This document shows, in pieces, positions 1 to 34,931 of a stretch of 34,931 nt of DNA. A program made the translations under genes and the position numbers. A model generated the notes under the pieces. The model saw only the letters and a list, made by a program, of their open reading frames with translations. It was not told where the DNA came from and searched no databases. The stretch is from the sequence record SRR31156797_15603; one strand, given 5' to 3'. Each line of letters begins with the position of its first letter. The first letter of the stretch is position 1.

Positions 1-489
1 GATAAAAGTATGGGAAGATATTATCTTGCATTTATCGATCTTCCATTAAAAGAAAATACAAGTGTAGAAAAACCGATTGCTAGAAATAGAGCAAATAGAT
101 TAAAAATGGGAGTAGTTGAAAGTGGAAAATATGCAAAAACCCATTTTTTAAAGCTTGCTCTTAGTGATAATGAAAAATATGAATTGATCGCTGCAAAATT
201 ATTTACAGGACGAACTCATCAAATAAGAGTGCATCTTGAATCAATCCATAGACATATTTTAGGTGATCCATTATATGGATTTAAGGGAAAATTAGATAAA
301 TTCTCTAGGGTATATCTTCATGCATATGGACTGTATTTAAATCATCCAACTAGTGGTGATAAACTCCATTTTTATACCAATTTACCTAAAGATATGAACT
401 CTTTTTATATTGAAAATTTTACAAAGGAAATGTATGATAAAAAAATTGATCTACACTCTATCATCGATAGCTTTCATAGTAGCTTTTAG
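1..489 (+). CDS. RluA/RluD-family pseudouridine synthase, C-terminal part (5' end outside window)
   Basis: Frame is open from base 1. Contains GRTHQIRVH, ILGDPLYG and LHAY..L.HP motifs of RluA-family enzymes. Confidence 0.93.
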   Translation, partial: DKSMGRYYLAFIDLPLKENTSVEKPIARNRANRLKMGVVESGKYAKTHFLKLALSDNEKYELIAAKLFTGRTHQIRVHLESIHRHILGDPLYGFKGKLDKFSRVYLHAYGLYLNHPTSGDKLHFYTNLPKDMNSFYIENFTKEMYDKKIDLHSIIDSFHSSF

Positions 490-1708
490 CGGCTGTCAAA
501 AACAAATAACAACACCAGATAAACCAAAAATCGATCAAAACTTACCAATTGTTGATGTACAATACATCAAATCTATTCCAGATGTAAGAACTGTGGCTTT
601 GGAGTGGAAATCGATCCCTGAAGTAAACGTTGCAGGATATCATATTATTCGAGCTGACTTACAACAAGGTGGAAAGTTTCAAAGGGTAGCAACTATTAAA
701 AATAAATTTGCTACGCACTATGTGGATACAAAATTAAATTCAAATAATAAATATGCTTATAAGATCTCATTATTTACAGAACAAGGAAGTGAATCAATTC
801 CAAGTAATAGTATAGAAGTAACAACTTTACCAAATATAGAATCGGTAAGTTTGATTCAAACAATTAGTGATCTTCCACGTCAGATTAAGATCCTTTGGAG
901 ACCACATCCAAGTCCAAGGATTGAAAAATATATTATCCAAAGAAGTACTCCTACTGAGTCAAAATGGAAAACAATTAAAACGATTCCAAATAGGCTCAAT
1001 GTAGAGTATATTGATACAGATCTTGGAGATAATGAAACTTTTATGTATCGAATCAAAGTAAGAACTTTTGATAAAATTATGTCTGAGCCTAGTGCTATTA
1101 GTACAGCCACTACAAAGCCATTACCTGGTCAAATAAAAGAGTTTAGTGCAACACAAAATCTTCCAAGAAAAATACAACTTTCATGGGGAGAATCTCCAAG
1201 TAAAGATGTAGTTTCATATAATATTTATAGAGCAAGTAGTGCAAATGGATCTTTTTCTAAAATAGCTGTGGCTCCTGCACATCATAATCGATATGATGAT
1301 AATATCAAAGAGGATGGACAGATATATTTTTATAAGATCACTTCAGTTGATAAAGATGGTTTAGAAAGTAAACTAGATGAACTTAGTCCGATTATGGGAG
1401 CAACACTCTCTAGTCCTCAAGTTCCAAAAGTAACTCTTGCTCAGATCCAAGGAAATAAAATGATTCTTAACTGGATTGCAAGTGATAATAGAGCAGTTTC
1501 ATATAATATTTTTAAAAAAACAAAAACAGGATGGAGCACTTCTAATGAGAAGCGTATCACGAATATTGAAGGGCTTCGATTTGAAGATCCAGATGTGGTA
1601 AGAGGTGTTGAGTACACATACGCTTTACAAGCAGTTGATCAATATGGACTTGTATCGAAAAGAACTGAAGAGATTCGAGCATTTTTACCAAAGATAGAAG
1701 AGAAATAA
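434..1708 (+). CDS. flpA: Fibronectin type III repeat lipoprotein (FlpA-like)
   Basis: Start moved to ATG 434 (AAGGA at 424-428). Signal peptide ends in lipobox FSGC. Four Fn3-like units (LEW, ILW, LSW, LNW, each followed by YxI.R/K and YxY.I/L motifs). Same position between the pseudouridine synthase and trmB as C. jejuni flpA. Confidence 0.85.
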   Translation: MIKKLIYTLSSIAFIVAFSGCQKQITTPDKPKIDQNLPIVDVQYIKSIPDVRTVALEWKSIPEVNVAGYHIIRADLQQGGKFQRVATIKNKFATHYVDTKLNSNNKYAYKISLFTEQGSESIPSNSIEVTTLPNIESVSLIQTISDLPRQIKILWRPHPSPRIEKYIIQRSTPTESKWKTIKTIPNRLNVEYIDTDLGDNETFMYRIKVRTFDKIMSEPSAISTATTKPLPGQIKEFSATQNLPRKIQLSWGESPSKDVVSYNIYRASSANGSFSKIAVAPAHHNRYDDNIKEDGQIYFYKITSVDKDGLESKLDELSPIMGATLSSPQVPKVTLAQIQGNKMILNWIASDNRAVSYNIFKKTKTGWSTSNEKRITNIEGLRFEDPDVVRGVEYTYALQAVDQYGLVSKRTEEIRAFLPKIEEK

Positions 1709-1714
1709 GCATAT

Positions 1715-2869
1715 ATGCCACATATTTTGTTAGAATCAGTCCAAGAAGAGTTTACTCTTGATAATAAATTCCCTTTTATCGCAAAAGGGGAGTTTGATAA
1801 CAAGCTAGCAGTGATTGAAGAGGGAAAAGAGTTTTTATTAACCAAGTTAGATAAAAATGGGAATGATCTTATTAAAACAGATATTCCAACAAGACTTAGT
1901 CCAGTAAGTCGCATGAAAAAAGCACTTGATGATTATGCAAAAAAAACTGGACAAAAAGTACTTTTTTCAAATATTCATTCTATCAAAAATAAAGTGGAAC
2001 CTGAAGAGAAGTATCTAAAAGATATCAATTATTTTGTCAATGAATTTGAAACAGATAAAGATATCTATGTGGAAGTTGGATTTGGAAGTGGAAAACACCT
2101 TTTACATCAAGCAAAAGCAAATCCACAGAAGATCATTATAGGTTTAGAGATCCACTACCCATCAATTGAGCAGGTTTTAAAACAAGCTAAATTACAAAAT
2201 ATTGAAAATGTATTGGTGATCAATTATGATGCAAGATTATTTCTAGAGTTTTTAAAATCAAATAGTGTGGAGCGAATTTTTGTACATTTCCCAGTTCCTT
2301 GGGATAAAAAACCACATAGACGGGTGATGAGTGAAGCTTTTATAGACGAGTCTTTAAGAGTTTTAAAAATCGGAGGAACTTTGGAACTTCGAACAGATAG
2401 TAGTAACTATTTTGAATACAATTTAGAGCTTTTACAAAATTTTCATAGTTATCCATATAAGATACTTAAAAATAAAGATCTTGATGTAACAAGTAAATAT
2501 GAAGCACGATGGAAAAAACAAGAAAAAAATATCTGGGATGTGATCATAGAATCCACAAAAGAATCACCTGAACCTATTATAGAGGGTGATTTTACTTTTC
2601 CATATAAATATGATAAATTGATCTTAAAAGAAAAAATATCACGGGATACTATACGAGAGGATGAGTATTTTATTCATATAGAAGATATCTATGATATTAC
2701 AGAACCATTTGAGGGATTACTTATAAAAGTAACCTTTGGGAGTTTTAATAAACCAGTGACAAAATATCTTTTATTACAAAATGGAGATCTAAGATATTTT
2801 CAAGGACCACCAATTCGAACGCGAACGAATCTTGAAGCTCATGCAAAATTGATGGAGATATTAAAGTGA
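1715..2869 (+). CDS. trmB: tRNA (guanine-N7)-methyltransferase TrmB with Campylobacterota-type N- and C-terminal extensions
   Basis: EVGFGSG SAM-binding motif, GLEI, HFPVPWDKKPHRR, LRTD and TSKYE motifs. Confidence 0.95.
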   Translation: MPHILLESVQEEFTLDNKFPFIAKGEFDNKLAVIEEGKEFLLTKLDKNGNDLIKTDIPTRLSPVSRMKKALDDYAKKTGQKVLFSNIHSIKNKVEPEEKYLKDINYFVNEFETDKDIYVEVGFGSGKHLLHQAKANPQKIIIGLEIHYPSIEQVLKQAKLQNIENVLVINYDARLFLEFLKSNSVERIFVHFPVPWDKKPHRRVMSEAFIDESLRVLKIGGTLELRTDSSNYFEYNLELLQNFHSYPYKILKNKDLDVTSKYEARWKKQEKNIWDVIIESTKESPEPIIEGDFTFPYKYDKLILKEKISRDTIREDEYFIHIEDIYDITEPFEGLLIKVTFGSFNKPVTKYLLLQNGDLRYFQGPPIRTRTNLEAHAKLMEILK

Positions 2870-3528
2870 TTTTAGCAAATAATCTTACACTGTCCTATGA
2901 TAATAAAAAAAATATTATAGAAAATGCCAATTTTAAGATAAAAGAGAAAGAGTTTATTTTTATTAGTGGTTCAAGTGGAAGTGGAAAATCAACACTGTTA
3001 AAATCTTTTTATGGAGAACTTGGTGTAAAAGCTGGACATCTTTTAGTGAATCGCGTGGATTTGAGTAAAAATAAATATGCTTCGCTTTTAGCTTTACGAA
3101 AAAATCTAGGGATCGTATTTCAAGATTATAAGCTGATAAAAGAGTATACCATAGAAGAGAATATCATGCTTCCTCTTAAGGTGCATAACTACGATGATAA
3201 TGTATCAAAGGCTCAGGTAAAAAAGCTTTTAAAACATGTAAAACTTAGCCATAAAATTGGAGCTTACCCAGAAGAGCTGAGTGGTGGGGAGCAACAACGT
3301 GTGGCAGTTGCACGTGCACTTGCTCACAATCCAAGTATTATCTTTGCAGATGAGCCTACAGGAAATCTTGATGATTACTCTTCTGATGTTATCTGGACTC
3401 TACTTAAAAATGCCAATGAGCAATTAGGGATCACTGTAGTAGTAGTAACTCATAGAATCCCAAAAGACCATGGGATAAAATATAGAAGATTTAATATTGA
3501 TGAGGGAGTGGTGTATGAAGCTTCTTAA
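2866..3528 (+). CDS. ftsE: Cell division ABC ATPase FtsE
   Basis: Walker A GSSGSGKST, VFQDYKL, LSGGEQQRVAVARA and ADEPTGNLD. GTG start overlaps the trmB stop; lies upstream of ftsX. Confidence 0.93.
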   Translation: MILANNLTLSYDNKKNIIENANFKIKEKEFIFISGSSGSGKSTLLKSFYGELGVKAGHLLVNRVDLSKNKYASLLALRKNLGIVFQDYKLIKEYTIEENIMLPLKVHNYDDNVSKAQVKKLLKHVKLSHKIGAYPEELSGGEQQRVAVARALAHNPSIIFADEPTGNLDDYSSDVIWTLLKNANEQLGITVVVVTHRIPKDHGIKYRRFNIDEGVVYEAS

Positions 3529-4321
3529 ATCGTTTTTTTCATTCTCTTTTCCTTTAACAATTATGCTTTTTATTTTTGCTATATTTTTACTTGTAAATAA
3601 GGTAGTAAATAGTTATAAATATAGTATTATTAATGATTACTCTATTATCGTAATTACAAACACTCCATTTGTCCATATTGATGAGATCGCTGATATGAAA
3701 ATAAAAGATATTGAGCCTATTAATCGTGGAAAGATTATCGATAGTGTAAAAGAGAATCTCTCACAAAGTTCAATTAATCTTTTAGATAAAAAGCTTCCAT
3801 ATTTTTATAAAATATATTTAGAAAACTTTCCAACCACATCAAAACTTGTGGAGATTAGAAAAGAGCTTCAAAAGATCAAAAATGTAAAAAAGATAGAGAC
3901 CTTTTCCAATGATCATAGTAAGATCTATTCTCTTTTGATCTTGCTTCAAGATATTGTATTGGTACTTTTTGTGATCGTCTTAGCCCTTTCACTTTTACTT
4001 CTTTCAAAACAGATTAAGATATGGTTTTTTGAACATAGTGAGAGGATCTCAATTATTCAGCTTCATGGTGGATCTTTGATGTATGCTTCAAAACCTATTA
4101 TCAAAATCATATTTTTAAGTGCATTTATCTCAAGTGCAGTTGTAATAGGGGTGCTATTTTTAATTGCAAATAATCTTTCAGTTATTATGCAGCCTGAAAT
4201 ACTCTCAATTTTACCACAGGTGATCCATTTAGAGTTTGAAGCAGTACAGATATTAGCTTTGTCTTTTATTATCCCATTTATTACGTTTTTTGGATTGCTG
4301 ATTCAATATAAAATGAAATAG
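3515..4321 (+). CDS. ftsX: Cell division permease FtsX
   Basis: N-terminal TM helix, periplasmic domain (LPYFYKI), then three TM segments with an ERISIIQLHGG FtsX-type motif. Start moved to ATG 3515 after GGAG. Lies between ftsE and envC. Confidence 0.88.
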   Translation: MKLLKSFFSFSFPLTIMLFIFAIFLLVNKVVNSYKYSIINDYSIIVITNTPFVHIDEIADMKIKDIEPINRGKIIDSVKENLSQSSINLLDKKLPYFYKIYLENFPTTSKLVEIRKELQKIKNVKKIETFSNDHSKIYSLLILLQDIVLVLFVIVLALSLLLLSKQIKIWFFEHSERISIIQLHGGSLMYASKPIIKIIFLSAFISSAVVIGVLFLIANNLSVIMQPEILSILPQVIHLEFEAVQILALSFIIPFITFFGLLIQYKMK

Positions 4322-4323
4322 TG

Positions 4324-5727
4324 ATGATTAGATATAGTTTTTTCTTTTTTCTCTTTGTTATCTCTTCTTTTGCATCTATTGCAGAGATAGATAAAAAGAT
4401 CGATCAAAATAAAAAGCAGATCGAGAATGTATTAGAGAGAAAATCAAGTATAGATAAAAATATTCAAAATCTAGGCGATAAGATCAATAAAGAAGAGTCT
4501 GAATATGGTCAGATAGTTGATATCTTAGAAAAAACAAACACCCAACTTCTTTTAAATAGAATGAAACTTTCAAATGCAAAATCGAAAGTAGAGACTCTTC
4601 AAAGTGAAGCCCAAAAGTTAGAAAAAGAGAAGCTTAAAACAGAAGAAGATGTTTTAGAGTTTGTGATAGAAAAATATGCTATGAGTATGGGGATCGATCA
4701 AGCAGATAAAGAGTCTATGAAAGATGTGATCGCAAAAGAGACTTATACTTTGATCTTTGATAATGTCAAAGAGGAGATCACAGAACTGAATATCAAGTAT
4801 CTAAAGATCAATAAATCAATTAGAGAAAATGAACAAAAGATTAGAGAGATAGATCAGTATATCAAAGAGCAAAATGCGATCCAGAGAAAATATGAAAACC
4901 TTGTAGCAGTTCATGAAAAAAAGTTAAACTCTTTAAAAGGTAAGCATAAACAATACCAGACCCATTTACAATCTTTAGTGAATAAACAAAATGAGATCAC
5001 AGATCTTTTAGGAAGCTTGAATATCCTAAAAAAAGAAGAGATCAAAAAAGAAGAAGAGCGAATCAGAAAAGAAAAAGAGGAGCAACGAAGAAAAGAGTTA
5101 GCAAGAAAACGAGCTGAAGAGAGAAAAAAAGCATTGGCTAAAAAAAAGGAACAAGAGAGACAAAAAGCAGCTTCTCAGGCAAAAAAAGCTTTAAAAGAAA
5201 AGTTTGTTGATGCAACTACTCCAAAAGAGAAAACTAAACCTACTAAAGAGCTTGCTCTAGATAGAAAAAGACTGGATGAAGATATCGATATAGAGGTTCG
5301 AAAAATAGGATCTTCTGCTAAAGGGATCAAGATCTCAAAATATAATGGGCAAAAAACAATGGCACCATTAAAATCATATGCTGTGACAAAAAAGTTTGGA
5401 AAGTATTATGATAAAGTATATAAGATGGAGCTGTTTAATGAGTCTGTTTCATTAAAGACAAAAATTCCTAATGCAAAAGTATTTAGTATCTTTAAAGGGC
5501 AGGTTGTATATGCCAAACAAAACTCAGGACTTTTAGAGAATGTTGTGATTGTAAAGCATCAAAATAATCTGCATACTATCTATTCTCATCTTGATAAAAT
5601 AGCGCCAACACTAAAAGTAGGAAAGTGGATCCCTAAAGGGTATGTGGTTGGGCGTGTGAGTGATACATTAGAGTTTCAGGCTACAAAAAATAGTAGATAT
5701 ATAGATCCATTAAAATTAATAAAATAG
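4324..5727 (+). CDS. envC: Murein hydrolase activator EnvC family (coiled coil plus degenerate M23/LytM domain)
   Basis: Signal peptide, long coiled coil, C-terminal LytM-like domain (FGK..., V.VKH, TIYSHL, LEFQ, IDP) lacking HxxxD. Follows ftsEX. GTG 4321 is an alternative start. Confidence 0.85.
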   Translation: MIRYSFFFFLFVISSFASIAEIDKKIDQNKKQIENVLERKSSIDKNIQNLGDKINKEESEYGQIVDILEKTNTQLLLNRMKLSNAKSKVETLQSEAQKLEKEKLKTEEDVLEFVIEKYAMSMGIDQADKESMKDVIAKETYTLIFDNVKEEITELNIKYLKINKSIRENEQKIREIDQYIKEQNAIQRKYENLVAVHEKKLNSLKGKHKQYQTHLQSLVNKQNEITDLLGSLNILKKEEIKKEEERIRKEKEEQRRKELARKRAEERKKALAKKKEQERQKAASQAKKALKEKFVDATTPKEKTKPTKELALDRKRLDEDIDIEVRKIGSSAKGIKISKYNGQKTMAPLKSYAVTKKFGKYYDKVYKMELFNESVSLKTKIPNAKVFSIFKGQVVYAKQNSGLLENVVIVKHQNNLHTIYSHLDKIAPTLKVGKWIPKGYVVGRVSDTLEFQATKNSRYIDPLKLIK

Positions 5728-5734
5728 GATAAGA

Positions 5735-6724
5735 ATGAAAGCATTAGCATTATTTAGTGGTGGGTTAGATTCTGTATTGTCAATGAAGTTGATCAAAGAT
5801 CAAGGGATCGAGGTAGTTGCAGTTCATATCAATATTGGATTTGGATCAACAGTAGATAGAACAGAACATCTTAAAAATATGTGTTCTCAAATAGGAGTTG
5901 AGCTTCAGATCTTAGATCTAAGAGAGATCTATTTAGATGAAGTATTATTTGATCCAAAATATGGATATGGCAAAAATTTTAATCCATGTATCGATTGTCA
6001 TGGATTTATGTTCAGGCATACAGGAAGACTTTTAGAAAAACTTAAAGCAGACTTTATGATTAGTGGTGAAGTGATTGGACAACGTCCTATGAGCCAACGA
6101 AAAGATGCTTTGGAAAATGTAAAAAGTCTCAGTGAGTTTGATGATCTAATTGTAAGGCCAATGTGTGCAAAACATTTAGAACCTTCAAAACCTGAAAGAG
6201 AAGGTTGGATAGATAGAGATAAGCTTCTCGATATTAGCGGAAGAAGCCGTCAAAGACAATTGGAGATGGCAAAAGAGATAGGACTACAGGACTTTGAATC
6301 TCCAGGAGGAGGATGTCTTTTAACAGAAGAACAGTTTTCTAGTCGTCTAAGAGATTTTGTAGATCATGACACTCTAGAAATTGATGATATCAATACTTTA
6401 AAAGCTGGTCGTCATCTAAGACTTCCTGATGGAGCAAAACTTATTATTGGTCGTCATAAAGAGGATAATGAAAAGCTTGAAGCAACACAAAGTGATAAAT
6501 ATTATAAAGGACGAATTCAAAATGCCACAGGACCTTTTGTACTTTTCCAAAAAGATGCTTCAGAGGCTGATAAAAAACTAGCAGCACAGCTGATCGTAAC
6601 ATATGGAAAAACTGAACTTGATAAAACATATAGTGTAAAATTTTTTGATAATGAAAAAGAAGTATTTCAAGTAGAAGCTATGAAACTTCCTTCAAAAGAG
6701 GAAGCCTCGAAGTATTTTGTATAA
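5735..6724 (+). CDS. PP-loop ATP pyrophosphatase, MnmA/ThiI-like putative tRNA sulfurtransferase
   Basis: SGGLDS PP-loop, NPCIDCH, GEVIGQRPMSQ and GGGCLLT motifs; C-terminal GRH.RL..GR domain. Confidence 0.75.
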   Translation: MKALALFSGGLDSVLSMKLIKDQGIEVVAVHINIGFGSTVDRTEHLKNMCSQIGVELQILDLREIYLDEVLFDPKYGYGKNFNPCIDCHGFMFRHTGRLLEKLKADFMISGEVIGQRPMSQRKDALENVKSLSEFDDLIVRPMCAKHLEPSKPEREGWIDRDKLLDISGRSRQRQLEMAKEIGLQDFESPGGGCLLTEEQFSSRLRDFVDHDTLEIDDINTLKAGRHLRLPDGAKLIIGRHKEDNEKLEATQSDKYYKGRIQNATGPFVLFQKDASEADKKLAAQLIVTYGKTELDKTYSVKFFDNEKEVFQVEAMKLPSKEEASKYFV

Positions 6725-6750
6725 AAGAGAAGAAATTACTTCTCTTTTTT
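6723..6750. terminator. Intrinsic terminator hairpin between convergent genes
   Basis: AAAAGAGAAG-aaatta-CTTCTCTTTT perfect 10-bp stem running into a T tract, right at the + operon stop and overlapping the 3' end of the minus-strand gene. Confidence 0.6.
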
Positions 6751-8349
6751 ATCCTTTCCATCTTCATCCTCATCTTCTTCTGAAAGTTGTCCATTTAATA
6801 ATCCACCACTTCGCATCTCATTAATTGATTCTTGTATAGCATCAAGTCGCTCTTCAATCTTTAGATCTGCTAATGAGGCAAAGCTCATATCTCCAGTACT
6901 TTTATAAGTGCTATCACTCACATCTAAAATAGCTACTCCTGTTATTCTTTTTTGTAACTCTACAATAGCTCTTTCGATCTCTTTGATCATATCATTGATA
7001 TCTTCTAAAGAACCAGTTCCATTCTCTTTATACTCTTTGATCTTCTTTCGAATCTCTTTAAGAAGCTCTTCAATATGTTCAAGTTCTTCAACTGTAAACC
7101 CAGTTTTAAGCATTGATTTTATATCTTCTACTAAAGCTCTCATCCGTTCAAGTGGATCATTATTGTCATGGATACTTTGATTATTAAATGATTTATTCAT
7201 ATGATCAAGTCGTGTAAATGCTCCAACCATAGCTTGATAGACCTCTTTTTCTTCTTCAGTAGTTGCGTTATCAAGTTTTACTTGATACTCAGCAGTTTTT
7301 TTAGTAATAAACTGACTGAGTCCACCATGCTCATTAAAGTCAACACTTTGGAGTTCAGGATAGGCAAAGATTTTATCACTTAATTTGGTTCCAGTGATAT
7401 CATACATAAAAGTTTCAAGTGTCTCTTCATCGTCTATTTTTCTAATAGAATGAAAAATCGCTTTATTAAAACTTTCATTGTTGCTGATTGCAGTAGAGCT
7501 TATAAGCATTCCTGCTCTTCTATCCATATCAATAAGAGTTGTTGGTATAGGTTCACCATTTTCATCTTTTCTCATAAGATACTCAGGAAATGCTTGGGCT
7601 TGTTCATAGGTAAAATACTCTACTTCATCATATGAAACATAACCATCTTCTATAATTTTTTGAAACATTTTTTCATATTGATTTGTGCTTTCAGATGTTT
7701 GTACCACCTCATTAGTATTAGAAGTGGAGTTTGTAGGTGTAGTTGTATTAGTCCTTGTATAACTTGCTAAAGCAGCATTGTTTTCATTAGTTTTTGCATT
7801 ATACTGTTCTACTATATATTGAGCTACTTCTATAATTTTATCTGTATCAGCACCTTGAACCCACTCTTTATCACTCTGTTTTTGAATATTTTTTTGAATA
7901 TTTGTTAAAAACTCCAACATCTCATTGGCATCTTTCATATTTACGCCAGATTCTGGGATTGAAAAGTTATTATCAACAAAGCTTTTAGCATCTAGCGTTT
8001 GTACCGCAAGTAGTTGCGCTTGGAAATACATTTTCCCATTATTTGTACCATTTTTTATATCATCAACATATATATCAAATACAATAGAGTTAAAAGTATC
8101 ATCATTTGTCCATGAAGCGGTGTGCTTTAATCCTATTGCATGTTTTAAAGCCTCTTCATCATTTGAAAAAATCTTTTCTAACTCTTCTTCACTCAAACTT
8201 TGATACTCTTCAAATGATATCTCTTGAGGTTTAGGATCACTATTTAATAAAGATTGAAAAAGGTCACTATTACTAGTTTGATTTACTTGTGTATTTTTAG
8301 AATCACCACTTATATAGTTTGCCGTTGTTGTATTTTGTACTTCTTGCAT
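6736..8349 (-). CDS. Hypothetical acidic protein, 537 aa, with internal duplication and C-terminal coiled coil
   Basis: Long ORF with host-like composition. No signal peptide or recognisable family. T/N/S-rich segments precede two similar modules. Confidence 0.85.
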   Translation of the reverse strand: MQEVQNTTTANYISGDSKNTQVNQTSNSDLFQSLLNSDPKPQEISFEEYQSLSEEELEKIFSNDEEALKHAIGLKHTASWTNDDTFNSIVFDIYVDDIKNGTNNGKMYFQAQLLAVQTLDAKSFVDNNFSIPESGVNMKDANEMLEFLTNIQKNIQKQSDKEWVQGADTDKIIEVAQYIVEQYNAKTNENNAALASYTRTNTTTPTNSTSNTNEVVQTSESTNQYEKMFQKIIEDGYVSYDEVEYFTYEQAQAFPEYLMRKDENGEPIPTTLIDMDRRAGMLISSTAISNNESFNKAIFHSIRKIDDEETLETFMYDITGTKLSDKIFAYPELQSVDFNEHGGLSQFITKKTAEYQVKLDNATTEEEKEVYQAMVGAFTRLDHMNKSFNNQSIHDNNDPLERMRALVEDIKSMLKTGFTVEELEHIEELLKEIRKKIKEYKENGTGSLEDINDMIKEIERAIVELQKRITGVAILDVSDSTYKSTGDMSFASLADLKIEERLDAIQESINEMRSGGLLNGQLSEEDEDEDGKDKKEK

Positions 8350-8351
8350 TT

Positions 8352-9062
8352 TTAATTCTCTTGAGTTGTATTTTCTAATGGATTTTGTTTTGTATTTTTT
8401 GTATAGCTTTCAAGCAATACTTCCTCTTCTTTTGCTTTTTTATAGTTTTTCTCTAGTGCTATTAAAAACTCTCTTAAAGTATTTTTTAGTTCTGTATTTG
8501 TTTCATTTGGATTTTTTGGATCTAAGAGGGTGTTGATATTATTTTTAATATCTTCATAAGAGTATGCTTTGTATCCACCATCTACAATTTGTCCATTTTC
8601 AATTTTAATATTTGGAGGAAACATTATAAACGAGCTTATCATCACATCTTTAAAGTCCATAGTATTATATGTTTCAACTAGAGCTTTTTTTGTTGTACTA
8701 TCTAAAGATTCTGGAATTAGTCCTTTTGTTTTTGCTATTCCATCTTCCCTAAATCCATCTTTATTAAAGTCATATTTTTCATAATAATGAAGTAAAAGAT
8801 TATAAGCTCCCTCATCACTTAAAGAATCTACATTAATCTCATCGGCTAGTCTTGTATAGTTTTGTAAAGTGGAAAGTTCCTCTTTTGAAAGAGAGTTTAA
8901 AAACTCTTTTGCATTATCTATAGAGACACCTTGCTCTTTTGCCTCTGCATATATTTCTTCAAAATTCTCTTTATATGGCTTACGTACCTCATAGAAACTA
9001 TCAGCCATTTTAAGCTCTTTCATTATTGATACATGCTCTTGGTAATTTGAATCAATTTTCAT
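8352..9062 (-). CDS. Hypothetical protein, 236 aa, with DxNxDG (EF-hand-like) loop
   Basis: Start moved to ATG 9062 (AAAGGA SD upstream). YDFNKDGFRE motif. 2-bp gap to the downstream gene implies an operon. Confidence 0.85.
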   Translation of the reverse strand: MKIDSNYQEHVSIMKELKMADSFYEVRKPYKENFEEIYAEAKEQGVSIDNAKEFLNSLSKEELSTLQNYTRLADEINVDSLSDEGAYNLLLHYYEKYDFNKDGFREDGIAKTKGLIPESLDSTTKKALVETYNTMDFKDVMISSFIMFPPNIKIENGQIVDGGYKAYSYEDIKNNINTLLDPKNPNETNTELKNTLREFLIALEKNYKKAKEEEVLLESYTKNTKQNPLENTTQEN

Positions 9063-9091
9063 AAAATATCCTTTAAAGATCAATTATGAAA

Positions 9092-9129
9092 ATGATACCA
9101 AAAACTTGTCACAATGGTGTCACAAGTTT
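9092..9129 (-). promoter_or_regulatory. Promoter with extended -10 (TGGTATCAT) and an 11-bp-period direct repeat at the -35 position
   Basis: Plus-strand TGTCACAA at 9107-9114 and 9118-9125. Minus-strand TATCAT at 9097-9092, 9 nt away. Also an inverted repeat AAACTTGT/ACAAGTTT (9102-9109/9122-9129). Confidence 0.6.
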
Positions 9130-9145
9130 GATAAATTGAAAAGTT

Positions 9146-10114
9146 TTATTTCTTTAAAAGTTCACAAACCTCTTTTGCATGATAAGTGATGATCATATCA
9201 GCTCCAGCTCTTTTAAATCCAATCATAGTTTCCATCATCACTTTTTCATAATCAATTAGTCCAGCAGCCCCAGCGTGTTTGATCATAGCATATTCTCCAC
9301 TTACATTATATGCGCAAAGTGGTAGATTTGAAGAGTTTCTTATATCTCTAATCACATCCATAAAAGCAAGGGCTGGTTTTACCATAAGGATATCTGCTCC
9401 TTGTCTCTCATCTTCTAGTGACTCTTCAATAGCTTCAAGTCTGTTAGCTGGGTTCATTTGATACATCTTTCTATCCCCTTTACTTGGAGTAGATTCAGCT
9501 ACATCTCTAAATGGACCATAATAGCTACTTGCAAACTTTGTACTATAAGCCATAATAGGTAGGTTTTCAAATCCATTTTCATCTAAAGCGTCACGTAAAG
9601 CTTCAATAATCCCATCCATCATTCCACTTGGTGCGATCATATCTGCTCCTGCTTTTGCGTGGATGAGAGCTTGTTGCTGTGAGATCTCTAAAGTCGCATC
9701 ATTATCAACTGTTGAATTTTCATCTAAGATTCCACAGTGTCCATGGTCTGTATATTCACAAAAACAAAGATCAGTGACTATAAACATATCAGGAAACTTT
9801 TCTTTGATCGCTTTAATGGTTCTACTTATAATACTGTTTTCACAAAGACACTCACTTCCTATACTATCTTTTACATCCGGGATAGCAAAAAGAATAATAC
9901 TTTTTAAACCTATTGTTCTAATATATTCACACTCTTTTAAAATCTCATCAATTGACATTTGAAATACGCCAGGCATAGAAGCCACTTCATTTTTGATATT
10001 TTCCCCTTCTCTTACAAAAAGAGGATAGATAAGATCGTTTGGAGTAACATCTGTTTCTTGGACTAAATTTCTTAGAGTTTCATTAATTCGTAATCTTCTA
10101 AATCTTTTAAACAT
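9146..10114 (-). CDS. hemB: Porphobilinogen synthase (delta-aminolevulinic acid dehydratase)
   Basis: MFKRFRRLR start (ATG 10114), [14 protein letters not shown] Zn-binding motif, [19 protein letters not shown] and AYNVSGEY. Confidence 0.97.
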
Positions 10115-10186
10115 GGATATAAACCTTTTTCGATATAATATCCGACATTTTAACCAATAACTAATTACATTCAAGTAAAGGTATTC

Positions 10187-10765
10187 ATGGATATTGAAGT
10201 ATCAAAAGTAGCAAATCTTCCTACAAAACATGGTCAGTTTTTAATTCAATCTTTTAAAGAGGGTGTCAAAGAACACCTTGTTATCTTTTCAAAAAATTAT
10301 GCAGATGGGTTTAAACAAGATGATGTTGTTAATGTAAGAGTTCATAGTGAATGTCTTACAGGAGATGCCATAGGAAGTGTCAAGTGTGATTGTCAAGCGC
10401 AGTTAAACTATGCACTTGATTTTATCAATGATCATGGTGGTATGGTGATCTATCTTCGTCAAGAGGGAAGAAATATTGGACTTTTAAATAAGGTCAATGC
10501 CTATGCACTTCAAGATAGTGGCTTTGATACAGTAGAAGCAAACCATCAATTAGGTTTTGCAAGTGATCAAAGAACCTATGAGATCGTTGATTTTATCTTT
10601 GAAAAATATGGGATCAAAAAAATAAAGTTGATGACAAATAATCCTGCCAAGATCAAAAGTATTGGTGTTGAGATCGTAGATAGGATTGAAGTAAAAGTTG
10701 GAGAAACTACTTATAATAGTAACTATCTTAAAACAAAAAAAGAGAAGATGGAACATCTACTGTAA
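10187..10765 (+). CDS. ribA: GTP cyclohydrolase II
   Basis: [34 protein letters not shown] and LMTNNP motifs; TATAAT at 10134-10139 upstream. Confidence 0.97.
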
Positions 10766-11379
10766 TGGCACAGAGTGATTTACAATTACAAATAGAGAGT
10801 TTAAATTTAGAGTTTGATTCTTTCTTTTATGAAAGATGTGAAAAATTTAAAGCTTTATTAAAACAATGGGGAGCTATTCATAATCTAAGTGCCCAGCTTA
10901 AAGATGATCAGATAGAAAAAAACATTATAGATAGTATCTATCCACTAAAGTTTTTAAATAGTTTTGAAAGTTTGATCGATATAGGTACTGGAGCAGGATA
11001 CCCAGGGATGATATTAGCAATCGCTAGACCTGAAGTAAAGATTGCGCTTTGTGAACCAAAATCAAAGCGTGTGGCATTTTTAAACTTTGTGAAAAACACT
11101 TTAGAACTTGAAAATGTCGAAGTGGTACAAAATAGAGTGGAAAATCTTCCTCCAAAAGCATATGACATAATTACAAGTAGAGCAGTTACAAATACTTCAT
11201 TACTTATAAGTATGACAGGAAATTTAGTAGGAAATGAGACTGAATACCTTTTTTATAAAGGAAGTATGTGTGATGAAGAGATTAAAGAGCTTGAATTTGA
11301 TAATTATGAGATCGTAAAATATGGAGATACCCGACATTATCTCTATATAAAAAGAAAAGGATTATTTGATGATATTTAA
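10765..11379 (+). CDS. rsmG: 16S rRNA (guanine527-N7)-methyltransferase RsmG (GidB)
   Basis: HNL, IIDS, DIGTGAGYPG, KRVAFL, TSRAV and YKG motifs. Confidence 0.95.
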   Translation: MAQSDLQLQIESLNLEFDSFFYERCEKFKALLKQWGAIHNLSAQLKDDQIEKNIIDSIYPLKFLNSFESLIDIGTGAGYPGMILAIARPEVKIALCEPKSKRVAFLNFVKNTLELENVEVVQNRVENLPPKAYDIITSRAVTNTSLLISMTGNLVGNETEYLFYKGSMCDEEIKELEFDNYEIVKYGDTRHYLYIKRKGLFDDI

Positions 11380-11584
11380 AATACTAGCAATTATTGTTGT
11401 ACTAGTACTTGTGTATATGGTATTTTTTAAAAAAAATAGAGAACAAGATATTGCTAAAAAAGAGGATTTAGATCAAATAACAGATACGTTAATAGAGTGT
11501 CCATCATGTGGAACTTTCTTTTCTAAAGATGAGGGAGTTTTAAGTAATGGAAAGTATTATTGTTCTAAAGGGTGTTTAAAGTGA
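11369..11584 (+). CDS. Small membrane-anchored protein with CxxC...CSxxC metal-binding knuckle (PP0621/TRASH-like)
   Basis: N-terminal TM helix, then CPSCG...YYCSKGC. ATG 11369 follows AAGGA. Confidence 0.8.
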   Translation: MIFKILAIIVVLVLVYMVFFKKNREQDIAKKEDLDQITDTLIECPSCGTFFSKDEGVLSNGKYYCSKGCLK

Positions 11585-11955
11585 TATTAATTGGTGATGA
11601 GAATATACCATTTGAAAAACTAAATAAGATCACATCTATTGAGGATATCAAAACGACCGAGCCTAATAGTATAGTGATGTTTGAGTTTGATATCTCTTTT
11701 TTACAATATACAAAACAAAATGATATCCCAAGTGCTGTAGTTGTAAAAGATATTTTACAAACTATTTATAGCCATAATTTGACTGCTCAATATATTATCT
11801 GTACAAAAGAGTTAGCCTCTAAAGTACAAGATTTAGCTGATCATTATTTGTATGATAGCAAGATATTAGCTATTATCAAAGAGGCAAATGAGATAGAAGA
11901 ATTAGCACAAAAACATATTGATGGTGTGATCTATTCTAAAGTTTTGGAGCAGTAG
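11581..11955 (+). CDS. Conserved hypothetical protein
   Basis: GTG start overlaps the upstream TGA (GTGA coupling) with AAAGGG SD. Motifs A..YLYDSKIL and IDGVI. GTG 11572 is an alternative start. Confidence 0.75.
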   Translation: MILIGDENIPFEKLNKITSIEDIKTTEPNSIVMFEFDISFLQYTKQNDIPSAVVVKDILQTIYSHNLTAQYIICTKELASKVQDLADHYLYDSKILAIIKEANEIEELAQKHIDGVIYSKVLEQ

Positions 11956-12114
11956 ATGAAAGAGATACTAGATATCATAGTTTGGATAGGATTTGCTTTT
12001 TTACTTTTTGTTTTTTTAAGAGGCTTTAATGAACAACAAGTAAAAAAGCATAAAGATAAATTAGAAGAGATTGAAAAGAAAAAAGAAAATATAGAACAAA
12101 AGGAAGAGAAGTAG
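11956..12114 (+). CDS. Small single-pass membrane protein, 52 aa (not in ORF track)
   Basis: MKEILDIIVWIGFAFLLFVFLRGFNEQQVKKHKDKLEEIEKKKENIEQKEEK*. GGAG SD at 11946-11949. Fills the gap exactly between the upstream stop (11955) and the glyS start (12116). Confidence 0.75.
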   Translation: MKEILDIIVWIGFAFLLFVFLRGFNEQQVKKHKDKLEEIEKKKENIEQKEEK

Positions 12115-12115
12115 T

Positions 12116-14140
12116 ATGATAAAACCATTATTAGTTGAGATTGTAGTTGAAGAGTTACCAGCGATACCATTTTTAAAAGAGCTTCCAAATATAGAGAAAA
12201 AATGGGCTGATATTTTAGAAGCAAATGAATTATTATGTGAGTTTAATTTTTACTATACTCCAAGAAGATTAGTGTTTTGGCATCGTGAATTTAAAGTAGT
12301 TGGTGATGATAAAGAGACTGAACTTTGGGGAGCACCTATGGCGATTGCTTATAAAGATGGTGAACCAACTGGCGCAGCTCATGGCTTTGCTAAAAAATGT
12401 GGAGTAAGTTTAGAAGAACTTAGTACCAATGAGAGAAATGGGCAAGAGTTTTTATACTATAAAACGACTGTTAAAGGGAAAGAGTCAAAAGATCTTTTAA
12501 ACGATATGGTAAATGAGTTTATCTCAAAACTTCACTTCGGAAAATCTATGAGATGGGGATCTAGAGAAGATAGTTTTATTAGACCGATTCGTGGACTAAG
12601 TATTGTTCTAGGAGATGACTTAATAGAGGGTGAGCTATTTGGTGTGGTTTCTTCTAAAACAAGTTTTTCTCATAGAATGGTGAGTTATGAGCCATTTAGC
12701 TTTGATTTTGCAGGGGATTACTTTTGTAAAATAGATAAAAATGGAGTTATTTTATACCCTGAAGAGCGAAGAAAAATGATCTTAGAGCAGATGAAAGAGC
12801 TTGAAAAGAAAAATAATATCTCAATTGAGATTGATGAAGAGTTACTTGATGAGGTTGTAGCGATCACTGAGTATCCTACAGCATTGCTTGGAAAGTTTGA
12901 TGAAGAGTTTTTAGAACTTCCTGATGAAGTGATTATTGGATCTATGAAAGAGCACCAAAGATATTTTGCAGTATATGAAAATGGCAAAATTACTAATAAG
13001 TTTATTGTAGTTTCAAACTCTTATACTAAAGATTTTTCACAGATTATTGCAGGAAATGAAAAGGTTTTAAGACCAAGATTAGCTGATGGGATGTTCTTTT
13101 GGAAAAATGATATTAAAAATGGATTAAGCAATGAAGGTCTTAAAAAAGTAAGCTTTGTAGAAGGTCTAGGATCTATGTATGATAAGTGTGAAAGAGAAGC
13201 ATTTATTGCTAATTTGATCGCTGATCAATTTGCTATAGAAGAGGATAAGGAGCTTTTAACTCAAACAGTGATGTTAAGTAAAGCAGATCTTCTTACTGAT
13301 ATGGTATATGAGTTTACAGATCTTCAGGGTCTTATGGGATATTACTATGCTAAAAAGGCTGGATATGATGAACTACTATCAACAGCGTTAAAAGAGCAGT
13401 ATCTCCCAGATGGTGAGCAGAGTGATCTTCCATCAAATACTTTTAGCTGTATCGTAGCTATGGCTAATAAGCTTGATAACCTTATGGGGTTATTTAGTGT
13501 AGGAATGCTTCCAACAGGAAGTAGAGATCCATTTGCTCTAAGACGTGCTGCTGCTGGATTATTTAAGATCTGCCAAGAGCATAAACTTGATCTTGATATT
13601 GAAAAGATTATTGATAATTCTTTAGTAAAATATCCAAACTTGCAAAAAGAGCAACTTGTAGAGTTTTTAAATGAAAGATTGTATAAACTTTATAATGATG
13701 TAAATCCAAGTGTAATAAAAGCAGTACTTAATAGCTCAGGGAAAAAAGATCTTTACAGCATCACTTTAAAAATAGAAGCACTCTCTCCACTTGTAAAAAG
13801 TAGTGATTTTAAAAGTGTAAGTGAGACTTTTAAAAGGGTAGCAAATATAGTAAAAGATGTGGATCTAGATGCACAGATTCTTGTAGATACAGCTTTATTC
13901 GAAGAGGATGCTGAGAAAGTATTATTTAGCTCATTTAGTGAAGTGGAGAAAAAAGTATTTACAACTATTGATGAAGAGCTTGATGCGCTGTTTAGCTTAA
14001 AGCCACAGCTTGATAGTTTCTTTGATAATGTTTTTGTAAATCATGAAAATGAAGCGATTAAAAATAATAGAAAAAATCTTGTAGCTACAGTATATAATGC
14101 ATTTAAAAAAATTGCTGATATTAAAGAGATTACAATATAA
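12116..14140 (+). CDS. glyS: Glycine--tRNA ligase beta subunit
   Basis: LLVEI..EELP, TPRRL, KSMRWG, FIRP, HQRYF, GNEKVLRPRLADG, PTGSRDPFALRR motifs and a C-terminal DALR-like anticodon-binding domain. Confidence 0.97.
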   Translation: MIKPLLVEIVVEELPAIPFLKELPNIEKKWADILEANELLCEFNFYYTPRRLVFWHREFKVVGDDKETELWGAPMAIAYKDGEPTGAAHGFAKKCGVSLEELSTNERNGQEFLYYKTTVKGKESKDLLNDMVNEFISKLHFGKSMRWGSREDSFIRPIRGLSIVLGDDLIEGELFGVVSSKTSFSHRMVSYEPFSFDFAGDYFCKIDKNGVILYPEERRKMILEQMKELEKKNNISIEIDEELLDEVVAITEYPTALLGKFDEEFLELPDEVIIGSMKEHQRYFAVYENGKITNKFIVVSNSYTKDFSQIIAGNEKVLRPRLADGMFFWKNDIKNGLSNEGLKKVSFVEGLGSMYDKCEREAFIANLIADQFAIEEDKELLTQTVMLSKADLLTDMVYEFTDLQGLMGYYYAKKAGYDELLSTALKEQYLPDGEQSDLPSNTFSCIVAMANKLDNLMGLFSVGMLPTGSRDPFALRRAAAGLFKICQEHKLDLDIEKIIDNSLVKYPNLQKEQLVEFLNERLYKLYNDVNPSVIKAVLNSSGKKDLYSITLKIEALSPLVKSSDFKSVSETFKRVANIVKDVDLDAQILVDTALFEEDAEKVLFSSFSEVEKKVFTTIDEELDALFSLKPQLDSFFDNVFVNHENEAIKNNRKNLVATVYNAFKKIADIKEITI

Positions 14141-14145
14141 CTTCT

Positions 14146-15258
14146 ATGAAGAGATATGACTATATTATAGTTGGAGCAGGGGTTGCAGGCTGTAATATTG
14201 CATATGAACTTCAAAAACATACACAAAACATATTATTAATAGATAAAAATCCAGATGTAGCAGGTGGTGCATCTGGGGCTGCAGGGGCATTTCTCTCCCC
14301 TTTACTTGGTAAACCTAATAAGTTTAAAGACTTAGTAACACAATCTTTAAAATATGCTACTTCTTTTTATAAAGAGCTTTTTCCAAACTCTATAGATAAT
14401 TGTGGAACTACTAGAATCCCAAAAGATGTAAAAGATCAAGAAAAGTTTCAAAGTTATATCCCTTATATGGATTTTCCTTATAGTGAAGATGAAGATGGGT
14501 ATCATTTTGCTATAGGATCAGTGGTAGATAGTTATGGGATTTGTAAAGGTTTAGTACAAAATATTCAAACACAGTTTAATTATATGGTTGAAGAGATAGT
14601 ATATCAAGATGGACTGTGGGTGGTCAATCAAAACCTTTATACAAAAAAACTTATCTTAACCACAGGATATGAACTTGATCTTTTAGATGAGGAGTATTTT
14701 CAAATACGTCCAGTTTGGGGAAGAAGAATTGATGTAAAAACATCTACACAAGTGCCATATAATTATCATAAAAGCTGTTCTTTATCAAAATCCGATAATG
14801 GGCAAGTCTCAATTGGTGCAACGCATCATAGAGATAAAAAAGGGGTGAATGATATTTCTAGTAACCATCAAGAATTATTACAAAAAGTAAGTGAGATAAA
14901 ACCTCTAAAAGATATTGAGATCATTAAAGATCATATGGGAGCTAGGGCTAGTAGCTTTGATTATTTTCCAATGGTTGGAGCGGTGATAGATCTAAAGACT
15001 ACTTTAAAAGAGTTTCCATATCTTACACATGGTACCCATGTTGATCCAAAAAGATTTCATCTTTATAAAGATCTTTTTGTACTCAATGGAGTAGGGGGAC
15101 GGGGTTTTGTCCTTTCCCCTTATTTAGCAAAATTATTAGTAGAACATATAACACAAAACAAAGCTTTAGATGATACTCTTACAACACAAAGGCTCTTTTT
15201 ACGATATGTAAAAAAATTAACAAAGGATAGATTAGATGAAATTTTGGCAGATACTTAA
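14146..15258 (+). CDS. FAD-dependent oxidoreductase, similar to the MnmC oxidoreductase (cmnm5U) domain as a stand-alone protein
   Basis: IIVGAGVAG FAD motif, GASGAAGA, GATH, RA.S.D..P.VG and G.GGRG motifs. No methyltransferase domain. Confidence 0.75.
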   Translation: MKRYDYIIVGAGVAGCNIAYELQKHTQNILLIDKNPDVAGGASGAAGAFLSPLLGKPNKFKDLVTQSLKYATSFYKELFPNSIDNCGTTRIPKDVKDQEKFQSYIPYMDFPYSEDEDGYHFAIGSVVDSYGICKGLVQNIQTQFNYMVEEIVYQDGLWVVNQNLYTKKLILTTGYELDLLDEEYFQIRPVWGRRIDVKTSTQVPYNYHKSCSLSKSDNGQVSIGATHHRDKKGVNDISSNHQELLQKVSEIKPLKDIEIIKDHMGARASSFDYFPMVGAVIDLKTTLKEFPYLTHGTHVDPKRFHLYKDLFVLNGVGGRGFVLSPYLAKLLVEHITQNKALDDTLTTQRLFLRYVKKLTKDRLDEILADT

Positions 15259-15826
15259 ACTAGTCATTATTAGTGTAATAGCATTAGTAGGGATCACTTT
15301 TTTAACGGTTGAACCACCTCAGAAAATAGAAAAAAAAGTAATAGATATTCAAAACTTACCAAAAAGCGTAGAGCTTATTGGGTATGAAAATCAAGAGTTT
15401 GCAGCAAAGAGTGTGATTAAAAAGGGGAGTGTAATATTTGTTGGAAATTATCAATCGATCATTTTAGCAAATACTTTACATGAGATGTTAGCTTTACCTA
15501 CTGGGGATTTTGTGATCGTATCTAATATCTCAGATAGCCCTTGGTTTTTAAAAAGATGGCAAGCCCATACTAAAAACACAGAACTAAAAGGCTCAGATCA
15601 TCTTCCATGGATCTATGATAGAGATGGGAAAATAAGAAACTTTCTTCAAGTGCCCACATCAGATGGGGTAAAATATTTTATCTATAAAGTAGATAATAGT
15701 GGAATAATTACAAGAATCTATAATGGAAAGTTAGAAAACTTTGATCTAGAAAAAGAAGTTTCAAAAGAGAAAATGGAAGAGGTTTTAAAAGAAGCAGTTA
15801 GTATTATAAAAAATACTAACGTTTGA
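15236..15826 (+). CDS. Hypothetical membrane-anchored periplasmic protein, possibly thioredoxin-like fold without CxxC
   Basis: N-terminal hydrophobic anchor. SNISDSPW, PWIYDRDG and VDNSG.I patterns resemble redoxin-fold proteins. Overlaps the upstream gene by 23 bp, with AAGGA SD. Confidence 0.75.
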   Translation: MKFWQILKLVIISVIALVGITFLTVEPPQKIEKKVIDIQNLPKSVELIGYENQEFAAKSVIKKGSVIFVGNYQSIILANTLHEMLALPTGDFVIVSNISDSPWFLKRWQAHTKNTELKGSDHLPWIYDRDGKIRNFLQVPTSDGVKYFIYKVDNSGIITRIYNGKLENFDLEKEVSKEKMEEVLKEAVSIIKNTNV

Positions 15827-15844
15827 GCATCTTATTTATATTGA

Positions 15845-16666
15845 TTAGGCTTCAAGAAGTCTATCTTGCATAACCTCTATAGCTTTTTCAAGATGTCTTG
15901 TATCTAGACCATATGCTTTTGCTTTTTCTATACCAGCTTGTGCAAATGTATCAGCAACTGGATCAGTTACATTACAAATAGTTCTTACTACATCTAGGAT
16001 CTGTGCCTCTTTTTTATATTTATCAGGGCAGTTTGCTGCATCGTCTGCATATTTGATCATCTCAATAAGAGACTCACTTAAGTTCCAATGTGAGAAAATA
16101 GATGAAGTCACTTGTGGAGTTGTTACATTGAAATATTCTTTTTCAATTTCTGAAATTTCTAATGGTTTTGTTTTTACCTTTTGTAAAAACTCTTCTTTAA
16201 ATCCATCTTCTATAGCAAGACCAGATAAGATGAATCTACCAGTTTCTAGTAAAAATACAGGAAGTAAAAGTTCCTCTTTTAAATTGTTGTCAACTTTTTT
16301 AATCCACTCTTTTAAAAGATTTGATGAAGTGTTTGCTAATGCCATAAATTGATCAGCATTGATCCCATAGGCACCAAGGTCTGTATCAAGAGCATTTTTA
16401 ATCGCACTACCAAAAGCGATAGAAAGTGTGAAGTTTACTCCTAAAAGATGAATCGCTCGACTTGCTGTTTCAACCTTATTGTTAAATCCAAACATTGCAG
16501 AGTTTGATACTTTTAATAAAGTTGCAACAATCAATGGATCGTGCGAGATGATTCCCTCTAATACTTCTAGATCTTTTTGTGGAGATCTTTTGAATTCTTC
16601 TAGATCAATAATAGTTTTTGGTAATGGAGGTAATGAATCAATTTTTTTTGATAAAGCTTCAGTCAT
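15845..16666 (-). CDS. HDOD domain protein
   Basis: LPPLP, DPLIVATLLKVSNSAMFG, AIHLLG, E.EYF and W.L motifs. Confidence 0.92.
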   Translation of the reverse strand: MTEALSKKIDSLPPLPKTIIDLEEFKRSPQKDLEVLEGIISHDPLIVATLLKVSNSAMFGFNNKVETASRAIHLLGVNFTLSIAFGSAIKNALDTDLGAYGINADQFMALANTSSNLLKEWIKKVDNNLKEELLLPVFLLETGRFILSGLAIEDGFKEEFLQKVKTKPLEISEIEKEYFNVTTPQVTSSIFSHWNLSESLIEMIKYADDAANCPDKYKKEAQILDVVRTICNVTDPVADTFAQAGIEKAKAYGLDTRHLEKAIEVMQDRLLEA

Positions 16667-16701
16667 AGTTGTAATCCTATTTATAAGTTATTTGTAAAAC
16701 A

Positions 16702-16710
16702 ATTATAGCA
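16702..16710 (-). promoter_or_regulatory. Extended -10 promoter for the HDOD gene
   Basis: Minus strand reads TGCTATAAT, 35 nt upstream of the ATG. Confidence 0.6.
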
Positions 16711-16900
16711 CAATAAAAGTTTATAAAATTTTATATGCTACATAAAATTATGCTTTTTTTTTATATTTAGTTAAAATACACATTTTAACACCATTTATTT
16801 ATTAAGTTTCAACCTGCACTTAATAAGAAGTTTATAATTTTTTAGTGATTATATCCAAAGAAGATTAAAAATGGATAGAATAAATTAAATAGGAGAATCA

Positions 16901-17920
16901 ATGGAATACAGATATATAGGAAAAACAGGATTAAGAGTTACCCCAATTTGTTTAGGGACTATGAGTTTTGGGAGTTGGAGTAGTGAAAAAGATGCATTTG
17001 AAATTATGGATAAAAGTGTTGATAGAGGGATCAACTTTTTTGATACGGCTGAGCTTTATCCTGTGCCACCAAATGCAAAAGATGCTGGGATCACTGAAGA
17101 GATGATTGGGAAGTGGCTCAAAGGGAAAAAAAGAGAAAATCTTATCATCGCTTCAAAAGTAGCAGGAGCTGCAAACGGTTGGTTTGTTCCTCCTATTAGA
17201 AATGGGATGACGGCAATCGATAAATTTCATATAAAAACAGCTATTGAGGGGAGTCTTAAAAGACTTGGAACTGATTATCTTGATCTATATCAGATGCATT
17301 GGCCAGATACTGTAGTGCCTATTGAAGAGTCATTATTAGCTTTTGATGAGTTAGTTAAAGAGGGAAAAGTAAGATATATTGGGACTTCTAATGATAGTGC
17401 TTATGGTCTAACTAAGGCAAATGAGACTTCAAAAAGACTAGGAATATCTCGATTTGAATCTATTCAAAATAACTTTTCATTGAATAATCCAAGGTTTTTA
17501 GACGAACTTGGTGATGTGTGTAAAAAGGAAGATATCTCACTTTTACCATACTCTCCAATTGCAGGAGGAGTATTAAGTGGAAAATACAACAATGAGTTTT
17601 ATCCAGAAGTTTCAAGGTTTGGAGAATATCTTAAAAGAAATGATGCAAGATCAAAAGCTATGAGTCATAGATTTGTCAATGAAAAATCTTTAGCAACCAC
17701 TGCAAAATATGTGGAACTTGCAAAGGAGATGGGAATATCACCTGTAACTTTAGCAGTTGCCTATTCAAAACATTTTGATTTTGTAGCATCAACTATAATT
17801 GGTGCAAGGACAGCAGACCAGCTTGATGCTTCATTCGCAGCTTTTGATGTAAAACTAAGTGATGAAGTGATGAAAAAAATCGAAGCGATCCAAAGTGAGA
17901 TCATGTATCCAATGGGATAG
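16901..17920 (+). CDS. tas: Aldo/keto reductase, Tas-like
   Basis: LGTMSFG, GINFFDTAELYPVPP, SLKRLGTDYLDLYQMHWP and PYSPIAGGVLSGKY motifs; AGGAG SD. Confidence 0.9.
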   Translation: MEYRYIGKTGLRVTPICLGTMSFGSWSSEKDAFEIMDKSVDRGINFFDTAELYPVPPNAKDAGITEEMIGKWLKGKKRENLIIASKVAGAANGWFVPPIRNGMTAIDKFHIKTAIEGSLKRLGTDYLDLYQMHWPDTVVPIEESLLAFDELVKEGKVRYIGTSNDSAYGLTKANETSKRLGISRFESIQNNFSLNNPRFLDELGDVCKKEDISLLPYSPIAGGVLSGKYNNEFYPEVSRFGEYLKRNDARSKAMSHRFVNEKSLATTAKYVELAKEMGISPVTLAVAYSKHFDFVASTIIGARTADQLDASFAAFDVKLSDEVMKKIEAIQSEIMYPMG

Positions 17921-17937
17921 CTATAAAGCTATCTCAT
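17912..17937. terminator. Hairpin between convergent genes (possible bidirectional terminator)
   Basis: ATGGGATAGCT-ataa-AGCTATCTCAT, 11-bp stem with one G:T pair; no strong U tract. Confidence 0.4.
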
Positions 17938-17938
17938 C

Positions 17939-18574
17939 TTAGTTAATAAATTCTACAACCTCTTCAAAAGGAAGTCTCATTTGAGTTGACTGAGGATTGA
18001 TTCTATATCCAAAAGGTAATACTAAAGAGAGTTGATATTTCTTTGTGTTAAGTCCTAAAACTTTTTCCACATCCTCTTTATCAAATCCTTCAATTGGACA
18101 AGAGTCTATCCCTTTTATTGCAGCTGCTGTCATCATATTTCCTGCAGCAATATATGTTTGTCGTGCAGTCCAATAGTAGATATTTTCATCACTTTCAAGG
18201 GTACGTGTTTTTGTGAGATGGTTTTTATAAAGCTCATTATAAAAATCTTTTTTTTCTTGTGGCATTTCTCGTCTTGCAAATCTTTTTGCAGGAACTCCAC
18301 TCTCAGGTTTTAAATCTTCAATTGCTGCTAGAATCACAACTAAGTGAGAGCATGTAGTCACTTGTGGCTGATCCCAACAATGTGGTCTAATCTTTGCTTT
18401 AAGATCTTCATTTGTTATCACTAAAAATTTCCATCCCTCTTGTCCAAAAGAACTTGGTGATTTTCTTCCAACTTCTAAAATAAATTTCATATCTTCTTCA
18501 TTGATTTTTTTTGTATCATCAAATACTTTGCAAGCATGTCTAAAATCCATCGCTTCCATAAATGTTTTTTCCAT
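17939..18574 (-). CDS. NAD(P)H-dependent nitroreductase (NfsB/YdgI-like)
   Basis: RHACK.FD, SPSSFG..W.F, QPQV, GIDSCPIEGF and GYR motifs. Confidence 0.93.
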   Translation of the reverse strand: MEKTFMEAMDFRHACKVFDDTKKINEEDMKFILEVGRKSPSSFGQEGWKFLVITNEDLKAKIRPHCWDQPQVTTCSHLVVILAAIEDLKPESGVPAKRFARREMPQEKKDFYNELYKNHLTKTRTLESDENIYYWTARQTYIAAGNMMTAAAIKGIDSCPIEGFDKEDVEKVLGLNTKKYQLSLVLPFGYRINPQSTQMRLPFEEVVEFIN

Positions 18575-18593
18575 TTGTTACTCTCCTATTAGT

Positions 18594-19172
18594 TTATAAA
18601 AAATTCTTTTTTAATATCTCTTCTAGTCTTGCTAGCTCTTTTCCTAAATCCATATCACCTTTAAAGATATCATGTACTGAAAAAGTATCCATTGGTGTTA
18701 GACCTAAAAACTGAAATATTTTGTGTTGTGCAATATTTGCTTCATCTAATGATAAGCCATCAAAGTATCCATTTTTATTGTTAAACTCTGAAGTAGGACA
18801 GTTATATGTCAAAGATAGCATATATTTCCCACTGAGTAAACCACCGCTTCCATATGTTTTTGATGGATCATTTCTACTTCTTCCATCACTTGCGTAATGT
18901 ACATCTTGTGTTAAAACTTCATCAAAATATTTTTTAGTGATCCAAGGTACACCCATCCAATACACTGGATATTGTAAAATGATATAATCAGCATCTGCTA
19001 ATTTTTTTGATTCTACTTCTTTATCATAATCACTTTCTATTTTTGTATTTTCTACTTCAAATCCGTTTGTCTTTAGAAACTCATTTGCTCTTGTGATAAT
19101 AGCATCAGTAAGCTCACCTTTGGCAACCACATCATAATATTGATGTCCATTGAGTATTAAAACTTTTTTCAT
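18594..19172 (-). CDS. mdaB: NAD(P)H:quinone oxidoreductase, MdaB-like (flavodoxin-like fold)
   Basis: QYPVYWMGVPW..KKYFDEV, SDGRSR.DPSK.YGSGGLL.GKYMLSLT.N.P motifs. Confidence 0.88.
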   Translation of the reverse strand: MKKVLILNGHQYYDVVAKGELTDAIITRANEFLKTNGFEVENTKIESDYDKEVESKKLADADYIILQYPVYWMGVPWITKKYFDEVLTQDVHYASDGRSRNDPSKTYGSGGLLSGKYMLSLTYNCPTSEFNNKNGYFDGLSLDEANIAQHKIFQFLGLTPMDTFSVHDIFKGDMDLGKELARLEEILKKNFL

Positions 19173-19214
19173 TTGTTCCCCTTGTTTTGAGTAAGTTGTT
19201 TACAAGTATTTAAA

Positions 19215-19293
19215 ATTATATATATTGTGTACTTAAAGTAAACTTACTTTACTTTAGGTAAGTAATAGATATTTAATAGTGTTATGCTATAAT
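19215..19293. promoter_or_regulatory. Divergent promoters with a TACT-N7-AGTA operator
   Basis: Minus-strand TATAAT at 19220-19215; plus-strand TGCTATAAT at 19285-19293; palindrome TACTT-taggt-AAGTA at 19250-19264, with a weaker copy starting at 19230. Confidence 0.6.
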
Positions 19294-19311
19294 TTAACCA
19301 AAGGATTAAAT

Positions 19312-19692
19312 ATGTATTATATCAATGATAAAGAGTACAAATGTAGTGTAGCAGTGACTCTTGATATATTTAATGATAGATGGAAACTAGGAATTATTTG
19401 GCACCTGCTTGAGGGCGATAAACGCTTTAAAGAGCTTAGTGAGAGTGTAAGTGAGATCACACAAAAGACCTTAACCGTAAAACTTAAAGAGCTTGAAGAG
19501 AAAAAGATCATCCATAGAGAAGTATATGCAGAAGTTCCTCCAAAGGTGGTATATAGTTTGACGCCCATTGGGAAAAAACTCTCACGTGTACTAGGAGAGA
19601 TGTATGATTGGGGAATAGAATATGTGAGTGAACATGGTCAAATAGATGGACAAAATAGCTGTGAAGTCACTATCCCTCAAATAAAAGAGTGA
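19312..19692 (+). CDS. HxlR/DUF24 (MarR-like) winged-helix transcriptional regulator
   Basis: CSV..TL.IF..RWK..I.W.L, KRF.EL, LT..LKELE, R.VY.EVPPKV.YSLT..G motifs. Start ATG 19312 after AAGGA. Confidence 0.93.
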   Translation: MYYINDKEYKCSVAVTLDIFNDRWKLGIIWHLLEGDKRFKELSESVSEITQKTLTVKLKELEEKKIIHREVYAEVPPKVVYSLTPIGKKLSRVLGEMYDWGIEYVSEHGQIDGQNSCEVTIPQIKE

Positions 19693-19696
19693 TCAT

Positions 19697-20698
19697 ATGA
19701 AACCTAGACTAACTATCATAGGGGCAGGTTTAAGTGGCTTATACTTAGCGTATCTTTTACAAGATAGATATGCGATAACTATTGTAGAAGCAAGAGATAG
19801 AGTAGGTGGACGAATATATAGTATGGGTGGTCATGATATGGGGCCATCTTGGATTTGGCAACACCATGTGCATATTCAGGAGTTACTCAAAGAGTTTGGT
19901 TTAGAGCTGTTTTTACAATATGAAGAGGGGTATGCACTTTATGATACTAAGGATTCCTTGCAAAAGTTTATCCCTCCTGAGATCATTCCATCAGCTAGAG
20001 TAAATGGGAGTCTTTCTAAACTTATAGATGGATTACAGAGTCGATTAGATGATGTAGAAATAGTTTTAAATGAAGAAGTTGTTTCTATTGTAGATAATGA
20101 AATGATTGTAACTCACTCACAAAAAAATAGCTATGAAAGTGAGTATCTTATCTCAACACTCCCTCCAAGACTTGTATCTAAAATAAGATTTGAGCCAGAA
20201 TTAGACCCTAGCTTATTAAATACAATGAAGCAGACTCAAACATGGATGGGAAATAGTGCAAAATGTGTTTGCACCTTTAAAAAAGCTTTTTGGAAAGAGG
20301 AGAATTTAAGTGGCTTTGTATTTTCAAATATTGGACCACTTGGAGAGATCCATGATGCATCTACTTTAAAAGAAGATGCTTTATTTGGTTTTGTAAAGCT
20401 GAATGTAGATACACAAGGTTTTCAAAATGAACTAGAAGAGCAGTTACAAAGAGTTTTTAAAGATCATGCAAAAAAGTTAATAGATGTTCATACAGTAGAT
20501 TGGAAAAAAGAAAAATATACTGCTACAAAAGAGGATTGGACAAATCTAAGTACCCATCCAGCATATGGGATCGATACAAGCAACTATAGTAAAAAAATAT
20601 TGTTTAGTTCCACTGAGTTTTCATACAAAGAGGGTGGATATCTTGAAGGGGCGATTATCCAAGCAAAAAAAGTGGCAAATATTTTAAAAGAGAGATAA
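19697..20698 (+). CDS. Flavin monoamine oxidase family protein
   Basis: IIGAGLSGL, EARDRVGGR, DMGPSW, TWMG.SAK, GPL.EIHDAS and GGYLEGA motifs. Confidence 0.9.
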   Translation: MKPRLTIIGAGLSGLYLAYLLQDRYAITIVEARDRVGGRIYSMGGHDMGPSWIWQHHVHIQELLKEFGLELFLQYEEGYALYDTKDSLQKFIPPEIIPSARVNGSLSKLIDGLQSRLDDVEIVLNEEVVSIVDNEMIVTHSQKNSYESEYLISTLPPRLVSKIRFEPELDPSLLNTMKQTQTWMGNSAKCVCTFKKAFWKEENLSGFVFSNIGPLGEIHDASTLKEDALFGFVKLNVDTQGFQNELEEQLQRVFKDHAKKLIDVHTVDWKKEKYTATKEDWTNLSTHPAYGIDTSNYSKKILFSSTEFSYKEGGYLEGAIIQAKKVANILKER

Positions 20699-20725
20699 TA
20701 GATAAGATATCACTATCTTTTAAAT

Positions 20726-20896
20726 CTAATCTTTTTTATTTTGTTTATTTTGGCTTGAGCTTTTATATATATTTGCTGTAGGATGAATCAAAAGTTTATT
20801 CAAAGATTTGCTCAATAGGTGTTGTTGTGTAGTACTAAGATTAAGTGTATTGTTGTTTTCTAAAAACAGTTGCGATATAAGTGTAAGTCTATTCAT
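20726..20896 (-). CDS. Putative 56-aa small protein, possibly leaderless (not in ORF track)
   Basis: MNRLTLISQLFLENNNTLNLSTTQQHLLSKSLNKLLIHPTANIYKSSSQNKQNKKD*. TATCAT hexamer (20908-20903) sits 6 nt before the ATG. No SD. Confidence 0.35.
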   Translation of the reverse strand: MNRLTLISQLFLENNNTLNLSTTQQHLLSKSLNKLLIHPTANIYKSSSQNKQNKKD

Positions 20897-20988
20897 CTAA
20901 GAATGATAAAATATTTTGATTACAACTCGATTACATTTATGAAAAATGGTATATTTATAAATAAATGTATCCTATTGAATAGGATACA

Positions 20989-22341
20989 TTATTCATCATC
21001 AGTAAGATCAGCTAAAAATTGTGTCTCATTAAAATTTAGTCCAAGATACTCGCAGATCACTTTTGTATCTCTCTCCGCATTTCCAAGGCATGAAGTAGCC
21101 CCTGGACTTGGAGTCATATTAAAAATAATTCCATTTCCTGGGTTGATCGAAGCTTCACCAAGCATAAGTTTCTCTTTCTCTTTATCTAAAACCTGTGGTC
21201 TTACTCCACCAAATCCTGGTGCATATTTGATCTCATCTTCACTTAATGATGGTACGATCTTTTTTGCAGCCTTTACAAAAAGCTTTTTATTGATATATGG
21301 TACTTCATACATAAAGTTTTTAAGTAGATAGTTTCTAATATCACTATCTTTTAAAAGATCCCAGAAGATCTTTACAATATGAAAATCAAAATTAAGTGTT
21401 TTGAAAAAATCAAGATAAGTCCCAGACTTATAACGTTCAAGTTTTGGAAGGACTAGTGCAGTTGGACCAAATCTTGTTTTCCCATCCATTAAGATATCAG
21501 GATCTCCATGAAGTGCTGCAAATGGAAGTTTATTATTTTGTACCATATATACTTTTCCATTTAAAAACTCTTCATTTGTGATATAAAAGCTTCCTGCAAC
21601 AGGTAAGCATCCCATATGGGTACCATATCCCATCTTGTGAGCTAAAAATAATGAGTGAGCTCCAGCATCTACTACTACAAAATCTGCTGTATATTTATCT
21701 CCATGGGTTGTGATAATCTTAAAAGTCTTATCATTTTTTTGCTCAATAGTATCCACTTGAGAGTGAAAATATACATCTGTGATAACATCATCATTGACTT
21801 TTTTTGCTTCTTCCACTAAAGCTTCTGACATCTTTCCAAAATCTACCGTAGTATATTGGGTATTTGTTCCCATCGCTACCACAGGATCTTTTCTTACTTT
21901 TGTTTGCGCTTTATCTTCATATACGATCTTAGGCTCTTTCTCTTTTAGCTCTTCTACTCCCCATAGTTCAAGGTATGGGAAAAGCTCTTTAAACTCATGG
22001 TATCTATTGGTGATAAACTCTACCTCTTTTTTCCCAACCCCTAAAGCCATCTTTTGGTGTTTGAAAAGGATCTTTTCTTGAAGATCATATTGTACACAAA
22101 ACTTTTCAACCATTTTTGCTGTTCGTTTTGTTACTTTAGCTTTTTCTAAAGTATAGTTTGTCTCAATATCTCCAATATGGATCGTTTGAGAGTTTGATGT
22201 CCCTTTTGAGTTAAGAGTAGAGAGTGCTTCATATTTTTCAAGCATCCCTATCGATTTTACATCGGTATATTTTGCCAGTTCATAAAACAGTGCAGCTCCT
22301 GAAATACCACCACCAACGATCATTACATTATAATGTTTCAT
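20989..22341 (-). CDS. mqo: Malate:quinone oxidoreductase (H. pylori/Campylobacter type)
   Basis: IVGGGISG, NSQTIH.GDIETNYT, GKVY.VQN.KLPFAALHGDPD, GFGGVRPQ and FNMTPSPGATSCLGNA motifs. Confidence 0.9.
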   Translation of the reverse strand: MKHYNVMIVGGGISGAALFYELAKYTDVKSIGMLEKYEALSTLNSKGTSNSQTIHIGDIETNYTLEKAKVTKRTAKMVEKFCVQYDLQEKILFKHQKMALGVGKKEVEFITNRYHEFKELFPYLELWGVEELKEKEPKIVYEDKAQTKVRKDPVVAMGTNTQYTTVDFGKMSEALVEEAKKVNDDVITDVYFHSQVDTIEQKNDKTFKIITTHGDKYTADFVVVDAGAHSLFLAHKMGYGTHMGCLPVAGSFYITNEEFLNGKVYMVQNNKLPFAALHGDPDILMDGKTRFGPTALVLPKLERYKSGTYLDFFKTLNFDFHIVKIFWDLLKDSDIRNYLLKNFMYEVPYINKKLFVKAAKKIVPSLSEDEIKYAPGFGGVRPQVLDKEKEKLMLGEASINPGNGIIFNMTPSPGATSCLGNAERDTKVICEYLGLNFNETQFLADLTDDE

Positions 22342-22352
22342 ATCTTTTCCTC

Positions 22353-23465
22353 TTAAAGTGTTTCAAGTTCTTGGGCTAAATCTTTAGCGATTTTTTGATA
22401 ATTTTTGATTTCTAATAGTTTATTTTGTCCATTTTGTCCAACTTCTGCCATCTCATCTTTACTAAGACCTATGATATATTCGATCTTTTTAGCGATCTCG
22501 ATAGAATTAAATCTACAAAACCAAGCCTCTTTATCATCTTCAAATATCTCATTTGCATGGGCTGAATTTGTCATCAAACACGGCACTGCTGATGAATAAT
22601 AATCTAAAGTTTTAATAGGAGTAGAAGTATTAAACACTGGAAGATCAGGAAGTAAAGCAACCCCCACATCAGCTTCAGCGATAAAGTCAAGAAGTTGGTC
22701 TTTATTACTTGCATTGTGAATAAAAACTTTTCCATCAAGATTGTGAAATTTATCAAGTAACTTATTTGCATATTGTGGATCTTGCGTGGAAATAGTAAGT
22801 GACCACATCTCACTCTCAACTTTTGAAAATGCTTCTAAAACAGTTTCAAACTCTCTTAGTTTATCTAAAGTACCAGCATAGAAAAATCTTTTTTCAGGAC
22901 TCTCATGCTGAATATTTTCATGAAGTTTTTCTGGATCGATTCCAGCAGGACAATAAAATGTTTTGATATCAATATCAGGGAAAAACTCTCCATGCATACC
23001 TTTTGAAGTAGGGATGAAAAAATCACACTGATTGATCACTTTTACCTCTGAAGTGTTTTTAAACTTATTGCTAAGCTTATCTAAAAAAGTAGCTTTATTG
23101 TGAGCAATATCAAGCTTTAGCTTCGCACGTCTCTTTGGAAAAGAGAGTCTAAATCCTGTTTTGTAGTTATAGTATTTTTTCTCTTCTATCACATGTTTTA
23201 AGATAGCCATATCGTTTCTTACGATCACAAATGAGTATTGATCGATATCGATATCATTACTTTTGAGCTCTTTTAAAAGCATCTTTTTGTATCTACTTGG
23301 TACGATAAATCTATGTTCATCTTTTTTCTCAAAATCAGATTTAAATTCAGTAAAATATACTATATCTATATCAAAATACTCTTTTAAGTATTTTTCAAAT
23401 AGAGGTAAAATAAACCCATGATCTACATATTCACCTTGATCGGTAACATAAAGCAACTTTTTCAT
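22353..23465 (-). CDS. Glycosyltransferase, GT-B fold (GT4-like)
   Basis: FFYAGTL...R, ADVG..., STPIKTLDYYSSAVPCL (variant of P.K..EY.A.G.P) and GQNG motifs. Confidence 0.85.
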   Translation of the reverse strand: MKKLLYVTDQGEYVDHGFILPLFEKYLKEYFDIDIVYFTEFKSDFEKKDEHRFIVPSRYKKMLLKELKSNDIDIDQYSFVIVRNDMAILKHVIEEKKYYNYKTGFRLSFPKRRAKLKLDIAHNKATFLDKLSNKFKNTSEVKVINQCDFFIPTSKGMHGEFFPDIDIKTFYCPAGIDPEKLHENIQHESPEKRFFYAGTLDKLREFETVLEAFSKVESEMWSLTISTQDPQYANKLLDKFHNLDGKVFIHNASNKDQLLDFIAEADVGVALLPDLPVFNTSTPIKTLDYYSSAVPCLMTNSAHANEIFEDDKEAWFCRFNSIEIAKKIEYIIGLSKDEMAEVGQNGQNKLLEIKNYQKIAKDLAQELETL

Positions 23466-23599
23466 AGAACCACCTTTTGTAATTTATTATTTTATTGTAC
23501 TGTTTTATAGATAAGAGAAAGATATTTGATTGGCAAATATATTGCAGAATGACATATTTTTTAAGTAAGTTAGATTTTTTAGTTAAACTTTGGAAAATT

Positions 23600-23647
23600 T
23601 TAGTTATTGCAAATTTTGCGACAACTGGTGAAGATAAAAAAGTTTAA
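23600..23647 (+). pseudogene. Relic of a RhuM-family gene
   Basis: Translates LVIANFATTGEDKKV*, matching the RhuM segment SVVANFATTAxDGK. No intact 5' part. Confidence 0.55.
23602..23626. repeat. Imperfect 25-nt palindrome in the RhuM relic
   Basis: AGTTATTGCAAATTTTGCGACAACT: 10 of 12 pairs Watson-Crick, one G:T, one mismatch. Confidence 0.7.
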
Positions 23648-23663
23648 TTTTAGAGGCTGATAG

Positions 23664-23879
23664 ATGGAAAATGAAGTAATTTATAATGAGGGTGAGATAG
23701 AATTAAAAGTACCCGTTATTTCTAATACAATTTGGCTTAGACAAAATCAAATATCTGAAATATTTCAAAAAGATAGAAGTGTTATTACAAAACATATAAA
23801 TAATATTTTTAAAGATAATGAGGTAGATAAAAAAAGCAATGTGCAAAAAATGCACATTGCAAATTCTGATAAGTCTTAG
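23664..23879 (+). pseudogene. Truncated RhuM-family protein (N-terminal 71 aa only)
   Basis: TIWL.Q.QI.EIF..DRSVITKHINNIFKD.E...SNVQKMHIANSDK matches the RhuM N-terminus. It stops before the usual Y.LDVIISVGYRV segment. GAGG SD present. Confidence 0.8.
23836..23860. repeat. Perfect 25-nt palindrome inside the RhuM coding sequence
   Basis: GCAATGTGCA-AAAAA-TGCACATTGC (10-bp arms), encoding SNVQKMHIA. Confidence 0.9.
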
Positions 23880-23895
23880 TTTAAGAGGTTAATAA

Positions 23896-24771
23896 ATGGA
23901 TAATATAACAACAATAGATAATAAAAACCTACAAAATAAAATTTATACTATAAGAGGTCAGCAGATTATGCTAGATAAGGATTTAGCAGAACTATATGGT
24001 GTAGAAACTAGAACTTTAAAACAAGCTGTTAAAAGAAATATAGATAGGTTTCCTGCTGATTTTATGTTTGAATTAACAAATGATGAGATTGATTTTATGG
24101 TATCACAATCTGTGATACCATCTAAAAAGTATTTTGGAGGAGCAAAACCTTTTGTATTTACAGAACAAGGAGTTTCCTCTTTATCATCTGTATTATCTAG
24201 TAAAGTTGCTATTGAAGTGCATATAAATATTATGAGAGCCTTTGTAAATATGAGAAAAATTATCTCAAACAATGCTTTAGTATTTCAAAGACTAGAAACA
24301 CTTGAACATAAGCAGTTTAAAACTGATGAAAAAGTAGAAGCCATACTTAGTGCTATAGAAAATAAATCAATTAAACCAAAACAAGGTATCTTTTACGATG
24401 GACAAGTATATGATGCTTATATCTTTATAAATGACTTAATAAAAAGTGCAAAAAGTAGTATAGCTCTTCTAGATAACTATTGTGACGAGAGTGTATTAAC
24501 ACTACTTTCAAAAAGAAAAAAAGGTGTATCTTGCACAATCTATACAAAAAATATAACTAAACAACTCAAACTAGACCTTGAAAAGTACAATACTCAATAT
24601 CCAAAAATAGAGATGAAAAAATTTGAAGATTCACATGATAGATTTCTAATATTAGACGAAAAAGAGCTATATCATATTGGAGCTAGTTTAAAAGATTTGG
24701 GTAAAAAATGGTTTGCCTTTTCAAAGCTTGATATAAAAGCTTTTAATATATTATCAAGACTGAATAGGTAG
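23896..24771 (+). CDS. ORF6N (KilA-N-like) DNA-binding domain protein with C-terminal PLD-like putative nuclease domain
   Basis: IRGQQIMLD.DLAELYGVET..LKQAVKRN.DRFP.DFMF.L and P.VFTEQGV motifs; C-terminal I.LLDNY and HDRFLILD...HIGAS motifs. Confidence 0.9.
   Translation: MDNITTIDNKNLQNKIYTIRGQQIMLDKDLAELYGVETRTLKQAVKRNIDRFPADFMFELTNDEIDFMVSQSVIPSKKYFGGAKPFVFTEQGVSSLSSVLSSKVAIEVHINIMRAFVNMRKIISNNALVFQRLETLEHKQFKTDEKVEAILSAIENKSIKPKQGIFYDGQVYDAYIFINDLIKSAKSSIALLDNYCDESVLTLLSKRKKGVSCTIYTKNITKQLKLDLEKYNTQYPKIEMKKFEDSHDRFLILDEKELYHIGASLKDLGKKWFAFSKLDIKAFNILSRLNR
24097..24121. repeat. Perfect 25-nt palindrome inside the ORF6N coding sequence
   Basis: ATGGTATCACA-ATC-TGTGATACCAT (11-bp arms), encoding MVSQSVIP. 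Confidence 0.9.
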
Positions 24772-24847
24772 AGATAGTTTGTTTAGAGTTGTATCAAAAA
24801 TTAATAATGAATAAGAATACTTCTTCCACTGCTACAAAATAAACAAA

Positions 24848-24884
24848 TAAAAACATCACCCTGCACGCGGAAGTGATGTTTTTA
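24848..24884. terminator. Bidirectional intrinsic terminator
   Basis: TAAAAACATCAC-13 nt-GTGATGTTTTTA perfect 12-bp inverted repeat with A and T tails, between convergent genes. Confidence 0.7.
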
Positions 24885-24898
24885 CAAAAATAGATAGA

Positions 24899-25135
24899 TT
24901 AAGACTCACTAGTAAATTTTAATTTTCTATTTACCAGCTCTCTTGCCTCTTGATACTCTTTTGGATCGATCAGTTGAAGCTCCATATTAAGATCCTCGAT
25001 AAGTTTGCCTTTTTCATGTATATTTGTTGTAGAGTTGATTTTCTCAACTAATGCATTTACACTATTGATATCTGTTGCAAATAAACTTGTTGCTCCTAAA
25101 ATAGCTAGTATAGCTATGCTTTGTTTTACTTTCAT
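24899..25135 (-). CDS. Small secreted helical protein, 78 aa
   Basis: Sec signal peptide ending SLFA; AAGGAG SD. Similar to the protein at 25764-26024. Confidence 0.85.
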   Translation of the reverse strand: MKVKQSIAILAILGATSLFATDINSVNALVEKINSTTNIHEKGKLIEDLNMELQLIDPKEYQEARELVNRKLKFTSES

Positions 25136-25169
25136 TGTATATACTCCTTAAATTTATAGATGCAGTGAA

Positions 25170-25203
25170 ATTATAAAAGGGTAATGTTAGTTATCTGTTA
25201 GTT
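25170..25203 (-). promoter_or_regulatory. Promoter with TATAAT and an OmpR-type direct repeat at the -35 position
   Basis: Plus-strand TGTTAGTT at 25185-25192 and 25196-25203 (11-bp period). Minus-strand TATAAT at 25175-25170, 9 nt away. Confidence 0.7.
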
Positions 25204-25305
25204 GTTTTTTATTTTGAGAGTATTACTAAAAAAGAGCAAGGTTTAATAATATTTATATCAATAGTTTCGTATCATAACAACCTATAAAATTTACAAAGGA
25301 AACAG

Positions 25306-25767
25306 ATGTTTAGAGTCTTGAAAATATTTTTTATGATAATTCCCATAATCTTTTTATTAGGATGTAGTGAAAAATATCTTCAAAATGAAGTTTCTAAAAA
25401 AGATAAATTTATAAAAAAAGAGTTACCATTAAAAACAACTCAAAAACAACTCAAAAAAAATAAAGAGTGCAAAAAACATATTCAAATTATGGAGTATGCT
25501 TTAGGGTATGTTTTCAAAGAGTTTGATGAGGGGTATTTTGTATCAAAAGATATCGTAGGGGCAAAAGCACAACTTTTTTTAATAGAGAATAACTCTCCAA
25601 CACCATTTGCTAAAAATATCAATACAGCACAAGACTCTTATAAACGTCAATATTCTATGGCAAAGAAAAAAGGGTGTGATATAAAAAGTTTTAGCAAAGA
25701 GCCACTTACTAGAATAAAAGAGAAGCTCAAACAGTTTCAAAGTAAGAAAGAAATAGAACAAAAATGA
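25306..25767 (+). CDS. Hypothetical lipoprotein
   Basis: Signal peptide with lipobox LLGC; two further Cys that could form a disulfide; AAGGA SD. Confidence 0.8.
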   Translation: MFRVLKIFFMIIPIIFLLGCSEKYLQNEVSKKDKFIKKELPLKTTQKQLKKNKECKKHIQIMEYALGYVFKEFDEGYFVSKDIVGAKAQLFLIENNSPTPFAKNINTAQDSYKRQYSMAKKKGCDIKSFSKEPLTRIKEKLKQFQSKKEIEQK

Positions 25768-26024
25768 TAATACGGATTTTGATACTGATCAATCTATTTG
25801 TTTTTAGCTCTTTTAGTGCTAAGACAATAGATGAGGTAGATGTTTTACTAGAAAAAGTACATCATGCAAAAGATGCAGATGAAAAAAAAGAGCTTATAGA
25901 ACAATTAAAAAAGAAGCTAGCTCAAAAAAATAAAAAAGCCCAAGAGGAAGCAGAAGCTATAATAAATGCTAAGAAAAAAGTACCAATGAGAACTTATGAT
26001 GAAAGTGTACTTGAAAACAGATAG
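25764..26024 (+). CDS. Small secreted helical protein, 86 aa
   Basis: Hydrophobic signal peptide; ATGA coupling with the upstream gene. Similar to the protein at 24899-25135. Confidence 0.8.
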   Translation: MIIRILILINLFVFSSFSAKTIDEVDVLLEKVHHAKDADEKKELIEQLKKKLAQKNKKAQEEAEAIINAKKKVPMRTYDESVLENR

Positions 26025-26035
26025 GTAAAAAATAG

Positions 26036-26680
26036 GTGAATAATAAAATAAAGATACTGCTCCTTGAAGATGATGAGATTTTGGCTCAAACTATGATTCA
26101 GATCCTAGAGCAAGAAAACTATGAAGTTATCTTAGTAAGTGATGGTGAAGATGTCTTAGAAGCAACTTATGAAAACAAGTATGATCTGTATCTTTTTGAT
26201 GTAAATGTCCCAATCCTTAATGGTATGGATACCTTAAAGCTTTTACGTGATGCCAATGATAATACTCCCACATTTTTTATAACAGCTCTTATAGATATAA
26301 AATCAACTCTTAAAGGGTTTAATTGTGGGTGTGATGATTATATAAAAAAGCCATTTGATCTTGATGAGTTACTTGCTCGAATTAAAGCAACACTTCATAG
26401 AAGAAATCCTGTCATTCAATATGGAAATATCACTTTCGATCTTTTAGAAAATAGGGTACTAAAAGATGAAGAGGAGATCTCTTTAGGAAATGTGGAAAAG
26501 GATATTTTTGCACAACTTATACGCAACATCGGTGTCACAGTTGATAAAGCAACTTTTTTAGAATATATGAATAAACCAAGTGATACAGGTCTTCGTGTTT
26601 TAATTAGTAAATTAAAAAAGATGCTTGAACTTAATATAACAAATACAAAAGGTATAGGGTATAAGCTTGAAAAACTATGA
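26036..26680 (+). CDS. OmpR/PhoB-family response regulator (DccR/CrdR-like)
   Basis: LLLEDD, FDVNVP phosphoacceptor, DDYIKKPFD.EL..RI, LRV.ISKL and GIGY motifs. GTG start. Confidence 0.93.
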   Translation: MNNKIKILLLEDDEILAQTMIQILEQENYEVILVSDGEDVLEATYENKYDLYLFDVNVPILNGMDTLKLLRDANDNTPTFFITALIDIKSTLKGFNCGCDDYIKKPFDLDELLARIKATLHRRNPVIQYGNITFDLLENRVLKDEEEISLGNVEKDIFAQLIRNIGVTVDKATFLEYMNKPSDTGLRVLISKLKKMLELNITNTKGIGYKLEKL

Positions 26681-27701
26681 AAAAAAATCTTTTGTTACCA
26701 CACTTTTTTTATTTTTAATTCCACTTGTTTTTTTTGCGAGCATTGTTCTTTATATGTATTATAATGATAAACTAAAAGATCTAGAGCAAACTCTTTTGTA
26801 TCAAATGAAAGATTATACCTTTGATTTTCAAGGGGACAAGTTTTCTTTAGATATTGTAGAAGAGGATAAACAAAAAGAAACCTTTAAAATTTATCATGGT
26901 AAAAATGGGCTTTATGCTTATTTTAAAATCCAATCTACTACACCATATATCTTAAAAGTAGTGTATGATAAGAAGAAGTATGATAAAGACTATAAAGAGC
27001 TTTTATCGAAGATTTTTAACTTTAGTATCGTAACTTTTATTTTTTTATTTATACTCTCTCTGGGGTTTACTATATATTCTTTGCGACCTTTGAAAGAAGC
27101 ACTTTCTCTTTTAGAAAACTTTTTAAAAGATCTGATCCATGATCTAAACACTCCTGCTACTTCTATTTTACTCAATTCTAAACTTTTAAGAAGACGTGGA
27201 GATTTTGAAGAGATCAATCGTATTGAATTGAGTGCGAAAACAATTGCATCTTTATATAAAAATCTAGAACTGATCACCCCACATCAAATAGTAAAAGATG
27301 AAACGATAGTATTAGAAAAAATAGTTGATGAGAGAGTGGAGATTTTAAAAAAGATCTATCCTAAAATAGAGTTTATAGTGCAGATGCAGCATTTTATGAT
27401 CCAAAGTAATAAAAATGCCATAGAGAGAATTATTGATAATCTTTTAACAAATGCTTGCAAATATAATAAAAAAAATGGACAAGTGAAAATATCAATTGAG
27501 AAATCCAAACTTATTATCGAAGATACAGGGATTGGGATAAAAGATACGAAAAAAGTGTTTCAACGATACTATAAAGAAAATGATTCTGGACTAGGTATCG
27601 GTATGAGTATCGTAAAGCAGTTGTGTAATATTTTAAATATTACAATCGATATAAAGAGTGAGCTAAAGAGTGGGACAAGAATAGAGCTTTGTTTTGAGTA
27701 A
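26667..27701 (+). CDS. Sensor histidine kinase with small periplasmic domain (DccS/CrdS-like)
   Basis: Two TM helices, H-box HDLNTP, N-box NLLTNACKY, DTGIGI and GLGIGMSIV. TTG start overlaps the regulator gene. Confidence 0.93.
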   Translation: MKNYEKKSFVTTLFLFLIPLVFFASIVLYMYYNDKLKDLEQTLLYQMKDYTFDFQGDKFSLDIVEEDKQKETFKIYHGKNGLYAYFKIQSTTPYILKVVYDKKKYDKDYKELLSKIFNFSIVTFIFLFILSLGFTIYSLRPLKEALSLLENFLKDLIHDLNTPATSILLNSKLLRRRGDFEEINRIELSAKTIASLYKNLELITPHQIVKDETIVLEKIVDERVEILKKIYPKIEFIVQMQHFMIQSNKNAIERIIDNLLTNACKYNKKNGQVKISIEKSKLIIEDTGIGIKDTKKVFQRYYKENDSGLGIGMSIVKQLCNILNITIDIKSELKSGTRIELCFE

Positions 27702-27705
27702 AACT

Positions 27706-27972
27706 TTAATATCGAATCTCAAACCCACGAAACTCTTCATCACATAAAGTCACATCAATACTATCAACTTGGCTTTTAGGACTCCCTTTTTCTAAAATAG
27801 CTATAAATTCATCATATCGCTTCTCTTCACAACTTACAGCAGCCTCTACAGTTCCATCTGGAAGATTTTTTACATAGCCATAAAAGTTGGCTTTGAGAGC
27901 ATTTGCTTCTACATTTTTTCTGTAGTATACCCCTTGGACTTTCCCTTTTATAATAAATTTGTAGTTTTTCAT
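27706..27972 (-). CDS. acyP: Acylphosphatase
   Basis: GKVQGVYYR, GYVKNLPDGTVE and F.IRY motifs. Confidence 0.95.
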   Translation of the reverse strand: MKNYKFIIKGKVQGVYYRKNVEANALKANFYGYVKNLPDGTVEAAVSCEEKRYDEFIAILEKGSPKSQVDSIDVTLCDEEFRGFEIRY

Positions 27973-28538
27973 TCTATCTCCTTGGAAGCTTCAAAAAATG
28001 CTAATATATCAGTAATATAGCTTTCAAAGTTTATAAAACTATGATCACCATCATCTATAATAATTTGTTTAGAATCTTTTAAATATTCTACTCCCACTTG
28101 ATAATCTAAAAGCTCATCGCCTGTTTGGGTTAAAAGAAGATAGTTTGAAGCAGTTGGAGTTGTTATTTGATATTTTTTAAGCATATTGATATGTTCTTCG
28201 TTCCATTCAAATTTACTAAGATCTCCATAGTTTAAAGCTTGTCCTATCACTTTTGAAAGGGTTACAAGTGGTTCTATTGAAGGATTAATAAGTGCAGCTT
28301 TTAGACCATATTTCTCAGCTAAATAGATACTATAGTATCCACCAAGGGATGAGCCTACTAAATAGATAGGTTCATATTTTTTAAAAGCTTCAATCAATTG
28401 AGATAAAGTATCGATAGCAAGGTCTGGTACATATGATAGGGTAGGGGCTATCACCGTATCTGTAGTAACATTTTTTCGAATGATTTGTGCTTTTATCCCA
28501 AAGCCACATCCTCCAAAGCCGTGAATGTAAAGTATCAT
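27969..28538 (-). CDS. yqiA: YqiA/YcfP-family alpha/beta hydrolase (esterase)
   Basis: YIHGF, GSSLGGYY nucleophile elbow, LINP, GDELLDY and GDHSF motifs. Confidence 0.9.
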   Translation of the reverse strand: MILYIHGFGGCGFGIKAQIIRKNVTTDTVIAPTLSYVPDLAIDTLSQLIEAFKKYEPIYLVGSSLGGYYSIYLAEKYGLKAALINPSIEPLVTLSKVIGQALNYGDLSKFEWNEEHINMLKKYQITTPTASNYLLLTQTGDELLDYQVGVEYLKDSKQIIIDDGDHSFINFESYITDILAFFEASKEIE

Positions 28539-28556
28539 CTCTTTCCTTTTTATAAT

Positions 28557-28838
28557 CTATATAATATCAGGTAGATTTTGATTAAAGATACTAATGATAA
28601 TTATGTGATCTTTATATATTTTATAAACTATGACATACCCGTTATATATCATATCCCTTGTATCTTCACTCTCATCATAGTATGATTTTCTACACTTATA
28701 TGGAAAGTTTGGAAGATTATCTATTTGTATATTTAACTCTTTTCTAAAGTTGTGCATAGCTGATATTTTATCTTTGGCAATATATTCTAAGATAACTTTT
28801 AATTCTCGTTTATATTGCTCTGATTTTTTAATGAGCAT
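28557..28838 (-). CDS. Type II toxin, RelE/ParE family
   Basis: 93 aa; L..IL.YIA.D..SA, L..FPY..R, R..I..GY.IVYKI and IF.Q pattern. Overlaps the upstream antitoxin gene by 11 bp. Confidence 0.88.
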   Translation of the reverse strand: MLIKKSEQYKRELKVILEYIAKDKISAMHNFRKELNIQIDNLPNFPYKCRKSYYDESEDTRDMIYNGYVIVYKIYKDHIIIISIFNQNLPDII

Positions 28839-29094
28839 ATTTTAAGACTAACTCTTTTTCAAACTCATCCATCTCTTTTTCAAATTCATTATTGTCATAT
28901 ATAGGTTCTTTTTTAGTTTCTATATCTTCTATAAGTTGTGTGATTCTTTCTTTTCTTCTATCAAAGTATGGATCTATTTCCAACTTTGAATCATTCATAT
29001 TCTCTAGCTCAATACTTCCTTTTGGAAACTTTTCTAAGAATTTTACAAATTGCTCATATATACTATCTTCAATTTTTAGTCTTATCATTTGCAT
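28828..29094 (-). CDS. Putative cognate antitoxin
   Basis: 88 aa, acidic C-terminus, N-terminal beta-helix (RHH-like) pattern. Directly upstream of the toxin; AAAGGA SD; TATAAT at 29149-29144. Confidence 0.75.
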   Translation of the reverse strand: MQMIRLKIEDSIYEQFVKFLEKFPKGSIELENMNDSKLEIDPYFDRRKERITQLIEDIETKKEPIYDNNEFEKEMDEFEKELVLKYAH

Positions 29095-29195
29095 TTTGTA
29101 TCCTTTTAAAGTATTGGCGTATTATTGCTAATATAGTTTAAATATTATATTCTTATTTTATTTAATAAAAAGTATAAGTTTTATTATAGTTTAAA

Positions 29196-29229
29196 GTAAT
29201 GCCCGATGGAATAAATTCACTTAGGTTAT
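29196..29229. repeat. Degenerate REP-like palindromic element
   Basis: GTAATGCCCGATG-GAATAAATTC-ACTTAGGTTAT: GAAT-AA-ATTC core with imperfect arms, relatively GC-rich within a very AT-rich spacer. Single copy in the window. Confidence 0.3.
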
Positions 29230-29762
29230 AAAAAATATCCCATAAGCCATCCAAAACCAAAACCTATTAAGTGAGCATACCAAGCTACTGGCATACCAAG
29301 AAGTAGGGGAGCAAAGGATATCAATAGCACCCACATAATGATCCCTTTTCTTTGATAAGTGTCTTTTAATGCAAACCATCCAAGTAGTACACTTATCGCT
29401 CCACTTGCTCCTACTAAATTTGCCCAATCCCCTGTAAGATACATATAGGCTATACTTCCAACTGAAGTTAAAAGTCCACCTATAAAATATAAAGAGAGAT
29501 ATTTAAAAACTCCTAAATGGGTCTCTATCATATTTCCAAATTGATACAAGATAAACATATTCATAAAAAGATGGAAAAATCCACCATGGACAAACATTGT
29601 TGAGAGGAGTTGATGGTAAAGTTCATATTGGAAGAAAAAGATATTAAGACCAAAGTATAAAGAACCATTTTCTAAGGTATTTTGTACACCAAACATAATA
29701 AGGTTGGCTAGAATAATAAGGTTGGTGAAGCTTATAACTTTATTTTGAGGTTGTATTATCAT
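29226..29762 (-). CDS. Rhomboid intramembrane serine protease
   Basis: MFVHGG..HL.MNM, VGASGA (catalytic Ser) and AHLIG (catalytic His); about six TM segments. Confidence 0.93.
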   Translation of the reverse strand: MIIQPQNKVISFTNLIILANLIMFGVQNTLENGSLYFGLNIFFFQYELYHQLLSTMFVHGGFFHLFMNMFILYQFGNMIETHLGVFKYLSLYFIGGLLTSVGSIAYMYLTGDWANLVGASGAISVLLGWFALKDTYQRKGIIMWVLLISFAPLLLGMPVAWYAHLIGFGFGWLMGYFL

Positions 29763-30045
29763 TTAGTTGTTCCTCATCAATATTGTTGAGTTTATGGGAG
29801 AGGGCTATTTGTTTTTCACGCTCCATAAAATACTCTTGACGTTTTTTCTCTTCAATGCTCATCTCTTTTGTAGGTTCTTGTTCAGGTTTTGGTTGGATAT
29901 AAGTAGTATAGATAAGGATCACTAAACTAATAGTAACTATGGTCATCAAAGCATAGATATTATTTAAGACAAGGCTATGAGGTTTTTGAACCTTATAACC
30001 TTCTCTTTGGAGTTTTTTAATCCTCTGCAGTCTATCTATAGCCAT
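29740..30045 (-). CDS. Hypothetical single-pass membrane protein
   Basis: Basic N-terminus, one TM helix, charged C-terminus. Start overlaps the lon stop. Confidence 0.75.
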   Translation of the reverse strand: MAIDRLQRIKKLQREGYKVQKPHSLVLNNIYALMTIVTISLVILIYTTYIQPKPEQEPTKEMSIEEKKRQEYFMEREKQIALSHKLNNIDEEQLNDNTTSK

Positions 30046-32387
30046 TACTCTACAAGACCGTGCTGGAGCACCTCTTCGATTCTTTTTACTGGCACAATCT
30101 CAAGATTTTCTTTTACTTCATCTGGGATATCTTTTAGATCCCGTTTATAGTTTTTCTCAGGGATCAATACTTTTGTCATTTTTGCTTTATATGCAGCGAT
30201 AAGCTTCTCTTTAAGTCCACCAATTGGAAGCACTTTTCCTGTAAGAGTAATCTCTCCAGTCATAGCTAAAGAGGAGTCTACTTTTTTATCAGTTAATATT
30301 GATGCGATTACTAAAGACATTGCAATACCTGCACTTGGTCCATCTTTTGGTGTAGCACCCTCTGGGATATGCATATGGATATCTTTATCTTTAAAAGTTC
30401 CACCTTTGATCTTTTTACGATCAATCAAACCTTTTACAACACTATGGGCGATTCGTGCTGATTCTTTCATCACATCACCCATATTTCCTGTAAGGCTTAA
30501 GACCCCTTTACCCTCAAACTTAGCTGCTTCAATTTTTAATACATCTCCACCCACACTTGTCCATGCTAGACCATTTACTACTCCTACAGAGTTTGTTTTA
30601 TCTGCTGGGTCAATCTCAAAAATTGGACTATCAAGATACTCTTCTATGTTTTTTGTATTGATCGTTACTTTTTTCAGTTCACTATCTACTAGGAGCTCTT
30701 TAGCTGCTTTTCTATAGAGTTTACTAAATACACGACGTAGGTTTCTTACCCCCGCTTCTCGTGTAAACTTTTCAATTATAGTTTCAATAGTTGCTTTACT
30801 AAGAGTCACTTCACTTTTTTTCAAACCATGCTTTTTAAGCTCTTGTGGGATCAAATAGTTATTTGCTATTTCAAGTTTTTCATTTGGTGTGTAACTACTG
30901 ATCTCAATAAACTCCATTCTATCTTTTAATGGAGCAGGGATTCTGCTTGCATTATTTGCAGTTGCAATAAAGATACAAGAGCTTAGATCAATAGCAAAGT
31001 TGAGATACAAGTCCCTAAATTCATGGTTTTGTTCAGGATCAAGGATCTCTAACATCACAGCACTTGGATCTCCCCTATGGTTTGCCCCAATCTTATCGAT
31101 CTCATCAAGGACTACTACAGGGTTCATTTTTTTAGCAGTTGTAAGACCATGTACGATTCTACCAGGCATTGCTCCTATATATGTACGTCTATGACCTCGA
31201 AGTTCATTTACATCTTCCATCCCACCAAGAGCAATTCGTACAAGTGGACGATCTAGTGCGTTTGCTATAGAGTTTGCCAAACTTGTTTTCCCAACCCCTG
31301 GAGGTCCCACAAAACATAAAACCGTACTATTGTCTCTTTTTACAGGGACTTCTCTTTGTTGTAAAAGCTGTTTTACTGCGAAATATTCTATAATCCTATT
31401 TTTAGGTTCATTCAACGCATAATGATCAGTATTAAGCTGGTCTTCCACATCATTGATCTCAAATTTATCTTGCGAGTATCTTCCAAAAGGGATATCAAGA
31501 ACATTTTCAATAAAGGTTTGTAAAATAGAAGCATCTCCACTATCTGGGTGCATTCTACTTAGTTTATCGATCTGTTTTTTTGTCTCTTTAAATCCAGCTT
31601 TTGGCATATGTTTTCTAATAGCTTTTAGCTTTCTTCTAAATCGTTCTATCTCTTTATCTTTTGCATTATCACTTCCAAGCTCTTTTTGGATCGTTCGAAG
31701 TTGCTCTTTTAAAAAGTAGTCTTTTTGATGTTTATCAAGATTTGATGTTACTTTTTTATTGATCTCATTTTTTAGTTTAAAGTTATTGATATCACTTTTG
31801 ATATGCTCAATGATTCCTAAAAGTCTATTGACAATATTAGCCTCTTTAAAAAGTTGGTAGGCATCTTCATTTGAGATCTGCAATACTGATGATACGAGAT
31901 CTGCTATTCGAACTGGATCTGAGCTTTCTTGAATCGTTTTGATAAGATCTACTGGAAACTTTGAATTAAGTTTTGAAAGACGATCGATATTAGTTTTTAA
32001 AACTTCTAAAATCACCTTGATCTCTTTTTCATCATGTGGCTCATTTTTCAGTACATCAACCACACCCATTAAAGGAGATCCATTGACAACCTCTTCTATT
32101 TTTACTTTTTCTAAACCTTGGAAAAGTACTTTGATCCTTCCATCAGGAAGGGTGATCTTTCTCATTATATTTCCAACTACAGCCACATCATAAAACTCAC
32201 TGCCATCTTTACTCTTAGATACGGCTACTGTGATGAGTTTATTATGTTCTATTGCATACTCTACTGCGTGGATATTTTGTTCATCACCAATAAATATGGG
32301 AGCTATCATAAATGGATATAAAAATATGCTCTCCTCTACAAGTATTGGTAATCTATCTGGAAAATTATCGTAATCTGTTAATTTCAT
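30045..32387 (-). CDS. lon: ATP-dependent protease La (Lon)
   Basis: GPPGVGKTS Walker A, GHRRTYIGAMPG, LDEIDK, GLAWT.VGG, PKDGPSAG (catalytic Ser) and IGGLKEK motifs. Confidence 0.98.
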   Translation of the reverse strand: MKLTDYDNFPDRLPILVEESIFLYPFMIAPIFIGDEQNIHAVEYAIEHNKLITVAVSKSKDGSEFYDVAVVGNIMRKITLPDGRIKVLFQGLEKVKIEEVVNGSPLMGVVDVLKNEPHDEKEIKVILEVLKTNIDRLSKLNSKFPVDLIKTIQESSDPVRIADLVSSVLQISNEDAYQLFKEANIVNRLLGIIEHIKSDINNFKLKNEINKKVTSNLDKHQKDYFLKEQLRTIQKELGSDNAKDKEIERFRRKLKAIRKHMPKAGFKETKKQIDKLSRMHPDSGDASILQTFIENVLDIPFGRYSQDKFEINDVEDQLNTDHYALNEPKNRIIEYFAVKQLLQQREVPVKRDNSTVLCFVGPPGVGKTSLANSIANALDRPLVRIALGGMEDVNELRGHRRTYIGAMPGRIVHGLTTAKKMNPVVVLDEIDKIGANHRGDPSAVMLEILDPEQNHEFRDLYLNFAIDLSSCIFIATANNASRIPAPLKDRMEFIEISSYTPNEKLEIANNYLIPQELKKHGLKKSEVTLSKATIETIIEKFTREAGVRNLRRVFSKLYRKAAKELLVDSELKKVTINTKNIEEYLDSPIFEIDPADKTNSVGVVNGLAWTSVGGDVLKIEAAKFEGKGVLSLTGNMGDVMKESARIAHSVVKGLIDRKKIKGGTFKDKDIHMHIPEGATPKDGPSAGIAMSLVIASILTDKKVDSSLAMTGEITLTGKVLPIGGLKEKLIAAYKAKMTKVLIPEKNYKRDLKDIPDEVKENLEIVPVKRIEEVLQHGLVE

Positions 32388-32402
32388 ATATTCTTTAACC
32401 TT

Positions 32403-33056
32403 TTATTCAAAAATTGATCTATACCAAGGGATATTTGGTTCTTCTATTCTGTCATATTCTTTCCATTTTTCAGCCGCTTTTTCTTCATAGAACTTTTTAG
32501 CTTCAGGCTTATCTATTCTTCCATACAGTTCAGCAATCTCTTTATTAAAAAGTGCTTGTGCCATTAGAAGTCTAGATTTGATTGTTTGTACTAAATGTAC
32601 ATACTCAGATCGTGGATATCTCATAAGAAACTCATTAGTTTGAGCAAGTGTCTCAGTGAGAAGTTTTTGTTCTCTAAATTGTCTTGAAAATGCTAAAAAG
32701 TTTGATTTGATCTTTAGATAACGGATATAATCTGCATCTTTTTGCAAACTAAATCTTTTAAGATATTCATCAAAATAAAAGTTTGCCATCTGGTACTCTT
32801 CCTCTTCCATATGGGCAGTTGCTATGATCATCATAGCACTTGGAAGTAAAGGTGAGTTTCTATGTTCTGATTCTAAAGAGGTAAAGGTATCATCAGCATC
32901 ATCAAGTCTTGAGTTTGAAACCTGTTTGATCATTTTATTATACCAGTAAATTGCAGGTTTATTATACTCTTGTACACCACCTGATTTTTGAGAACATCCT
33001 AAAAATAGAATACTAAGTGTACTTAAAATAAATAGATTTAAAACAACTCTTTTCAT
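32403..33056 (-). CDS. bamD: Outer membrane protein assembly lipoprotein BamD
   Basis: Lipobox FLGC, TPR-like helices (SEH..SP, YP.S.Y), C-terminal PWYR.IFE; upstream of lon as in other Campylobacterota. Confidence 0.88.
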   Translation of the reverse strand: MKRVVLNLFILSTLSILFLGCSQKSGGVQEYNKPAIYWYNKMIKQVSNSRLDDADDTFTSLESEHRNSPLLPSAMMIIATAHMEEEEYQMANFYFDEYLKRFSLQKDADYIRYLKIKSNFLAFSRQFREQKLLTETLAQTNEFLMRYPRSEYVHLVQTIKSRLLMAQALFNKEIAELYGRIDKPEAKKFYEEKAAEKWKEYDRIEEPNIPWYRSIFE

Positions 33057-33113
33057 TGAATCCCTTCGTATTGTAAAATAAAAGAAGATTCTATCCTATC
33101 TATCCATAAAATC

Positions 33114-34574
33114 TTATATGATAAGAAGAATAACTCCTAGAATAAGTATAAATAATACACTTCCATATTCTAAAATCTTTACAAGTGTATGGTTAGTTGA
33201 AGCTGTTTTTCGTATCTTGACACTAATAAGCGCTGTTAAAAATATCACCAAAGACATCCCTAGACTCATAAATACAGCACTTAAAAATCCTACAAAATAG
33301 ATCCCAAGTCCCATGGTAAATATAAAAACTGTTACAGTCCCAGGGCATGGTACCAATCCTGCTGCTAAGATGATCCCTATATCAGTACTTTGGGTTTGAC
33401 AACCACTACAACTACAAGAGAAACTATTTGTATGTATATTTTTAGAGGATGTGGTTTTTACAAAAGATGGTTGGTCATTTGCTACAGAAAAAGCTAAGGG
33501 TTTTTTATAGTTCCTTGTAAGCTTTTGATATAAAAGATATAAAGCTATAAGGATAATGATCCCAGCACTTACTTTTACAGCCATCTGTTCCACATCGGTG
33601 ATAAAAGAGCTTAGAAGTGTACCTATGACATAATAAACTATAAGTGTTAAAATAAACGCAGAAAAGGTATGTACTACTCCAATCATTGAAGAGATACTCA
33701 ATGCTTTCATATAAGATCTATTTTGTCCAAGAAAATAGCTGCTAATAAGTGTCTTTCCATGACCTGGTCCCATAGCATGAATTACCCCATAAACAAAAGA
33801 GAAAAAGAGAAGCCACAAATAACTGCTAAGGGAATTGTTTTGTTTAATATCTTGCAAGTTTTGCTCTAATAAGTCTTTTATATTCTCTAATACTTCACTT
33901 AAATACTGCAAAATACTTTTATCTTCTTGTACGGGCTTAACCTCTTTATCTATTTCCATCTTCTGAGGAAGCTCTTGGATGGATAATACTTTTGGCTCTA
34001 AGTTTGTGATTGTAGGGTTTTCATAAAAGTAGATAGTTGTATGGGCAAACTCTGGTTTTATCATTTTAAACTTATCATAGTTTTTTAAAATAATATCTTT
34101 CATTTTAAAATCAAAATTTCCACCATCATCAAAGTGGGTAACAAAAAGCTTATGGTCTGGTTTTAAGATAATAGGGATATCTATATTGTATTCATATACC
34201 ATTGCATCATTTTCATCAAATGTTAATCTGGTAAAATTTAATGAAGATTTTTCAATATATTGTTTTGAAAACTCCTCATTTTTTGTTAAGTATTCAACAT
34301 TGAGAAGATAGTGTAATGGGATGATATACTCTTCAATACTCTGTTTGATGGCATCACGCTCAGCTCTTTCAAAACTATTATTACTATTAACATCATAAAC
34401 TGTCAATGCTTTATTAAACTCTGGATGAAACTGCCATTTAATATCAAAAGTAGTAGAATTTTCTTTTGAGATAATTGTAGTATATACAGCAACTTGTGGG
34501 ACGGAAACTGCACACATAGTACAGGCTAACAGATTATAAGATATAATTAAAATTAATATTAAAGATTTGAACAT
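33114..34574 (-). CDS. Nickel/cobalt transporter (RcnA/NicO family) fused to an N-terminal DUF1007-like periplasmic domain
   Basis: YGVIHAMGPGHGK and GLVPCPG signatures with six TM segments. N-terminal signal peptide, CTMC, W.F and D.N.N..F.E motifs. Confidence 0.85.
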   Translation of the reverse strand: MFKSLILILIISYNLLACTMCAVSVPQVAVYTTIISKENSTTFDIKWQFHPEFNKALTVYDVNSNNSFERAERDAIKQSIEEYIIPLHYLLNVEYLTKNEEFSKQYIEKSSLNFTRLTFDENDAMVYEYNIDIPIILKPDHKLFVTHFDDGGNFDFKMKDIILKNYDKFKMIKPEFAHTTIYFYENPTITNLEPKVLSIQELPQKMEIDKEVKPVQEDKSILQYLSEVLENIKDLLEQNLQDIKQNNSLSSYLWLLFFSFVYGVIHAMGPGHGKTLISSYFLGQNRSYMKALSISSMIGVVHTFSAFILTLIVYYVIGTLLSSFITDVEQMAVKVSAGIIILIALYLLYQKLTRNYKKPLAFSVANDQPSFVKTTSSKNIHTNSFSCSCSGCQTQSTDIGIILAAGLVPCPGTVTVFIFTMGLGIYFVGFLSAVFMSLGMSLVIFLTALISVKIRKTASTNHTLVKILEYGSVLFILILGVILLII

Positions 34575-34588
34575 AATATAATTCTATA

Positions 34589-34931
34589 CTATTTTAGTTT
34601 ATTTATAGCTAAAAAAACAATAAGAGAGAGTGCACTTACTATAATAATACTCGCTCCACTTGTAATATCAAACTGGTATGAAAGGTAGAGACCTACCATA
34701 GTAAAAAGTGTTGAAAGAACACCTGAGTAGATCATCATCACTCCAAGAGAGCGAGAGAGTTTTTCAGCTATATAAATAGGAATAGTAAGTAATGCAATCA
34801 CAAGAATAAGTCCTACAACTTTTATTGCAACTACTACAGTTAAAGCTGAAAGGATAAGGATAAGTGTATAAAAAAATGGAACATTTATCCCCCGTAAGGT
34901 AGCATATTCACTATCATAAGATACTGCTAAA
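34589..34931 (-). CDS. znuB: Metal ABC transporter permease ZnuB/MntB, C-terminal part (5' end outside window)
   Basis: Frame open to the window end: LAVSYDSEYATLRGINV...AIKVVGLILVIALLTIP...G..LSY.FD..SGA.I. Confidence 0.88.
   Translation of the reverse strand, partial: LAVSYDSEYATLRGINVPFFYTLILILSALTVVVAIKVVGLILVIALLTIPIYIAEKLSRSLGVMMIYSGVLSTLFTMVGLYLSYQFDITSGASIIIVSALSLIVFLAINKLK

Follow-up and report, generated by a model that had tools for sequence, protein, structure and literature searches.

Within a 34,931-nt stretch of DNA (sequence record SRR31156797_15603, hereafter the window), two perfect palindromes, P2 and P3, represent a dyad-symmetric DNA element that occupies one fixed coding position in Bro-N-like DNA-binding domains, namely in the ORF6N domain, in the RhuM N-terminal domain and in a subset of Bro-N/DinD-like genes from bacteria, archaea and viral contigs. 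The element is kept by a constraint on nucleotides: synonymous sites complement the opposite arm, the two arms covary, and the core is read in different frames. Comparison of sequences shows selection on its nucleotides and makes it a cis element with dyad symmetry, lying within genes that are candidates for anti-phage defence (PADLOC PDC-S05). What could such an element be for? The answer proposed here, to which a probability of roughly one in three is given, is that the domain whose coding sequence surrounds the element would recognise it as a DNA site, for the purpose of autoregulation.

Constraint on a coding sequence is usually taken as constraint on the protein; here, 13-41 nt are constrained as DNA, to the point that the constraint dictates pairs of amino acids (L with S, W with S, R with R, K with L) and survives a change of reading frame. 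The nucleic-acid constraint confounds any alignment, dN/dS estimate or structural interpretation of this segment, and the palindrome offers a simple, testable handle on the abundant ORF6N, RhuM and PDC-S05 genes. Neither a description of their mechanism nor one of an intragenic palindrome in these domains was found in the open-access literature searched.

Palindromes and genes of the window

P1 (23602..23626) is an imperfect palindrome of the RhuM 'VVAKFATT' type, a type set by comparison with the RhuM palindromes of the homologous loci L009, L011 and L134; 10 of its 12 arm positions are paired, the mismatches being one A.C and one T.G, and it stands alone, with an ATG at 23664 beginning 37 nt later. 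P2 (23836..23860) lies within a 71-aa ORF and combines a perfect 10-bp stem with a 5-nt loop, the ATG of the ORF6N gene following 35 nt past its end. P3 (24097..24121), within that gene's 291-aa ORF, has a perfect 11-bp stem and a 3-nt loop and is a palindrome of the ORF6N family, with the core TCRCA-NNN-TGYGA. The preliminary description had counted three perfect palindromes of identical length (25 nt). This holds for P2 and P3 as regards perfection, and P1 falls short of it; the common length depends on where counting stops, given that the perfect stems of homologues measure 6-19 bp. The encoded peptides are those that had been named, namely VIANFATT in a 50-aa ORF, SNVQKMHIA in the 71-aa ORF and MVSQSVIP in the 291-aa ORF.

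Perfect stems of at least 10 bp with loops of at most 8 nt number five in the whole window, as against an average of 0.8 in 200 dinucleotide shuffles; five such stems were reached in 2 of the 200, and two within 300 nt in 1 of the 200. Besides P2 and P3, they comprise 6723-6748 between convergent ORFs, 20964-20990 at the 3' end of a 450-aa ORF, and 27624-27644, which has G/C in only 1 of its 10 pairs. Because this last is the only one of the other stems inside an ORF, the earlier statement that housekeeping ORFs hold no comparable stems is nearly right, with one exception. Nor do the palindromes qualify as intrinsic terminators (a G+C-rich stem followed by a T run), since a consensus scan matched P2 alone and on the minus strand only, P1 and P3 have no T run, and the stems of homologues lie inside ORFs. 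A promoter scan gave 14 sites where 11.2 were expected, and is uninformative; two promoter-like sites lie upstream of P1.

The 50-aa ORF (23495-23647, plus strand), which encodes VIANFATT at P1, overlaps a RhuM N-domain remnant (LVIANFATTGEDKKV*; 23596..23647, plus strand) resembling SVVANFATTAADGK-type peptides. RhuM-like sequence is absent 5' of this remnant, and homology between the window and locus L001 starts at 23639, 13 nt 3' of P1. The 71-aa ORF (23664..23879, plus strand) consists of a RhuM-type N-terminal (Bro-N-like) domain only. It is cut at 23872/23873, 12 nt past P2, and the contig of a relative carries the RhuM ORF on past 23872 with PVAFYNLDV. At a Pfam threshold of E<=0.1 neither of these ORFs has a match, to Virulence_RhuM (PF13310) or to any other model. 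PF13310 itself begins near the YNLD motif, 3' of the truncation point of the 71-aa ORF, and the RhuM-like ORFs of the window resemble only the stretch that precedes PF13310 in full-length RhuM genes. The order RhuM/RhuM/ORF6N read earlier from the sequence is borne out by Pfam for the ORF6N gene; the 71-aa ORF, despite its lack of a Pfam match, resembles the N-termini of full-length RhuM genes (tblastn) and the N-part of the PADLOC PDC-S05 model PDLC04881 (E 9.2e-23). The same ORF had been described as a relic; it may instead encode a working small protein, as is suggested by a Ka/Ks of 0.21 against L001 and by a truncation junction common to both.

The 291-aa gene (23896..24771, plus strand) has its ORF6N domain at aa 14-99 (PF10543, 115.5 bits versus a cut-off of 27.8, E 1.4e-33) and matches the PDC-S05 model PDLC04869 with E 1.2e-120, which makes it a candidate single-gene anti-phage system. 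Its C-terminal domain, for which NCBIfam gave sub-threshold matches only, is also found fused to RhuM-type N-domains (L106, L009). The contig of the nearest genome, G001, ends at window position 23083.

A constraint on nucleotides at a fixed coding position

In 12 of the 15 ORF6N copies of the genus, a single perfect stem of at least 7 bp is present, and it lies at aa ~60-77. The pattern extends over many phyla: in 83 hits at 80 loci, a stem of at least 6 bp is centred in the aligned segment in 76, a stem of at least 9 bp in 42, and the longest perfect stem reaches 19 bp, while stems of at least 8 bp outside the aligned segment occur in only 2 hits. The palindrome is destroyed by synonymous-codon shuffling, the control proposed in the preliminary description; the mean best stem is 9.04 bp in the real ORF6N genes versus 4.78 bp in the shuffled ones, with 52 of the 83 at p<=0.05. 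The arms also covary among homologues, as had been put forward for testing. In a MAFFT alignment of 80 ORF6N sequences, cut by protein landmarks, the 13 inner pairs are paired in 88.4% of cases versus 30-38% with slid partners, in 8 of the 13 both partners have changed, and the covariation score of 0.344 (0.151 in shuffles) was equalled by none of 500 shuffles. Covariation proceeds through amino-acid changes as well: a V->A change (GTG->GCG) accompanies a change of Ser TCA->TCG across the arms. Between the loci L002 and L004 there are 8 differences in 270 nt, of which two fall at the paired positions 210 and 218.

Beyond pairing, the ORF6N core is conserved as a sequence. No exception among the 80 sequences occurs at columns T49, C50, G60 and A61, and 79 of 80 agree at each of C52, A53, T57 and G58; this holds across Bacteroidota, Campylobacterota, Planctomycetota and archaea, and for both reading frames, such that GGTCACAAATTGTGACC reads (R)SQIVT(S) in most ORF6N genes and VTNCD in 5 of 80. 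The proposal that these genes conserve DNA symmetry rather than sequence is thus correct in placing the symmetry at the level of DNA, but does not apply throughout, because the inner core of ORF6N is itself near-invariant. The peptide types named in that connection (RSQIVTS / VTNCDR / VSQNVIP and VVAKFATT / NVQKMHI) all have their match in homologues. The core pattern TCRCAANTTGYGA has 7 sites in five complete genomes of the genus, every one of them within or next to these genes, as against 1 site for the reversed control. A second pattern, ATCRCANNNTGYGAT, gave 7 sites versus 2 for its reversed control in five complete genomes and was set aside as too noisy to use; one site is a known ORF6N gene, two fall by chance in an lpxA-like gene, and the remainder may be relics. 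Genes carry a single palindrome, except for L002, L004, L056, L075 and one copy at L060, which have two. Only 4 phage records, all of them unannotated, contain this type of ORF6N.

RhuM N-termini carry a stem of at least 9 bp in 17 of 28 cases and, in viral contigs, one of at least 10 bp at 55 of 80 loci; synonymous shuffling lowers their mean best stem from 8.93 to 4.95 bp, with 15 of the 28 at p<=0.05. In Bro-N, a stem of at least 8 bp is present in 8 of 26 genes, and overall a good stem is missing in about one-third of RhuM genes and in most Bro-N genes. The centre of the RhuM palindrome varies freely (GCAAA, GGAA, CCA, CAAG, GTGCACA), the helix-turn-helix part being conserved, and its peptide is predicted to form the structured first strand of the wing. 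Outside the three related families stems of at least 8 bp are rare (0.34 versus 1.91 per kb). ORF6N and RhuM had been presented as two unrelated families, a view that is probably mistaken: two RhuM genes have N-terminal matches to Bro-N (PF02498) below the cut-off (E 4.6e-4 and 7.3e-4; the 71-aa ORF has none in Pfam), and palindrome cores and the C-terminal domain are common to RhuM and ORF6N, so that the two N-domain families are probably related. A search of E. coli genomes with the DinD-like Bro-N segment and its palindrome returned no match. Loops that differ as AAA versus TTT, or A versus T, in otherwise identical palindromes were considered as a sign of flipping and rejected, because single substitutions via AAT and ATT connect these states. 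Evidence for a diversifying mechanism was not seen in this analysis.

Could all this be chance, or the by-product of a conserved peptide and biased codon usage? The genome is A+T-rich (31% G+C), and part of the complementarity falls at non-synonymous positions, both of which would help such an origin; however, it is rejected by the dinucleotide shuffles of the window, the synonymous shuffles, the use of two reading frames and the slid-partner controls alike, and its probability is vanishingly small. A more substantial, though still rather unlikely, proposal is that selection acts on an mRNA hairpin that would delay ribosomes, determine how long the mRNA lasts or present a target to an RNase, and thereby restrain expression of a toxic effector, the stand-alone copies being hairpins of the 5' leader. 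Predicted RNA folds are indeed strong for P2 (-15.5 kcal/mol, z -4.8) and P3 (-14.0 kcal/mol, z -5.7), with P1 at -8.1 kcal/mol (z -2.6); effective loops are mostly of 3 nt, pairing outlasts changes of sequence, as it does in structured RNAs, and the stand-alone copies occupy positions typical of leaders. Yet the stems hold 24 G.T/T.G and 17 A.C/C.A cells beside 843 Watson-Crick cells, i.e. wobble on the sense strand is not favoured, although in so small a sample 24 versus 17 is compatible with a mild RNA preference. Invariance of the ORF6N core in sequence goes beyond what pairing demands, perfect stems persist in pseudogenes (L018, L039), and Rfam holds no matching family: the only match of Rfam 15 to 23300-25000 at E<=1 is a chance snoRNA (E 0.57) far from the palindromes.

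Stand-alone copies, relics and breakpoints

Palindromes of these family types also stand alone 24-38 nt before an ATG, both in the window (P1, P2) and at L093, L094, L126 and L106. At L092 the upstream copy has 15 identical nt with the copy in the gene, but elsewhere the upstream palindrome differs from the internal palindrome of the next gene, as in P1 versus P2, P2 versus P3, and at L039, L093 and L094. Stand-alone copies are often decaying (P1, L106), and relics reduced to a palindrome adjoin an integrase gene (L039), an hsdM-like gene (L092) and an SbcC-like gene (L106). Several genes are broken or truncated at their palindromes, among them the window stumps, L001, which is frameshifted within a palindrome arm, and L008, an otherwise intact ORF6N gene with exact loss of the palindrome segment. 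Tandem duplicates are carried by L002 and L004.

It is conceivable, if rather unlikely, that the palindrome is a site of recombination or breakage, where an extruded hairpin or cruciform would be the hotspot or target for swapping, truncating or replacing the N-modules of defence genes and would persist because shuffling is favoured in such genes. The isolation of P1, the cut just past P2 and the onset of L001 homology just past P1 all fit with this, as do the frameshift, the exact loss and the duplicates at the loci just named, the neighbours of the palindrome-only relics, the exchange of ORF6N and RhuM N-modules on one C-terminal domain, and the regular spacing to the next ATG. Nevertheless, a recombinase is not consistently nearby (an integrase in one of the six upstream regions examined, L039), compact gene junctions would also give regular spacing, and second-order selection of this kind has little power. 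The three palindromes of the window are, moreover, unrelated in sequence and lie in different codon phases, and therefore crossover between them would not yield in-frame fusions. Contigs from four sequencing runs matched to the window hold paralogue fragments and no palindrome variants, with the proviso that contigs hide rare forms. Whatever its primary role, the palindrome may explain the frequent shuffling, truncation and repetition of these domains.

The same relics bear on the idea that the palindrome has no function at all and perpetuates itself, template switching from arm to arm (quasi-palindrome correction) mimicking covariation without selection. Perfect stems in pseudogenes and non-coding relics are what it would predict; L018 has undergone two double changes in a gene already holding a stop, the segment is dispensable (L008) and falls in a lower-confidence loop of the predicted ORF6N structure, and a wobble bias is absent. 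On the other hand, it leaves unexplained the invariance of the ORF6N core across phyla and frames, as well as the common position in three related families with its rarity elsewhere, and the RhuM peptide is a structured wing strand. Since palindromes are prone to deletion, retention across bacteria and archaea would need a counter-force. Self-perpetuation is accordingly judged improbable.

A DNA site within the gene of its putative recogniser

In the preferred reading, autoregulation through a DNA site, the element would act as double-stranded or cruciform-prone DNA rather than as a hairpin of the sense-strand RNA, and a conserved factor would recognise it in cis. The simplest such factor would be a dimer of the domain encoded around the element; the only gene product seen to travel with the site is the gene's own. 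Toxic, antitoxin-less defence genes would in this way gain an operator that travels with the gene, a second copy of which would sometimes be placed shortly before the start codon. The palindrome would incidentally become a preferred end-point of deletions and rearrangements, and the window stumps would owe their shape to this preference. If the domain does bind the palindrome in its own coding sequence, the arrangement would be a compact way to move regulator and site together.

The DNA-site reading is backed by the fixed position and universality of the element, by selection at the nucleotide level, by the absent wobble bias, by the invariant ORF6N core, by the operator-like upstream copies, by the confinement of the core pattern to these genes in the five complete genomes and by the breakpoints at the palindromes. 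Against it, perfect arms of 13-19 bp (27-41 bp in total) exceed the usual dimer operator and better fit a hairpin or cruciform; the freely varying RhuM centre looks like structure rather than sequence recognition; upstream palindromes are unlike the internal palindrome of the gene that follows; and decaying stand-alone copies behave as relics would. In addition, RhuM and Bro-N genes without a good stem exist, as does L008, and the element is therefore dispensable for the protein. The homodimer prediction for the ORF6N domain scored 0.23 versus a mark of 0.32, which speaks neither for nor against binding, and a fold search with the ORF6N model found no match at E<=0.001, the best being Ski/Dachshund DHD winged-helix domains (E 0.04), which come without a DNA complex onto which the segment could be mapped.

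Is the recognised site perhaps also part of the recogniser? In a 'self-addressed' module of this sort, a Bro-N-like domain (ORF6N, RhuM-N, DinD-like) would bind, as a dimer or on an extruded hairpin, the palindrome from which part of its own sequence is translated, i.e. the first wing strand in RhuM-N and the end of a helix plus a loop in ORF6N, where P3 encodes the C-terminal end of predicted helix 62-70 and loop 71-76. This is quite unlikely, but were it true, binder and target would form an indivisible inherited unit that could pass from one gene or genome to another and yet locate its site; changes of the site would necessarily alter the encoded peptide; and the coupling of a protein segment to its own coding DNA would be a natural one, a general and ancient principle in the design of phage and defence regulators throughout a whole superfamily.

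Sites within the gene of their own binder are known from the lambda ori iterons in gene O, the pT181 origin in repC and the phiX174 origin in gene A, and auxiliary operators inside genes from lac O2 in lacZ and gal OI in galE; the lambda ori site also encodes a tolerant linker. All these resemble the present case in that a coding sequence contains a DNA site of dyad symmetry and, for lambda, pT181 and phiX174, the site lies in the gene of its recogniser, such that target and binder are inherited as one module. Unlike them, the putative site described here is one short palindrome that falls within the DNA-binding domain and is conserved throughout an entire domain superfamily in chromosomal defence genes; with one palindrome per gene, rarely two, it is not an origin of the lambda type, which has an iteron array and an adjacent A+T-rich unwinding region. 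Hairpin recombination sites offer a second comparison. Integron attC is an imperfect inverted repeat of 57-141 nt with extrahelical bases that needs the integron integrase (IntI), and other such sites are IS200/IS605 ends and REP elements. They too conserve structure while sequence varies and lie just upstream of the next gene's start, and the P1-ORF-P2-ORF layout of the window resembles the 'site - short leader - ORF - site' arrays of such sites; the stems described here are not attC sites, being perfect, 25-41 nt in total, inside ORFs and without a consistently seen recombinase. Rickettsia palindromic elements (~100-150 bp, in frame in unrelated genes, lineage-specific) are likewise translated palindromic DNA tolerated in a surface segment, whereas the present element measures 13-41 bp and keeps to a single position in one domain superfamily across phyla.

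Candidate defence genes of the RhuM / PDC-S05 kind that lie within type I restriction-modification loci have been described before (PMC3710099, PMC9881135, 10.1101/2024.09.26.614923); the accessible portions of these papers treat proteins and neighbourhoods and make no mention of an intragenic palindrome. A RhuM-domain PDC-S05 gene other than that of the window is reported to have lowered plating of T7/T5 ~1000-fold and of T4 ~10-fold (10.1101/2024.09.26.614923). The window differs from the published loci in that its island lies outside any restriction-modification locus; it resembles them in that its two ORFs match PDC-S05 models, and at L092 an ORF6N gene follows an hsdM-like gene.

Reading frames and stems in the window

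Three reading frames, all in the same direction, occupy 23495-24771 of the window: a 50-aa frame that ends ...LVIANFATTGEDKKV*, a 71-aa ORF (23664-23879) whose sequence lines up with full-length RhuM genes at their N-termini, and a 291-aa ORF (23896-24771) with an ORF6N domain at aa 14-99 (Pfam E 1.4e-33). Neither the 71-aa nor the 50-aa frame gave a match in the Pfam search, which picked out the 291-aa ORF only; models of PDC-S05, a PADLOC candidate single-gene anti-phage system, matched the 291-aa ORF (E 1.2e-120) and the 71-aa ORF (E 9.2e-23). The preliminary description had placed three palindromes in these coding sequences. P2 (23836-23860; perfect 10-bp stem, 5-nt loop) and P3 (24097-24121; perfect 11-bp stem, 3-nt loop) are real, and P1 (23602-23626) turned out to be imperfect, pairing at just 10 of 12 arm positions.

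The window holds five perfect stems of at least 10 bp, whereas 200 dinucleotide shuffles average 0.8, and two such stems lay within 300 nt of each other in only 1 of the 200. Beside P2 and P3 there are three further stems of this size, of which two are intergenic and terminator-like and the third, within a sensor-kinase-like ORF, is nearly pure A+T. One of the former (20964-20990; perfect 13-bp stem, 1-nt loop) lies at the 3' end of a 450-aa malate:quinone-oxidoreductase-like ORF and the other (6723-6748; 10-bp stem) at the 11-nt gap separating convergent ORFs; both are probably bidirectional terminators and show no sequence kinship with the family palindromes. By eye, a hairpin that contains G+C and leads into a run of T (AAAAACATCAC...GTGATGTTTTT) can also be seen at 24845-24880, 3' of the 291-aa gene, whose terminator it probably is; it is absent from the list produced by a consensus scan for terminators.

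A dyad-symmetric element under nucleotide-level selection

The genus of the nearest relative genome carries many paralogues of these genes. Among the ORF6N copies of genus and window, 12 of 15 have the sole perfect stem of at least 7 bp of the domain at aa ~60-77, stems in the genus reaching up to 16 bp; the three exceptions are the homologous loci L001, with a frameshifted left arm, L008, with the segment absent, and L018, a pseudogene. L008 (G006:C215) is an apparently intact ORF6N gene from which exactly the palindrome segment is gone (FTKEE-YLPYVFTEQG), so that the protein can dispense with it.

A wider scan of one genome per species gave 80 ORF6N loci with 83 domain hits in Bacteroidota, Campylobacterota, Planctomycetota, Verrucomicrobiota, Chlamydiota, Elusimicrobiota, candidate phyla and archaea. 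A perfect stem of at least 6 bp is centred in the aligned segment in 76 of the 83 hits and one of at least 9 bp in 42, with a maximum of 19 bp; just 2 of 83 have a stem of at least 8 bp beyond that segment, and about 5 of the 76 have as their best stem another one that lies off the core. RhuM N-termini in the genus loci carry the palindrome in 8 of 8 cases, and a phylum-wide search with PF13310, the Virulence_RhuM Pfam model, yielded stems of at least 9 bp in 17 of 28 distinct genes, 8-28 codons ahead of the YNLD motif. RhuM loci from IMG/VR have stems of at least 6 bp in 66 of 80 and of at least 10 bp in 55 of 80 (25 of 35 distinct sequences). For Bro-N proper, stems of at least 8 bp were found in 8 of 26 hits, seven of the eight at 46-54% of domain length, and they include 13-14-bp ones in DinD-like genes. 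Across 371 kb of loci, stems of at least 8 bp number 1.91 per kb within domain hits versus 0.34 per kb elsewhere. The pattern extends across phyla and three related families, and it survives every control run.

The palindromes of the DinD-like Bro-N genes (L238, L243), ACCATTTTCG...CGAAAATGGT, are 13-14 bp long with even loops of 0-4 nt, and their peptides are DHFRHVAKMV and DHFRGVTKMV; at L031, the same palindrome, with loop 0, lies 96 nt upstream of the ORF6N ATG. A DNA search returned no E. coli counterpart.

Is it the peptide that is conserved at this position, or the symmetry of the DNA? The preliminary description had opted for the latter, and it is supported by synonymous shuffles, covariation, compensation across the protein level and multi-frame reading. 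With synonymous codons shuffled within the gene, the best stem averaged 4.78 bp in ORF6N, down from 9.04 bp (52 of 83 hits beyond the shuffles at p<=0.05, 38 of 83 at p<=0.01), and 4.95 bp in RhuM, down from 8.93 bp (15 of 28 at p<=0.05), a control that is conservative because the retained amino acids themselves carry part of the symmetry. The 80 ORF6N sequences were cut by protein landmarks, the palindrome not being used, before alignment with MAFFT. In the 13 inner pairs, 88.4% of cells are standard-paired, versus 30-38% with partners slid by 1-3 columns; both sides change in 8 of the 13 (for example A-U 38, G-C 31, U-A 4), and the covariation score of 0.344, versus 0.151 shuffled, was attained by none of 500 shuffles. 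The six outer pairs are 39% paired overall and perfect inside subfamilies, as in AACTTGAGG...CCTCAAGTT and ATTGGAGG...CCTCCAAT.

In the proteins, replacement of V by A (GTG to GCG) is accompanied by a synonymous Ser change (TCA to TCG), NL...SSW alternates with NW...SN in the outer arms, and the RhuM residue pairs R/R, K/L, S/E and A/A track codon complementarity. Loci L002 and L004 differ at eight sites in their first 270 nt, and positions 210 and 218, which pair with each other, account for two of the eight. The same DNA, GGTCACAAATTGTGACC, is read in two frames, as VTNCD in 5 of 80 genes and as (R)SQIVT(S) in most, and RhuM cores, for example GTCGCAAA.TTTGCGAC, are similar to those of ORF6N, with the left arm in yet another phase. 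These data establish a dyad-symmetric element, under selection at the nucleotide level, that is bound to one position of the domain superfamily.

In an AlphaFold2 model of the ORF6N domain (window 23896-24270; 89-sequence alignment, mean pLDDT 85), M68-S76 covers the C-terminal end of helix 62-70 and loop 71-76 and is the lowest-confidence block within the predicted fold, whose nearest PDB folds are those of the animal Ski/Dachshund DHD, winged-helix-like (Foldseek E 0.04, probability 0.98, TM 0.42-0.54). The palindrome peptide in a RhuM N-domain model (L009, mean pLDDT 84) falls on a short helix and on strand 65-71, which an alignment of the L009 sequence identifies as the first strand of the beta-hairpin after the helix-turn-helix. 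By these models, the segment would form a permissive loop in ORF6N, and in RhuM-N it would belong to the wing.

Stand-alone copies and curtailed genes

Family-type palindromes without a surrounding domain are also present directly upstream of these genes. P1 and P2 lie 37 and 35 nt from the next ATG; the distance is 31 nt at L094, 35 and 56 nt at L093, 31 nt at L126 and about 25-30 nt at L106. At L106 (G016:C1:909213-912225), two palindromes of the ORF6N type, reading NWRSHFVTSS and LRSQIVTL, lie about 25-70 nt upstream of a fusion gene, in the stretch from the stop of an SbcC-like gene to the ribosome-binding site for the fusion, which combines a RhuM-type N-domain with the C-terminal domain found in the window's 291-aa protein. 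Further copies are found at L039 (Porphyromonas sp. scaffold), where a tyrosine-integrase-like gene ends ~30 nt before the palindrome and the ORF6N ATG follows 46 nt after it; at L092 (Mariprofundus sp.), with two palindromes upstream and the ORF6N gene coming after an hsdM-like gene; and upstream at L087. Among the stand-alone copies there are perfect ones as well as decaying ones (P1, L106). In five complete genus genomes, the core pattern TCRCAANTTGYGA has seven sites, every one in or beside these genes, versus one occurrence of its reversed control.

At L252 (G009:C1:1243191-1243217), a HigA-like antitoxin gene and a convergent membrane-protein gene are separated by a gap that contains a perfect 12-bp family-type palindrome; if translated it would give ELITKCDKF, and an ORF6N gene is absent nearby. 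The C-terminal domain of the 291-aa protein (24349-24768; ...SHDRFLILD...YHIGASLKDLGKKWFAFSKL) matches no Pfam/NCBIfam family above threshold, and its ...SHDRFLILD... motif may, by eye, recall phospholipase-D-like nucleases. It is joined to either ORF6N or RhuM-type N-domains in the genus (window, L009, L106, L008), so that the N-modules are interchangeable.

On a relative's contig, the RhuM ORF runs on past 23872 with PVAFYNLDV, which puts the cut in the RhuM gene of the window 12 nt after P2, a junction shared with L001. Similarity between the window and L001, the closest locus, begins at 23639, 13 nt after P1. Over the 66 codons that the two have in common, Ka/Ks is 0.094/0.45 = 0.21, so the 71-aa product is likely no dead relic; it is probably an N-domain-only protein under purifying selection. 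The L018 pseudogene retains a perfect 10-bp stem; compared with its relatives, the core has undergone two double changes, both compensated, and now reads TTCCA...TGGAA, a type that the RhuM genes L015, L002 and L131 also carry.

Recognition of sequence or conservation of structure

The inner ORF6N core, TCRCA-NNN-TGYGA, is nearly invariant (four columns 80/80, four columns 79/80) across both reading frames and phyla, which argues for sequence recognition beyond mere pairing. RhuM genes show the reverse, a variable centre with the outer arms AACTGT...ACAGTT or CAGT(T/A)(G/A)T...ACTG kept; this looks more like conserved structure, with the caveat that the outer arms encode conserved residues too. 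Palindrome centres are A/T-rich throughout, effective loops are mostly 3 nt, and no Rfam family matches. A sense-strand RNA helix is expected to accept G.U far more readily than A.C. The 12 inner ORF6N pairs comprise 843 Watson-Crick cells, 24 G.T/T.G, 17 A.C/C.A and 65 other mismatches; the preference that an RNA helix would predict is not seen, though the numbers are small, and this speaks against an mRNA hairpin, which we regard as unlikely.

The reading we favour, at roughly one chance in three, is that the palindrome is a DNA site for recognition in cis, the simplest candidate for its binder being the domain whose coding sequence surrounds it, and that such recognition would let toxic genes lacking an antitoxin regulate their own expression. 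It is preferred because the ORF6N core keeps its sequence across phyla and frames, because the gene's own product is the sole factor seen travelling with the site, because wobble bias is absent, and because the extra copies occupy operator-like positions. Against it stand arms reaching 19 bp, beyond the usual operator length, RhuM centres that vary freely, and upstream and internal palindromes at one locus that are mostly unlike. All three would be better accommodated by the mRNA hairpin, by a site of breakage or recombination, which is about as doubtful, or by a palindrome that corrects itself and has no function, which seems less probable still. These rivals are mutually compatible. A functional dyad would double as a deletion hotspot, and the window's stumps may be the outcome of deletions there.

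The closest known arrangement is a site within the gene of its own binding protein, as with the lambda origin inside gene O and the pT181 origin inside repC.

In the open-access article texts searched, no description of the palindrome was found, and it is unmentioned in the relevant text of three sources (PMC3710099; PMC9881135; preprint 10.1101/2024.09.26.614923). In that text, RhuM-like proteins are proposed to be toxin components within restriction-modification loci (PMC3710099); genes annotated 'Virulence RhuM family protein' are enriched next to inversion-controlled hsdS genes, and one of them is described with dinD and RhuM domains (PMC9881135); and one RhuM-domain PDC-S05 gene is reported to shield E. 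coli from T7, T5 and T4 (preprint 10.1101/2024.09.26.614923).
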